A stretch of 64,000 bases of DNA, taken from an uncultured Acidobacteriota bacterium. Its GTDB lineage: Bacteria; Acidobacteriota; UBA6911. The position numbers and the translations under genes are program-made. Positions 1 through 64,000 of this stretch are shown piece after piece. The notes below the pieces were generated by a model that did not search any database, was not told the origin of the DNA, and worked only from the letters and a program-made list of their open reading frames with translations. The stretch is taken from positions 526,291-590,290 of the forward strand of contig CAVXIH010000002.1 in assembly GCA_963761825.1 (NCBI GenBank), written 5' to 3'. Numbering within the stretch: position 1 is the stretch's first letter; the number at the start of each line of letters is the position of its first letter.

Positions 1-935
1 TCTTTATGGGATCGCATTGATTTACGGCGGCACCGGAAGCACCAGTTACCAGGAGATCCGCGAACTGGCTTTGCTGCAGGGGAGCATTCAAACCACAACG
101 TTGATCGGGTTGGGATTACTGCTGGTCGGGTTCGGGTTCAAAGTGGCCCTGGTGCCCTTCCATTCCTGGGTGCCGGATGTTTACGAAGGGGCGCCGACGC
201 CCGTGACGGCCTTCATGGCCGTCGGACCGAAAGCTGCCGGATTTGCGGCGTTGATGCGGATTCTTCTCCAGGCCTTCCCTTTCCTGGTGCAGGACTGGAG
301 TTCGATTTTATGGCTGTTGGCCATCCTGACGATGACCCTGGGCAACGTCGTCGCGGTTCTGCAGACCAATATCAAGCGCATGCTGGCGTATTCCGCCATT
401 GCCCATGCCGGATACATCCTGGTCGGGATTGTGGCAGGCAGCGACGCGGGATTCAGCGCGGTCCTCTTTTACCTGGTGATTTACACGGTGATGAACCTGC
501 TGGCCTTCAGCGTTGTGTTATCGTTCAGCCGCCAGGGGGATATGCACGTGTATCTGGCCGATTATGCCGGGCTGGCGCGCAAAGCGCCTTTTGCTGCAGC
601 GGTGCTATCGCTTGCCCTGATCTCGCTGGCCGGGATCCCGCTGACCGGCGGCTTTATGGGCAAATTGTATCTTTTCAGCGCTGCGGTCCAGAGAGGGCTA
701 TATAGGGCTGGCGATCATCGGCGTGCTTAACAGCGTCGTTTCCGTTTTTTATTATTTCCGCATCATGATCTACATGTATATGAAAGAGCCCGGAGAGGCG
801 GCGCTGGAACCCGAGACTATCAGCTGGCCCGTGCAGGCCATCATGGCTTTGGGAGCCATTGGCGTTTTGTTCCTCGGCATCTTCCCCGCCCCCATCCTTG
901 AACTTGCCGCCCGCTCGAGTTTTGCCCTAAAATAA
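1..935 (+). CDS. nuoN: NADH-quinone oxidoreductase subunit N, 5'-truncated by the window edge; frameshift near 705-720
   Basis: GFKVALVPFHSWVPDVYEGAPTP, NIKRMLAYSAIAHAGY and SLAGIPLTGGFMGK motifs; continues in ORF 723-935 (LNSVVSVFYYFRI). Confidence 0.95.
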
Positions 936-959
936 TATTTTCCCAATTCGGAGTGAGTA

Positions 960-1433
960 ATGATTGATGTACGCAAGAAATTGCAGGATGAGCTGAATGT
1001 CATTGAACGGGAACTCAGGGTGGATCTGCCCAAGGAAATCCTGAAAGCCAGAGAACATGGCGATCTCAGCGAAAACTGCGGAATACAAAGCCGCCAAGGA
1101 GAGGCAATCCTACGTGGAAGGAAGAAAGGCGCAGCTGCAGCAGAGACTCGCGGCCTATGCTGCTGGTGAACCTCGACAAGATCCCTACCGACAGGGCGGC
1201 TTATGGGTCGAAGGTCGTGCTTTACGAATACGAAACAGACAAGGAAGTGGAATATCAGCTGGTCACAGCGGAAGAGTCCAATATCAGCCAAGGGACTCAT
1301 TTCGATCACATCCCCGATCGGGCGCGGCATTGTGGGAAAGATGGTAGGGGATAGCGTTGAAATCGTCACGCCTTCGGGCAGGAAAGACTGCGAACTGCGC
1401 AGCCTCCGCACAATCCACGACATAGAAGAGTAA
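960..1433 (+). CDS. greA: Transcription elongation factor GreA (about three frameshifts, probably sequencing errors)
   Basis: AREHGDLSEN, AEYKAAKERQ and ISITSPIGRGIVGKMVGD motifs spread over ORFs 960, 1057, 1157 and 1203. Confidence 0.92.
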
Positions 1434-1511
1434 ATAGAGTTCCCAGTTTAGAGTTCCCAGCTAACCGGGAACTCTGAACTGCGAAACTCGTGGAACTGCT
1501 ATATTGAACTC

Positions 1512-1835
1512 CTACTGCAGCATCAGGATAACGACAAACGTCAGAAGCGCCAGAAACTCAATGAAGGCCAAGCCCAGGATGAGGAAGAGCCTGATAGTGT
1601 CGGTAGCGCCCGGGTTTCTGGAAACGCCCTCGCATGCGGCGGCCAGAGCACGGCTCTGAGCATACCCGCACCCTGCGGCAGCCAGGGCCATCCCGAATGC
1701 GGAAGCGATAATCAACCACTGGCTTTTCCCTCCGGTGGCCGCAGCGCCGCCTTCGGCTTGCGCAAATACCGGAACCACCCATACCAGAAGGATCACCGAA
1801 ATCATTACAATAAGAACCGACTTTCTGCCCATCAA
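1512..1835 (-). CDS. atpE: F0F1 ATP synthase subunit c with N-terminal extension
   Basis: Two hydrophobic helices, SRNPG loop, conserved Glu in LAFIEFLAL; adjacent to atpB. Confidence 0.93.
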   Translation of the reverse strand: MMGRKSVLIVMISVILLVWVVPVFAQAEGGAAATGGKSQWLIIASAFGMALAAAGCGYAQSRALAAACEGVSRNPGATDTIRLFLILGLAFIEFLALLTFVVILMLQ

Positions 1836-1890
1836 ATTCTCCTTTCAATAGTCCTGTAAAGCGCGGATGAAATAGTTGATTGCGATTCCC

Positions 1891-2665
1891 TTAGACTGCT
1901 GCTACTGGATCCGCAGACTGGTGCACTGCTCCGAATGCCCTTCTCCGTGGGCTTCTTCCACAGCGCCTGAAATGTAAACCATTGTAAGCAAAATAAAAAT
2001 AAAGGATTGAATAGTGCTCAGCAAAAGCGCCAGGAACATCACGACGACCGAGGCGAGAAACGGAAACAGATTATTGAGCGAACTGATGATCAGCTCTTCC
2101 GCAAATATGTTGCCGAAAAGTCGGACGCTCAGCGAAAAGGGGCGCGCCAGGTGACTGATGAGTTCGATAACGAAAAGAAGCGGCGCCAGCCAGATAACCG
2201 GCCCGCAAAATGCTTCAGATAGCCGACAAATCCCTGCTTGCGAAAACCCTGATAGTTGTAATACATGAAGACGCAGAGGCCCATCGAAGCCGTGATGTTA
2301 AAGTTGCTCGTCGGCGAAAGAAATCCCGGAATCATGCCAAGGAGATTCCCAATCAGAATATAGACGGCCAGGGTGATAATCAGCGGAGTAAACCGACGAT
2401 ATTCGCGGCCGATCACTTCCTTCATCAGGCCCTGAATGGCGGTGAAAATCACTTCGACGAGGTGCTGGGCCCGCCCTGGATTGTCCACGCTGAGCCGGCC
2501 TCGCAGCCACCATGAAAAAAGGATAAGCGCGGAAGCGATCAGCAGGACAAGGACGATATGGTCCGGGACGGCATGGCCATGACTCGGGTGAAAGCCCATG
2601 GCATGGGCGATGGGATCGAACAGGTAACCGTTCAGGAAATTGCCTACTGCAGAAGTTTCGTGCAT
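1891..2665 (-). CDS. atpB: F0F1 ATP synthase subunit a (frameshifted; 3' end approximate)
   Basis: GNLLGMIPGFLSPTSNFN; downstream frames give LSVRLFGNIFAEE and FIFILLTMVYISGA. Confidence 0.92.
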
Positions 2666-2666
2666 A

Positions 2667-3044
2667 TCACTTTGGGCTGCTTTTGACCGCCTCGAAAATA
2701 CCTTCTAGTAAAATACCACTGCTGAAAACCACAAATCCTGCAGTTGCAGCAATAATCCCGCTAAAAAAGAAGTGCATGATAGCATAGAGGCATAGGGGAA
2801 TCAACAGAAGGCGAAAGATGTAGCCCGCCGTGATCCGAATGCTGGAAATTCTGGAACTGCGCGCCAGCGCCGCGTTGATCGTGCGTATCAGCAGCCTCAT
2901 ATTCACAGCCGAAAGAAGGCCGCCCGCGAGAAAGGAAATTCCATATTTCAGGCCGAAAATCAGTCCTGTGCCGACGCTGCCGACGGCAACCAGCCACGCT
3001 CCGATCCGGAAGACCCGGCGTTCGAATGTAGCGGAACTAATCAT
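2667..3044 (-). CDS. atpI: ATP synthase protein I (4-TM membrane protein)
   Basis: Hydrophobic 125 aa protein directly upstream of atpB; SFLAGGLLSAVN and YIFRLLL pattern. Confidence 0.8.
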   Translation of the reverse strand: MISSATFERRVFRIGAWLVAVGSVGTGLIFGLKYGISFLAGGLLSAVNMRLLIRTINAALARSSRISSIRITAGYIFRLLLIPLCLYAIMHFFFSGIIAATAGFVVFSSGILLEGIFEAVKSSPK

Positions 3045-3261
3045 CTTTGCTCCTCTGGTCCAGGATCAGAATCTTCACGATTTCATAAAATCCGGCCGCC
3101 GCGCCGAGAAGAACTAAAACAACAGTACCCCACGGATACACGCCAAAATACCGATCAATGAGGTAGTATCCCACCAATCCTCCCACCGCCATACAACTGG
3201 GCAGGACAAATATAATGGATGAAAGTCGTCCGATTCGGGAATAAAAAGAGGCGTTTGGCAT
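3037..3261 (-). CDS. AtpZ/AtpI family small membrane protein
   Basis: GGLVGYYLIDRYFGVYPWGTVVLVLLGAAAGFYE signature; first gene of the F0 cluster. Confidence 0.85.
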   Translation of the reverse strand: MPNASFYSRIGRLSSIIFVLPSCMAVGGLVGYYLIDRYFGVYPWGTVVLVLLGAAAGFYEIVKILILDQRSKDD

Positions 3262-3451
3262 GCTGGACCCTGGGTAGACAGCGATCAGCTATCAGCTATC
3301 AGCCGTCAGAATGCCGATTCAAGTTTTAGCTGAAAGCTGATGGCTGATACGCTGAATTGCTGTCTCTCTAAAGATCCATTATCCATAGATTAGGGCAGCG
3401 GCACAAATTCTCTTTGGTGCCGCGAAAGAATTTTGATAGGCTTTCAATCCG

Positions 3452-3545
3452 GGAGAGGTACCGAAGTGGTCGTACCGGGCTCGACTCGAAATCGAGTTAG
3501 GGACCAAAAGTCTCTACGTGGGTTCGAATCCCACCCTCTCCGCCA
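3452..3545 (+). tRNA. tRNA-Ser (anticodon CGA)
   Basis: Acceptor stem GGAGAGG/CCTCTCC, discriminator G plus CCA, anticodon arm CTCGA-CTCGAAA-TCGAG, long variable arm, GTTCGAATC T-loop. Confidence 0.97.
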
Positions 3546-3999
3546 GTCTTCACTTCCCTGCCTAAATCCAGCACCCATCGGGGTCGGTATCGGAATCGCT
3601 ATCGGTATCGCAATTGCAAATCGGCCCAAAATACTTGCCTTCACACCCCGCAGCGGCTTCGCCTTTGTCGGGTAATCGCATCATCCAACAAACGGGCCAT
3701 GATCTGGTTCCAACCTAGGGGACCATCCTCCTGAAGTTGACATCCCGGGTCTAAATGGATGCCTAGGATGCTGCTCGACGGCATCGAAACGCTACACTCA
3801 AGTACCGTCCGGCAGCTGAGGCTAATAAATTGGGCTAAGCCTCGGCAACGCATGAACCAAATCCAGCAGAAGATCCGAGGTAATTCTCTGATGAAAGGCC
3901 TTTCTCACGAGCGTTCGAGCCAGGCCAGCTGGATGCTACGAGGATCTCGGATAAGCAACGAATATGCGCTTGCCTATGTCGCGGATTCAGAGACATAAT

Positions 4000-4345
4000 G
4001 AGATTGTGAAGCTGATCGATTTGACAAGGACACCGATACGATGGATTTTATTCGGTAAAAAACGATATTCGATGAATGGTCGAATCGGTGAGGAATCGAG
4101 CAACTTCAAAGAGGGGTAATCTCGGGATGCCTCTGAGCCGGATGAAAGCGGACGATTGCGCTGGTGTTCACGAATTGCGCATAAAGCACGAGAAGGATAC
4201 GACCGTTCGGATTTTGTTATTACGTGCGCAAGGCGGATGCGATCGTGGTTTTCCATGCATTCAGAAGAAGTCACAGAAGACGCTATTCAGTGAAATCAAT
4301 CTTGGGCGTCAAAGACTTCAGGAGGTTTTAAAGGAAGCAGAGCTA
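4000..4345 (+). pseudogene. Degenerate RelE/ParE (Gp49/HigB-like) toxin remnant
   Basis: Fragments GMPLSR..AGVHELRIK, YYVRKADAIVVFHAFQKKSQKT and EINLGRQRLQEV in different frames; no intact antitoxin seen. Confidence 0.6.
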
Positions 4346-4670
4346 AATCTCGATAAGCCAATTGAGATGACCAGGACTCTGCGGAAGCAACTGGGGAGAG
4401 CGTTGCGAATCAGTCGATAGACGAGACAAATGAAATGAGCAATTCAGTCGATTACAGGACGGCAAAAATTGTGAGGTTATTTGGCCTGTTTCCCAACCCT
4501 CCAAAATCTTACGGCATTTGCTCTGCCGGACTCATAAAGAGCAGCCTGAACGGGAACCGCGAATAAACCCACAATGCGGATGTTTTCTTTCGTTGACGAC
4601 GGCTAAATGCTAGAATCGCTGACACGCCGTCATCGATTTCGTTGAGCATAATCAACTGGGAGACCCCGAT

Positions 4671-6283
4671 ATGAAAGCACCGCATCTTTCCTTTGTGGCT
4701 TTTAGCCTGCTTTGATCGTGCTGGCAAGCGTATCCGCACTGGCTGCGGATCAGGAGTCTTGCGGACAGCTGGCGAACCGGAAACTGGATAAAGTGACGAT
4801 TACTTCAGCTGCTTACATAAACGACCCACAGGGCTTCCCACTGCCTCAAACCCCCGGCATGTTCGGCACTCCCCCGGGACAAAAAACTACGGCGCAGTTT
4901 TGCCGGGTGGAAGGATATATCGAGCCCGTGCCGAATTCGCATATCGGTTTCGAAGTCTGGCTGCCGCCCGCCGAGCAATGGAACAACCGATACTTTGGAG
5001 TCGGCAATCCGGCTTTTGAAGGAGCGATAAAATATCAGGGACTGAAACTCGCCGTTGAAAAAGGGTATGCGACGGCTTCAACGGATACGGGCCACCAGGA
5101 TCCCGGCCATAAATGGGCGACGGGCCAGCCTGAGAGGCTGATCGACTGGACGCATCGGGCAGTGCACGAAACGACGGTCGTCGCCAAGAAGTTGATAAAG
5201 GCATTTTATGGCAAACCGCAAAAATATGCGTACTGGGATAATTGCCATAATGGAGGGCGCCAGGGACTCACCGAAGCTCAACTCTATCCCGAGGATTTCG
5301 ACGGCATCGTGGCGGGCGATCCGGCCTATTATCTGACGCATCTGCAGGCAGGTTCGGAATATTTGAGCTGGTTAAATCTGAAAGGCGGCACGTCCGCTGC
5401 CTCTTACATACCGCCGGCAAAATATCCCGCGTTGCATCGCGCGGCTCTGGAGGCCTGCGACGCCAAAGACGGCGTCAAAGACAATGCGATTGAGGATCCG
5501 ACCCGATGCAATTTTGATCCGATATCCATTCAATGCAAGGATGAGGATACATGCATCCTGTTTGACGCCGCCCCAGGTCGAGACTGCCCGGCGCATCTAT
5601 GCGGGCGCAAAGTTTTCCGACGGCACACAAATCTATTCAGGTTTCGAACCGGGCAGCGAACTGCTCTGGGAGGCCATGATCAAAGGCCCCGAACCGCTTT
5701 TTATCAATAATGACTTTTTCAAGTATATTGCATTTGAAGATCCGAATTGGGACTTCCGCACCTTCGATGTCGACGCGGATACCCGCAAAATCGACAAGCG
5801 CCTTGGACCTGTCATTAATCACACTCAGACCGATCTGAACGCCTTCAAGAAACGCGGCGGCAAGCTCATCCTGTATCAGGGCTGGAACGAAACCTGGGTC
5901 CCGCCGCGGACAGCCACAACCTATCTATGACGGCGTCATCAAAACCATGGGAGGAGAAAGCAAAACCAAGGACTTTTTCAGATTATTCGTGATTCCGGAC
6001 TACGGCATGTGTGCGGCAATGTTTCCGGGGACTTTTGACGCCCTGGGAGCGGTGCAGAAGTGGGTAGAGGAAGGCGTTGCACCGGATCAAATCAAGACTA
6101 CCTATGCCGAACAAGGCCGCCAATTTCGAGAGCGGGCGGGCATGCAAGACACGCCCGAATCCAAGAGTCCGGGTCCTCAAGACACGGCCGGTATGCCCCT
6201 ATCCGGAGGTAGCAATTTACAGGGGGAGCGGCGATACGAACGACGCGGCAAATTTCAAATGCGGCAAGCCGACCTGGAAGTAG
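4671..6283 (+). CDS. Secreted tannase/feruloyl esterase-family alpha/beta hydrolase with substituted catalytic residues (several frameshifts)
   Basis: FCRVEG, IGFEVWLP..WNNRY, GYATASTDTGH, YPEDFDGIVAG, GGKLIL, FFRLF, WVEEGVAP and TRPVCPYP across ORFs 4712, 5484, 5947 and 6077. Confidence 0.9.
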
Positions 6284-6351
6284 CTGGGAAAGAGGAGTCA
6301 GAAATTCGGAAGTCAGATACGCCGCGTGTGCGCGGCCTGTAACGCTCAGCC

Positions 6352-6559
6352 CGAATTACGAGGTTAGCAGCGCAGCGGCGGGGTGAATTTAGCCCGGCCT
6401 TTCAAGGCCGGGGATATTCGAAATATCAATATCCGTCGCGGTCAGCGACGGCTGAAATCAAGCGCCGCTGCCGCGACGCGCTAACAAGGCCTATCCAGTG
6501 CCTGCCTTGAAGGGCTGGCCTAAATTCATCCGGCCGCTGCGCGGCCTATGTCTTGCGAA
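6352..6559. repeat. Long palindromic REP/MITE-like element, family A copy 1
   Basis: CGCAGCGG..AATTTAGCCCGGCCTTTCAAGGCCGGG..GTCGCGGTCAGCGACGG / CCTTGAAGGGCTGGCCTAAATT..CCGCTGCGCGGCC; similar copy at 13216-13424. Confidence 0.85.
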
Positions 6560-6635
6560 GTGGAGGTGAAATTTCCCGCACCCAACGCTTATCGCCACCT
6601 GGCGGCGGCGAGTTCAAATCCGGAGAGCAGACCCC

Positions 6636-6820
6636 ATGAAAGCCTCTGTCACTAACGTAGTCAAGGGCATCGGACTCGCCATCATTGGAGTAGCCATTGC
6701 CGCTGCCGGCATCTTCCTCGGGGAATACGATGACGCGCCCGGCGCCTCGCTGATAGGCATCCTGCTGATGATCGGCGCGGTTGTGCTGCGGCGTAGAGGA
6801 TCGCACGGCGCAAGACATAG
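6636..6820 (+). CDS. Small two-helix membrane protein (C-terminal indels; probable stop at 6818-6820)
   Basis: GGAG RBS; two hydrophobic segments around GEYDDAPGA. Confidence 0.6.
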
Positions 6821-6838
6821 CACCGCATTCGACGTCGA

Positions 6839-7333
6839 TCAATCGGCGAAGACGGTCAGCTTGCGCTCCTGAATCAACCACTTGCCATTGCGCTTGACGA
6901 GTCGATCTTCCGAGCGGCCCATTGCAGCCGCGGTCATCTTGCTGTCCTTATCGCGAACCACCGTCTGCCAGTACGACTGGTGCAAGGCTTCGCCGGGCTT
7001 CGGGAACGTGATGCGTACATTGCTGATCACATGGTACAGATTTGAAGTTGGCAATCCCTTCGCCTTGTTGTCATCGCGCCGCTGAATGAGGCTCATGACG
7101 ATCTTGCGAATCTCCTCTCGTCCTTTACTGATGTTGCCGTTCGAATCGATGCTGGCATCTTCGGTGAATACGGCGACATAACCCTCAGGATCGAGCGAAT
7201 CCACCGCCCACACATAGCGCGCCATCACGTCCTCGACCGCCATACGGTCTTCGTAGGTACCGAGATGTTCCTGCGCAGTGACGAGCACAGGCGCGATAAT
7301 TAACGCAACAAAAACAGCGTATTGCAGTCGCAT
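6839..7333 (-). CDS. Secreted SnoaL-like/NTF2-family protein
   Basis: Signal peptide; EDRMAVEDVMARYVWAVD, FTEDA, HVISN and EDRLVKRNGKWLIQER. Confidence 0.85.
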   Translation of the reverse strand: MRLQYAVFVALIIAPVLVTAQEHLGTYEDRMAVEDVMARYVWAVDSLDPEGYVAVFTEDASIDSNGNISKGREEIRKIVMSLIQRRDDNKAKGLPTSNLYHVISNVRITFPKPGEALHQSYWQTVVRDKDSKMTAAAMGRSEDRLVKRNGKWLIQERKLTVFAD

Positions 7334-7402
7334 GGTTTGTTTTCCTCATTTTTGTTCCGATGATGATTCAAAATGCGTCACCGATGCACGCGTCAAACAG
7401 AA

Positions 7403-7463
7403 GCTTAACGTTAGGCATCAGCGGCAGCGCCCAGCGCTATCCGCTGCATGCCGGTGTTGGGGC
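7403..7463 (-). mobile_element. Integron attC recombination site (well conserved)
   Basis: Minus strand GCCCCAAC-acc-GGCATgCAGCGG..CCGCTGATGCC-taac-GTTAAGC: R'' and R' (GTTRRRY) boxes, dyad with extrahelical G, 4 nt after the GNAT stop. Confidence 0.85.
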
Positions 7464-7467
7464 AGTC

Positions 7468-8016
7468 TTACGTTTTATTTTGCCACTCGTCCCTCAAGAT
7501 AGCGTAGCGATAGCCAAGAAATTCGATAGGTGTACCATCTTCTGCAACTCTGAAAGAGGCTGTTTCCTCGCCAATCTTCTTAAAGCCTAACCGCTCCAGC
7601 AGCCGACAAGACGCCCGATTGATAGCGGCAGTTCCGCTAACCACTCGGTATGCCTGCAATGGACCAAACGCGCGACGTAAAACGGCGCTGAAGGCTTCGG
7701 TCGCATAACCTTGACCGTGGAAATCGTGGTTGAAGACATAGCCAGCATTAAATTGCCGTTGACCGTCTCCTTCTTCGGCATTGAGACTCACGAATCCGAT
7801 CAGTTGGCTTGTATCCTTCAAACATACAGCCAGAAAGCTATCTCCAGCGGCAAACCATTCTGTGACTTTCCTGATCTCTTCCTTTGCGGTGGGCCATGGA
7901 TGGTCGTAGGGTGCGAGCTCGGAAGCCTGATACTGAACGATTAGCTCATAGAGAGCGTGCCAGTCGCTGGTTTGGAAGTTCCTGATGATTAGTCTTTCTG
8001 TTTCCAGCATTGTCAT
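7468..8016 (-). CDS. GNAT N-acetyltransferase (RimJ/RimL-like), gene cassette
   Basis: LETERLIIR, GYVFNHDFHGQGYATEA and NRASCRLLERLGF motifs; flanked by attC sites. Confidence 0.92.
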   Translation of the reverse strand: MTMLETERLIIRNFQTSDWHALYELIVQYQASELAPYDHPWPTAKEEIRKVTEWFAAGDSFLAVCLKDTSQLIGFVSLNAEEGDGQRQFNAGYVFNHDFHGQGYATEAFSAVLRRAFGPLQAYRVVSGTAAINRASCRLLERLGFKKIGEETASFRVAEDGTPIEFLGYRYAILRDEWQNKT

Positions 8017-8045
8017 GTCGCTCGTCCTTGGCTATCTGAGAGGAC

Positions 8046-8108
8046 TGTCCGAGGTCGCTTTTCAGCGGTCGCAGCAATTTGCGCTCCACGGCAAAAGCCT
8101 TGTTGGGC
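8046..8108 (-). mobile_element. Degenerate attC site
   Basis: GCCCAAC R'' box, dyad GCTTTTgCcGtGG..CCGCTGAAAAGC; R' eroded to CTCGGAC. Confidence 0.6.
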
Positions 8109-8144
8109 ACCGGAGCATCAAAAGTTCCATCTGTCCCATATAAT

Positions 8145-8489
8145 TCAGTGGCTTGAACGTTCCCTGCCAAGCAACAATATCTTTGCATCACCATCTGCCT
8201 TAACGCTGGCGTACATCAGGTAAGGCGCAAGAAAGATCATACCGCTGAAGAACGCCACAACCCCCAAGGCAACACCACCTGTCGAGAACTGATGGCGCCA
8301 GGCTATCCATATGCCCGAAAGACCTAAGAAGGTCATGAAATCGAGGTTGAATTGCCCCGACCAAGTCAATCCAGCGATATTGGAGAAGAAGATGGGGAGC
8401 AGTTCCCATCCGTAATTTCCGCCCACAACAATCGTGTAGACGGCCAGACATGCAAAGGCAACTACAAGGTATATGCGAAACAAGGTCAT
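8145..8489 (-). CDS. Small membrane protein, gene cassette
   Basis: GGAG RBS, 3-4 TM segments, WSGQFNLDF motif; lies between two attC-like sites. Confidence 0.8.
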   Translation of the reverse strand: MTLFRIYLVVAFACLAVYTIVVGGNYGWELLPIFFSNIAGLTWSGQFNLDFMTFLGLSGIWIAWRHQFSTGGVALGVVAFFSGMIFLAPYLMYASVKADGDAKILLLGRERSSH

Positions 8490-8533
8490 GATTATTTCTC
8501 CGCTCTATTGCGTGCGGCAGCTGAAAATCCGCC

Positions 8534-8590
8534 GCACAACGATTGAGTTCAGCGACGGAGCACAGTTTGTGCCCGCCGTTGAAGCGAAAA
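8534..8590 (-). mobile_element. Partial attC site (R'' lost)
   Basis: Dyad TTCAaCGGCGGGCACA-aac-TGTGCtCCGTCGcTGAA followed by ctcaatc-GTTGTGC. Confidence 0.5.
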
Positions 8591-8617
8591 ATAAGATTCC
8601 CAATATTTCGTGCATCT

Positions 8618-9484
8618 CTATTCTGAATCTAATCCCCAGCCTTTAAACAGATCCTTGTAAAACTGCGGTTGCTCAAAATCCGGCTTCATGGACATGTATT
8701 GATCCCGGTGAGAATATATCCTGCCCCCGCTTTTCAAGCCCGCCATCAATCCCGGGAGTTTTTCCTGCGGCACTGCGAATATGACCTCCTCTTCCAATGT
8801 CAGTGCTCTCTGGTACTCTCCAGGATCCGGAAGCACGACGCCATATTTTCCTGTTTTCATGGGATTCACAACACTGTGCGCGCAGGATGGGAGGAAGAGA
8901 TGCGTGCTGACCTGAGAGGCATCGCTGTACATCATCGGCATGGTTATTCCCCTCAGTTGCGCTGGATTCAAATAAATGAGCACTACATCCGGCGCAAAGG
9001 AAGCTTTCTTCAGAGGGGCCGTAAGCACGCCGATATACTTGCCGACCTCGAAGCTCATGAAGGATTCTCCCAGCTTTGCCATAGAGTCCGGTGTTTTTAC
9101 CATACCGTATGCCATGAGCGCCGTTGGGCACCAGTGGTCCTCCTTCAGCATAGCCACAGTTTTCCCTTCCCGCCGTGACATCCCAAATGCCTGGCACTGG
9201 GCGAGGTGATACCCGCCATCTCTTTTCGGACGAAAAGCCTCTTTCGGGATGTCTGTCTCCTTCTCCAGCATCTTAACGGCAATGGGAGATGTCCTTAACA
9301 GCAGTGATGCTTCCAAGCCCTCCCCGTATTTATTGAGCTCATTGAATGCTGCCGCAGTAGTTTCTACCTCCGGCACGTCTATTCTTGCAGTTTTTGCGGC
9401 GGCAATCGCGGTGCCTGATGCTGCCAGCGCCGCTGCTCCCAGGCTCAGCTCGATAGCCTCACGTCGTGTGAATTTTCTATCCAC
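8618..9484 (-). CDS. DUF169-family protein with Tat signal peptide
   Basis: GGAGG RBS before GTG; FTRREAI twin-Arg leader; LRTSPIAVKM, CQAFGMSR, DHWCP and PDVVLIYLNPAQL motifs. Confidence 0.8.
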   Translation of the reverse strand: MDRKFTRREAIELSLGAAALAASGTAIAAAKTARIDVPEVETTAAAFNELNKYGEGLEASLLLRTSPIAVKMLEKETDIPKEAFRPKRDGGYHLAQCQAFGMSRREGKTVAMLKEDHWCPTALMAYGMVKTPDSMAKLGESFMSFEVGKYIGVLTAPLKKASFAPDVVLIYLNPAQLRGITMPMMYSDASQVSTHLFLPSCAHSVVNPMKTGKYGVVLPDPGEYQRALTLEEEVIFAVPQEKLPGLMAGLKSGGRIYSHRDQYMSMKPDFEQPQFYKDLFKGWGLDSE

Positions 9485-9563
9485 AGGTATTCCTCCTATG
9501 CCTGCCATAACGTTATACTAATCTTCGCGCGCGATCGCGGCCATTATGGACCTCATGCCGCCA

Positions 9564-11049
9564 TTATGATGAAGCGGGAGCGGATGAGTCTATAGGGCCG
9601 ATGAGATTCACATTCAGCCGGATCATTTCCTCACGGAGCGCCTTCGTATAAATCCCGGCCACCATCACGTGATGGATTCCTACGATTTTCTGAAAGAAAA
9701 CATCGGCCTCTTTGATTTTAAGCTCCGCCCGGTTTGAACAGTACCTGCGCATTTTCTTAAGCTCGGGTACCGGGCTGTCAAAGGATGGGTGATTCGTATC
9801 ATCGATACCCGCCTGAATTCTTCCGGGCCATGCCACAAAATTCTTGAAGGTCCTTGGTGAACCCGCCCATTGTCACTTCCAGGCCAATCGGAAATGAAAC
9901 CTGCGGAGTGACGCCTCCTACTCCATGATAATCCCGAAGCCTGTACGGCAGCGCTGCGGCGTTTCGGCCCAGCAACTGCAACGGCGCGACGCAATGACGG
10001 AGAACCGTGCTGGATTTTTCGATATCGACGGAAGATATATTGCAGAAGTACGATGGCTTCTGACTGATCTCCTGCAGTACCATGGTGGACAGCATTCCGC
10101 ATACATCTGCTTCGCATGGCATCGCAAATCCTTCGTCGCGCAATCGTGTGAATGCCAGGCAAGGCGGCGGCAATTTCCGCTTGGAGCTGAATGAGAAACT
10201 CAGGCAATCGATCGAGATTCCCGATAATCCCTCTTTTTCAATAATGGAGCGCAAAAGAACATACATCTTGCACGATTCAAGAAGTGCTTCATCCGTAGGC
10301 TCGACAATGGAGGCCGCTTCCTTCTTCCACCTTTCCATTTCCTTTTTGGCGTCGGCCGGATCAACGGTTTCAAGCAGCACTTCCAGCTGTTCAATCGGCC
10401 GGAATTCCAAGCGGACGCCGGTGCGATTATAAATGGTCGCAGCAGTCAGGTTGCGCGCAGGCACGCTGGTGGAGTCAAATGGCCTGCCGTAGATGACGGC
10501 TCGCTTGCCTTCCAGCAGCCTGGGAACTGCCAGAATCTTCATCAATTCGATCGCGTGCGTTTCAGAATTGGCAAGCAGGGCGTTGGAGCCTTTTGCCCGG
10601 AAGGCCGCAGCGACATTCGCTTCCATCATGATCAGGTCCGGAATCGGGGGAAGAAGTATCATGGGAACATCGATATAATCCAGCGAAACCGGAATATTTC
10701 CGGAATTCAAATTTGTCCGCGGTAAGCCGAAGAAGAGAATATCCGGAGCCTCCGTCTGAATGGTTTTGATAACTTCCTGCGGCTTTTGATAATCGGTCTT
10801 AGCCGTGACTACGGAAAATTCAAACTCCTTGATCGATTTTACCGACTGAATCAAGCGCTCAAATGAGTCCGGAAAGTCGCTCAGCAGGAGCAACTTCCTT
10901 TTATTCCCTCTATTCGCCGGTCTCGTCACACTTGCAGGATTCTGCGCCAGAGCAGCCGCCGGAAGAGTGGCTGCCATGCCCGCCATAGTCGTTGTCTTTA
11001 TAAAATCGCGCCTTCCGACATGAGCGCACCCGCAATTCCCTTTCATCAT
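9564..11049 (-). CDS. L-fucose/L-arabinose isomerase-like protein with Tat signal (frameshift near 9840)
   Basis: GRRDFIKTT leader; GISIDCL, PCLAFTRL, PCEADVCG, HCVAPL, LRDYH and CSNRAE motifs. Confidence 0.75.
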
Positions 11050-11443
11050 CTTTATCTCCCCTTCCTGAAACCCTCGGTTCCAGGAATAATCCATTTAATA
11101 ACAGCGTAGTGCGACCGGGGTGCCCGGCAAATTGCGCTGATTATAATCGACAGCTGCGCTCTGACCCAGCCGAATTTTCATGGCCATGGCAGCAATAACA
11201 GTGTGAGAGCTTCAGGACAAGGCTCCACAGCAACGAATCATCGCGGCCCTCGCAAAACGGATTAGGAGGCGCAGAGCCATTTCGGCATCTCATTAATTCA
11301 ATGCTCCTGTGTTTAAAGCAGGTTGGTGATGCCGAGCACAACTAGATTTGAACGTTGGCCGATTGTCTTTAAGGGAGAGCATTTAAGGGCCATGCTGTCC
11401 CCGTCAATCCTGCGCATATTGGATCAAATCCACGGAAGAGGAA

Positions 11444-12053
11444 ATGGATCAGAACCTGCGCCATATTGCTTCAAAAATCAATGCTCAGGTATTAGCTGTA
11501 ACCTCGCAGATTAATGAATCGTTGGTAAATGAATTGATGACCCTAAAGCTACCCAATAGCATCTTCAATAAAGTGTGGTTGGAAACCGCATATCTTGGCG
11601 TGCATCTATTGCAGAAGAAATTCAGTGTGCTATTGGGCCACGAAAGCAGTAAAACCGTAAATAAACATGTCCGGGAATTATTTTTGGATATCGCCCCAAG
11701 TCTTTTTGAAGGCCAAGGCGAGAACAAGGAGATATTTAGGGAATGGATAGTATCGCAATATGACCAAAGGCTTGAAATGTATGAGCAATACCAAGGCTTA
11801 GATATTAGTTTGAGATTCCGTGAGCTTATCAGAAATGTTTTCAACACAACAGAAGGATCAAAAGTAAGATTCATTGAAAATAAACCCAGCAATCCCCTGA
11901 GATTGAAAACGGCTTTCTTTTTCGGTGGCAAAAGGTTTTTAGGTAAGCACGAAAATGAGGTTTGCCTGCCCAACGAAAATCTAAATGCGTTTGCAGCGAA
12001 TGCCGCTCAAGCATTTCAGTAATGTTAGTGAGCATGACATCAAGGGTTTATAG
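11444..12053 (+). CDS. Hypothetical protein, AT-rich (possible indel near 12020)
   Basis: 192-aa ORF with GAGG RBS; visibly more AT-rich than its neighbours; no recognised motif. Confidence 0.55.
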
Positions 12054-12392
12054 GAGTATAAAGGGTGTTTATTTGAACATAGCGCTGCAACCGTGATTTC
12101 CTTCGATAGATGCTTCAAACCCCTCACCATAGACAATGGCCGAGAGCCTGACTTCCTCATTGGCTTCAAAGAGAATTCAACTCTACGAGTAACGCATCCT
12201 ATGCTCGCCAGACTTTGGTGGTTCCGAATGGTGTGCCATAAGCAGGAATTCATTGAACGATGCCGCAGAATTATGACTTCGTCGGAGAGATCCCTTTGTT
12301 CCAATAAATAATTTCTTTTATTATTCCAATAAGTTCGTCGATACTATGGCTGTTCACAGAAGTAAAATAGAATGCATTCCAGGGAGTTCTCC

Positions 12393-13163
12393 ATGAAAAA
12401 GCTAGGATTATATACGACGTTTCTATTCATTTTCTCAGCCTGTTTGCTCCTGATTGCTGGAGGCACGTTGCAGAATGCTGAAGCGCAAATTTTCAGTCAA
12501 GATCTGACGATGCATTCGACGACAACTAGTTCCGGGATGATGGGCCGGGGCGGCGGGTCTGTCACGAGCACAGAATATTTCAGCAAGAATGCCATTAAGA
12601 CAAGTTCGTCTGATGGCAACGACAGCATCATGCGTTTCGACACCCAGAAGCTGATTTCAATCGACAGCAAGAAAAAGACATATTCCGAAATCACTTTCCA
12701 GCAGTTGCAGGACATGCTTAGCAAAGCAGGAGCTGCAGTGGGCGGGATGAGCGATGAAGACATGGCCGCCATGAAGAAAATGATGGGGCAGACGGCAACT
12801 TCCTTTTCGGTTACTAAGGTGGGCCCCGGAGAAAGCATTGCAGGATTCGCGACGGAAAAATATCTCCTTAAAGGACCCATGGAAGTGGAAATCTTTGCTG
12901 CCAGCGATCTCAAGCTACCCGCAGCCTACTATGATGTGATGAAATTCCAGATGCCCTCCATGCCGATGTTCGACATGCGGAAGATGTATGAGGAAATGAA
13001 GAAGGTATCAGGGATCCCTCTCAAGACCATTACAATCATGAAAATGATGGGCAATGAAATGAAGACAACGAAGGTTGTCACTTCGATAGAAAAAGGGCCA
13101 ATACCGGCATCTGTTTTTGAAATCCCGGCGGGCTACAAACGCGTGGAAGCCGAACTGAAATAA
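12393..13163 (+). CDS. DUF4412-like secreted protein
   Basis: Signal peptide; GPGESIAGFATEKY, GIPLKT and SIEKGPIPASVFEIPAGYK C-terminal signature. Confidence 0.8.
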   Translation: MKKLGLYTTFLFIFSACLLLIAGGTLQNAEAQIFSQDLTMHSTTTSSGMMGRGGGSVTSTEYFSKNAIKTSSSDGNDSIMRFDTQKLISIDSKKKTYSEITFQQLQDMLSKAGAAVGGMSDEDMAAMKKMMGQTATSFSVTKVGPGESIAGFATEKYLLKGPMEVEIFAASDLKLPAAYYDVMKFQMPSMPMFDMRKMYEEMKKVSGIPLKTITIMKMMGNEMKTTKVVTSIEKGPIPASVFEIPAGYKRVEAELK

Positions 13164-13215
13164 ATGATTTTTGGGGGCGGGGGTGGGCATCCCTCCAACT
13201 GGAAACCATAAACCT

Positions 13216-13424
13216 GAATGACGAAGCTGGCCGCGCAGCGGCGAGATGACTTTAGCCCGGCCTTTCAAGGCCGGGAATATTAGTGGTGGCCAGTTTCCAT
13301 CGCGGTCAGCGACGGTTGAAATCAAACGTCGCTGCCGCGCCGCCCTAATTGGGGCGCATCCAATGCCGGCATTGAAAGGCCCGCCTAAATTCACTCTACC
13401 GCTGCGCGGCCTATGCTGTGCGAA
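13216..13424. repeat. Long palindromic REP/MITE-like element, family A copy 2
   Basis: GGCCGCGCAGCGG..TTTAGCCCGGCCTTTCAAGGCCGGG..CCGCTGCGCGGCC; colinear with 6352-6559. Confidence 0.85.
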
Positions 13425-13660
13425 CCAGGCAGTTTAGATCGAAAATCGAAACACCAATTTCGGAATCGAGAATAAAGCCCCGATCCAATTTATTACCTAC
13501 GGCCCTGCATCGATGCTTTGATTCATGGAGTTTAGGCGCGATAAAGCCACCCGTACCGGATACGTTCCTCGGCGGAAGCTGATGTTTCAAGACAATGTGG
13601 AAAGTCTCGAGCTTCCCGTCCTTCAGTCCGTAGTAATTCGCAGCCGCTCTTATCAAAACT

Positions 13661-14547
13661 CTATTTGCATGCCGGTTCAGTCGGCCAGCCTATCGATTCG
13701 TATTTTTTGCCATACTCAAAATATGCCTGGATCCAATCTACCTGGCCATTTCTCATCTTGAACATATGGAAGTCGGGCCAGACGTTGTCAAAAAGAGTGT
13801 ACGCAACCACGATGCCTGTTTCCACATCCACTAGAAATCGTCGGGGACCGTGGGTCATGTCGGCGAAACCCTTAGGCGAACAATTGTGCGCAGGCATTGG
13901 TTACGCCCTGGTTTGTTCCTCCTTTTGTTGTTTGCATGCCGTTTTCCCAGCGGTCACAGATCTTGCCGATAGGCAAGTTCGGAGACCTTCGGCTTTTGCT
14001 CTTTGACAAACAATTCAAAATAATCATCGGCCGCGGCCATCATTGCCAGGCGCGAACTCCGCTGCTCGGGCGGAAGGATGCTTTCCCAATCCTGGTCTTT
14101 TGTATCCAGGATGGCTTTAACGTCGAGCACTTCCTTTCCGCGCACAACAATGGCTTCGATCTCAGAAATCTTCTCTTTGTCGATCTTAAGCCGAACGCCG
14201 TAAAGCATCGACTTGCCGTTTTCATCTATTATGGTTTGCGTATGCGTTCCACATTTCTGGGTGTCAATCAAACCACGTTTGAACGTCAGCTTGCCGGCGG
14301 TTTCCCAAGAACCCTTTCCTACCGCAACTGCTATGCCGTTTTCCGTGTATCTCACGCCAGAAGCGAGCGGTACGCTGGATGGATTATGTGTTTCAAGAGC
14401 TGTAAAGAATTTGTCGGTGATGGCCTTGAGGCTTTCACGTGTGCAGACCTGGCCGCTTGATTGCGCTATCGCGGCGATATTGCTGCCCGCAACCAAAAGC
14501 CAAATTGCTCCCCCTAATAATGCCCATCGCAATACGTTTTTCACCAT
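13661..14547 (-). CDS. Secreted protein of unknown function, paralog 1 of 3 (frameshifted near 13900-13975)
   Basis: Signal peptide; CTRESL..F..ALETHNP..VPLA..VRYTENG, RLKI..KISEIE, CDRWENG and RRFLVDVETG; matches 37217 and 62447. Confidence 0.8.
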
Positions 14548-14963
14548 GGAATCCTCCTGACTTAGTTCGCTTGGATCCGATATCTCCCGGAAATAAGGCT
14601 CTTCGCACTCGTCGAGGCCGAATCATCGTGGATAGCAAAATCCATGCCGCAAAATAACCGAATTATTTCGTCCTACATCTGCCGTGAAACTGCAAACCTG
14701 CCCAAAGCTGGCACCAAAGCTTTTATATCCTACTACGAAACGACTTTGCCAATAATAAGAAGCTATTCAAACGAATTTCCTGGTCGATCTTTGCCTCAAT
14801 CATCGTACGACTTGCGGCTCGGAATCACGATCAGGGAGTCTGCGTTTCAAAGACTTGAAGATTCACACAATGCAGCTTCATCGCTTTGGCCGCGTTGTGC
14901 TACGATGGACCAAGCACTCAATCGGTTTTAATGAAGAGAATTCACAATAAAGGAGAGATCGCC

Positions 14964-15656
14964 ATGAGTCTTGTCGGCAATAGGAAAAAAGGTACGACGC
15001 GCAGAGGTTTCGTTAAAAATATCACCGCAGGCGCCGGCGGTTTAGCTCTCGCAAGCTCATTGCGGGATGTATGGGCGCCCAATCAAGGCGGATTGATTGC
15101 AGCTCCGAAGGAGACACCATCAACCGACGGGACCAAATATGGGAAATATTTCCTGAGCGACAATCGCCAACCGCCAAAAGCCAATGATTTTGTTTCTCTT
15201 AACAGTCTTCCTCCGTTTCCGGAAATAGCCAGTCCCCAGACTTACTTTCGAGGCGCTTCGGCATTGCCTGGAGCAACCGCCACAATAGGATGGCAGGTGT
15301 TCACCGCGCCGGTTTGCTGGGAAACTCCGCACACCCACAAATACGATGAATTCCTTATTTTCCTCGGCGCGCAACTGCCGGACCTATGTAAAAGCTTCGA
15401 TGCAGAGATAGATTTTTGGATGGGAGAGGAAATGGAGAAGCATACCATCACCTCGACAACCGTCCTCTTCATTCCAAAAGGCATAATGCATAGCCCGTTG
15501 AATTTCAGAGCAATCAGAAAGCCTGTTCTCTTCCATGCGCTGTACCTTGGGCCAAATCTGGATCGAGAAAACACTATAAAGGACTTTGACCTAACTACCT
15601 TTGATTGGGGAGGACCTGTTAACCTAAAAACCTTTGGCCCGCCCAAGAAGAAATAG
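14964..15656 (+). CDS. Tat-exported cupin-fold protein, copy 1
   Basis: AAGGAG RBS; TTRRGFVK leader; PHTHKYDE and FIPKGIMHSP cupin motifs. Confidence 0.85.
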   Translation: MSLVGNRKKGTTRRGFVKNITAGAGGLALASSLRDVWAPNQGGLIAAPKETPSTDGTKYGKYFLSDNRQPPKANDFVSLNSLPPFPEIASPQTYFRGASALPGATATIGWQVFTAPVCWETPHTHKYDEFLIFLGAQLPDLCKSFDAEIDFWMGEEMEKHTITSTTVLFIPKGIMHSPLNFRAIRKPVLFHALYLGPNLDRENTIKDFDLTTFDWGGPVNLKTFGPPKKK

Positions 15657-15681
15657 CAGCTCTATATTCATAAAATGGGGA

Positions 15682-15714
15682 AAAAAGATCCGGATTGATG
15701 TCCGGATCTTTTTA
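15682..15714. terminator. Intrinsic terminator, probably bidirectional
   Basis: AAAAAGATCCGGA-ttgatg-TCCGGATCTTTTT between convergent genes. Confidence 0.8.
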
Positions 15715-15744
15715 TCTTAGAGGACCAGATTGCCTACGGTTCTG

Positions 15745-16278
15745 TTATTGAGCCATTTCATAGGGCTTGCCTAGACGAATCACGCTTGTGTCCCAAATGC
15801 AGCCGCCTGCGCAATTCCAGCCGTAGTACCAAAGGTATGTCAGACTACTGGCACGAGAGTATGGACTGATGACGATACCGCTGTGCTTCGCCACAACCTC
15901 TTCCCACATAATATAATTGGAGAATTGCTTCTGGATATCCCCGAAAAGATCGCTCCCATACCGGCACGCAAATGTGTCGATATCCTCGGCGCTTTGCAGG
16001 AGCGTTATATGTCCGGAAAGATTATGCCCATACGTGCGCGTAAACATGTCGATTTCTTTCGCGTTTCGCAGGAAAAGTACTCGCGATGTATCAAGGATGG
16101 TCACTCTGTGGCGATAGCGCAGCTTCTCGAGACAGAACTGTGTACTCTCGCACCACCGTTTCCAGCTTTCGTTTACTCCGAACCAGAAACCATTCGGCTT
16201 CGGATGTCCACTTTGCGGATAGCTCCGCCTGCACAGTTTTACCGGATCCGATGCCCAGTGATAGTACATATCAATCAC
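15745..16278 (-). CDS. Hypothetical protein, phage-like; possible ADP-ribosyltransferase fold
   Basis: Trp-rich 177 aa: YYHWAS, KPNGFWF, WKRWC, WEEV..HSGIVISPY and WYYGWNCAGGCIWD. Confidence 0.65.
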   Translation of the reverse strand: MIDMYYHWASDPVKLCRRSYPQSGHPKPNGFWFGVNESWKRWCESTQFCLEKLRYRHRVTILDTSRVLFLRNAKEIDMFTRTYGHNLSGHITLLQSAEDIDTFACRYGSDLFGDIQKQFSNYIMWEEVVAKHSGIVISPYSRASSLTYLWYYGWNCAGGCIWDTSVIRLGKPYEMAQ

Positions 16279-16429
16279 AATTCCGCAGCAGCCGAAGGGC
16301 GAAGCTGAGAACTCCCCCCTTCAACCACAGACAGCGGCGATTTTAAACAGACAATTACTCTCCTAAGCAGGGCTGCGGACGGATGCACTCAGTTTTTGCT
16401 GCCCGTCTTGGCAGCCTCACGCACGCTTC

Positions 16430-16975
16430 TTAGCCCATCCTGGCATCGATAAACACGATAGGCTTGCCAACGCGTTTAACGACCAATGGGCAGTGAGGCG
16501 TGTTTTTGGGAATAAAGAAATAGCAGGAATAGTTGACCTTTCTGACCTTGTCCCCCAGCAACATTTCACAATCCGCATCGAATTCGAGGAAATTTTTGCC
16601 ATTGCCCCCGATGAGGAAAATCCACTGGTCATGAGCGTGTGAATGAGTGGCGCCGCCCAATGTTTCAGGCCTTTCAATATAGGCAAATCCTATCGCCAGA
16701 TTGGATCCCGGAACGTCTTTGGCGCCCCATGCCGTAATCATGGGGGAGGTAATCGAGGCGTGCATTGACTTCCACGGCTTAAATTCAACAACGTTGGGTT
16801 CCCTCACGACATTCGCCAGTTTGCTCATGTCAAATGATGAGTAGGTCGGCTTCTGAGGATTCATCATGGCGGACGCATTTAATGTAGACAGGATACTGGC
16901 GAAAGCCATTCCTGCCGCTCCAGCCGATACATCTTGAAAAAAATTACGTCGGTCCGTTCGCTTCCTATCGGTCAT
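16430..16975 (-). CDS. Tat-exported cupin-fold protein, paralog
   Basis: GGGAG RBS; DRRNFFQ leader; HSHAHDQ, FDADCE and FIPKNTPHCP..KP. Confidence 0.82.
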   Translation of the reverse strand: MTDRKRTDRRNFFQDVSAGAAGMAFASILSTLNASAMMNPQKPTYSSFDMSKLANVVREPNVVEFKPWKSMHASITSPMITAWGAKDVPGSNLAIGFAYIERPETLGGATHSHAHDQWIFLIGGNGKNFLEFDADCEMLLGDKVRKVNYSCYFFIPKNTPHCPLVVKRVGKPIVFIDARMG

Positions 16976-17097
16976 TGGTTTCTCCCTCTAAAGAATTGTT
17001 GTCTGGTTTATGAAAAATGCTGCACAAAATCATTGAGCCGGCTCTGTTTTCACGGGGACTGCCATGGCAGCACCCCCGCTGACATCACACACTAATA

Positions 17098-17655
17098 TCA
17101 CTTGTCTGTATCCTTTATTTTGAGCGAACTGGAAGCAAGGAGTGCGTTCGCTTCCCCTTTCTGCAAGAAAATATGTTCCGGCCGCATGGATAGCATCGCG
17201 TCGCTGTTCATTACCACCATTGTTGTCTCATCAAGCATGGATCCCATGAGACCAGTCGCGTTTTTAAAAGCGATCGAAGCTCCTATTTCGCGAACAGCGA
17301 GGTCAAACCGTGGCACGCCATCCCTGCTACATAGTATTCCTTCCGGATTGATTTCCGTAGCATACCTGCCACCCAATGATATCCTTGATGCAGTGATGGT
17401 GGCTTTTTCAGCCCCATTCCCTGATTTGTTGCTGAATATAAGCGAATTGGGAGTGAGTTTTGCGCTCATCACTCCGTCATTCAATACAATTTCCCGCGCT
17501 TCCAGCCGTTCCAATCTGTTTTCACTCTTTTGGGGAAGAATCAATCCCATCGTTAACAGCGTCCCCAGACACAGGCACAATCCCGACATTGCCACTCTCA
17601 TTCTCTTGTTCTGCCTCTCCAGCGTCTCTATGCGTGCCAGCAATTGGTCTGTCAT
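17098..17655 (-). CDS. Hypothetical membrane-anchored protein (coiled coil, TM, beta-rich region)
   Basis: AGGAG RBS; RIETLERQNKRMR, then a hydrophobic helix, then LEAREIVL. Confidence 0.65.
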   Translation of the reverse strand: MTDQLLARIETLERQNKRMRVAMSGLCLCLGTLLTMGLILPQKSENRLERLEAREIVLNDGVMSAKLTPNSLIFSNKSGNGAEKATITASRISLGGRYATEINPEGILCSRDGVPRFDLAVREIGASIAFKNATGLMGSMLDETTMVVMNSDAMLSMRPEHIFLQKGEANALLASSSLKIKDTDK

Positions 17656-17772
17656 GATGCGCTCCTGCACATAGGGTATGAATCAACGTATAGCATGCTA
17701 AGGTTGAAAGACTATTCGTCTTGTTACTCAATTATGATTGCGAATTGCGGCTGCAATCCGCAATCAGTGGCT

Positions 17773-18919
17773 CTAAGCCAGAAGGTCTTGAGCCCTGATC
17801 AGCCTGTTTCGGACTTCGACCCCATTCGGACACTGAATAGCGCAAGCGGAGCAGTCGCGGCAACGAACGGCTCGGATTTCATTCGGCAGACGCATAAAAT
17901 TATCGCGTGCCTGCCTGAAGTCGCCCGCGAAATCGTTATAGGCCAGGTACCGCAATTCATCGGTGACCGGTATCCCATTCGGGCATTTGCCTTTGCACTC
18001 ATAACACATACGGCAGTAGAGCGGACGGATCTCCTCATTGCGCGCAAACAGCATTTTCTCGTCCTGAGGAGTATAAGGTTCCGTCATTGCCCGGAAGTTC
18101 ATCTCGACCTCAGCGATATTTTTCGCATAAGGCACGGTAGTCGATATGTCGGGATTCAATAAAACCCACTTGACGGCCGCCAGCGGCCCCTCGTTTGTCA
18201 GCACCCTCGTCTCTTTTTGGGGAGGCATGTATCCAGCCATGGCCAGCGCGACAACCACTTTCATCGCTACCACGCCGATTCCTGCTTCATGCAGCCTGTG
18301 CAGGGCTGCGTTGCGGTCGGAGCCTATCGGGTAGCTGTAGGTGGTTTGCACGACATCGTGCTTTCCAAGCTTTATGATTTTATCCACAACGGCATTAATA
18401 TCGTGCGTGCTGATTCCAATGAAGCGGGTCTTGCCCTGCTTTTTCAGCATTTCCTGGGCTTCGACCGCCTCGTCCGTTATCGAATCCGGCGTATCTCTGG
18501 CATGCAGATGCCAGATGTCGACATGATCTGTCCGCAGCGCCTTGAGACTCTCATCCATTTCCCTGAATACTTCGGCTTTGGTAAATCGCATCGGTTTTGC
18601 TGGCCAGAATAATCTTATTTCTCCTGCTCTTGAGAGCGGCCCCGGCGATCTCTTCGCTTTTGCCTTTTTCGTACGTGCGGGCAGTGTCGAAGTAGTTGAC
18701 GCCCAAATCCACGGCACGAACGAGAACCGCAGGATCGGGAATAAGGCCGATACCGCAGCCGACACCGGATACCTTTAGCCCGGTCTTGCCAAGCATTCGA
18801 TAGCCCACGCCTGCAGATGCTTGGCCGAATGCATCCAGATGATGAGCGGCAACAAAACCCGCTGCAGGCAGAACTAGTCCGGCTTGCAGGAACTTTCTGC
18901 GCGAAGAATCGAATTCCAT
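17773..18919 (-). CDS. Aldo/keto reductase with C-terminal 4Fe-4S dicluster and Tat signal (frameshift near 18580)
   Basis: SRRKFLQ leader; YRMLGKTGLKVS, YFDTARTY, SLKALRTDHVD, GISTH, CRMCYEC..CP and CRDCSAC..CP. Confidence 0.92.
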
Positions 18920-19115
18920 GAGTGCTCCTATTAAAATAATTCCGGATTCCTAATTCCTGATTCCGGAATCCGGAATCAGGAATCCGGAATCTTTTGAGCT
19001 ATTGCTTCATTTTCACACCGCTTCTGAATTCGCTGGCGGAAATGCTCTCCTGGTGTTTCCTATTTGTATCTGGAAAAGGAGATTTTGAAAAAACGGCTGC
19101 GGCTTTGGCAGCAGA

Positions 19116-19151
19116 ATGGCCCTTACCGGCTTTGAAGCCCGTAAGGGCCAT
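19116..19151. terminator. Hairpin downstream of the TonB-dependent receptor
   Basis: ATGGCCCTTACcGGCTT-tg-AAGCCcGTAAGGGCCAT. Confidence 0.55.
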
Positions 19152-19188
19152 CGACGAAATTATCGCACTTCTGTTCCTCTCGATTTCT

Positions 19189-22100
19189 CTAGAAAAGATA
19201 CTTGAAACCGAATTGGATAATGCGCGGATTCACGCTTGTGGCAGTAATCTGCCCAAACGTGCTAGTCGGATCCAACGGGTTCGCCGTGCTGGGATTGGCG
19301 AACTGGGTATGGTTAAAGGCATTGTAAAACTCCGTCCGGAACTGGAAGGTATGACCTTCACTTATCCGCGTGTCTTTGATGAGCGAAATATCCCAGTTAA
19401 ACTGGCCGGGACCTTGAACAATACCCACACCAGAATTGCCCCAGCCGGTGCCATTGCCATAGATCCCACCGGTTGGAGGTGCACAGAATGAGGAGGCGTT
19501 GAAGTAACCGGGGCCGCCGCTGGCTCCTCCCAACCGGTCATGAATATCGCCGGATGTCGGGATTGTGCTATGCGAGTATCCCTCACACATCTGTGCTCTG
19601 CCGCCGCTGGCCCCATAAATGCTGCCGGCGGAACTATCCGTGAAGGTGAGGGGAAGACCGTTTTGGATTGTGGTGATTCCGGAAACGCTCCATCCATTGA
19701 GGAGTATTCCCGTAGCTCCCTGATGCTTCCCGAAAGGCAGTTCATACTGGTAGTTCAGAATGAAGCGATGCGGCCGGTTATAGTTGGTCGGCCCGTCTCT
19801 GCTGATCTTGATCAAACGGGTCATTGGAATTCGTGCTGTCCCCCGCGCCAAGAGTAGAGAGGTTTTTACTAAACGTGTAGGATGCCTGCATCGCCAATCC
19901 ATAGGAAAACGCTTTACGCACCGCGGCTTGAAGACTATGGTAGCTGGAGCTGGCATCGAAATACGTTCCTTGCAGGCCGGTCGCCTGATACCCGATATGC
20001 GGCACCCGCAAACCTACGTTGGCGGTTGTATTGGCGGTCTGGCCGTTTATTGGATTTCCCGAGGTTGCCAGTTGGGCCAGATTGGCGTTTCTGTAGCTAT
20101 TCATGAGCTTCGTTCCATTCGATCCAACATACGCGACATCCAGCACCCAGTTGGGGAGAAACTCATACTGAATGCTGACGTTGTACTGATACGTCAAGGG
20201 TATGTCGACGTTGGGATTAAGAAACATGGTGCTCATATTGGAACCGGCACCGCTGCAGTTGGTTCCATCGGAAGCGCAGGCGAGAGAACTCCAGCGGGAC
20301 GGGTAAGATCCCGTCGACACGTTGGGGAACGGATTCTCCAGAGTGTAGGAATTAAACGGACCATAACTCAAGGATGCCGCGTAGGGAGGGCTTTCCTGGT
20401 AAGCACGGACATAATAGTACGCCATTACCCGGTCGTAAAACATGCCGAAGCCTCCGCGCACAACCAGATTTCCTTTGCTGGCGGGTTGCCAGGCAAATCC
20501 AATTCTTGGACCGAAGTTGGTGTAGGGCGGATGACCCTCAATGGAGTTGTTGTTATCAACCTGGTAAACGCCGGCCGGCGGAGTTCCATATTGGGGATTG
20601 TTGTTTTTCGGTACCACGAATCCCACCAAACCCGGGCCGGATGTGGTCGGCGCTGTGGGAGGTGTGGGAACGGTTGCCAACAGATTCGGCCAAACGCTGG
20701 TCATGTTGCCGATGGTATCGTTCAACATGCTGTTATACTCCCATCTGAGGCCAAGGTTGAGCGTTAGATTCGAGCTTACCTTCCAGTCATCCTGGATAAA
20801 GGCACTCATGTTGTTCTGGCGGTAATTGTGATCGAGCTCTCCTCCGGGACCGTCTCCTTTATTTGTTATAGACATGAAGATATTACCTGGCCCTCCGACA
20901 AGGAAGTCATTAAAGGTTCCGAAATAGAGCCATCCCCGATTAGCCCCCGGCCTGGAAAAATAGTGTACCCTCTCGTATTCGAATCCGGCACGGATGGTGT
21001 GTTTGCCTTTGGACCACGCAATCTGATCCGCATACTGGTAGTTGGCTCCCAGGCTCTGCGCGGGACGGAAGGAGTTGAACATATAGGGTCCGCCGCCTGC
21101 TATCCATATCCAGGGTGGCAGGGTTTGGCCTGGAATTGCAGGGGTTATGCCTAACTCCGCAGGCGAGGATCCGGCTATCGGATCATCGTAAATATCTCCC
21201 CAATTTCGTTGATAGGAAAAGCGTGCCTCGTTGGTAAAGTTATTCCTTAAGGAGGAAGTGAGCTTTCCGACTATGTTGGTATTGGAATAGAAATCCGTCT
21301 GGGGATTTCCGGGAAGGTTGCTGTAGCCCATAGGAGTAATTTGTGGGTCACGCGTATAGAAAACCCTGCCTGATAGCGTATTCCTTTGATTGATCAAGTA
21401 ATCCGTATTGATAAGGAACTGATCCCCCTTGTATTCCGCAGGAATACTAAAGGCTCTCCGGCTGTAGCCATTGGTGCCTGACCCGGGCACAAAATAGCTG
21501 CCGTCGGGTAGCTTCAGGTTGAGGATATTGAGTGCCACGGGGCTGATATTCGATCCGTCACAGGCGACATTGGCGCCTCCGGCCCAGCCCCAGTTCATGA
21601 ATCCGCAACTCGTGTTCCCAAGCGCGGCGGCAAAGCCGGGCGCGCTGCGGTCACCCTCCGGAATGGGTGCCAAATTAACATTGACATTCCCACCGCCTGA
21701 AAGCCCATTTTTCTGGCGCGTCCCCTGCCAGCTGCCAAACAGGAAAAGCTTGTCCTTAACAACCGGCCCGCCTAGAGTGAAACCGTACTGCTTCTGATCG
21801 AGGACCGGCTTGTCCGGATCACCCTCGTCTTTATCTCGATTATAAAAGAAAGGATTGGCGTTGAGTGAAGTGTCCCTCAAGAAATAGAATCCCGTTCCAT
21901 GCAACTTATTGGAGCCGGATTTGGTGAGGACGTTTACACTCGCGCCCGGATTCCGTCCAAAACTGGCATCGAAGTTTGATGTCTGGACCTTGAATTCCTG
22001 AAGCGCGTCCGGATTTGGAATCCCGATCCCGGCACCCACGTTCTGATCGCTCCCACTTCCAAGGCTGGCGATACTGCTAATGGACACTCCGTCCATTTGG

Positions 22101-22702
22101 TAATTGTTCTTACTGGGATCGGAGCCATTTACGCTCGTTCGCTGGGTGCCTTTTCCCAGTGCGGTCGCATCGGAGACGTTGGCGGCAACACCGGTGGATA
22201 AATCCAGTACTTGAGTGTAGTTGCGACTTGTTAGAGGCAGTGCAGTCACGGTATCCCCGTCGACCAGAGTTCCCATGGTTGACGTCGAGGTTTGAAGAAT
22301 TTCAGCATCGGCTGCGACCGTTACGGTCTCACTGGGCGTGCCGATTTTCATGGTGTAGTTCAAAACGGCAGCTTCGGTAACATTAATGGTTACCGATGAA
22401 AATTCGGCTGTCTGAAAACCGGCCACGCTGATCTTAACCTCGTATTTGCCCGGCGGCAAAAGCGCAATTCTATAGGAACCGTCGTTGCCGGTAAGAGCGC
22501 TGCGGCTTTGAGCGGTCGCGATATTCGTCACAGAAATCTGTGCATCCTTGATTACTGATCCTGAGGGATCTTTTATAACTCCGGTCAACGCCCCTGTATC
22601 GGCGGATTGAGCCATGACGGAAGACACCCATGCCGCTGATGCTGCAACAACGGCAAGCAGAGAAAAAACAACTACCCAATGATGCGATTTTTTGCTTTTC
22701 AT
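19189..22702 (-). CDS. TonB-dependent receptor, Oar-like, with carboxypeptidase regulatory-like N-domain (frameshift near 19790)
   Basis: GVIKDPSG, LPPGKY, LPLTSRNY, DALQEFKVQTS, TKSGSN, FIQDDWKV, NFGPRIGFAW, QFRTEFYNAFNH and PRIIQFGFKYLF C-terminus. Confidence 0.95.
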
Positions 22703-22927
22703 ACTCCTCCTCTTACGTACAGCAATGGAACCCGATCTTGTGGTGGATCTGGATGGAAGACAAATCGGAGAATTCAGCGAACCGCAAGCAAACAAAATAT
22801 TCCCCTTGGTCGCCAAACTGCAAAGAATCGTTTTGCCGATCAAAACAATCGCCATCGATTCAATACGCCCGGAAGCAAATTTTTGAACCAGCCTAAACTG
22901 TGAAAACGTTATTTTCTTTATGAAGCC

Positions 22928-22955
22928 ATCATAATTTCGCATGCTTTTTTGTCAA
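22928..22955 (-). promoter_or_regulatory. Sigma70-type promoter for the TonB-dependent receptor
   Basis: Minus strand TTGACA-16 nt-TATGAT about 230 bp upstream of the start. Confidence 0.6.
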
Positions 22956-23166
22956 GCAGATTGTCTTGTGATTTGGTTAATAAGGATGGGATCATTAACA
23001 AATCCGTCGGCTTCTGTGCATCGAACCATGTACACCATGTGTCGACTCTTGCAAAAATCGTGCAATTGCGGGAGATTAGTGGCATGTGGCAATTAAATGA
23101 ATAGTGGTTCCGTGATTCCAATCCACTATCAATGGATCTATTACAAAGCACCAGGGAGGGAACGCG

Positions 23167-23709
23167 ATGCAGCCTAGAATGATACTCGCCTTGTTTTTAA
23201 TACTGACCTCTACTGCATCCGCGCAGAAGACGGGGCCCGCGGAGTTAACCGCTCTGGATTATTTTCAAATCCAACAGCTGGTGGCAAAGTATGCCCGTGC
23301 CATCGATACATGTTCCAACAACGGTTATGACTATGCGGATCTCTTCGCGTCGGACGGATACTTCGCTCCATCAATGAACGGCAAAGTCGGCCCGAAATTT
23401 CAGGGACGTGAACGGCTGGCGGAGGTCTCCGGCGGCGGTGCACAGGGATGCAAGAATGTTCCTTGGATTAAGGAGGGCGTCCATCACATCTACGTCAACC
23501 ATATCATCTTCCCCGCTGCGCAAGGAGCGGCGGGAACTGTCGACATGCTGATGATTGGGCTGGGCGGCGATCCCAATAAAATTGAATATGACGGCTACTA
23601 TGAGGATGTCTACGCCAGGACACCGCAGGGATGGCGATTCAAATCGCGCATTCACCACGCCCGGCTCGATCAAGGGAAGCGCGTTGCGCCCGCGCCGGCG
23701 ACACGCTGA
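23167..23709 (+). CDS. Secreted SnoaL-like/NTF2-family protein
   Basis: GGAGG RBS; signal peptide; [23 protein letters not shown] and [19 protein letters not shown]. Confidence 0.88.
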
Positions 23710-23828
23710 GAGAACTGGCTATAGGATTCACACAATGCAGTTGCAGCGCTTTGGCCGCATTGTGCTACGATGGACCAATCATTCAATCGGTTTTAGTGAA
23801 GAGAATTCACAATAAAGGAGAGATCGCC

Positions 23829-24521
23829 ATGAGTCTTGTCGGCAATAGGCAAAAGGGTACGACACGCAGAGGTTTCGTCAAGAATATCACCGCAGGCGCC
23901 GGCGGCATCGCTCTCGCAAGCTCATTGCGGGATGCATTGGCGCCCAATCTAAGCGGATTGATTGCAGCTCCGGAGGCGACAGCATCAACCGACGGAACCA
24001 AATATGGGAAATATTTCCTGAGCGACAATCGCCAACCGCCAAAAGCCAATGATTTTGTTTCTCTTAACAGTCTCCCTCCGTTTCCGGAAATAGCCAGTCC
24101 CCAGACTTACTTTCGAGGCGCTTCGGCATTGCCCGGAGCAACCGCCACAATAGGATGGCAGGTGTTCACCGCGCCGGTTTGCTGGGAAACTCCGCACACC
24201 CACAAATATGATGAATTCCTTATTTTCCTCGGCGCGCAACTACCGGACCTTTGTAAAAGCTTCGATGCAGAGATAGATTTTTGGATGGGAGAGGAAATGG
24301 AGAAGCATACCATCACCTCGACAACCGTCCTCTTCATTCCTAAAGGCTTAATGCATTGCCCGTTGAATTTCAGAGCCATCAGAAAGCCTGTTCTCTTCCA
24401 TGCGCTGTACCTTGGGCCGAATCTGGATCGAGTAGACACTGTAAAGAACTTTGATCTAACTACCTTTGATTGGGGAGGACCCGTCAACCTAAAAACCTTT
24501 GGCCCGCCCAAGAAGAAATAG
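23829..24521 (+). CDS. Tat-exported cupin-fold protein, copy 2
   Basis: 230 aa, 15 residues different from 14964-15656 by manual count; LMHCP instead of IMHSP. Confidence 0.85.
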   Translation: MSLVGNRQKGTTRRGFVKNITAGAGGIALASSLRDALAPNLSGLIAAPEATASTDGTKYGKYFLSDNRQPPKANDFVSLNSLPPFPEIASPQTYFRGASALPGATATIGWQVFTAPVCWETPHTHKYDEFLIFLGAQLPDLCKSFDAEIDFWMGEEMEKHTITSTTVLFIPKGLMHCPLNFRAIRKPVLFHALYLGPNLDRVDTVKNFDLTTFDWGGPVNLKTFGPPKKK

Positions 24522-24547
24522 CAGCTCTATATTCACAAAATGGAAGC

Positions 24548-24581
24548 AAAAAGATCCGGACACCAGGCCGGATCTTTTTTT
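24548..24581 (+). terminator. Intrinsic terminator
   Basis: AAAAAGATCCGG-loop-CCGGATCTTTTTTT. Confidence 0.8.
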
Positions 24582-24970
24582 GTCTTTAATAGCCCCACAT
24601 TAAAAACTTGACTCCTCAATTCTGTGACGGTTAGTATACTGCTACAACGTAGTATATGGCACCTGGACCTATCGGCTTCTTCGAGATTGTAAGGGATCGA
24701 AGCTGTTAGATAGTTGCCCATGGGCCTTTGCACTGCCATGTGCCCTCCAGTGTGCCGGGAGAGTCCCATCGAGCGGTCCCGGCACGCTGGACCAAACTAG
24801 AGTTATTTGTCATCAAATAATGCAGTGTTGCATAGAGGCATACACCGCATGGCATTCCGAAGACTAGATACTTTTTGTCACCTGCAAATAAGCGCTTGCC
24901 CGACCGGGTTTCTTTCGCTGTTTTTTGATTTTTCATTGTTTCGCTGCCCTTATGAGGCAGAGGAGGTTCC

Positions 24971-25765
24971 ATGAAAAAATCACTGTTTGCGGTCCTACTG
25001 CTGCCGATTCTTGCTTGCGCGGCACAAGGTCCATTTGACGGCACGTGGAAGGTCTTCCTCCACAATTTGCCTCCTTCGCCAAGCACACACGCAGACTTCG
25101 CATGGGAAATACAGAATGGCATGTATAAGTGTTCTGCATGTCCTGATATGGCGGGCCCCATCCAAATCAAGGCTGACGGTACGGACCAGCCCGTAGAGGG
25201 AAGACGAGCCTTCGATACGCTAGCCATCAAGATCGTGGACGACAAAACAATACTAGCCACTGAAAAAAGAGATGGGAAAATTATCGAGTCGATTAAGAAC
25301 ACCCTTTCTGCAGACGACAAGACGTTAATGAGGGACACGACTTCCTATCTTGAAGGCAGCAAACAACCTTTTACGGAGACAACGACCCTCACTCGCGTTG
25401 CCGCAGGTCCAGCCGGATCGCACCCGATTTCCGGATCTTGGCAATTGCAGCCCCTCCCAGTCACGCCCACCCAATACACAGTCACGTATAAAAGTTCGCC
25501 CGATGGCCTGATGATGACAACTATATCCGGACAATCGTTCGACGCAAAATTTGACGGCAAGGACTATCCGATCAAGGGAACTACTGGCCGCACGGTATCC
25601 TTAACCAAGGTGAACGATATCTGGATTGACGAGACCGACAAACTCGACGGGAAAATTGTGGGGGTGAATCACATGACAGTGTCTGCCGACGGAAAGACCC
25701 TCACTATAAAGCTGGAAACCGAGACGCAAGGCACCATGATTACGCTTATCGGGACCAAACAGTAG
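24971..25765 (+). CDS. Secreted hypothetical protein with internally duplicated beta-rich domain
   Basis: GAGGAGG RBS; signal peptide; two repeats (FDGTWK..ADGTDQPV..SADDKTL / ISGSWQ..FDGKDYPI..SADGKTL). Confidence 0.8.
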   Translation: MKKSLFAVLLLPILACAAQGPFDGTWKVFLHNLPPSPSTHADFAWEIQNGMYKCSACPDMAGPIQIKADGTDQPVEGRRAFDTLAIKIVDDKTILATEKRDGKIIESIKNTLSADDKTLMRDTTSYLEGSKQPFTETTTLTRVAAGPAGSHPISGSWQLQPLPVTPTQYTVTYKSSPDGLMMTTISGQSFDAKFDGKDYPIKGTTGRTVSLTKVNDIWIDETDKLDGKIVGVNHMTVSADGKTLTIKLETETQGTMITLIGTKQ

Positions 25766-25973
25766 ATTACATTGAGGTCGTAGGCATCCGCGGGACAGGC
25801 TTGCGAGGGATTGAATCCGCCTCGAGGCTTCCGGAGCATGAAATAGCGTACTGTTGTAGACGGCCAAAATGAGGATTGATTTCGGAGGCAAAGGCTCAAA
25901 AACGAAAAGGCCGCCCTGAAGAGCAACTATAAGAGCGGCCTGTACTGCAGCACGTGCATAAATGACGCTGCTA

Positions 25974-26471
25974 TTACTTGAAGACAATCCCGAATCCAAA
26001 CCGGATGGTCTTTGTATCCCATGCGCCTGCGTCATGAATAGGAATCCAGTCGAATTGGACGGCACGCACGGCAAAGTGATCGCTGACATTTACATCAAGA
26101 CCGCCGCCGAATCCCATTGCGAATGCGCTATCTGAAATGTGCCCGCCAGCATTGATGCCACCAAAAAGTGCATGTGCAAATACAGTGGTTTTGCTCTGGC
26201 GCATGCTGAATTTTGGGCCAAACAAATACTCATACACGCTTCCCCCGTTCTTGTATTGGCCGGCAAAATCCCCCACAACGCCAACGTTTTTGTGGAAGTT
26301 ACCGGCCACGCTGGCCTGAAATCCAAGAGGTTGTATGCGCTCATACCCCGAGTCTAAACTTAAGACTGAGAATCCTCCAAAGACTTCCGCTTTGGGAAAT
26401 TTATCCTGGGCCCAGGCGGAAACCGAAGTCAGGACAAGAAGCACAATCAGCATAAGAATTAGTTTTTTCAC
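25974..26471 (-). CDS. Outer membrane beta-barrel protein (8-stranded type)
   Basis: GAGG RBS and GTG start; signal peptide; AEVFGGFS, YLFGPKFS, FAHALFG, FAMGFGGGLD and RFGFGIVF. Confidence 0.88.
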   Translation of the reverse strand: MKKLILMLIVLLVLTSVSAWAQDKFPKAEVFGGFSVLSLDSGYERIQPLGFQASVAGNFHKNVGVVGDFAGQYKNGGSVYEYLFGPKFSMRQSKTTVFAHALFGGINAGGHISDSAFAMGFGGGLDVNVSDHFAVRAVQFDWIPIHDAGAWDTKTIRFGFGIVFK

Positions 26472-26857
26472 TTGTTCCTCCTTGCTCGAGTTAACAGTCT
26501 GCGAATAAATGGATGGTCCTATTTCATCACCGTCATGGTCAGCCAAATGCGCGTGAATCCGAAAGAAGATCAAGTTACGGATGTTTTAGTCGGCTTTAAT
26601 CATCCGGTGCCTGCCTAGTTTCTATATGCGAATGCGAAATCCGTTCCTATTCCGGATCACTGTTATCGGTATTGAATGGTAGCGGGGCGTAAGAACTATT
26701 TGGCGGGACTTGACGCACAATCGGACCGGGCCGCGACATTCAGTCCTCTAAGCGGATTGTTGCAGAAACAGCATAGGCTTTCTGGATGAAATTCAGAACT
26801 CCCGCCATAAAGGCGTCTTAGCTTGCATTTTGGCCGAAAATACAGAGACTACTCAAC

Positions 26858-27527
26858 GTGCCCTTCTATCGGAACCACTCCGAATCAAAGACTTTATGGC
26901 TCTGCTCTCCCCTGCCGCCGGCCCATAAAACGAAAAAATGGCTCCTAAACCCAATCGGCTTTCGCCGTAGAGGTTAGGGAACACCATCCTGGGGATAGGG
27001 ATCTGCCGTCCAACGAGCGTTACCGGCTTGCCGAGGAATTCCGCCGGATAACGTCTTTATAGGGGGCCAGGCTCCTGATCCATGAAAGAACGGATATCAC
27101 CCGCGATGTCCACGCGGATGGCGTTCACCTACCGGAGAGCGGCATCTCCGAGGGTGCGGGGCAAAAGATCATTGGGCCGGAACGGCTGATCGGCGTGTCT
27201 TGCCACAGCCCGGATTCAGCCAAATCGGCGCAAAAAAGTGGCGCCGACTTTATAGCGTTTGGCCCGGTATGCCTTACTCCATTCAAGGCTGTTTGCGGCA
27301 GCCCTGTCGGATTGGAGCGCCTGGCTGAAACCGCAGCTGCCCTGAATATCACGGCCTTTGGCCTTGGGGGGATTAACGAAAGCAATATGTTTCAGGTCAT
27401 GGCCACGGGAGCCAATGGCAGATCCCTCATTTCCGCCCGCATGACTGCGGAACCACCGCAAGTCGCCGCTGCAGATATGCTGAAAACGCTATGCCCCCGA
27501 AAAAGCAGTTGGATCAGGTGGTTCTGA
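26858..27527 (+). pseudogene. thiE: Thiamine phosphate synthase (ThiE/TenI-like) pseudogene; 5' limit approximate
   Basis: ADGVHLP, LIGVSCHS, GADFIAFGPV and FGLGGI motifs; in-frame TAG near 27060, eroded N-terminus, substituted conserved residues. Confidence 0.7.
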
Positions 27528-27569
27528 CACCTATAGCAGGCCTGCCCTTATCGAGCGGAAGCCGGGAGC

Positions 27570-27962
27570 CTACTCCCTGTCTGTTCTTCTGGGAGAAAAC
27601 GGCCTCTTTTTGGGATTGGCCCCGCGTTTTTTCGCGGGATCAAAACGCTCATAGAAGCGACGGGGCGCAGCCTCTTTTTCTCTTGGGCTGCTCTCGCGTT
27701 CCTCTCTACTGTGAGGCCGCGGGCGGTCAAACGATCGCGACGGTTTTGAAAAGGTCCTTTTTTGAAACGGCCTTTCGGGCCTTTCTCGAAACGGCCTTTC
27801 GGTCCTCTCGCGAAACGGCTTTGGCTGCGATTGACTGATCAATACATCTATTTTCTTTTCCAAATAATTCAATTGTTGCTGCATTCTTTTGATTAATGAA
27901 ACAAGATCCGTTTCGGACGGATCCTCCTCTTCAGCTGTGTTAACGGGCGATTCATCGTTCAT
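27570..27962 (-). CDS. Hypothetical protein: short coiled coil plus basic low-complexity tail
   Basis: AAGGTG RBS; LIKRMQQQLNYLEKKIDVL; tandem RERxERPF repeats. Confidence 0.7.
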   Translation of the reverse strand: MNDESPVNTAEEEDPSETDLVSLIKRMQQQLNYLEKKIDVLISQSQPKPFRERTERPFRERPERPFQKRTFSKPSRSFDRPRPHSREERESSPREKEAAPRRFYERFDPAKKRGANPKKRPFSPRRTDRE

Positions 27963-28264
27963 TTTCTAGGTCACCTTTCATTGATAAATCTAGAATCGGA
28001 TTATGAGAACCAGAGTATTAAGTATGAGCAATTTCGTGAGGATTGCAGCTTAACACTCTAAATAATAATACATTTTGAGTCATTCGTCCGCTTTATTATG
28101 GCTGCCCGCCTCAATAGATCCCCTGGTTTCGCATTTTTCGCAAAATAAATTGGCTCAAATCGGGGTGTGGACAATTAGATAAGTGGACGCAGTTTAGGAA
28201 GGATTGCGGCAAGAACACCGCGATCGATTTTGAACGCTACTACCCATCCAATGAAAGGCTATTT

Positions 28265-29503
28265 ATGAGCGAAGTTCGATTGAACATTCTGGACGCCGGC
28301 TATGCAATTCATGGCACGATTCACGGCTCTGAAATTGATGCCCTAGTGGCCTCGCTTTCCGCAAGCCCGGCAACCATCGAAGAATTGCAGCACGCCCTGG
28401 CCCGGTTTATCAAACCTGTCGACGGAAGGAAACCATTTGCATTTTTCGATGCCGGCACCAATGAAGAACCGTATGACGCGGGGCTTGTATTCGTCGATCT
28501 GGTGGCACGCGTGGTGGCGACGGAATCATCGTACTCATATCCCCAAACTCACGGATTCATCTTCTACCATGATGGAGTGAAATCGACCAATGTCAGGATT
28601 TCGTATTATGTGCCCGATGATTGGATTCTATTGAATTCTATTGCTGAATATAAATGCCTCTGCGACGTCAGGCGAGCACAAAACGCAGCGTCTCCACCGC
28701 TTGATGCGCGGGGAGTCCTCTATGGCGCGATTACGGACTACATCGTAAGCGAGTGCCTCGCGGCGCGCAATTCCAGCATTAAGGATCCTATTGCCGCGAT
28801 TCATGCCCGTTGGCTCATGACTCCGCGCCAAGATTTGCGCGGACAGTCACCCAGGACAGTGATGCTTCTGCAACGCGATTTTATTGAAGCCGACCTCGAG
28901 TCCCGTGAGCACCAGTGGAGTCGCCTCGGCGAACCCGCGCCCTGCCTTAATCTGGAATCGTCTGCCTACCGATTCGCCGGGTTCGGCACCCACGAAATCG
29001 TGGTGTATTTCGATCTGGTGCGGTACCTGATCTCAAAATGCTGGAAACAGGTAAGCAAAAAACAGGATATTTCCATTCCGGTTGAAGTGGCGCGACTGGA
29101 TCAAATCAAGTCAGATTGGCTGAATCGTCCTGAGGCGGACTTCGAAGGCAAAAGCCCCGCCTATATCATTGAGTGCGAACGCAAACGATTGCCGCTGGTC
29201 GTGCCGGCAGAAAAGGTGATGCTTGACGACGACTGTCCGCTCTGTAGGGCAATGGCAGGACACACGGGACCCACATTCTGCCATTTTGACGGCAGCAATA
29301 TGGACGACGACTTCCCCTTTTCGTTCTACCTCACGCGCGATGAATGGGAAGCAGAAAGGGAGTCCAAGACAGGTTTGATCTGGAGTTTGAAAAAGAGCGG
29401 CAACAGCGGGAGGCGAAGTTATCCAACGAAGCAAGTCAACGCACCAGCAACCAAACCGTCATTCATTGATGCTGGAATTCCGCCTACTGTGGAATGGATT
29501 TAG
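28265..29503 (+). CDS. Hypothetical protein with two WLxxP..L/FxGxSP motifs and CxxC (C-terminal indel likely)
   Basis: 412-aa ORF with AAGG RBS; WLMTPRQDLRGQSP, WLNRPEADFEGKSP and DCPLC. Confidence 0.75.
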   Translation: MSEVRLNILDAGYAIHGTIHGSEIDALVASLSASPATIEELQHALARFIKPVDGRKPFAFFDAGTNEEPYDAGLVFVDLVARVVATESSYSYPQTHGFIFYHDGVKSTNVRISYYVPDDWILLNSIAEYKCLCDVRRAQNAASPPLDARGVLYGAITDYIVSECLAARNSSIKDPIAAIHARWLMTPRQDLRGQSPRTVMLLQRDFIEADLESREHQWSRLGEPAPCLNLESSAYRFAGFGTHEIVVYFDLVRYLISKCWKQVSKKQDISIPVEVARLDQIKSDWLNRPEADFEGKSPAYIIECERKRLPLVVPAEKVMLDDDCPLCRAMAGHTGPTFCHFDGSNMDDDFPFSFYLTRDEWEAERESKTGLIWSLKKSGNSGRRSYPTKQVNAPATKPSFIDAGIPPTVEWI

Positions 29504-29688
29504 CGGTCCGCATCCGGCGGGTTACAGCGCCGACACATTGCAGCAGAATCCCCAAATCGTCCGGGCTGAAGCCCGGACCTCCATGCTTTCTTCTTCTCTA
29601 TATAGAATTACTTATTGCTTATAAATGGTTTTGGTGTAATTTCGATGCCGTGTGCCCGGAGTCGATATCATTTCACGGAGCGAGCCCT

Positions 29689-32343
29689 ATGAACTATGGT
29701 CGTTTGTTGCCTACTGCGCTGCTTGTTGCGGCGTTGACTGCTTGCTTCTTTTGCAGCGCCGGCGCTCAGGAGTACAAGGGACTGCCCTATATGAATCCCG
29801 CGCTCACTGTCGAAAGGCGCGTGGATGATCTCGTCGGACGCATGACGCTGGAAGAGAAGATCTCTCAGACGCTCAATAACGCGCCGGCCATCGAGCGGCT
29901 TGGCATTCCTGCCTATGAGTGGTGGAACGAAGCTTTGCATGGAGTCGCGCGCGCCGGAGTCGCCACGGTGTTTCCGCAAGCCATAGGCCTCGCCGCCATG
30001 TGGGACGATAGCCAATTATTTTCGGTCGCGACAGTCATTTCCGATGAAGCCCGGGCGAAACATCACGAGTCTATCCGTCAGGGACTGCACGGGCGCTATC
30101 AGGGACTGACATTCTGGTCCCCCAACATCAACATATTCCGCGATCCCCGCTGGGGCCGGGGCATGGAAACATACGGCGAAGATCCCTATCTCACCGGCCG
30201 ACTGGGCATCGCTTTCATCAAGGGTCTTCAGGGGGATGATCCAAAATACTTCAAAGTCATTGCAACGGCAAAGCATTATGCGGTTCATAGCGGTCCGGAG
30301 CCAAAACGCCACCTCTTCGATGCGCAGGCGAGCGACCGGGACCTCTACGAAACGTACCTTCCTCATTTCCGCGCGACCGTTATCGAAGGCAAGGTCTATT
30401 CGATTATGGGCGCCTATAACCGCTTCCGCGGCGAGTCGGCCAGCGCGCACCAGTTGCTTCTGCAGGATTTGCTCCGCGACAAATGGGGATTCCAGGGTTA
30501 CGTCGTTTCCGACTGCGGCGCGATTCGCGACATCTATGCCACCCATAAGATTGTCAAAACCGCCGAAGAAGCGTCTGCCCTGGCTCTCAAGCGCGGTTGC
30601 GATCTCGACTGCGGCAATGAATACAAGGCGCTCGCAGGCGCAGTCCAGCAGGGTCTCCTGACCGAGAAGGAACTGGACATATCGGTGAAACGGCTTTTCA
30701 CCGCCCGGATGAAGCTGGGCATGTTCGACCCACCGGAGATGGTGAAATGGGCCCAGATTCCCTACTCGGTCAATGACTCTCCGGAAAACGCGCGCCTGGC
30801 CGAGGAGACTGCCCGGAAATCCATCGTGCTTCTTAAAAATAGTGGCAATGCGCTTCCGCTGGGCAAGAATCTTCGCACTATTGCGGTGATCGGTCCCAAT
30901 GCCGACGACGCCGAAGTCCTGCTGGGCAACTACAACGGCACGCCGTCGCATTCGATCACACCGCTTGCAGGCATCCGCGCAAAAGTCGGCTCAAAAACCA
31001 ACGTTCTCTATGCACGCGGCTGCGATATAGCCGAAGGCATGGTTTCGTACGAGCCTGTTCCCGATCAGGCGTTCTCAACTACGGTCAATGGTCAACTCCG
31101 GAGCGGCGTCACCGTAGAATTCTTTAACAACTTCCAATACGAAGGCAAACCGGTCCGGACCGAAATCAGCACCAATATCAAAGCCTCATGGGGCAATGAC
31201 GCACCCTATCCGGAACTGGTGGACAATCAGTTCGCAGTCCGCTGGTCCGGGCAAATCAAAGTGGCCGTAACAGGCGAGTACACGCTGCGTGCTGCAGGGG
31301 GATTCGGACGGCTGACACTCGACGGAAAGCAGCTCGGCGTTAGAGGCTCAATGGCACCGCAGTTTGTCACCCTCGAAACAGGAAAATCCTACCCGATCAC
31401 ACTCGAAATGGCTGACCGGTTTGGCGGGATGGATGTGGAGCTCCAGTGGTCCTTGCGCGGCCGCGACTACGCCGCTGAAGCGATTACAGCCGCGAAAAAG
31501 GCCGATGTCGCTATTCTATTCCTGGGCCTTTCTCCCCGCCTCGAAGGAGAGGAAATGCCGGTGCAGGTAAAGGGATTCTCCGGCGGTGATCGTTTGACCA
31601 TCGACCTGCCCAAGGTCCAGGAGGATCTCATGCGCGCCGTAGCCGCAACCGGAACTCCCACGGTGCTTGTGCTTCTCAACGGCAGCGCCCTGGCTGTCAA
31701 CTGGGCAGACGCAAACATTCCAGCCATCGTCGAGGCGTGGTACCCTGGTCAGGCCGCAGGCACCGCAATCGCAGACGTGCTCTTTGGCGACTACAATCCG
31801 GCCGGTCGGCTTCCGGTCACATTTTATAAGTCGCTGGATCAGATGCCTCCGTTTGAAGATTATTCGATGAAGGAACGCACCTACAAATACTTCAGCGGAA
31901 AGCCGCTCTATCCGTTTGGACACGGCCTCAGCTATACGACGTTTGCTTACAAAAACTTAAAAGTTCCCAAGTCGGTCAAGGCCGGAGATCCGGTAATGGT
32001 TTCGGTTACCGTTAAAAATACCGGCCGTCGAGCGGGGGACGAAGTGGTTCAATTATATAGTTCCGACCGCAAGGCCTCAGCCCCGGTGCCGATCAGGAAA
32101 CTTGTTGGCTTCCGCCGTGTAACCCTTAAAGCAGGCGAATCGCAGACTGTGTCGTTCACGATCGATGCCCGGGAACTGTCGCTCATCACCGACGACTCGC
32201 GCCGCGTGCTTGAGCCGGGCGTTTTCATTCTGTCGGTGGGCGGCAAGCAGCCGGGATTTAGCGGGACCGCGGATACGACAACAACTAAAGTCTTAACAGG
32301 CCAGTTCACCCTAGCAGGCGACCCGGTGGAACTCGAGCGTTAG
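29689..32343 (+). CDS. GH3 beta-glucosidase/xylosidase with PA14 and Fn3-like domains
   Basis: WWNEALHG, RDPRWGRGMETYGEDP, KHYAVH, VVSDCGA nucleophile, EGEE..GDR, WYPGQ and YPFGHGLSY. Confidence 0.96.
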   Translation: MNYGRLLPTALLVAALTACFFCSAGAQEYKGLPYMNPALTVERRVDDLVGRMTLEEKISQTLNNAPAIERLGIPAYEWWNEALHGVARAGVATVFPQAIGLAAMWDDSQLFSVATVISDEARAKHHESIRQGLHGRYQGLTFWSPNINIFRDPRWGRGMETYGEDPYLTGRLGIAFIKGLQGDDPKYFKVIATAKHYAVHSGPEPKRHLFDAQASDRDLYETYLPHFRATVIEGKVYSIMGAYNRFRGESASAHQLLLQDLLRDKWGFQGYVVSDCGAIRDIYATHKIVKTAEEASALALKRGCDLDCGNEYKALAGAVQQGLLTEKELDISVKRLFTARMKLGMFDPPEMVKWAQIPYSVNDSPENARLAEETARKSIVLLKNSGNALPLGKNLRTIAVIGPNADDAEVLLGNYNGTPSHSITPLAGIRAKVGSKTNVLYARGCDIAEGMVSYEPVPDQAFSTTVNGQLRSGVTVEFFNNFQYEGKPVRTEISTNIKASWGNDAPYPELVDNQFAVRWSGQIKVAVTGEYTLRAAGGFGRLTLDGKQLGVRGSMAPQFVTLETGKSYPITLEMADRFGGMDVELQWSLRGRDYAAEAITAAKKADVAILFLGLSPRLEGEEMPVQVKGFSGGDRLTIDLPKVQEDLMRAVAATGTPTVLVLLNGSALAVNWADANIPAIVEAWYPGQAAGTAIADVLFGDYNPAGRLPVTFYKSLDQMPPFEDYSMKERTYKYFSGKPLYPFGHGLSYTTFAYKNLKVPKSVKAGDPVMVSVTVKNTGRRAGDEVVQLYSSDRKASAPVPIRKLVGFRRVTLKAGESQTVSFTIDARELSLITDDSRRVLEPGVFILSVGGKQPGFSGTADTTTTKVLTGQFTLAGDPVELER

Positions 32344-32371
32344 CGTACACCTTGTCTGGGAATGCCGCCGT

Positions 32372-32592
32372 CTCGGCTAATGCCGCATACTTTTCGCGCC
32401 CGCAGGGCGCCTTCGGAGTGCGGCAGCTTGCTGCCGCTTTGAGGTTTCCCGTTTCCAGTTTCCCGTTCCCGGTTAATATCCTGCATTCAAAACGGGGAAC
32501 CGGGAACCGGAAACGCGTAAACGGCCAAAGCGGCAGCAAGCTGCCGCACTCCGAAAGCTTCGCCCTGCAAAAAGTATGCGGCATTAGCCGAG
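32372..32592. mobile_element. Nested MITE-like element: 23-bp terminal inverted repeats around a REP pair and heptamer arms
   Basis: CTCGGCTAATGCCGCATACTTTT / AAAAGTATGCGGCATTAGCCGAG; inner GGAGTGCGGCAGCTTGCTGCCGCTTT pair. Confidence 0.75.
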
Positions 32593-32649
32593 CCGCCGGG
32601 GCTTCAGGAATACAGATCAAAATAATATGGATGGCGAAAAATCATGATT

Positions 32650-33207
32650 ATGAAAGAACTCAAGCGGTGCCCGTGGCCCACCAATGATCCTTTAATGATT
32701 GAGTATCATGATATGGAATGGGGGGTGCCAATGCATGACGACAGGAAGATATTCGAGTTCCTTGTGCTCGAGGGCATGCAGGCGGGTTTGAGTTGGGCAA
32801 CCGTTCTTCGGAAGAGAGAAAATTTCCGCAAGGCCTATAAGGGTTTTGATCCTCACATCGTGGCAAAATTCACGCAGCGAGACCTTGAACGTCTTCTCAA
32901 CGATCCGGGCATTATTCGCAACCGGCTAAAGATTAAGGCGTCCATTGCCAATGCCAGAGCTTTTCTTGCCGTGCAGAAGGAATTTGGCTCTTTTGACAAG
33001 TACATGTGGCAGTTCGTCGGAGGAAAGCCGATCAAGCACCGTCTCCGCGCGATGTCGCAAATGCCCGCAACATCGCCGGAATCCGACCGGTTCAGCCGGG
33101 ACCTGAAGCAACGCGGATTCAAGTTCGTGGGCTCGACCATAATCTACGCACACATGCAAGCTACCGGCATGATCAACGATCATCTGATGAGCTGTTTTCG
33201 CTACTAA
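32650..33207 (+). CDS. tag: DNA-3-methyladenine glycosylase I
   Basis: RCPW, YHDMEWG, LEGMQAGLSW, IIRNRLKI, GFKFVG and NDHLMSC. Confidence 0.96.
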   Translation: MKELKRCPWPTNDPLMIEYHDMEWGVPMHDDRKIFEFLVLEGMQAGLSWATVLRKRENFRKAYKGFDPHIVAKFTQRDLERLLNDPGIIRNRLKIKASIANARAFLAVQKEFGSFDKYMWQFVGGKPIKHRLRAMSQMPATSPESDRFSRDLKQRGFKFVGSTIIYAHMQATGMINDHLMSCFRY

Positions 33208-33280
33208 AATAATCCAAACTTTTCTTGCTTTTCAACTGGGTCCGGCTGAAGCCCCGACCCTCAGAAAAACTGTCCGAACT

Positions 33281-34898
33281 TCAGATTGGGGCTTTCGGGG
33301 CTCTTTTGTCCTCTACTATTGCGTCGATGGATATTTCCGGAATTGTGCAAATGATCAGGAACGTCAGCAGCATCGCCACGGCGCCGATGAGGAAGATAAT
33401 TTTCAGGCCGGCTTCCATAGAAAGACGAATGGCCGAAACTGTTTTCTCAAAAACCATCGGCCCGTTGGCGCTTGTCTTTATGGATGGTTTCCCGCAGCGA
33501 TTCCATCGCCGGTGCCGACAGAAGTACACGGGGATTGCCCAAAGAGGTCATAGTGGCTTTATCCGCCAATTGGGACACCTCGGCCGGGAGCGACGCTTCC
33601 AGCGTGCTGGTGTATTTCATATTCATGGCAGAGCCTAAAATCGCAGGCGCGAGCGACTGCCCGATCATGACGCTGAAATACAGCGCACCCATCACTACAC
33701 CCAGTAGCCGTCTGGGAACGGCATATTGAGCCACAAGAGTGTTGAGTGTGGGGATGGATCCCATGCTCATGCCCGCTAGTGTGAACGCAATGAACCCCCA
33801 CCAGACCGGAGTTGCCGCATTAAAGAAAATCACCGCGGCCATAATCGCCAGCGTTAACCCGTAGCTCAGAACGAACATCCATTTATAGCGCTTTGTGCGG
33901 GCGACTATATATCCTGTAAGAACTCCGAGAAAATTCATCAGAACATTGCCGGGAGTCATGATCTGTCCCGTCAACGTTGCACTGACTCCTTGAACGCCCT
34001 GCATCAAAAGAGGGTAATAGATCATAAGCCCGGCCATGCCAAAAGACGAGAGCAATCCCGCCGATGCGAGAGTTATAAAAGTACGATTCTTGAGCACCTG
34101 CAGATCCACAATCGGTTCCTCTGCGCTTGCTTCGGCCTTTAAAAAAAGCACCCAAACTACAATGGATATTGCCAGCAATCCAAGCACCTGAATGGACACC
34201 CAGGGATAGATTGTTCCCGCCATGGAAAACGCCAGGATCATGGTCGAAGAAGCCACAGCGGCAAATAAGGCGCCGCGAGAATCGATTTTGGGTTTGGCAT
34301 GCTGCGCCCGGCCGGACAAGAAGAACACCACCATCAGAATGGAAAGGAGCAACAGCGGCGACCCACACCAAAAGATATAACGCCAGCCGGGTTTATCCAC
34401 GAACCATCCCCCAAGAGTCGGGCCGATGAAGGCGAAGATTCCGGCAGGAATATTGAGAAATCCGATCCACTTGCTGCGTTCGGAAGACTCGAACATGTCT
34501 CCCAGTACCGAAAAACAGAGAGGCGCCAACCCGCCCTGCCCGATCGAGAGAAAAGTGCGGGCGATTATGAGCATCACAAAACTTGAGCTGAAAGCACACC
34601 AGAACGTGCCCAACAGGCATATGGCCAGAGATGCAATGAGCAATGCGCGCCGTCCATACAAGTCGGACAGTTTGCCTACCATAAGCATTGCAAAAGCGAG
34701 ACCCAGGTTGGGGATCGAAACGCCCCAGGAATACAAAGGCATTCCATCCAGATCTGCGGCTATTTTGGGGAATGCCGACAACAGAATCTGGAAATAGTAG
34801 CTGTATGTGAAGTATGTCAGAAAAACGGCAACCAGACCTAAAGTCGTCTGTTTTCCCGTTCCGGCCGATTCAATCGATTGCGGCTGCGCTGTTGTCAT
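33281..34898 (-). CDS. MFS transporter, DHA2-like 14-TM (frameshift near 33460)
   Basis: GKLSDLYGRR motif A, GPTLGGWF and GWRYIF; C-terminus in ORF 33281-33529. Confidence 0.9.
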
Positions 34899-35186
34899 TC
34901 CTCGGTCTCTCCCATATTCGCTTCATTGACGTATGCCACGTCTCCCGCGTTGAATGCCTTCCGGAACGACAAAGCATCGGATTGAGCCATTCATTGAATT
35001 ATGTGAATTTCGTTGAACGCAAGGTCCTTTGTGCCATTGATCATGCTTTGTATGCAAGCATATTATTTCATGCTATTGCAGAGATTCGAGATTCCAGATT
35101 CCAGATTCCAGAATTAAGGAATTCGGCGCATCTGACCGCTCATCGGTACGTGGTCGGAATCGAGTTCCTGCCCTTTTCAAGGAAAT

Positions 35187-37013
35187 CTAATCTCGAATCT
35201 CGGATCTCGAATCTCGAATTTGCAGCATACCCTTGCCGCTCGTTACGGTGCCAATCTCGTTGGTAACCGCAACGACATACGCGGCGGCGTCATCCAAGCG
35301 CACATTTTCCAGAGTCAGTGTTGGGTGCGTTGCCCCGCGTACAGGCTTGCCGTTCTTAAACCATTGGAAGCTTGCTTCCGGAATGGACGCGGCTTTGACG
35401 CGGAAGACTGCCGTTTTCCCCGGGCTTGCCTGTATCGACTTCGGCTGCGACAGGATCAGCGGAGCCATTTTGGGCATCCATCCTCCCAGCACGTAGGCAG
35501 GATTCCTATAGTCAGCGATTATTTTCGCATCCTTCTCCAGCGTCAACTGCCGTGAAGCCGGGTGACGCCGGCCGACATCGACGGGCTTCCTGTCGCTCAG
35601 GTTCGTGCTGTTATATTCCCAATAACGGACATTCGATGTATCGCCGCCGATCTCTCCCCATCCGACAGGGGAAATACCTGAAAGCGCACAATCAATCAAC
35701 ACCGCTTCGCAATAAGGATAGTTCTTCCCGCCATTGGTCGGGGCCCGGGCAATCACTGTTTCCTGGTTTCCTCTTGTCCTAAATATGCTGTTCACGAAAA
35801 CGTTGCCGTGATTGGCCGACGTGTTCCGAATCCACATATATGGACCGATAGAGCTCAGTTCACAATTCTGGAAAAAGGCAGGGCCGCGGCCAAGGATAGT
35901 ATCTCCGTCTCCGGTGATTTTGCAGTCGGTGAAATACGCGGCGCCGTTGGACTGCAGAGCATCCCCGGAACCTACAATGGTGACGTGGCTGACGATGATC
36001 TCTTCTCCGCTGAGCAGCAATCCTTCCGCCTGGCCGTAGGCGGTTGTTTTGATGGTGAGATTCACGAGATGAATTCCGCTCGAATGATCGACCGCAAATG
36101 CCGCCCGGCGCGAAGGAAAAGATACCGGACACCTCATTGGTTTTTATGTTTACCGGGTGCGGATTGAAGACTTCGTTGTTCGCATAAAATACGATTACTT
36201 TGTCTTGATCCTCACCAAGGATAGTAACGTTGGTTTTGTTGCGGAAATAGACTATCTCCTCATACATACCATTCTTGATGAAAACAGTGATGCGCTTAGG
36301 ATTGCGGTCTGGAATAAAATCCATGGCTCCCTGAACAGTATTGAAGTCCCCGGTGCCATCGGCACTGACTGTAATTTTGCTGGAATCAATCGGCGGCGGA
36401 GTTTTTCTAGTGCTGAATTTCCAGCCATTGACTCCAACAACCCCTTTGAAACTGCCATCCGGCAGAGTCAGCACTCCTGGATCAATTTGAACATAATAGG
36501 TTTTGTTATATTCCAGAAGATTGTTGTGCGGATAGATGGTTGCGGTGTTGTGGCGGATAATCACTGGGTAAAAATGGAACCCATCGGTAAAGCCACCGAT
36601 GATAGTCAGTTGATAATTATCAGGAGTGGGAAGCGCAGCGCCGGATGGCGTTCCCGCTTTTGTATTGGCATTGGTGAAGCGCCCCGAAACGTATTCGTAT
36701 GGGACCGGAGAATACGTCGCCGAGGGAGAAGGAGTAGGTTGGGTAGGACCAGGCGGGATGCTCAAGTCCAGAGTATCAACCAGACGATTATCCGCTGCAT
36801 CGTAAATGCGAATCTGTCCTGAATTCCCCAGGACAGGCGCACTTGGGAAAGTGAGGATCAGATGCGTATCAGGATTGACGTTTCTGGCGTTATGCGCCGG
36901 AAGCAGGACGATTGTCTGTGAAGCGGAAGGGGCGCCCGGCAAGCCATCCGATGATATATCTAACAGGCTAGCAGTATTGGGCATAGGAAGAATACTCTTA
37001 TAGTTTTTGCCAT
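35187..37013 (-). CDS. Pectinesterase-family (CE8-like) protein with Ig-like domains (frameshifts near 36960 and 36130)
   Basis: VSADGTGDFNTVQGAMD, IKNGMYEE, GQAEGL, GSGDAL, GDGDTILG and IARAP; C-terminal FQWFKNG Ig domain. Confidence 0.85.
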
Positions 37014-37216
37014 GGCAAACCCTCGCAGGCCGAAACATTTCGGGCTTCACTATACTATAAAATAGGGTACTGAGCGCAAACAGCTGAGAGCTGAAAGCTG
37101 ACAGCTGACAGCCTTCAGTTCTCAGCTCTTTCCACTTTGCCCCGTGTTTCTTTCCTTGTGTATCCGGCGAAAAGCCTTTATAAGGAAACCTTCCAATATA
37201 GGAGGAGTTTTCGACC

Positions 37217-38113
37217 ATGAAAAAAATAATAGCTATTATCGCCTTCCTGCTTTTAGGCGGTTTCTACGGCATTTCGAATGCGCGGGCAGCCGAACCCCAG
37301 GCCGCACCCGCCGGCGCAGCCTGCGACCGCGCGTGCCTGGCTGGATTCGTCACGCAGTATCTGGACGCGATGATCGCGCATAAACCGGAATCGTTGCCTG
37401 TCGCTGTCAACGTGAAGTTCACCGAGGACTGCAAAGAGCTGAAGCTAGGCGAAGGAATTTGGAAAAACATCGCTAAGCTGACAAATTACCGCAGGGATAT
37501 CCTGGACGTGCGCCAGGGCGTGGCCGTCTCGTTCCTTGTTGTCGAGGAGAACAGTTTGCCGGTTCTGTTTGTCATGAGGCTCAAGATCGTCGACAAAAAG
37601 ATCACCGAAATCGAGACGACGGCAGTCCGCGGCCAAAAAGAAGGGATGCTTTTCAACACACAAAATCTGCAGACCGCCAGCAAGACGATGACCTCCGCTG
37701 TGGACAAGGCACAGATGAATTCCAGGGAAGATATGATCAAGATGGCCCTGACATATCCGGCGGGACTGAAAATCGGCAGTTTCGTAAAAGTAGATTCGCC
37801 GATGGCGCCCGATGCCTACCGCTATGAAAACGGCCAGCTCATGGCCGGCCCAGGATGCACTTTTTTCAAGGGCTGCGACAACATGAAGACCCAGATGATT
37901 CCGACTTTGTCCCAGATCACCCATCGCGTGATCGCGGTCGATGAGGAACTCGGAATTGTAGCAGTGCGCATGAATTTCGGGCCCGGCTCTACTTTCGAGG
38001 GCAGCGGTGTGCTGGATGTCTGGCATTCGTTTAAAATCTATGGTGGCCAGATTCATGCTGCGGAAGCCTACTGCGAAATCGTCCCGACGGGAATGAAGTC
38101 AGGATGGGAATGA
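37217..38113 (+). CDS. Secreted protein of unknown function, paralog 2 of 3
   Basis: GGAGG RBS; signal peptide; CDRACL..YLDAMIAHKP, RLKIVDKKITEIE, RYENG, AVDEELG and KSGWE. Confidence 0.85.
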   Translation: MKKIIAIIAFLLLGGFYGISNARAAEPQAAPAGAACDRACLAGFVTQYLDAMIAHKPESLPVAVNVKFTEDCKELKLGEGIWKNIAKLTNYRRDILDVRQGVAVSFLVVEENSLPVLFVMRLKIVDKKITEIETTAVRGQKEGMLFNTQNLQTASKTMTSAVDKAQMNSREDMIKMALTYPAGLKIGSFVKVDSPMAPDAYRYENGQLMAGPGCTFFKGCDNMKTQMIPTLSQITHRVIAVDEELGIVAVRMNFGPGSTFEGSGVLDVWHSFKIYGGQIHAAEAYCEIVPTGMKSGWE

Positions 38114-38191
38114 TTGTAAATAAGGAGCCAGGAGACAGAATTCAGGAGTCAGAATAGCTGCGGCTAGATTCCTCATGGTGTATACGTCCGG

Positions 38192-39128
38192 ATGAAAGCA
38201 TTCACAGAAAGGTATGTCTGCCTGCTGGCGGCCTTCATTTTCTTTGCACCGGCGCTATTCGGTCAAAAAGAGCCGCAATTGCCCAAGATCGGGGTGCGGA
38301 TCAATCTGGTTTCACTGGATGTGGAAGTCCTCGATCGGAAGGGCAACCTGATCCAGGGATTAAATGGCTCCGATTTTGTTGTGGAAGAAAACGGCAGACG
38401 GATGGAGATATCCAATTTCGCCCTCTCTACCGGCAGGCCGATCAGCCTGACAGCAGTACTGGACACCAGCGCTCTTACCACGGAACAACTGTCGATCTGC
38501 AAAGAGTTCCTGCTCATCTTTGCCCACAAGCTGGACCATGCCGACGAACTCTGTTTCTATTCGTTCGACGCGAGAAATGTCTATCTCGAACAGGATTTAA
38601 CCACGGACCGCCCACTCCTTATGAGCGCGCTGGAAAATATCGGGGTGCCATCCAAAAGATCGCCGGGAGTGCTTATCGAGCTGTTCGGAGCAGGAGCCTC
38701 GAACAGGGCTCGCTATTGACCGGGCGCTGCGGAAGCTCGAGGAAGCCCACAATCCTAAGAAGGTTTTGCTGCTCATTTCCAACCGATTCAGAGGATTGGG
38801 ACCGGTAACCGTCGAGCACGTGCAGCAATCGGGTTGCACTTTGATAACGCTGGCTTTCCCCCACAAAGCGACCATGCTCGTATCGCTTGGAGGAGATGAG
38901 ATCAGCGCGCGCCAGCTCATGCGCGAATCGGGCGGCCGCAGCTTTTCCGCTGTAACGAAAGATATCGCAGAAGTCTGCCAGCAAGTTACGAATTCGCTGA
39001 AAACCTATTATTCGATCGGCTATCTCACGGATATAAAAGACGGCGACAAAAAGCCGAGGAAAATCCGCATCCGGGTTCCGGACCGCAAGTGCGCGGTACA
39101 TTTCCGCCGCACCTATATTCCCAGCTAA
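38192..39128 (+). CDS. VWA domain-containing protein, acidobacterial type (frameshift near 38695)
   Basis: NLVSLDVEVLDRKG, DFVVEENG, VLDTS, KVLLLIS, YYSIGY and RKIRIRV. Confidence 0.85.
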
Positions 39129-39141
39129 TCGTTATTTCAGA

Positions 39142-40935
39142 CTAACCGCAATATTTCCGGATTTCGGAGAGCAGCTCTTCGCCGTACTGTTCGAGCTTTT
39201 TCATGCCTATGCCCGAAACACGGAGCAGGGCGTCCTGCGTGAGCGGGCGCTTCCTGGCCAGGTCGCGCAGCGTGGCATCCGTGAAGACGATATACGCGGG
39301 CACGGCTCTTTGCTTCGCCAGCTCGCGGCGCAATTGGCGCAATATCTCAAAAAGCGCACGGTCGACGCCTTCCCAGGAATCCTTGGCCACGGACGGCTTG
39401 GGAGCGGCTTTCTTCTTTGGAGCCTCGAGCAGCAGCGGCTGTTCCATGCCTTTCAGCAAGCGGCGACCCTTTTCCGTCAGTTTCAGCACGCCATACTCGC
39501 CTGTCCGTTCGATGAACTCCTGTTCCGCAAGTTGCTCGATCCAATCTCTTACAGCGGACCGCGTCGAATCCTTAAGCAGGCCATAGGTGCTCAACGTGTC
39601 GTGCTTGTTGGCCAGGATGCGGTCTTCGCGGGAACCGATCAGCACGCCGGCAGTATATTCGGCGCCGAAGCGTTCTCCCTGGCGGATAATGCTGGATGCT
39701 ATCTTTTGCGCTACCACCAGCGCGTCCGGGACGCCCTCAATTTCTCCCAAACAGATATCGCACGCGCGGCAGTTTTCCTTGTCCAGATGCTGGCCGAAAT
39801 AGCCCAGGATCGCCCGATGCCGGCAGGCCACGCCGCTGCAATAGCGGTACATATGTCCCAGTTTCATCTTGCCGATATCAAACGTCTGCGATTCGGACTC
39901 CTCGAGGATGCGCTTCCAGGTCAGATAATCAGCCCCTGAATACAAGACGATGCATTCGGCCTCCAGTCCGTCCCGCCCCGCACGTCCGCTTTCCTGCTGG
40001 TAGTGCTCGAGTGACTTGGGCATCGCGGCATGAACGACATATCGGACATTGGATTTGTCGATGCCCATGCCAAAGGCTACTGTGGCTGCGATAATATCGA
40101 CTTCTTCCTCGATGAAAGCATCCTGGCTTCGCTTCCTCGCTTCATCCGGCATGCCCGCATGGTAGGGCACGACGCGGTATCCGTGGTCCGACAACGATTG
40201 AGTCATTTCATCGACGTCGGCACGCCGGATGCAGTAAATAATTCCGGACTCGCCTTTGTGACGATCCAACACTTCGCATATCTGCTTCAGCGCATTCGTG
40301 CGCCGGCGCACCCGGTACATGAGATTTGGGCGGTCGAACGCGCCGACCAGAATCTCAGGGCCATCGAGCCGCAACTGATCGGCGATATCGCGCCGCACGT
40401 GTTCGGTCGCGGTTGCCGTATATGCGCCGATAGGAACTCCGGGCAGCGCTTCCTTCAGGACATTGAGCTGGCGGTATTCCGGACGGAAATCGTGTCCCCA
40501 CATGCTGACGCAATGCGCTTCATCGATGGCAACAGAGGAAATGCCCCCGTTCTTGAGGAAATCCAGAAATCCCTGCATCATGAGCCGCTCCGGCGATACA
40601 TAGAGAAGCTTGAGTTGCCGCTCACGCAACTGATCGAATATCTTATTTCTTTCGGGATGGGACAGGGTGCTGTCCAGGCGGCCGGCGGCGATCCCGTTTT
40701 CCAGCAGGGAGTCTATCTGGTCTTTCATCAGCGAAATCAGCGGCGAAATGACGAGAGTCAGATGCGGCAAGAGCAGCGCCGGAGCCTGGAAGCACAGCGA
40801 CTTCCCTCCCCCGGTGGGGAGGACCACGATCGAGTCCCGCCCACGGCAAATGCATTCCATCGCCTGCTTCTGCAGAGGCAGAAACTTGTCGAATCCCCAG
40901 TACTTCCTTAAAACTTCTTCAATGCTTTCCGGCAT
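39142..40935 (-). CDS. recQ: ATP-dependent DNA helicase RecQ
   Basis: PTGGGKSLC, DEAHCVSMWGHDFRP, AFGMGIDK, QESGRAGRDG, RQC Zn motif and HRDC (PAYIVFTDATL). Confidence 0.97.
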   Translation of the reverse strand: MPESIEEVLRKYWGFDKFLPLQKQAMECICRGRDSIVVLPTGGGKSLCFQAPALLLPHLTLVISPLISLMKDQIDSLLENGIAAGRLDSTLSHPERNKIFDQLRERQLKLLYVSPERLMMQGFLDFLKNGGISSVAIDEAHCVSMWGHDFRPEYRQLNVLKEALPGVPIGAYTATATEHVRRDIADQLRLDGPEILVGAFDRPNLMYRVRRRTNALKQICEVLDRHKGESGIIYCIRRADVDEMTQSLSDHGYRVVPYHAGMPDEARKRSQDAFIEEEVDIIAATVAFGMGIDKSNVRYVVHAAMPKSLEHYQQESGRAGRDGLEAECIVLYSGADYLTWKRILEESESQTFDIGKMKLGHMYRYCSGVACRHRAILGYFGQHLDKENCRACDICLGEIEGVPDALVVAQKIASSIIRQGERFGAEYTAGVLIGSREDRILANKHDTLSTYGLLKDSTRSAVRDWIEQLAEQEFIERTGEYGVLKLTEKGRRLLKGMEQPLLLEAPKKKAAPKPSVAKDSWEGVDRALFEILRQLRRELAKQRAVPAYIVFTDATLRDLARKRPLTQDALLRVSGIGMKKLEQYGEELLSEIRKYCG

Positions 40936-40994
40936 CCGGACAGTTTAGAACCGGAGGCAGGCCTCGACAACTGTTATATGCCCGGACGATTTTT

Positions 40995-41377
40995 CATGTG
41001 GGTCGGGGCTTCAGCCCAGGGCTGTCCAAATTAGCTTGTGGTGATGAATCCATACAAGGATTTTAATGAACATATGACATCCAAATGCCTGATGCCAGGA
41101 TCAGGTTGCGCATTTATGCCGCAAGCATAAAATCAAAGAACCAGGTCCGAAGGACCGGCAGTGAATAGGCCCGACCGTAAGGTCGGGATAGGTAATAGCA
41201 TAGGAATGAGCGCCGAAGGTGCGGCACTAGTGATGTTTCAGGTGCCGCGCCTTCGGCGCTCATTTTATCAACAATCCTAATCCCGGCCTTACGGCGGGCC
41301 TATTCAATGCCGGCCCTTCGGGCCTCAAAATGAAAAGGTTAATTTGCACAAGCTTGGGCTTCAACCCCGACCCACAG
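40995..41377. mobile_element. Composite nested repeat: GTGG-REP halves, inner TIR element, inner long palindrome
   Basis: CATGTGGGTCGGGGCTTCAGCCC | GGCTGTCCAAATTA..TAATTTGCACAAGC | GGGCTTCAACCCCGACCCACA; palindrome at 41145-41327. Confidence 0.7.
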
Positions 41378-41454
41378 GGTGGAGAGTCACAATTATGCTG
41401 CGAACCCCAGCGCCTTTGAGTTAAGTTAATTCGAAGACCCATGATTATATTTCA

Positions 41455-41538
41455 ATGACAGGCGCCATAACCTCGAAATTGCCATGCTTCAATTTCGCCC
41501 TTACATAATTTCGAGGTTATGGCGCCTGTCACCAAAAT
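41455..41538. repeat. Inverted pair of repeat family E (AATTTCGAGGTTATGGYGMCTGTCACC)
   Basis: TGACAGGCGCCATAACCTCGAAATT / AATTTCGAGGTTATGGCGCCTGTCA; related copies near 42292-42327, 43692-43762 and 56778-56811. Confidence 0.75.
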
Positions 41539-41552
41539 AGCGGGAGAGAAAC

Positions 41553-42291
41553 ATGGATTTGAAGCTGAACGGAAAGGTTGCTCTTGTTACCGGAGCGGGC
41601 AGCCAGACCGGATATGGAAGGAAGATCGCCGTGGTTCTGGCCCGAGAGGGTTGCCTCGTGGTCGCAGCAGACATCAATCTGGATGGGGCGAAACAAACCG
41701 CAGCAGAGATTCAGGCATTGGGATGCCAGGCGACTGGCCATTGCCGTGGACGTCACCAAGAGGCCCGAGGTGGACCGAATGATCAACGCTGTCCTTGAGA
41801 AATTCGGCAGAATCGACATCCTGATCAATAATGCCGGAACAAGCAGTAGGCTGAAGCCGTTCGTGGAAATGACCCCGTCCGATTGGGAAGTGGATCTAGG
41901 GGTCAATCTCGTCGGGCAGATGCATGTTGCCCAGGCGGTTCTTCCCGGCATGCTGTCACAGAAATACGGCAGGATCATCAATACTTCCGGAGGACAAGGC
42001 ATCCCCAACATCTCTATTTATGGCGCAGCGAAGGCTGGAGTGGAAGCATTTACGCATGCCCTCGCCATGGAAGTTGGACCTTCGGGCGTCGTCGTCAACG
42101 GAGTGGGACCAGGATTAGGCAAAACCGGCCTCACCGCATACGCTCCGAAGGAGTTTCTCGATGCGCATGCAAGAAATACTGCCTTTGGAAGATTATGCAC
42201 GCCGGAAGACGTCGCCCCCGTAGTGGCATTCCTGGCTTCTGATGTTTGCAGTTATATGGCCGGCCAGTTCATCACACTCAGCGCTTCCTGA
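41553..42291 (+). CDS. SDR family NAD(P)-dependent oxidoreductase (frameshift near 41730)
   Basis: [27 protein letters not shown] and VAFLASD. Confidence 0.93.
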
Positions 42292-42324
42292 ATAATTTTG
42301 AGATTATGGTGACTGGCACCGAAA

Positions 42325-43017
42325 TTATTGGATTAGGTCCTCGGTTGCGAAACGATCCTGGCGAATATTTCCGAATTTCTCAAAGCTATCGATCCAGCCC
42401 TGGACTCGATCCTGTCCATAGGTTTTTTTAAAAGAGGCAACGATTTCTTCCACGGGAATATCCGCATAGCTTCCATAGAATTCGACATATTCCATAAACT
42501 TGCGTTGCCCAGCGCCCGAGGATTGAAATATCGAATCCTCCCGGCCGTTGAACTCAAGCGGAGGAACTCCGAATCTTTCGCAGAGTTCGCGATTAAACGC
42601 GGGAGTAGCCTTAATCCACTTCCCTTCCAGAAAGAACTCGGTAAAGCCATGGAAGACAAAAAGATCCGAGCCCATAAACTCCAGCAATTGCCGCGTCGCA
42701 AGATGATTCCGAACCGTGGCGAATCCAGCGCGCGATGGAATGCCACACGCACGCCCGGCGGCGCACAGAAGTGATACCTTGGGGACGCAGAAACCGCGGC
42801 GGCCATTCAACACAACACTTGCACGATAATGCACGGGAAGATAGAAGGGATAATAGGGATCATACCGGATGCCGTCGCGCACGGCGTAATAAAGCAGCAC
42901 GGCCCTATCTACGGCGTCTTGCGCATCACCGATATTGTCCACAACAAATGCACGGACATCCGGATGATCACTGTCGATGATGTCCGTAGCCTTAAGATAT
43001 TGCGCCAAATCTTCCAT
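42325..43017 (-). CDS. Transglutaminase-like family protein
   Basis: YYAVRDGIRYDPY, GFCVPK, RACGIPSR, FHGFTE and WIKATPAFN. Confidence 0.9.
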   Translation of the reverse strand: MEDLAQYLKATDIIDSDHPDVRAFVVDNIGDAQDAVDRAVLLYYAVRDGIRYDPYYPFYLPVHYRASVVLNGRRGFCVPKVSLLCAAGRACGIPSRAGFATVRNHLATRQLLEFMGSDLFVFHGFTEFFLEGKWIKATPAFNRELCERFGVPPLEFNGREDSIFQSSGAGQRKFMEYVEFYGSYADIPVEEIVASFKKTYGQDRVQGWIDSFEKFGNIRQDRFATEDLIQ

Positions 43018-43052
43018 CGCCTCCCCTCCGACCTTCCCCGATCATTTCGCTA

Positions 43053-43083
43053 TTGACCTGTCTAAAGCTTCATACTTTAGCAT
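43053..43083 (+). promoter_or_regulatory. MerR-type promoter/operator
   Basis: TTGACC-19 nt-TAGCAT with dyad CTAAAG-N7-CTTTAG, upstream of the MerR gene. Confidence 0.75.
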
Positions 43084-43144
43084 TTGCTTTGGCTGCTGAA
43101 TTCGGAATAATGCGGTTTCGAAAAAACCGGGAGCATGAAACTTC

Positions 43145-43672
43145 ATGGAAACCATCTCTGCCTTATCAGCAAAATCCGGACTATCCCGCAGCGCGCTTCT
43201 CTATTATGACCGGTTGGGTCTGCTAAAGCCGCTCAAGAGGAGTCGTAGCGGGTACCGGCTCTATTCATTCGCCGAAGTTGAACGTCTGGAGCAGATCTGC
43301 CTTTTCCGGCAGATGGGTATCCCGCTCAAAGAGATGAGAAAACTGCTCGATACTCCGGGCGGAAATGCCTCCGTGGAAATCCTTCAAAGAAGACTCCGTG
43401 TTCTGAACCGCGAAATCACGAATTTCCGCAGACAGCAGCGCTGCATTCTGGAACTTCTCAAACAAAAACAATTACAGCAAGGAGTGGAGATGATCAACAA
43501 AGAGCGTTGGGTTGAAATCATGCGGGCCGCCGGCTTGACGGAACAGGATATGCAAAACTGGCACATTCAGTTTGAAAAAATGGAACCCGAATCCCACCAG
43601 GAATTTCTGGAATCGCTGGGAATCGGTGCCGCAGAAATCAAAGAAATACGCGAATGGAGCCGCCGACCCTAG
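43145..43672 (+). CDS. MerR family transcriptional regulator
   Basis: TISALSAKSGLSRSALLYYDRLGLL, SGYRLY and RQMGIPLKEM. Confidence 0.95.
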   Translation: METISALSAKSGLSRSALLYYDRLGLLKPLKRSRSGYRLYSFAEVERLEQICLFRQMGIPLKEMRKLLDTPGGNASVEILQRRLRVLNREITNFRRQQRCILELLKQKQLQQGVEMINKERWVEIMRAAGLTEQDMQNWHIQFEKMEPESHQEFLESLGIGAAEIKEIREWSRRP

Positions 43673-43773
43673 GAGCCTGTCCAAGGCTCTAATCTCGGTG
43701 TCAGTCACCGTAATTCCACCTGGTGGTAATTTCGAGGTTATGGTGACTGTCACCGAAATTCCGCCTGGCGGAA

Positions 43774-44484
43774 TTACTTTGTTGGCGGAGGCATTTTGCT
43801 TTTCGGCATAGGCTTCCCTTTCTGAGAAGAACCGTCCGAATCAATAAAGATATACTTATTCCTCATATCGGCCGGCACCATATCCCTGAAAGAGGTCTCC
43901 ACGTCCTTGGGCGCATACTGGGCTTCGATGAATATGAATGGCCTCGTCACCTTGGTCACCCGGAACGGGCAGTGGATAAATCCTCCCGGGATAAACACCA
44001 ATGACGGCTTGTTGACGACATGCTTTTCCATCTCCGGACCCATAAATATTTCGTATTCCGCGCCCAGTTCATGCGGGTGATCCGGATCGGTGCCCAGCGC
44101 CACCAGAACCTCCGGATCCCGATGCTTGTGCGGACCGTGTCCGGCGACTTTCGTGGCAGCTTCCCCCATCAGCATTGCGGAGAAGAAATGACACCCTTCG
44201 ATGATGTCTCCGTCACAGAAGACCATGAACATGTTTTTCATCGCGCCATATCCAATTTCCAATTCCTCGGGCCTGAGCTCCGTAGTGAAGTATTTCCTGT
44301 ACTTCAATTCCCCCGGAGCAGGAGCCTGTACCAGCGGCCCCGGAGCGGCGATCAATCCTTCATGCGCCGGAGCCAGTGCCGCGCGCAACGCGCCCGCTAC
44401 GGCCACCCCTGCGGCACCGGCGGCAACTTCCTTTACAAATCCTCTACGTGTCGTGCTCTTTTTGTCGATCCTGCTGAGATTCAT
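43774..44484 (-). CDS. Tat-exported cupin-fold protein, paralog
   Basis: AAGGAG RBS; TTRRGFVK leader; PHKHRDPE, MGPEMEKH and FIPGGFIHCP..RP. Confidence 0.85.
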   Translation of the reverse strand: MNLSRIDKKSTTRRGFVKEVAAGAAGVAVAGALRAALAPAHEGLIAAPGPLVQAPAPGELKYRKYFTTELRPEELEIGYGAMKNMFMVFCDGDIIEGCHFFSAMLMGEAATKVAGHGPHKHRDPEVLVALGTDPDHPHELGAEYEIFMGPEMEKHVVNKPSLVFIPGGFIHCPFRVTKVTRPFIFIEAQYAPKDVETSFRDMVPADMRNKYIFIDSDGSSQKGKPMPKSKMPPPTK

Positions 44485-44631
44485 AGCGGTTCTCCTTTTC
44501 TGTTGCGGCAAACCATCTAATCCATCGCGCCATCCATCCCGAATCCGTTTTCCACACGCTAAGCTGATCTATCGCGAGAAATTAGACATTGGCATCGGCC
44601 TAGCCCCGACCTTTAGATTTTCATGCTTCAT

Positions 44632-46317
44632 CTAGATTGCAGGCAGCGCTTGTCTGGCTTCCCGGTCCGGGTCGTTTTTCACCTCGCAGACGTCGTCAAA
44701 GATCATGGTCTCTCCCTCTTCCGAAGAATATCGCGCCCATTTCAGAAGATCTCCGCCGTTGGGATCGCCCTTTCTCATAAACTCCAGCAGATAGCCCGCC
44801 ATTTTTTCCGAAAGCTTGCGCGGCCGCGCGCCGCCACCGGTATGACTGAGCATCAGGTCCGTGTTGTAATACCAGAAGCATATATCGACACAGTGGAAAG
44901 CGCGCATCCGGTTGTCAAACAGCGGAGGCTGCCAGCAGAACCAGCTGACAAACACTGGCGCCGGCTGTCTGGACTTGGCATCGGCTAATGCCACAACGCT
45001 CTGCCGGTTGCTGCTCACCATCGACCAGATCTCAACCGGTTTCCTGCCTGGAAACGCTTTAGCATAGGCGTTCACCACGTCTTGCGCTTTGTCTCCATAT
45101 CCGGCGCCGAATCCGGCCCTCTCTTTGACTTTTTCGACGACCTGATTCAGCGTGATGGTCTCAAGCGTCGCATCGGTCCAGCTCGGCGACTGTTCATTCA
45201 GCGTCGAACAGATGATCATGGGCACATCCGCCGCTGTGGGCGCCGCCTCAGGAGCATACGGGTGCTGCGGAAGCACAACGCCGTCCACGAAGGGGCTGAA
45301 TCCGCGCCGCATCATGCCGCCTGAAGGCATTTCCGCACTCAACTTCTGCTGTGCTTTTGTAGCGATGGCGTAATAATCCTTCCACGACATTTCCTGCAAT
45401 TTGCCAATCTGCGCCGGCGTCAGGCCGGCTTCCTTCAATACATACAATCCCAGCTTCTCGGTATAGTCCTTCTCTGCCGCCCGTACGGAAGCGCCGCTTA
45501 AAACCACAGCTTTGTGAAACAGCCCCCGGGCAGAGGGCATCGCGGTTAGCAGGCACACTTTCGCGCCGCCGCCCGACTGTCCCATGATGGTCACATTCCC
45601 CGGATCGCCGCCGAAATCAGCGATATTGTCGCGAATCCATTCCAGCGCCGCCACGATATCAAGCATGCCGACATTGCCGGAAGCAGCGAATTTTTCTCCG
45701 CCCACTCCCGCGAGATTGGTGTAACCCAACGGTCCGAGCCGGTGATTCACCGAGCAGAACACCGCATTTCCGAAACGCGCGAAATTCTCGCCGTTGTACC
45801 CGTCATGCTCAATGCCGTTGCCGTTGGTAAACCCGCCGCCATGCAGCCAGAACATCACCGGCCGCTTCTGTCCGTCCTTGATGGCCGGCGTAAACACGTT
45901 GATTCGCAGGCAGTCCTCGCTCACGTCGTCATAATTCCAGTGATCCCGGAATGACGCGTATTTATTGGCATACCGGTTCTCCATATTTTGCGGAGCCGTG
46001 TTCCCCCACCAGATCGCCGGATACACATCCGTCCAGGGTTTGGGTTTCTGGGGAGGCATGAACCGATTCGCACCGGAGGTATCGGCCCCATAGGGAATGC
46101 CTAGGAAATAGTAAATGTCTCTCAGCATGTATCCTCGCACTTTGCCATATTGCGTATCCGCCACCGCAATATTGTCGCCAATATGCAGAACCTGCCCATC
46201 TTCCTCTTTGTTTTCAGATGATCCGCACGAAGCGGAGGAAAGGATGCCTGCGCCCACAGCCACGCCGGCAGCGCCAACGCCTATAGTCTCAAAAAATTCA
46301 CGTCTATTTGATTTCAT
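44632..46317 (-). CDS. Type-B carboxylesterase with Tat (lipo)protein signal
   Basis: SNRREFF leader and ASC; FLGIPY, EDCLRINV, WLHGGG, FGGDPGNVT, GQSGG and AFHCVD. Confidence 0.95.
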   Translation of the reverse strand: MKSNRREFFETIGVGAAGVAVGAGILSSASCGSSENKEEDGQVLHIGDNIAVADTQYGKVRGYMLRDIYYFLGIPYGADTSGANRFMPPQKPKPWTDVYPAIWWGNTAPQNMENRYANKYASFRDHWNYDDVSEDCLRINVFTPAIKDGQKRPVMFWLHGGGFTNGNGIEHDGYNGENFARFGNAVFCSVNHRLGPLGYTNLAGVGGEKFAASGNVGMLDIVAALEWIRDNIADFGGDPGNVTIMGQSGGGAKVCLLTAMPSARGLFHKAVVLSGASVRAAEKDYTEKLGLYVLKEAGLTPAQIGKLQEMSWKDYYAIATKAQQKLSAEMPSGGMMRRGFSPFVDGVVLPQHPYAPEAAPTAADVPMIICSTLNEQSPSWTDATLETITLNQVVEKVKERAGFGAGYGDKAQDVVNAYAKAFPGRKPVEIWSMVSSNRQSVVALADAKSRQPAPVFVSWFCWQPPLFDNRMRAFHCVDICFWYYNTDLMLSHTGGGARPRKLSEKMAGYLLEFMRKGDPNGGDLLKWARYSSEEGETMIFDDVCEVKNDPDREARQALPAI

Positions 46318-46335
46318 AGTAATGCTCCTCTTTAT

Positions 46336-46442
46336 GGTATGCGGTTCCCCGTATGCGGTTTCCCGGTTTTCGAATGCAGGTCTCAATGGGTAACTGGAAA
46401 CGGGAAACCTCAAAGCGGCAGCAAGCTGCCGTACTCCGAAAG
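46336..46442 (-). repeat. Partial second copy of the inner part of the 32372-32592 element
   Basis: Reverse complement reads TTCGGAGTACGGCAGCTTGCTGCCGCTTTGAGGTTTCCCGTTTCCAGTT..CCTGCATTC. Confidence 0.75.
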
Positions 46443-46449
46443 TCAGGTG

Positions 46450-49188
46450 CTATTTGGAAGGGACGGCGAACGAACCCCTCAGGCGGATATCGCGTGAAGA
46501 GCTGCCGACCATTATCGAGTATATGCCTGGATAGACTTTCCACGCATGGCTTTCCATATCCCAGGCTGCAAGGCTGTTCGTATCGAGTTTCATCGTCACG
46601 ATTTTGCTCTCGCCGGACTTCAGCAGGATCTTTTCGAAGCCCTTCAGCTGTTTCGGCGGTTCTTCGGCAGCTGCCGGACTTCCGAGATATAGCTGCACCA
46701 CCTCGGCACCATCGCGGCTTCCGGCATTTGTAACGCGCGCCTTGACCGTGACCTGCTCGTCCCCTACGCGCTCCAGCTGCAGATCGCCATAGCGGAACGT
46801 TGTATAGGAAAGGCCATAACCAAACGGGAAAAGCGGCACCTGATTTTTGGCATCGTAGTATCGATAGCCAACCAGAACACCTTCCGAATAATTGGCCGTC
46901 ATGCCGTCGCCGGGATAATCGAGATAAGATGCGCCTGCGCCCTGGTACTCATTCGCGGGAAAAGTCATCGCAAGTTTGCCGGAAGGATTGGCATCCCCGA
47001 ACAGCAGCCGCGCGATTGAGCTTCCGGCCTCCTGTCCCGGATAGAACGCCTCTATCACCGCTGCTACTTTATCCAGCCACGGCATTGATACGGGATTTGA
47101 ATTGTGCAGCACTACAACCGTACGCGGATTGGCTTGCGCGATTGCCGCAATGAGTTTGTCCTGGTCTCCCGGCAATGCCAGCGTAATTTTATCCTGGCCT
47201 TCGCCCAACTGTTCAGCAGCGAAAACAATCGCAACATCCGACTGTTTTGCCGCAGCCACGGCCTTGGCCAGCATCCCGGGATCCGGAGGCTGCCAGCCCA
47301 TGGTCAGTCCGGGCCCCAGAATCATCGAAGCATTGGAATATTTCAGCTCAATGGGAACCGCGCGTCCCTCTTTCAAGTAAATCATTCCCTGCACCGTCTG
47401 TTCGAAATCAGCCCGCATCATAGTCGCAACCGGCTTATGATCGACATAAAGCTGAGCGGTTCCGGATCCTGTCACTGAGAATATATAAGCCCCCGTGGAA
47501 GGAGGCATTAGGCTTCCAGTCCAACGGGCAGACCAGGCAATACGGCGCATCGCTCCGCCGCCTGCCGGAGGCGCGCCGGGTCCCGGAGTCGGCGCCGGCT
47601 TGGGAGCTCCGCCTGCGGCTGGCGCACTGTTTGGTGTATTTCCACCTGCGGTCGGCGCGGGCAAGCCCAGCGCAGCGTAGTATTCGGCCGGGGGATTTAT
47701 GATATTTTGCACACCCGGCTCCAGCCGCGAAACCACAGGGAGGCCGGTGGAGTTTGAGCTGCTGAAGTAGTCGGCCAGCAATCCCTGACCTGCGCCGGAG
47801 GACGGTTTCAATGCGCTTGCCGGAATGGCCGATAGCCGACCTATTCCCGCCGTTCCCTGCGCATAGGTAACCTTGATCGCATTGCCGGCACGCGCCGTGA
47901 TAGCAGCGAGCGGAACGCTGACTTTGGTAGCGTATACATGACCGCTGCCGGTCAAACCGATCGTGACGTTAGGGCCGGCATCGTCGCCGATTATGGCGAT
48001 AGACTTCACCGTTGCCGCATTGATGGGTAATACGCCCATTTTGTTTTTCAATAAAACCGCCCCATCCTCAGCGACCTTACGCGCCAATGCCTGGTGCTCC
48101 GGCGTGGAAACGTCCGCATCGGGTTTGCCCTTGGAAGGCGAATCGTAGATGCCGATTCTGAAATATGGCGTCAGGTTATAGTAGAGCATCCGGTCGAGAT
48201 CGCTGACCTTGAGTTTCTCTTCTTTTATGAAGGCGCCGACTTCCCTGCCGCCCACGCGCGTGACTCCCGCGAGAGCTGCCATGAGCGGATCGCGCTGCGC
48301 AAAAGCCGCGTCCGGTGCTATGAAACCGTCAAACCCCCATGCGCGCAAATAGCCGAGCAGCTCCGAGTGATTGCAGGCGAATGTGCCGTTCACCTGGTTA
48401 TAGGAACACATAATGCCGCCGGTGCCGGCACGCTGGACAGAAGCCTTAAATCCGGACAAATAAATCTCCTGCAGCGCTTTTTCAGTAATCCTGGCATCGA
48501 TGCCGGCGTTGTCCGGAATGATGCCGCACCGCGTATTTTCCTGGTTATTGCCCGCATAGTGCTTCAGGACGGTCAAAACCTTTTGCTCATTCAGAGCTTT
48601 TATCTCTGCAACGGCGATCTCGGCGGTCAGATACGGATCTTCGCTGAAAGTCTCGCCGTTGCGCCCCCAGCGCCACGTACGCATGATATTGATCGTCGGC
48701 CCCAGCACTGAGTTGGAGCCTTTGCCCACGAATTCCTCACCCATAGCCTTGCCGAATTGGCTCGCCAGGTCGCGATCCCACGTTGCGGCAAGCGTCACTG
48801 CGTTGGCAAACGCCGTCACATTCCGTCCACGGGCCTGCGGTGCCGTCCCCATCGTGGCGATTCCGTTGGGACCATCTGATCCTCCACCCGAAGTCAGTTC
48901 CAGACGCTTATTAGCGCTGCGCCCCGTGATGCCGCCGAGCTCGGCCAGCTTTTCTTCCAGTGTCATACTGGCTATTACTTCAAGGGCACGGCAGCCCGGA
49001 GACTGTTTTGGATTGAGCCACGGTTTTTCCTCCGGACCTGGATTGCAGGGCCCCGGATCGATGCCGGGTATCCGGGCAACGCGTGCCACCGATTGTGAAT
49101 GAGCCGGGCTATCGATCTGTTCTGCCACGAAAAAGAAAATTGCGATCAGTAATAGCATGAAGCATTTGCAGCTGCGGCCAACTTGCAT
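46450..49188 (-). CDS. GH3 beta-glucosidase with PA14 and Fn3-like domains
   Basis: GGAGGT RBS; MTLEEK, DGPNG, GRNGETFSEDP, KHYAGN, MCSYNQVNG, GFIAPDA, YPGQEAG and FPFGYGLSY. Confidence 0.93.
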   Translation of the reverse strand: MQVGRSCKCFMLLLIAIFFFVAEQIDSPAHSQSVARVARIPGIDPGPCNPGPEEKPWLNPKQSPGCRALEVIASMTLEEKLAELGGITGRSANKRLELTSGGGSDGPNGIATMGTAPQARGRNVTAFANAVTLAATWDRDLASQFGKAMGEEFVGKGSNSVLGPTINIMRTWRWGRNGETFSEDPYLTAEIAVAEIKALNEQKVLTVLKHYAGNNQENTRCGIIPDNAGIDARITEKALQEIYLSGFKASVQRAGTGGIMCSYNQVNGTFACNHSELLGYLRAWGFDGFIAPDAAFAQRDPLMAALAGVTRVGGREVGAFIKEEKLKVSDLDRMLYYNLTPYFRIGIYDSPSKGKPDADVSTPEHQALARKVAEDGAVLLKNKMGVLPINAATVKSIAIIGDDAGPNVTIGLTGSGHVYATKVSVPLAAITARAGNAIKVTYAQGTAGIGRLSAIPASALKPSSGAGQGLLADYFSSSNSTGLPVVSRLEPGVQNIINPPAEYYAALGLPAPTAGGNTPNSAPAAGGAPKPAPTPGPGAPPAGGGAMRRIAWSARWTGSLMPPSTGAYIFSVTGSGTAQLYVDHKPVATMMRADFEQTVQGMIYLKEGRAVPIELKYSNASMILGPGLTMGWQPPDPGMLAKAVAAAKQSDVAIVFAAEQLGEGQDKITLALPGDQDKLIAAIAQANPRTVVVLHNSNPVSMPWLDKVAAVIEAFYPGQEAGSSIARLLFGDANPSGKLAMTFPANEYQGAGASYLDYPGDGMTANYSEGVLVGYRYYDAKNQVPLFPFGYGLSYTTFRYGDLQLERVGDEQVTVKARVTNAGSRDGAEVVQLYLGSPAAAEEPPKQLKGFEKILLKSGESKIVTMKLDTNSLAAWDMESHAWKVYPGIYSIMVGSSSRDIRLRGSFAVPSK

Positions 49189-49259
49189 AGCACCTCCGGC
49201 GCCGGTTGAATTCGTTGATACTATGGAACGCACCTATTTTATACAGCTGACCTAAAAAC

Positions 49260-49352
49260 TCAGTCGTCCCTACGGGACTCGTGCAGGAAATGCGCAACCT
49301 CTCCCCGGCACTAAAGTGCCGGGCTATTTTCACTGCGTCCCTAACGGGACGC
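49260..49352. repeat. REP-like palindromes, family D
   Basis: GTCGTCCCTACGGGAC, CCCGGCACTAAAGTGCCGGG and GCGTCCCTAACGGGACGC; related sequences at 57005-57210 and 63545-63640. Confidence 0.75.
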
Positions 49353-49366
49353 TGGGCGAGTAAACT

Positions 49367-49418
49367 GTACCTGGTTATACTGTCCCCTGAAAAAAAGGGG
49401 GACAGTATAACCAGGTAC
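49367..49418. terminator. Perfect 21-bp-stem hairpin just downstream of the MFS gene
   Basis: GTACCTGGTTATACTGTCCCC-loop-GGGGACAGTATAACCAGGTAC. Confidence 0.6.
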
Positions 49419-49427
49419 CGTTTCTAT

Positions 49428-50726
49428 CTATGCTGCGCGTGCGGCGGCGGATTTCTCCTTCAGTGAAGGATGGATTGGCGCTTTGGCAAAGATGAGGCAT
49501 ATCAGACCGGCTGCGACAATGACGATCGCTACTCGAAATGCGGGCAGGTAGCTTCCGGTCGTTTCGCGAATGTAGCCGGCCAGCGGCGCTCCCGCTCCGC
49601 CGACAAAAGCCCAAAAAAGCCTGGCAGTGCCCATAATCTTGGGATAATTCGAAATCCCAAAGTAATTGGGGAAAATATTCATCGTGGCCGCCATCGCAGC
49701 TCCAAATCCTAATCCCAGAACAACCATATACACAAAAACAAAAGCCATCGAGTTCGTAAATATGAGTATCCCCAATCCCATAATTTTGAAAACTTCGCCG
49801 CCGATAGCGATGGCATGCATGCTGAATCGCTTGCCGATGATGCCGACGCTGAACTGGCTGAGTGTCATCGTGGCCGACATAACGCTGAGCGCAAAACCCG
49901 CCAGCGTGGCTAGTATCCCTATATCCAGCAGGTAGGCTACTTGATGCGTCATCAGGGCTCCCATCGCCAGCATGTTCAGAGAGAAGTAGGCGATCAGCAA
50001 CCACAAGCTCCGCGTTCGCATCGCCTCAGCCGCAGTGAAATCCACGGGAGTTTTGTACGCTGCTTTGTGCGGCAAGGGCTGGCATTTGGCCTCCGACGCA
50101 GGCTTATCGGGGCCGTCCGGCACCTGCCCGAGATCCTGAGGTTTATTCCTGATAAATATAACCGGTAGAATTACGGCAAATAGCAACACCATCATCGATA
50201 TTGCGAGCATCGTTACGCGCCACCCGGCGCTTTCGATCATTTTCATGATCGCCGGGCCCATGATCATTCCTGCCGCGCCGCCTGAACCCAGAAAAATGCT
50301 TAATGCCATTCCCCTCTTCTTCACGAACCAGTTGTTAATCACCGTGGTCGAAGCCAGCATCCCGCCAAAGCCGACCGCTAACCCGACGAGCAGGCCGTAA
50401 CCCAAAAAGAGCTCCCAGAGCTGCGTATGAAAAAAGATCAAAACGAATCCTGCAAATCCCAGGATGTTCCCGAAAAAAATGGAGCGTCTGGCTCCGTGCT
50501 TTACGATAAAAAATCCTGCAATGGGGCCGCAAAGTCCCATCGCAACCATGTTGATGGTTGCCGCCAGAGATACGGTCCCCCGATTCCAACCGAAATCCCT
50601 AACAAGATAGGGCAGCAAATAGCTGAATGAGACCAGATAAAAACCGCCGATAACTCCCATGATCGAAGCTACAGTAACGTTCACCCATCCATAGAAACCA
50701 TTTTCGCTGGTTCGGCTGGCCAACAT
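49428..50726 (-). CDS. MFS transporter (OFA/MCT-like)
   Basis: FYGWVNV, FGWNRG, NNWFVKKRGMALSI, GWR, PQDLGQVPDG and EAMRTRSLW. Confidence 0.92.
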   Translation of the reverse strand: MLASRTSENGFYGWVNVTVASIMGVIGGFYLVSFSYLLPYLVRDFGWNRGTVSLAATINMVAMGLCGPIAGFFIVKHGARRSIFFGNILGFAGFVLIFFHTQLWELFLGYGLLVGLAVGFGGMLASTTVINNWFVKKRGMALSIFLGSGGAAGMIMGPAIMKMIESAGWRVTMLAISMMVLLFAVILPVIFIRNKPQDLGQVPDGPDKPASEAKCQPLPHKAAYKTPVDFTAAEAMRTRSLWLLIAYFSLNMLAMGALMTHQVAYLLDIGILATLAGFALSVMSATMTLSQFSVGIIGKRFSMHAIAIGGEVFKIMGLGILIFTNSMAFVFVYMVVLGLGFGAAMAATMNIFPNYFGISNYPKIMGTARLFWAFVGGAGAPLAGYIRETTGSYLPAFRVAIVIVAAGLICLIFAKAPIHPSLKEKSAAARAA

Positions 50727-50769
50727 AGATTCACATCTCCTATTCGAAAACGCGGAATCGCGCCGTGGA

Positions 50770-51981
50770 CTACTGACTGACTGTTGTCGATTGCCTGATA
50801 TTGATCCTTCGAGAAGACACAAAGTTGAGGAATGCCACGACCGCGCCACCCATGAATACATATTTATAGCCGCCCGGTCCGCTTTTGTACCACACCAGTC
50901 CGCCGAGTATAGGAAGGAAGAGGGTAACCACATGGTCGACGCTGGTACCAAGCGCAAGGCTGGGAGAAACATCTTCGGGTTTAAGCGCGATCTTCTTCAT
51001 ATATGTAACGCGCGCCATATAAACCGAATCAAGGGTGAAATCCACGACATAGCAAACGTAGATAAAGGCGATTGCAACTGAAGGGCGAAAGAGGTCTTCG
51101 GCAAATGCATACCCAAGACACGTGAGGAAAAACAGAAACGCTTCCGTACTTAAAACGATTCTCTCCCCTACCTTGTCGATCAGGTGGCCGACCCAGGGCT
51201 TTACGAATATCCCGATCACGGCAATGATGAAGAAAAGCAGCGTCATCGTAGCCACCGGCTGTTTGAAAACTTCAACCAGGACCCACGGGCCAAACGTGAT
51301 GAAGATCTGCTTTCTCGCGCCATAAAGCATGCAGAGCCAGTAGTACAAACGGTATTCTTTCCGATAGATATACCGCTTCTTGACGTGAACCGTCTGGGTC
51401 TGCCGGATAAAGCTGAGCAGAATTGCAGAGACTAAAAACGCAACGGCACCAATGGTGAAGGCTGTAGTGAAACTGATATGCGCAAATCGATACAAAGCCC
51501 ACAAAGACGCCGAGCTGACAACTATGGCGATATTCCCGACGGAACTCAATCGCCCGAGGATCTTTCCCATCCCGTCATACTCGGCAAAGCTCATGCCGAT
51601 GCTTCCATTCAACGGCATGAAAATATGCTGTCCCATGCTGTAGATGAAGATAACCAGGATGACCATCGCATATTGAGGCGGGATGATGCCCAGGCAAAAC
51701 ATCCCGATAGCGGCCAGCAGGTTCGCCGCGACGGAGATGCGCACATCTCCCCCGAGAAAGGACAGGGCGCCGATAAAAAGAATCACGAGCAAACCCGGAA
51801 GCTCGCGGGGGAATTCCAGCGCGGAGCGGTGGATAATCATCATGCCAAAATGCTCTTTAAGATAATTCGTAAGCGTCGAGCCGTCAACGCTCTGAGCGAT
51901 TCCCAGAAAGACCCCGGAAATCAAAAACAGCAGATAATCCTTTTCCGATCCCTTCACCACGCCCTTAATGGATTTCATCAT
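50770..51981 (-). CDS. MFS transporter
   Basis: About 12 TM segments; LEFPRELPG, GARKQIFITFGPWVLV and GHLIDKVGER. Confidence 0.9.
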   Translation of the reverse strand: MMKSIKGVVKGSEKDYLLFLISGVFLGIAQSVDGSTLTNYLKEHFGMMIIHRSALEFPRELPGLLVILFIGALSFLGGDVRISVAANLLAAIGMFCLGIIPPQYAMVILVIFIYSMGQHIFMPLNGSIGMSFAEYDGMGKILGRLSSVGNIAIVVSSASLWALYRFAHISFTTAFTIGAVAFLVSAILLSFIRQTQTVHVKKRYIYRKEYRLYYWLCMLYGARKQIFITFGPWVLVEVFKQPVATMTLLFFIIAVIGIFVKPWVGHLIDKVGERIVLSTEAFLFFLTCLGYAFAEDLFRPSVAIAFIYVCYVVDFTLDSVYMARVTYMKKIALKPEDVSPSLALGTSVDHVVTLFLPILGGLVWYKSGPGGYKYVFMGGAVVAFLNFVSSRRINIRQSTTVSQ

Positions 51982-52158
51982 GCACAGTCACCTAATCTTC
52001 GCTGAATGCTGTTTTCTTCGATATGTATGCCTTATATGGCAACGCAAGCGCCGGACACAAGATGAAAATGCACGTGAGCAGAAGAAAAACCATGTGGGTC
52101 GGAGCTTCAGCTCGATGCAGCCCAACTAAACAAATTCTCCAAAACGTCAGGGTCTGAA

Positions 52159-52352
52159 GAGGCTGTCTCGCAATTATCTATCTAGTAGTTTAATTCATGC
52201 ATCGCTGACGACACGCTGTGCACATCGGGGTCGGAATCGGTATCGGGGTCGAAAGAGTTCCTGTTCGTTGTGACTCGCATAAAAGCCGATCCCGATACCG
52301 ATTCCGACCCCGACCCCGACCCCGAGCGTCGTGCCAGGTTTTGAAACAGTCC
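52159..52352. mobile_element. MITE-like element with hexamer-repeat inner palindrome, embedded in GTGG-REP sequence
   Basis: Ends GAGGCTGTCTC / TTTTGAAACAGTCC; inner GGGGTCGGAATCGGTATC / GATACCGATTCCGACCCC; inverted copy at 59180-59340. Confidence 0.72.
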
Positions 52353-52438
52353 GCTGATGCTCCGAGCCACATGTTAGTGGAATTAGTGGAATTCTAATTG
52401 CCTTTAAGCGGCACACAGATTAATCTCTGCGTTCGCCT

Positions 52439-54529
52439 ATGATCATGTATGCATGCACCATATTCCTGAGCGCTTTTCTGCTGTTTCTGGTACAGCCGAT
52501 TCTGGCTAAATACATTCTGCCCTGGTTTGGAGGCAGTCCTGCAGTCTGGAACACGTGCCTGTTGTTTTTCCAAGTCTTGCTGACTGCCGGCTACGGCTTT
52601 TCCCATCTGCTCGCCAATAAGTTTTCTCCGCGACGTCAGGCTGCCGCGATTCTGGCGCTGCTGTTTATTACCCTCGCTTTCCTGCCCATCACTCCCGCAA
52701 AGACGTGGCAGCCCGAAAGCCTCTCGGCTCCTACATGGCACATCCTGCGGCTGCTCGCTGCCAGCATCGGCGCATGCTATTTCCTGCTATCCTCGATTTC
52801 ACCTCTGATGCAATCCTGGTTTAGCCGCACACGACCGGATCTTTCTCCCTATCGTTTATATACTCTCTCGAATCTGGGCTCGCTGCTCGCGATTGCAGGC
52901 TACCCTTTTGTCATAGAACCGAATCTAGGCCTGGGATTTCAAACAAAGCTCTGGTCTATCTTGTATCTCGTTTTCGTAGCTTTCTGTGGCGTGTGCGCGC
53001 TGAAGCAATGGAAACATCCCTCTGCGCAAACGCCCGCACCCATCGTCCCGGAAATGCCTATAAATCGGGTTCTTTCTCCCTGCCGGGCGGACCGCGTTAT
53101 GTGGCTGTGCCTGGCTGCTTTAAGTGCGGCGATGCTGATGGCCGCTACCAACCAGCTGTGTCTGGACGTAGCCGTAGTCCCACTGTTGTGGCTGCTCCCC
53201 ATGGGGCTTTATCTCCTGTCCTTCATCCTCTGCTTTCACAGCGAGCGCTGGTATTCCCGTCTCGGATTCGGCGTCGCGCTGATTATCGCGCTGGGCCAGA
53301 CGTGCTGGATTCTCAGCGAGGGAATCTACATCGCGCTGCCGATCCAGATACTCTCCTATGCGATCACCCTTTTTGTCTGCTGCATGGTCTGCAACGGGGA
53401 ACTGGTGCGATTGAAACCAGCGCCACGCCACCTGACAGCCTTTTACCTGATGATTTCAGCAGGAGGAGCGCTGGGCGGCATCTTCGTCACATTAATTGCT
53501 CCACACATTTTCAAAGGGTATTGGGAATTCCATCTAATGCTTGCGGGGACTGCGCTCATCTTCCTGATTGTGCTGTTCCGCGACCAGAAGGGAGGCCTTT
53601 ATGGAGGACGCCCGCTATGGGCGTGGTCTCTGCTAAGCCTGTCATTTCTGGTTCTGGTTGCATCGCTAGGTTTTCAGATACGACACAGCTTGAAAAACAC
53701 CGTAGCCATAAAACGTAATTTTTTCGGGACGCTCAAAATATTGGAGGAGGATGCAGCGAATCCTGCAAAACACCGCTTTGTCATGATGCATGGACGCATC
53801 GAACATGGATACCAATTTACGGCGGCGGACAAACGGTACTGGCCGACATCGTATTTCGGCCCTACGAGCGGCGCGGGCATCGCGATCTGCTTTCATCCCC
53901 GTCGCCTCGATCCCAGCCTGCGCCACATGCGCATCGGAGTCATCGGGCTCGGCACCGGCACGATGGCGTCTTATGGTGAAGAAGGAGATTATTTCAAGTT
54001 CTATGAAATCAATCCCGACGTCCTCCACTTCTGCGACACGTACTTTACGTATCGCAAAGACACGGACGCACAGGTGGACGTGGTTTTGGGAGACGCCCGC
54101 ATTTCCATGGAGCGTGAAAAGAGCCGCCAGGAGCCCGGGAATTATGATGTGCTTGCCGTGGATGCTTTCAGCAGCGACGCCATCCCCGTGCACCTTCTTA
54201 CGCGCGAGTTCTATTTAAATTACTGGTATCATCTCAAGAGGGACGGGATCCTGGCAATTCACGTCAGTAGCCGCTATTTCAATCTGGATCCGGTTATCCG
54301 GAGTCTGGCATATCTTGATAAGGAACGCGGCGTCCAGGCTCTGCTCATCGATGATCCCGGCAGCGCGATGCAGGAAACGGATGCTACCCGCTGGATCCTG
54401 ATAACGTCGAACCAGAAGTTCCTCGCCAATCCGCAAGTGAAAGCCGCGACCACACCCTGGCCCATCGAAGATGCTCCAGGCTTGCTTTTCACCGACGATT
54501 ACAGCAATTTGTTTCGGTTGTTGAAGTAG
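52439..54529 (+). CDS. Fused membrane domain / spermidine synthase-like SAM-dependent transferase
   Basis: LSAFLLFLVQP..LPWFGGSPAVW, PYRLYTLSNLGS, IGLGTGT, FYEINP, GDAR, DAFSSDAIPVHLLT and TDDYSN. Confidence 0.92.
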   Translation: MIMYACTIFLSAFLLFLVQPILAKYILPWFGGSPAVWNTCLLFFQVLLTAGYGFSHLLANKFSPRRQAAAILALLFITLAFLPITPAKTWQPESLSAPTWHILRLLAASIGACYFLLSSISPLMQSWFSRTRPDLSPYRLYTLSNLGSLLAIAGYPFVIEPNLGLGFQTKLWSILYLVFVAFCGVCALKQWKHPSAQTPAPIVPEMPINRVLSPCRADRVMWLCLAALSAAMLMAATNQLCLDVAVVPLLWLLPMGLYLLSFILCFHSERWYSRLGFGVALIIALGQTCWILSEGIYIALPIQILSYAITLFVCCMVCNGELVRLKPAPRHLTAFYLMISAGGALGGIFVTLIAPHIFKGYWEFHLMLAGTALIFLIVLFRDQKGGLYGGRPLWAWSLLSLSFLVLVASLGFQIRHSLKNTVAIKRNFFGTLKILEEDAANPAKHRFVMMHGRIEHGYQFTAADKRYWPTSYFGPTSGAGIAICFHPRRLDPSLRHMRIGVIGLGTGTMASYGEEGDYFKFYEINPDVLHFCDTYFTYRKDTDAQVDVVLGDARISMEREKSRQEPGNYDVLAVDAFSSDAIPVHLLTREFYLNYWYHLKRDGILAIHVSSRYFNLDPVIRSLAYLDKERGVQALLIDDPGSAMQETDATRWILITSNQKFLANPQVKAATTPWPIEDAPGLLFTDDYSNLFRLLK

Positions 54530-54703
54530 GACGGAAGACAGAATTCAGGAGTGTCAGGAGTCAGGAGTCAGGAGTCAGAATAAAAATACTGGCTGACAGC
54601 GCCATAGTTAAAAAAACGCTAATAGCGCCCCTGCCTTCTGTCTTCCGAATTCTGGCTCCTGAATTCTGGATTCTGAATTGGTCTGACTCCCGACTTCTGT
54701 CTT
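54530..54703. repeat. Heptamer tandem-repeat inverted pair between convergent genes
   Basis: (TCAGGAG)n/GTCAGAA arm and (TTCTGRM)n arm; relatives near 6293, 18939, 35078, 38123, 58097 and 62280. Confidence 0.8.
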
Positions 54704-56764
54704 CTAGATCCAGGATTTTGCAGGCTGATAATCGTATGGCTCCATGGAAAAACTGCCGCGTCCCTGGGTCAGAGATCGCATCTGAGTGGAATACCCGAAC
54801 ATCTCCGCCAGAGGCACCAGGCCGCGGATCAGTGCGCTGCCGCCTAGCAGCTCCGTTTCGCGGATTTCCGCTCTGCGAGCGCCCAGATCTTTCATGATGC
54901 TTCCCAGGCATTCGTCTGGCACGCGCACTTCGAGGTTCATGACAGGTTCCAGCACGATCGTCTGTGCTTGAGCGATCGCCTCGCGCAACGCCAAAGTCAG
55001 CGTTCCGAGCAGCGGAACGGACGGATCGGGGGGATCATTGTGGCGGAAGTCCAGGACGTTCACCTTTACATCCACAATCGGATATCCATGAGTTCCGCCG
55101 GAATTGCACCCCCGGAAAAGAATCTCCTGAGCCTCACGCTCGAGCGACGATGAGAGGTGTTTCGAAATACGCGAGATGTCGACTTCGACCGGAGCCAGGT
55201 TTCTATCCCCCGGAGTTCTGGGGCGCGGAAGAATTTCAACCGCCGCCTTGCCGATGACTAGCATGTCACTGATGCGTCGTTCAAATTCACCTTTCCCGAC
55301 ACCGCGCACCGTTACAGTTTCGCGATACGAAACTCGTGGCCGGCCGAAAAACGCCGCGACATTAAACTCCCGCTGCATGCGGTTGCGCGTGACCTCGAGG
55401 TGCAGTTCGCCCATACCCGACAGGATCATCTGCCCGGTTTCTTCATCCGTGCTGACGATCAACGTCGGATCCTCGCGCAAGAGGCGGGACACGACCTCAA
55501 ACATGCGATCGCGGTCCGCTGAAGTCTGCGTTTCAACCGTCATGGAAACAACCGTCTGCGGAAAATGAATCGGCTCGAAGGTGATTGGATGCTCGGGATC
55601 GCACAGCGTATCGCCGGTCTGGATATCCTTCAGCCCGTGGACAGCGACAATGTCACCGCACCGCGCCTGATCGACAGGCTCCGTGCGATCGGCGTGCAGA
55701 CGCAGGATTCGCCTGAGGCGAAGACGGGTCTTGGATCGCGGATGATAGCAGCGATCCTCCGTAGTCAGACAACCGGAATAGACGCGCAACCAGAGATAAT
55801 CGGTACTGGACGTGGCGACGACTTTAAAGACAAGCGCCGAAAACGGCGCGTCAAGCGTCAGCGGGCGGAGGATCGGTTCGCCGGTCTCGAGATCCAGACC
55901 CTGCGCTGCCGGACGGTCCAGCGGCGAGGGAAGATAATGGCAGATCGCGTCCAGAACAGGCTGAACGCCCAAATCGCGCAGTGCGGCTCCACACAAAACA
56001 GGGATCAGCTTGCCGCTCAAGGTCGCTTCCCGGATTGCCCGTCTGAGATCTTTCGCTTCAACCGGATCGCCTGCAAGATACAGGTCGGCCAGCCAATCCA
56101 CGCGGTTGGCGGTAAATTCCACCAAGTAGCTGCGCGCAGCCTCGACGGCATCAGATAGCTCGCTCGGCACTTCGAGAACTTCGACTTCGCGGCCGCGTGT
56201 CGATGGATCGAAGACCGTCAGCTTACGTTCGATGAGATCGATAATCCCATCCAGATCATTCTCCGCCCCGTGAGGCAGATTCACCAAAGCCGCCGGCGCT
56301 CCCAGCCGCGTCTCGATCTGTTTGAGGACCCGCTCGTGATCGGCCCCGGCCCGATCAAGCTTGTTGATGAACGCCAGGCGCGGGATCTGGTAACGATCCG
56401 CCTGATGCCACACCGTCTCGCTCTGAGGCTCGACGCCTTCCACTCCCGAAAAAATAACCACCGCTCCATCCAGCACGCGCAGGCTGCGTTCGACTTCGGC
56501 CGTAAAATCCACGTGCCCCGGCGTGTCGATCAGGTTGATCTGGTGGTTGTGCCAGGCGAATGTAGTCGCAGCCGCGGAGATGGTAATGCCTCTTTCGCGC
56601 TCGTCGTCCCGAAAATCCATGACGGCCAGGCCATCGTGCACTTCCCCGATTTTATGAGTGCGTCCGGAATAAAATAGGAAACGCTCGGTGGCAGTCGTCT
56701 TCCCTGCATCAATGTGTGCAATGATGCCGACGTTTCGCACTCGATCGAGCGGCGTCGATGCCAT
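54704..56764 (-). CDS. fusA: Elongation factor G paralog (divergent, outside the str operon)
   Basis: AHIDAGKTT, ERGITI, DTPGHVDF, NKLD, GMGELHLE, VSYRET, LEPVM and PLAEMFGY..RSLTQGRG. Confidence 0.92.
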   Translation of the reverse strand: MASTPLDRVRNVGIIAHIDAGKTTATERFLFYSGRTHKIGEVHDGLAVMDFRDDERERGITISAAATTFAWHNHQINLIDTPGHVDFTAEVERSLRVLDGAVVIFSGVEGVEPQSETVWHQADRYQIPRLAFINKLDRAGADHERVLKQIETRLGAPAALVNLPHGAENDLDGIIDLIERKLTVFDPSTRGREVEVLEVPSELSDAVEAARSYLVEFTANRVDWLADLYLAGDPVEAKDLRRAIREATLSGKLIPVLCGAALRDLGVQPVLDAICHYLPSPLDRPAAQGLDLETGEPILRPLTLDAPFSALVFKVVATSSTDYLWLRVYSGCLTTEDRCYHPRSKTRLRLRRILRLHADRTEPVDQARCGDIVAVHGLKDIQTGDTLCDPEHPITFEPIHFPQTVVSMTVETQTSADRDRMFEVVSRLLREDPTLIVSTDEETGQMILSGMGELHLEVTRNRMQREFNVAAFFGRPRVSYRETVTVRGVGKGEFERRISDMLVIGKAAVEILPRPRTPGDRNLAPVEVDISRISKHLSSSLEREAQEILFRGCNSGGTHGYPIVDVKVNVLDFRHNDPPDPSVPLLGTLTLALREAIAQAQTIVLEPVMNLEVRVPDECLGSIMKDLGARRAEIRETELLGGSALIRGLVPLAEMFGYSTQMRSLTQGRGSFSMEPYDYQPAKSWI

Positions 56765-57004
56765 CCGGGCCTCCGGGAATTTCAAGCCTATGGTACCTGT
56801 TACCGAAGTTCCTACTCTCGCAAATAGACGGGACTTCGTCAAGCAAAACGGCAATGCTCCCGATACAGGCAGCAATAAGCGCGGAAGGACGACGCGGCAA
56901 AGCCCAGGGTGGAAGAGCACGCGCAAGTGGGCTCTGAAGCCTGGGTTACCGATAGAATGTTAGGTTAAGCCCTCCTGAGGAACTAGAGCTCGGGGTTTGC
57001 GGTA

Positions 57005-57280
57005 TGCGTCCCGTTAGGGACGCTGCTGAAAATAGCCCGACACGTAAGGTCGGGATTAGGCACCCAGAGGCTGAGTCGCCGTAGGGACGATTGCGTGAAG
57101 TTCTGCATATTCAATGGGTTTAGAGTGCCGCGTCTTCGGCGCTCATTCTTAGCAACAGGCTAATCCCGACCTTACGGTCGGGCCTGATTATCTGCCGGCC
57201 CTTCGGGCCGTCATACTCCGGATGCGAGGCTATCTGCCGAGTTTCCTGAACAGCAACCTGGCTGAAGCCCCGACTCACAG
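57005..57280. repeat. Cluster of REP-like palindromes (families D and C)
   Basis: GCGTCCCGTTAGGGACGC, CCCGACACGTAAGGTCGGG, CCCGACCTTACGGTCGGG, GGCCCTTCGGGCC and GGCTGAAGCCCCGAC. Confidence 0.75.
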
Positions 57281-57377
57281 AAAAAATGCGCGAGATTCTT
57301 CTGCCGACCAAAAAACGATTTGCCAGTAGCGATCCTTTCCGTGCAAAATCTATATGGAATCAGATAGAGTGGAGTGC

Positions 57378-58091
57378 ATGAGGAAGCGTATCGAGCTGAC
57401 TGTTGAGAAAGCGACACCCAGTGTCGCCGAGGTGCTTGCAGCTCAGGGGATGGCCGGTCGGCAGAACATACCTGCGCGGATTACCGCGCTCCTGGATTCG
57501 GCTCTGGAGATTTTCAAACAGCTGGCGGAACCTAGGGGAATACTTGAGGAACTTCCCATCTCCGCATTTGGGGCGGTTTACGATGGTAATGATCAGAACT
57601 CTCCCCTATGTCCGGTGCCGGCAATCGTTGCGCGCGCGGATGCGCTGGCCATTTTTGCGGCAACGATGGGCGATGCGCTTATCACGAAGAGCAGTCAACT
57701 GTTTGCCCAGGGAGGCCCTGCATTGGGCTTTATGCTGGATGCGGTCAATTCCGCCGGAGCGGAACGGCTTGGCAGGTTAATGTGCCAAAACTTTCTGGAC
57801 CTTCTACCGGAAGAACTGCGCCGAGCCAAGCAGCTTAAAGCGCAGTACTATTGTCCCGGGCATTGCGGCTGGCATCTCTCAGGCCAGGAGCGGATGTTTC
57901 AAATGCTGCACCCTGAAGAAATCGGCATTACGCTCAAACCAAGCTGGGCGATGTTTCCGACTAAATCGATTTCAGGCGTGCTGGTTGCTGGAGAAATTGA
58001 AATACACAGGTTCAAACCTGACTTCACTTTCTGCAAAGTCTGCAAAGAGCACAAGTGCGTGCAGCGGCTCAGGCTTCTGGAAAGCGAATAG
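57378..58091 (+). CDS. Stand-alone B12-dependent methionine synthase activation-domain-like protein
   Basis: AIFAATMG, FMLDAVNSAGAE, YCPGHCGWHLSGQ, IGITL..MFPTKSISG and C-terminal CKVCKEHKC. Confidence 0.82.
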   Translation: MRKRIELTVEKATPSVAEVLAAQGMAGRQNIPARITALLDSALEIFKQLAEPRGILEELPISAFGAVYDGNDQNSPLCPVPAIVARADALAIFAATMGDALITKSSQLFAQGGPALGFMLDAVNSAGAERLGRLMCQNFLDLLPEELRRAKQLKAQYYCPGHCGWHLSGQERMFQMLHPEEIGITLKPSWAMFPTKSISGVLVAGEIEIHRFKPDFTFCKVCKEHKCVQRLRLLESE

Positions 58092-58248
58092 CGAAAAGTC
58101 AGAATTCAGGAGATCAGAATTCAGGAGTCAGAATTCAGAATGAGGCGCGTCGGTTATTAGAAGCGAGATACGCATGCGAGTCGGGGCTGAAGCCTGGACC
58201 CACATGGTTTATTGTTCAACGCAGCTATTTGGCTGATCGGAATTAACT

Positions 58249-59148
58249 ATGGAAAATATTCTGGAGAGATTGAAGCGGGGCGAGGTCATTGTAGGCGACG
58301 GGGCTCTCGGCACCATGCTCATGCAGAGGGGATTGAAAACCGGGGAATCGCCCGAAACCTACAATCTCAAAAAACCGGAAATCCTCGAGGAAATCGCTTC
58401 CCTGTACCTGGATGCAGGCTCGGAAATCATTTCAACCAACACCTTCGGCGCTTCCCCGATGCGGCTGCGGCATTTTTCTCTCGACAAGGAAATGGAGGCG
58501 ATCAACCGCAACGCCGTCGAGGCTGTGCGCAGAGCCGTGCGCGGCAACGCTTACGTCGCCGCATCCGTCGGCCCTTCTGCGAAAATGCTTAAGCCGCGCG
58601 GAGACACGGAACCGGAAGAGATCTATGCCAGCTTCCACCGTCAGCTGAGCGTTCTTTTTGCCGCCGGCATAGACCTAGTCTGCATCGAGACTGTGATGGA
58701 TGTGAAGGAAGCCGCTCTGGCCATAAAGGCGGCTCGGTCTCTCGATTCAAAAATTCCGATCATGGCTACGGTGACGTTCGGGAAGTCACCGCAAGGTTAC
58801 TTCACATTGATGGGCACTTCCGTCAAAGATGCTGCCGCAGCGCTTGAAGAAGCAGGAGCGGATATCATCGGATCCAATTGCGGCAATGGAGCCACTCAGA
58901 TGGTGGAGATCGCGCGGGAATTCCGGCAGCACGCACATGTTCCCGTTGCCATACAAAGCAATGCGGGACTACCGGTCAAGGCGGAAAGCGGTCTCATATA
59001 TCCGGAAACCCCGGATTTCGTCGCCGCCAGGGCGGCCGAGATGCTCGACCTGGGAGTGCAAATCGTCGGCGGATGCTGCGGCACAACTCCGGATCACATC
59101 CGCGCCCTCCGAAAAATGGTGGATGCCCACCGCAAACAAGTGAAATAA
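58249..59148 (+). CDS. Homocysteine S-methyltransferase family protein (MetH N-terminal domain)
   Basis: DGALGTML, YLDAGS..TNTFG, SVGP, IET, GSNCG, NAGLP and GGCCGTTPDHI Zn ligands. Confidence 0.95.
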   Translation: MENILERLKRGEVIVGDGALGTMLMQRGLKTGESPETYNLKKPEILEEIASLYLDAGSEIISTNTFGASPMRLRHFSLDKEMEAINRNAVEAVRRAVRGNAYVAASVGPSAKMLKPRGDTEPEEIYASFHRQLSVLFAAGIDLVCIETVMDVKEAALAIKAARSLDSKIPIMATVTFGKSPQGYFTLMGTSVKDAAAALEEAGADIIGSNCGNGATQMVEIAREFRQHAHVPVAIQSNAGLPVKAESGLIYPETPDFVAARAAEMLDLGVQIVGGCCGTTPDHIRALRKMVDAHRKQVK

Positions 59149-59179
59149 CCCCCACCCCCGCATGTGGGTCGGGGCTGAA

Positions 59180-59340
59180 GAGACTGTCTCAAAACCTGAC
59201 ATGACATTCGGGGTCGGGGTCGGTATCGGAATCGGGATCGGCTTTTATGACTATCACAGCAAGTAGCAGCCTTTTCGACCCCGATACCGACCCCGACGCC
59301 GATATGTATGGCGCATCGCCGGCGATCATAGAGTCGCTAA
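59180..59340. mobile_element. Second (inverted, partly truncated) copy of the hexamer MITE, flanked by GTGG REPs
   Basis: GAGACTGTCTCAAAACCTG..CGGGGTCGGGGTCGGTATCGGAATCGGGATCGGCTTTTATG matches the reverse complement of 52159-52352. Confidence 0.72.
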
Positions 59341-59420
59341 AACCAGCAATATGTGGATCGGGGCTGAAGCCCTGACCTACACGAAGAAAAAAACACATCG
59401 CAGGAACCTGAGGTCTTGTA

Positions 59421-61145
59421 ATGAAAACTAAAATCGCGTTCTTTATAACCACGCTATTTCTGCTGTCGCTGATACCCGCCGCTTTCGCGCAGGATGCCAA
59501 AATCACGGTGCTGAATCCGAAGGGTACACCTCCGCCAACGCCCCTGGTCCCGATGGCACCGCGCCCCGCAAGCCTGGAAGGCAAGACCGTCTACTTCATG
59601 GATATCGGGTATGACGGTGGGGCGAGCCTGTTGCATGAGATCATGGACTGGTTTGCGCAGAACATTCCAACGGCGAAACTGGTGTTCCGAGCGAAAGTGG
59701 GCGCCCACGAACAGGAAGACGCGAAACTGTGGGCGGAAATTAAGGAGAAAGCCGATGCAGTCGTCATAGCGATCGGTCATTGAAGCAGCTGCGGGCCGGC
59801 GGTCGCCGGCCATGCCGTCAGCATGGAAAAGATGGGAAAACCTGCAGCAGGAGTCATCACAAACAGGTTCGTGGAGGTTGCACGCGCAAACGCCAAAAAG
59901 AAAGGCATGCCCAACGCGCGCCTCGTTTTTGTGCCTCACCCTGTTTCAGGCATGAAACCCGAGCAGCACAAGGCGTATGTTGTCGGCAAGGATCCGGCCA
60001 CAGGCAAGCAGGTGATCCAGGAAATAATCGATGCGCTGACCATGCCGTTAACCGACGATGACAAGAAAACGGGATTCGTGGAGACCAAGGCGCCGGCCCG
60101 GCTGATTGGGCCGCAGACTCCCGATAACCTGCAGCGCCTGTTCATGGCCAACGGATGGACGGATTTCCTCCCCATCATTCTGCCAACGGAGAAAAAAGTC
60201 AGCGACATGCTGAAAGCCACCAGCCGCCGCCCTGATGAGGTCGTGGGCAAGATGGCCGGCGGCGATTTCGAACCGTGGGAATACACAGTTGAGCAGGTCG
60301 CCATCAACGCCGTGATGGCGGGAGCAAAGCCCGAGTATCTGCCCCTGATCCTGGCCATCGCGTCGACTGGAATCTCTTCCATATATAATTCACCCGATTC
60401 GCTGGTGCGCGCAGTTGTCGTTAACGGACCAGTGCGCGAGGAAATCGGCATGAATTTCGAAACGGGAGCCTTGGGTCCCTTCAATCAGGCGAATGCCGCC
60501 ATCGGCCGCGCATGGACGCTGATGTCCAAGAATCTCGGCAACGCGGGCATCGTGGGCGAAAACTATACCGGGTCCCAGGGAAACAGCCTGAACTACAACA
60601 ATATTGTGATTGCCGAAAACGAAAAACGCAGCCCCTGGGCGCCTCTGAGTGTGCAGAAGGGATTCAAAGCCGAGGAAAGCGTTATCAGCATCTTTACAGG
60701 ATTAGATATGCATGCGGGACAGGGCGCCAAACGCGGCGGATCGACGTTGAAACCCGCGTATAATGCTCAGATCAGCAGCATCCTGGATACGTTTGCCGGA
60801 TATTTCGGCGCCTTGATCGTATGCGATCCGCTGGTCGCCAAAAATCTAAAAGAATCAGGATTTGACACAAAAGAAAAACTGAGCGCATGGCTACAGCTGA
60901 ACACGAAGCGGACGGTCGCGGATTATAGGGAGAGCAGCTATGTTGCCCTCTATGACGCGCCGCAGGCAAAGAAAGGGATTCAGCCGTATGCCGGCTGGTT
61001 CAAGCTGCCGCCAACGGCGCGCATACCGCGTTTCGCAAGCCCAAAGGATATTGAAATTGTCGTAACGGGCGGAGAAACCATGGCCGTGTTCCAGGCCGGC
61101 AACCTGAAGTACATGACCAGCGCCGTCGTCGACAAATGGCGGTAA
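59421..61145 (+). CDS. Secreted UGSC-family selenoprotein, 574 aa, Sec at residue 121 (TGA 59781-59783)
   Basis: ORFs 59421-59783 and 59823-61145 share a frame and are separated only by TGA, giving AIGH-U-SSC; GWTDFLPIILPT, TVEQVAINAVMAG, NAAIGRA and AENE..SPW family motifs; SECIS hairpin follows. Confidence 0.88.
59794..59811 (+). promoter_or_regulatory. Bacterial SECIS element
   Basis: GGCCGGC-GGTC-GCCGGCC perfect 7-bp stem starting 10 nt after the UGA, with G at the start of the loop. Confidence 0.8.
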
Positions 61146-61171
61146 TACGCTGCACCGCTTTCAGCGCGCGC

Positions 61172-61272
61172 TTTGGAGTGCGGCAGCTTGCTGCCGCTTT
61201 TGAAAACGACTCAATATGCATGCTTTTCCAGGATTCGCTTGAAAGCGGCAGCAAGCTGCCGCACTCCAAAGG
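61172..61272. repeat. Inverted REP pair, family B, between convergent genes
   Basis: TTTGGAGTGCGGCAGCTTGCTGCCGCTTT / AAAGCGGCAGCAAGCTGCCGCACTCCAAA. Confidence 0.85.
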
Positions 61273-61482
61273 CTAATCGATTGCGATCATTACGTTGGAT
61301 GCTTTGATGACCGCGTAGGCTTCTTTGCCGACGGCCAGCTGCAGCTTCTCGGCGGATTCCTTGGTAATAATCGAAACCACTTCGACGCCTTTGCTCAATT
61401 CGAGGACGATTTCCGAATTGACCGCGCCGACTGTGATGTGTGTGATTTTTCCCTTAAGCACGTTCCGGGCACTGAGTCTCAT
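61273..61482 (-). CDS. mop: Molybdate-binding TOBE protein (Mop/molbindin)
   Basis: GGAGG RBS; MRLSARNVLKG, SIITKESAEKL and AYAVIKASNVMI. Confidence 0.93.
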   Translation of the reverse strand: MRLSARNVLKGKITHITVGAVNSEIVLELSKGVEVVSIITKESAEKLQLAVGKEAYAVIKASNVMIAID

Positions 61483-61587
61483 GGCCTCTCCTCCATTGAA
61501 TGTTAGATATATACTATCACAATCCATTGGAGCCTTTGAGTTTTGGAGCCTTCGAGGTAAGATCACCAAACTTCCCGACAACGGAGT

Positions 61588-62214
61588 ATGAGCATGAACA
61601 GGATTGTCGCGGTGAAAACGAAAGAACCCCTAACCAGAGCAGGCTTGCCGGGATCTTTGGCCTGGGAAAAAGCGACGCGCGTCTCCTTCTGCTCCGATTG
61701 GCGCGGCGAACACGCAGACCCGCAGCGTGAAACGCAAGCGCGATTCCTATGGTCCGACGAATTCCTGTTCGTTCAATTTCTCTGCCGCTATCGCGCACTC
61801 TATGTCTACGAAGACGGCAACCGCCGCCGCGATCAACTCTGGCTGCGGGACGTGGCGGAGCTATTCATCCGGCCCGGCACCGACGATCCGGGCCATTATA
61901 AGGAATTCGAAATCAGTCCCAACGGCGACTGGCTGGATCTCGACATTGATTGCGGGAAAAAGTCTATTCTTTATTGCGACCTCAAGAGCCGCGTCCGCAT
62001 CGATGCGGATGCTTCTGTCTGGTCCGCCGAACTGGCGATTCCCTTCAGCTGCCTTACTGCCGCATTTCATCCCGATGAGATATGGAGATTGAACCTGTTC
62101 CGTATCGAGGGTCCCGACCCCGATCGTTTTTATTCTGCATGGCGGTCCACCTATACGCCTAATCCCAATTTCCACGTCCCGGAGCATTTTGGCGAGCTGC
62201 ATTTCGCGCCTTAA
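61588..62214 (+). CDS. Carbohydrate-binding family 9-like (DOMON-like) protein
   Basis: LWLRDVAELFI, YKEFEISPNG, WSAELAIPF, WRLNLFR and NFHVPEHFGEL. Confidence 0.88.
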   Translation: MSMNRIVAVKTKEPLTRAGLPGSLAWEKATRVSFCSDWRGEHADPQRETQARFLWSDEFLFVQFLCRYRALYVYEDGNRRRDQLWLRDVAELFIRPGTDDPGHYKEFEISPNGDWLDLDIDCGKKSILYCDLKSRVRIDADASVWSAELAIPFSCLTAAFHPDEIWRLNLFRIEGPDPDRFYSAWRSTYTPNPNFHVPEHFGELHFAP

Positions 62215-62446
62215 TTACACGCCGGCAGCAAAGCGGCCACTTGATTTTATCCCGGACAATTCTTCATGTGGGTCGGGGTCTTCTGACTTCTGACTTCTGA
62301 CTTCTGTCTCCTGACTCCTGTCTTCTATCTTCCTTTTGGCGAAGTGAATTTGCTTGACACTCATGTGCTCCAGGTTGCCTTATAGTGCCAGTTTGCAAAA
62401 TCTTTCTTGAACGGTTTTCCCTAACCCAAGATGAAAGGACATTGGA

Positions 62447-63511
62447 ATGAAATTCAGACAAATGATAGCCACAATCGGCATTCTCGTATCTCTTATCCTG
62501 CTGGGAGCATGCGGCCCTCAAGCGAAGCAGGAACCTGCTCAAACTACCCAGGCGACACAGGACGTGAAATACGACCGGCAGGGTCTCGTCGACCTGGCGG
62601 GGAAATATCTGGCGGCTATGGTAAAACACGAACCCAGCGCCGTACCCTTCGCCGAGAAAGTGAAGTTCACGGAGAACACGGCGGAAATACCGGTAGGAAA
62701 AGGGTTATGGACAACCGCATCGGGTGGTCCCTCGGAATTCCAGATCTATGCCGCGGATCCCGTGGCGCAACAAGTCGCCTTCCTCGTAATGATGCAAGAA
62801 AACAATAAGGACGTCCTTTTGGGTGCGCGCCTCAAGCTGGAAAATGGCAAAATCACCGAAGCCGAGCACCTGGCAATCCGTGACTTGGGCACCAGCCCCA
62901 TGGGACAGGGCGCTCTGGACAACTTGAAAACGCCGCGCCCCGGCTTGCTAGAGGATGTGGCACCGGCCGACAAGATGACGCGCGATCAGCTAATAAAAAT
63001 TGGACTTACCTATTACGATGCTCTTACAGGAGAAGACGGTAAGCTTTCACCCTTTGCCACTGAATGCGAACGCCACGAGAACGGCGCGTTAACCGCAGGA
63101 GGCAAGCCGCAACCTCAACCGAAGCCGGCCGCGAACACACCGGCTCCGAAGGTCGATCCTGAATTCGAGAAAATAATGAAGGCGATGGCGGCAGCGGGCC
63201 CCGTAGCCAATACCTGCGAAGCTCAAATCAGCACGGGCCAGTTTTCCTATATCACTGAGATCAACCCCCGTCGTGTGCTCATCGCGGATGAACAGAAGGG
63301 TCTTGCTGTGGGCTTTTCGATGTTTTACCACGACAGTTCGCTGAAGGAGTATACGTTTAAAGGCCCCAAAGGGGAGATGAAGATGCCTTCCTACCAGGGC
63401 ACGTTCAATCTGCCGGCGATGCACATCTACAAAATTAAAAACGGCAAAATGTACGACATCGAAGCGATCGGCTTCACGATGCCCTACGGCTTAAAATCCG
63501 GCTGGGAATAG
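62447..63511 (+). CDS. Lipoprotein of unknown function, paralog 3 of 3
   Basis: Lipobox LGAC; YLAAMVKHEP..VKFTEN, RLKLENGKITEAE, CERHENG, ADEQKG and KSGWE. Confidence 0.85.
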   Translation: MKFRQMIATIGILVSLILLGACGPQAKQEPAQTTQATQDVKYDRQGLVDLAGKYLAAMVKHEPSAVPFAEKVKFTENTAEIPVGKGLWTTASGGPSEFQIYAADPVAQQVAFLVMMQENNKDVLLGARLKLENGKITEAEHLAIRDLGTSPMGQGALDNLKTPRPGLLEDVAPADKMTRDQLIKIGLTYYDALTGEDGKLSPFATECERHENGALTAGGKPQPQPKPAANTPAPKVDPEFEKIMKAMAAAGPVANTCEAQISTGQFSYITEINPRRVLIADEQKGLAVGFSMFYHDSSLKEYTFKGPKGEMKMPSYQGTFNLPAMHIYKIKNGKMYDIEAIGFTMPYGLKSGWE

Positions 63512-63687
63512 AGTGATTGACAGATTATGCGTCCGCTATGAGAGTAGCCCGGCACGCAGTGCCGAGAAGTTGATGCGCTATAAACAATAAGTCCCGTTAG
63601 GGACGACTGGAATTTCAGTCGTCCTTAATGGGACCAATTCCCTTCCCAATCCTCTTTAGTCTAAATCGCTAAGTTGGCCGCGCAGTC

Positions 63688-63762
63688 TTTCGGAGTGCGG
63701 CAGCTCGCTGCCGCTTTGGTTTACGGATTTCTCAAAAGCGGCAGCGAGCTGCCACACTCCGC
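63688..63762. repeat. Inverted REP pair, family B
   Basis: CGGAGTGCGGCAGCTCGCTGCCGCTTT / AAAGCGGCAGCGAGCTGCCACACTCCG. Confidence 0.85.
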
Positions 63763-63783
63763 AGGCTAGCCGAGACGACAGAA

Positions 63784-64000
63784 TTACTTAAATCCGGGAA
63801 ACCAGCGGAGCGAGACGGTGGCTAAGAAGTTGTTTCTGTTCCCGCCCGGGACAAAATCGAAATTCCAGACTCGTTCGTACCCGAATTCCGGACGAACAAC
63901 AAATTTCTCATGCGTTGACCACTCCAAAGACGTTGTTATGCGGAACCGGCTTTCCGACTGTCGATCTTCCACCAGGATAATTTCGTTGGGCCCGCCGGAA
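63784..64000 (-). CDS. C-terminal part of a probable outer membrane beta-barrel protein (runs off the window)
   Basis: Frame open to the window edge; amphipathic strands VRPEFGYERV and FLATVSLRWF. Confidence 0.55.
   Translation of the reverse strand, partial: SGGPNEIILVEDRQSESRFRITTSLEWSTHEKFVVRPEFGYERVWNFDFVPGGNRNNFLATVSLRWFPGFK

Follow-up and report, generated by a model that had tools for sequence, protein, structure and literature searches.

A conserved tannase/feruloyl-esterase subfamily with His, Glu and Met in place of the Ser-Asp-His triad

Introduction

The Ser-Asp-His signature of the tannase family is labelled CS-D-HC. The closest described relatives of the protein considered here are the fungal feruloyl esterases FoFaeC (PDB 6FAT, 8BHH, 9HUN) and AoFaeB (3WMT) and the Aspergillus oryzae esterase 6G21, which have the same fold (TM 0.82-0.89, 28-30% identity, E = 2e-70 to 2e-61) and share with it the lid, the calcium motif and the Cys pair that flanks the catalytic positions. 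Ideonella sakaiensis MHETase (PDB 6QZ3, 6QGA) belongs to the same Pfam family but is a weaker match (E about 3e-40, TM about 0.73). According to the FoFaeC and MHETase papers (PMC13618265 and PMC7568301, respectively), the lids of both enzymes bind calcium, and MHETase has Ser225 and His528 of the canonical triad, an active-site disulfide (Cys224-Cys529) and a Ser at position 131, where 91% of the family have Gly. The proteins described here form a bacterial clade, whereas FoFaeC, AoFaeB and 6G21 are fungal. Relative to MHETase, they lack both of these triad residues and have an invariant Pro at position 131, but conserve the Cys pair of the active-site disulfide and the ten family Cys.

The ESTHER paper describes the alpha/beta-hydrolase fold as tolerant of loss or exchange of the nucleophile, with new chemistry or binding as the outcome; it lists Cys, Asp and Ala (MKS1) as altered nucleophiles, together with non-catalytic members, and gives the RutD elbow as GHALG, which contains a His (PMC3531081). 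In RutD the His is second in the pentapeptide, whereas in the clade it stands at the elbow centre. We know of no characterised alpha/beta-hydrolase with a central elbow His and loss of the base His. Our literature search found no paper on a tannase-family clade with His for Ser; the supplementary conservation figures S8-S10 of PMC7568301 might show a minority His state.

Results

The gene and its family

The gene lies in the window, by which we mean the whole 64,000-nt stretch of DNA that was analysed, and is preceded by a GGAG-like site about 7 nt upstream, read by eye from the sequence. It is broken into several frames, and four frame pieces match consecutive stretches of Pfam PF07519 (1-226, 234-386, 403-463 and 458-489) that together cover profile positions 1-489 of 490, placing it in the family. 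Three of the pieces score above the 29.8-bit cut-off (191.7, 61.1 and 37.0 bits) and the fourth below it (27.6 bits). The features of the gene that bear on its function are as follows.

4671..6283, + strand: whole gene, a tannase-family (PF07519) "Cys-His" clade protein, ATG to TAG, read-through of about 537 aa
4671..4747, + strand: probable Sec signal peptide, a hydrophobic core and then ALA-A, read by eye from the sequence
5009..5020, + strand: oxyanion loop, GNGG changed to GN-P113-A-F-E116; Pro113 in 121/121 of the clade versus Gly in 105/119 canonical proteins
5243..5248, + strand: Cys191-His192, the nucleophile elbow, with His between strand 185-191 and helix 193-204 in the model
5318..5320, + strand: Asp216 (Ala in canonical proteins), directly after strand beta6 (211-215 in the model)
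5345..5359, + strand: Gln225, Ser228 and Glu229 at the lid entry (121/121, 119/121 and 119/121)
5456..5500, + strand: calcium-site motif of the lid (CDAKDGVKDNAIEDP), with Asp263, Asp266 and Asp270 each in 121/121
5877..5909, + strand: acid loop after beta7, with Gln402 (for His), Glu406 (for Asp), Thr407, Trp408 and Arg412
6007..6012, + strand: Met445-Cys446; Met replaces the catalytic His, and Cys446 is the putative disulfide partner of Cys191

The original prediction had named three motifs with their codons (His 5246-5248, Glu 5889-5891, Met 6007-6009), and the DNA reads as it described: TGC CAT at 5243-5248 encodes Cys-His within DNCHNGGRQG, GAA at 5889-5891 encodes Glu within YQGWNE, and ATG TGT at 6007-6012 encodes Met-Cys within PDYGMC. 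The closest intact homolog, P0001 (535 aa), is 93-94% identical to the window read-through. When P0001 was aligned by HMMER to the solved esterases 6g21, 9hun and 8bhh (best E = 2e-70), the three triad positions held not Ser, Asp and His but His, Glu and Met, in that order, and the two Cys fell on the active-site disulfide pair. In FoFaeC numbering, the differences are Ser201 to His, Asp412 to Glu and His452 to Met, together with Gly122 to Pro, Ala125 to Glu and Ala225 to Asp. Structure prediction, proposed earlier as a check, was run on P0001 and returned the family fold. The AlphaFold model (pLDDT 86.9, pTM 0.88) had 6g21 as its top Foldseek match (TM 0.84/0.89), and its alpha/beta-hydrolase core and large lid superpose on those of solved members.

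A conserved clade

Cys-His is present in every one of the 120 best database homologs, which are intact, about 494-656 aa long and 57-93% identical. Conservation was counted over 121 clade sequences and compared with a canonical set of 119. In the nucleophile column the clade has His in 121/121 and Ser in none, while Ser is present in 119/119 of the canonical set. Glu occupies the acid position in 119 of the 121. The base column never has His; Met stands there in 107/121, and the residues found in its stead include Gly, Arg, Ile and Ala. Conservation at these replaced positions exceeds that of most of the protein, and dN/dS ranged from 0.078 to 0.205 over the 15 computable of 18 pairs, dS being saturated in the remaining three. 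The relaxed conservation at lost catalytic positions that would mark a pseudoenzyme was thus not seen, as the replacements are fixed and dN/dS is 0.08-0.2.

The tree placed 43 clade rows on one side of a branch with a support of 100. The nearest row outside it, locus L029, is 48% identical and canonical at every changed position (Ser-Asp-His). L029 and canonical paralogs in the genome that contains the window keep Gly113, Ser192, Ala216, His402, Asp406 and His445, and no intermediate state was found among 80 genome loci, 150 library representatives and the 120 nearest homologs. Of those 80 loci, 21 belong to the clade, 20 with His and one (L018) with Tyr at the His position. The canonical acidobacterial paralogs (L029 and the own-genome copies on C12 and at C16:150667-152040) are of similar length and have signal-peptide-like N termini but retain Ser-Asp-His, which the clade does not. 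In the window's own genome, canonical copies coexist with three rewired copies, among them one on contig C3 and an intact paralog on C14 (G000:C14:31580-33130). The C3 copy and locus L026 belong to a subclade that has Ser for Glu406, Gly for Met445 and Leu for Glu229 and retains His192, Pro113, Asp216, Gln225 and Arg412.

The search for homologs sharing CH..E..MC, suggested with the original prediction, therefore gave a clear yes, in the form of a monophyletic and selectively maintained clade. Close homologs do not keep CS-D-HC, there being no intact Ser-Asp-His ortholog among the best 120, nor is this copy evolving neutrally (dN/dS 0.078 against locus L009). As judged from alignment and tree, the gene belongs to a conserved and monophyletic tannase/feruloyl-esterase subfamily in which the catalytic centre has been swapped as a block. 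No cultured organism appears among the names of the matches listed, NCBIfam had no model for three clade proteins, and a search of the ESM Atlas returned only generic tannase-family clusters.

Remodelling around the active site

Fixed changes beyond the triad line the active site (Gly to Pro at 113, Ala to Asp at 216, His to Gln at 402), and in the subclade of the window gene the remodelling also takes in Glu116, His146, Glu229 and Trp408. The oxyanion loop does not read GNGG: it has the invariant Pro113 followed by Ala in 96/121, and a backbone NH could still be present at position 114. Pro113 aligns with FoFaeC Gly122 and MHETase position 131, beside the oxyanion Gly123 (PMC13618265, PMC7568301). 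Position 216 is Asp in 120/121 of the clade versus Ala in 87/119 canonical proteins. In the P0001 model, each of the clade-specific residues listed follows a core strand by no more than about 15 residues, and many of them fall on positions assigned to catalysis or to the pocket in FoFaeC (PMC13618265). The remodelling is wider than the triad, to which the original prediction had been confined.

Much of the pocket and scaffold is retained. FoFaeC Leu233, Gln234 and Ser237, pocket residues according to PMC13618265, recur in the clade as Leu224, Gln225 and Ser228, and hydrophobic lid residues are kept as well; Gln225, Ser228 and Glu229 align with Gln234, Ser237 and the neighbouring Gly238, and Trp408 with the pocket residue Leu414. 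Ten columns have Cys in more than 90% of clade sequences, including those of Cys191 (121/121) and Cys446 (120/121), in keeping with the earlier claim that both Cys persist. By comparison with the solved enzymes (PMC7568301, PMC13618265), the active-site disulfide Cys191-Cys446 appears to be retained, and Asp263, Asp266 and Asp270 are putative calcium ligands. The alignments show that the subfamily keeps the predicted alpha/beta-hydrolase core, the lid, the Cys of five disulfides and the calcium motif.

Genomic context and distribution

Neighbourhoods were surveyed at 19 of the 21 clade loci (L025, which is split, and L030, which is partial, were omitted) and around the three own-genome copies. 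No neighbour family was common to more than six loci, so operon structure gives no functional hint. One recurrent neighbour codes for a secreted protein (about 280-340 aa, no Pfam match) and adjoins the gene in 4 of the 19 loci. By tblastn its family occurs at about 30 or more sites in this genome, and its proximity may therefore be due to chance or taxonomy; a comparison with PDB sequences found nothing (best E = 0.88). A scan for promoters and terminators did no better than shuffled sequences. Across 401 genomes of the phylum, the motif search matched 12, including the window's own genome and all three others of the genus. The reversed pattern used as a control matched eight genomes, equal to the eight scattered matches outside the genus, of which only three (G005, G166, G188) read CH[N/E]GG.

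Discussion

A predicted enzyme with His-centred chemistry

The nucleophilic Ser is absent from 121/121 clade members, and the clade proteins are therefore probably not serine esterases despite their database labels, as the original prediction had held for this protein. Judging from the residues lost and kept, the protein is most likely secreted and an enzyme, one whose aromatic-acid pocket is retained and whose chemistry is new and centred on His. It would be exported, which fits the retention of the 10 Cys that make up the family's five disulfides. The pocket would still bind an aromatic- or acyl-carboxylate-like ligand, because Leu224, Gln225 and Ser228 match FoFaeC and the hydrophobic lid residues are kept. 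An acyl-serine intermediate would no longer form; instead, His192 would serve as a general base or acid that activates water or substrate directly. Glu406 and/or Asp216 would position it, and a bound cation might be held by the new carboxylates Glu116, Asp216, Glu229 and Glu406. Two observations count against this mechanism, namely the loss of Glu406 in the C3/L026 subclade, owing to which the His-Glu pair is not universal, and the Tyr in place of His in L018.

Taken jointly, a rewired subfamily, an intact gene, export, a kept aromatic-acid pocket and chemistry based on His192 have, in our estimate, an even chance of all being right. A further-reaching proposal, which we offer tentatively and rate somewhat short of even, is that the clade is a new enzyme class in a serine-esterase shell and the first alpha/beta-hydrolase lineage with an invariant elbow His. 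That His would either be a general base or coordinate a catalytic cation, with Glu116, Asp216, Glu229 and Glu406 holding it in place, and in wetland and soil Acidobacteriota the enzymes would work on derivatives of phenolic or aromatic acids.

Alternative functions

The main rival to the enzyme reading is a protein that only binds. In non-catalytic homologs, drift is usual at the positions that were once catalytic. Here, the ligand of a periplasmic or extracellular protein would be a phenolic or aromatic acid or something similar, and the new polar residues, His192 and Glu406 among them, would be contacts only. The entire Ser-Asp-His triad is gone and the pocket residues are retained, as such a protein would have it, and the fold has non-catalytic members, such as the neuroligins and thyroglobulin (PMC3531081). 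However, His in 121/121, Glu in 119/121 and four new carboxylates and a Pro fixed around them are not the usual drift, and no transporter or sensor gene adjoins the gene in a conserved manner at the 19 loci or the three own-genome copies. We consider binding alone unlikely, if worth serious attention. Invariant polar pocket residues are equally expected of a pure binding protein.

A metal site, the idea attached to the original prediction, is a good deal less probable. In this reading the Cys191-Cys446 disulfide would bring His192, Glu406 and Met445 close together, and these would coordinate a metal, for instance copper, in a redox or storage role. Periplasmic Cu(I) is typically bound through His and Met, the positions that the three residues take up touch one another in the canonical triad, and additional His and carboxylates are fixed nearby. 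However, Met445 is the least conserved of the three, which weakens it as an obligatory metal ligand; one subclade has Gly there, and no metal-handling neighbour genes were seen.

Integrity of the reading frame

Returning to the gene behind the preferred enzyme reading, five +1 frameshifts interrupt it, near 4690, 4705, 5550, 5925 and 6170, and four of the inserted bases are C. They were compared with contigs from related metagenome runs, none of which held more than 0.26 of the sampled words.

4690..4692, + strand: inserted base 1, frame 0 to 1; the one covering X3 contig (1/1) omits the base at 4690, and X1 contigs show no gap in this region
4705..4705, + strand: inserted base 2 (G), frame 1 to 2; X1 and X3 contigs omit the base at 4705
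5550..5551, + strand: inserted base 3 (C), frame 2 to 0; all covering depth, from four runs, omits one base
5924..5925, + strand: inserted base 4 (C), frame 0 to 1, creating TGA at 5928-5930; X1, X3 and X5 contigs omit one base
6167..6171, + strand: inserted base 5 (a C within CC/GGG), frame 1 to 2; X1, X3 and X5 contigs omit the base at 6167, 6169 or 6171

For every one of the five bases there are thus covering contigs that lack it. Invariant columns are intact in the read-through in 96/96 cases and near-invariant ones in 107/108, and no further stop is met. Elsewhere in the same genome, rpoB is spread over three frames (both shifts +1, like all five here) and a class-I aminoacyl-tRNA synthetase over four, and within the window atpB and a pectinesterase are split. 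With rpoB, the synthetase and atpB of this genome disrupted as well, the five single-base insertions are likely assembly errors and the gene is likely intact in the organism. Treating the indels as errors, as was done from the outset, is in this way borne out by related contigs, by conservation of the read-through and by the broken rpoB and synthetase genes. The substitutions themselves are not indel artefacts, again as first claimed, since each of the three motif codons sits well inside a frame-consistent piece. Four loci in three same-genus genomes hold intact clade genes, and their 49-67% identity and lack of synteny make them unusable as orthologs for the indel question.

That this copy is instead a genuine pseudogene, inactivated recently and redundant beside the intact, 78%-identical C14 paralog, is the least probable alternative: five frameshifts in 1.6 kb are denser than in most of the window, where ORFs of 927-1054 aa are intact, and no contig from the best-matching runs carries the insertions, which leaves neither state independently confirmed for this strain, but essential single-copy genes are broken likewise, every lesion is a +1 insertion, mostly of C, and the amino acid sequence shows no decay in its invariant columns or its dN/dS against L009.

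Implications

Many of the 120 clusters found carry the JGI label "feruloyl esterase", and NCBI gives "tannase/feruloyl esterase family alpha/beta hydrolase" to the few it names. Genes so labelled are tallied when the breakdown of lignocellulose, tannin and polyester in peat and soil is surveyed. If the clade proteins are not esterases, such counts are inflated, and if they do form a new enzyme class, hundreds of database "feruloyl esterases" would be mis-annotated. Natural controls are at hand in the canonical and rewired paralogs of a single genome and in L029. It is rare for an alpha/beta-hydrolase fold to have its whole triad replaced and the new residues then kept fixed by purifying selection, and the clade would exemplify the natural re-use of a serine-hydrolase scaffold for other chemistry or binding.

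Family assignment and catalytic positions

We examined the tannase-family gene at 4671-6283, which starts with ATG behind a GGAG-like site, ends with TAG and has no single spanning ORF. Its longest pieces (4712-5710, 5484-5930, 5947-6342, and 6077-6283) lie in differing frames and match successive stretches (1-226, 234-386, 403-463, and 458-489 of 490) of the Pfam profile PF07519, "Tannase and feruloyl esterase", with 191.7, 61.1, 37.0, and 27.6 bits, the last being below the cut-off of 29.8. By homology, the predicted protein is a member of PF07519; as judged from its residues, it lacks the Ser-Asp-His triad that defines tannase, feruloyl esterase, or MHETase function. Its nearest intact homolog, P0001 (535 aa; numbering used below), is 93% identical in the database search and 93.6% identical over 533 aligned residues. 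The codons of interest were read in the DNA:

4671-6283, forward strand: tannase-family gene
5243-5248, forward strand: Cys-His (TGC CAT) in DNCHNGGRQG
5889-5891, forward strand: Glu (GAA) in YQGWNE
6007-6012, forward strand: Met-Cys (ATG TGT) in PDYGMC

P0001 matched solved tannase-family esterases with E-values from 2e-70 (6g21) to 2e-61 (9hun, 8bhh, 3wmt, 6fat), and MHETase with E of about 3e-40. The alignment to the solved esterases pairs nCHnGGRQG with gCStGGRQG, yqGwnEtwv with yhGlmDqli, and ygMCaa with maHCsg. The esterase FoFaeC has the triad Ser201-Asp412-His452, a Cys200-Cys453 disulfide, and an oxyanion hole formed by Gly123 and Thr202 (PMC13618265, in excerpt). Because the 9hun chain numbering in the alignment is the numbering of that paper, the printed alignment places His192, Glu406, and Met445 on Ser201, Asp412, and His452. 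The original prediction of a triad rewired from Ser to His, Asp to Glu, and His to Met is thus upheld, and so is its claim that both Cys are kept, with Cys191 and Cys446 aligning to Cys200 and Cys453.

Conservation and origin of the clade

Queried with the first frame piece, the database returned at least 120 proteins of 494-656 aa and 57-93% identity, and a profile alignment of these best homologs found Cys-His in all 120. We compared this set plus one library representative (n=121) with 119 canonical Ser-Asp-His relatives.

Residue states in the clade and in canonical relatives
Position; clade; canonical
113; Pro 121/121; Gly 105/119
192; His 121/121; Ser 119/119
216; Asp 120/121; Ala 87/119
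225; Gln 121/121; variable
228; Ser 119/121; variable
229; Glu 119/121; variable
402; Gln 111/121; His 94/119
406; Glu 119/121; Asp 119/119
412; Arg 119/121; variable
445; Met 107/121 (Gly 4, Arg 3, Ile 3, Ala 2, others); His 119/119

In the subclade of our protein (94 sequences with Arg196), Glu116, His146, and Trp408 are each present in 93. The clade keeps ten family Cys and lid Asp263/266/270, in agreement with the five conserved disulfides and calcium site of MHETase and FoFaeC (PMC7568301 and PMC13618265, both in excerpt). Only one (P0122) of the best 150 representatives from a library clustered at the 50% identity level was clade-type; the clade is therefore compact yet well populated. 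The clade profile retrieved 80 genome loci, of which 21 were clade-type (20 with His, one with Tyr) and the other 59 canonical. The Tyr locus (L018:7944-9551, SSCYEGGNQG) may represent genuine variation or an error. Record titles name Acidobacteriota (several "Acidiferrales" or "Acidoferrum") and Desulfobacteraceae MAGs, and homolog names add Thermodesulfobacteriota and Gammaproteobacteria MAGs.

An unrooted FastTree of 128 rows, with clade proteins sampled one in four and canonical ones one in two, separated the 43 clade rows from all others by a branch with a support of 100 and a stem length of 0.21. Within-clade pairwise dN/dS was 0.078-0.205 (15 computable of 18 pairs printed). Together with the shared Cys-His, these results support the predicted new subfamily of CH..E..MC homologs. 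The nearest row to the clade, L029, is a canonical acidobacterial sequence (Gly113, Ser192, Ala216, His402, Asp406, His445). No intermediate states between the canonical and clade centres were seen among the sequences compared, so the catalytic centre appears to have been exchanged as a block on a single stem.

Further family members occur in the same genome (G000):

C14:31580-33130: intact clade paralog
Contig C3: divergent clade copy that keeps His192, Pro113, Asp216, Gln225, and Arg412 and has Ser406, Gly445, and Leu229
Contigs C12 and C16: two canonical Ser-Asp-His paralogs

The end of C16 (300001-304544) repeats C3:58575-63119 over 4.5 kb, including the divergent paralog, at 99.47% identity (21 mismatches, 3 gaps), which could reflect a strain variant, a haplotig, or a recent duplication.

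Structural placement and literature

The AlphaFold model of P0001 (50-sequence alignment; mean pLDDT 86.9, pTM 0.88) matched 6g21 best (TM 0.84/0.89), followed by 3wmt, 9hun, 6fat, and then MHETase. His192 lies between strand 185-191 and helix 193-204, at the nucleophile elbow, while Asp216, Glu406, and Met445 follow strands 211-215, 397-403, and 435-440, respectively. Residue equivalences were taken from the P0001-esterase alignment and residue roles from PMC13618265, in excerpt. Pro113 aligns with FoFaeC Gly122, equivalent to MHETase position 131, where 91% of the family have Gly (PMC7568301, in excerpt); Ala114 aligns with the oxyanion Gly123, and Glu116 with Ala125. Leu224, Gln225, and Ser228 are the same residues as FoFaeC pocket Leu233, Gln234, and Ser237, and Trp408 and Val409 align with pocket Leu414 and Ile415. 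Judged by these aligned roles, the remodelling is concentrated in the predicted catalytic crater, and part of the putative aromatic-acid pocket is retained.

Our literature searches, which covered article text, found no paper on a His-for-Ser clade of the PF07519 family; a minority His state could be present in the supplementary conservation figures of PMC7568301. According to the ESTHER paper (PMC3531081, in excerpt), the nucleophile may be Ser, Cys, or Asp; MKS1 has Ala, and the RutD elbow "GHALG" contains a His. By our reading, the RutD His is off the central position.

Gene surroundings

The tannase-family gene stands alone. From the tRNA to the gene start (3452-4670) there is about 1.1 kb without an ORF longer than 120 aa, and no conserved neighbour was found across 19 clade loci or around three own-genome copies.

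3452-3545: tRNA-Ser(CGA)
6839-7333, reverse strand: secreted SnoaL_4/NTF2-like protein, downstream and convergent
7468-8016: GNAT acetyltransferase, downstream

In locus L019, a homolog of the SnoaL-like protein (12267-12764; 32% identical) is found 2.7 kb away from the clade gene. Separately, tblastn places a large secreted family without Pfam hits (about 280-340 aa; N-terminal part NTF2/SnoaL-like by eye) at some 30 or more sites in the genome. It occurs at seven of the 19 clade loci that were examined, out of 21, versus one of 59 canonical loci, a contrast confounded by taxonomy.

13724-14547 (reverse), 37217-38113 (forward), and 62447-63511 (forward): members in the window
5146-6159, 7041-7901, and 9796-10740: members in L019

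Possible mechanism

The clade lacks both the Ser nucleophile and the base His, keeps the fold, lid, and Cys pattern, and has fixed replacements. Ten conserved Cys and an N terminus resembling a signal peptide suggest that the protein would be exported. It may bind a carboxylate-bearing aromatic or acyl ligand. Catalysis would centre on His192 as a general base or acid that Glu406 and/or Asp216 orient, and may also involve a cation bound to the newly fixed carboxylates. We consider this reading as a whole, an enzyme with new chemistry, about evenly balanced. A protein that only binds its ligand seems unlikely. In the subclade of the C3 copy and locus L026, Glu406 and Met445 are dispensable, and His192, Pro113, Asp216, Gln225, and Arg412 are not. 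A specific His/Glu/Met metal site, also proposed originally, is improbable, as Met is less well conserved than the other two residues.

Frameshifts and assembly quality

Placing P0001 on the DNA by tblastn, with piecewise translation, located five frame changes, each +1, near 4690, 4705, 5550, 5925, and 6170. We read these as assembly errors because essential genes are also broken, rpoB carries +1 shifts, related contigs omit the extra bases, the read-through is intact, and dN/dS is low. The sole rpoB match in the genome runs in three frames (C16:45794-47358), both shifts being +1 by coordinates, and a class-I aminoacyl-tRNA synthetase in four (C9:119179-121021). Two genes in the window are split:

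2129-2665 and 1902-2042, reverse strand: ATP synthase subunit a (atpB)
35860-37218 and 35187-36137, reverse strand: pectinesterase

Metagenome contigs from four wetland or sediment runs, 85-99% alike, have exactly one base fewer at 4690, 4705, 5550/5551, 5924/5925, and 6167-6171. The omission is found in all covering depth at 5550/5551 and in only some covering contigs elsewhere (one X3-run contig at 4690; no more than about half the depth near 5925 and 6170). The best sequencing run contains 0.26 of the sampled words. The 40 best-supported differences to related contigs comprise 23 synonymous changes and 17 others, with 523 further differences outside this set. The read-through protein (X at breaks) has no other stop and, set against a 50-sequence clade alignment, retains all 96 invariant columns and 107 of the 108 near-invariant ones; dN/dS against L009, the nearest locus with DNA, is 0.078. 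A very recent true inactivation of this copy would fit the five insertions per 1.6 kb, a higher density than across most of the window, which has intact ORFs of 927-1054 aa; we regard such an inactivation as improbable.

The errors in the assembly are patchy: single-base indels affect the essential genes atpB, rpoB, and the class-I aminoacyl-tRNA synthetase, as well as the pectinesterase, and are mostly +1 where direction is readable. "Pseudogene" calls anywhere in this genome therefore require read support.
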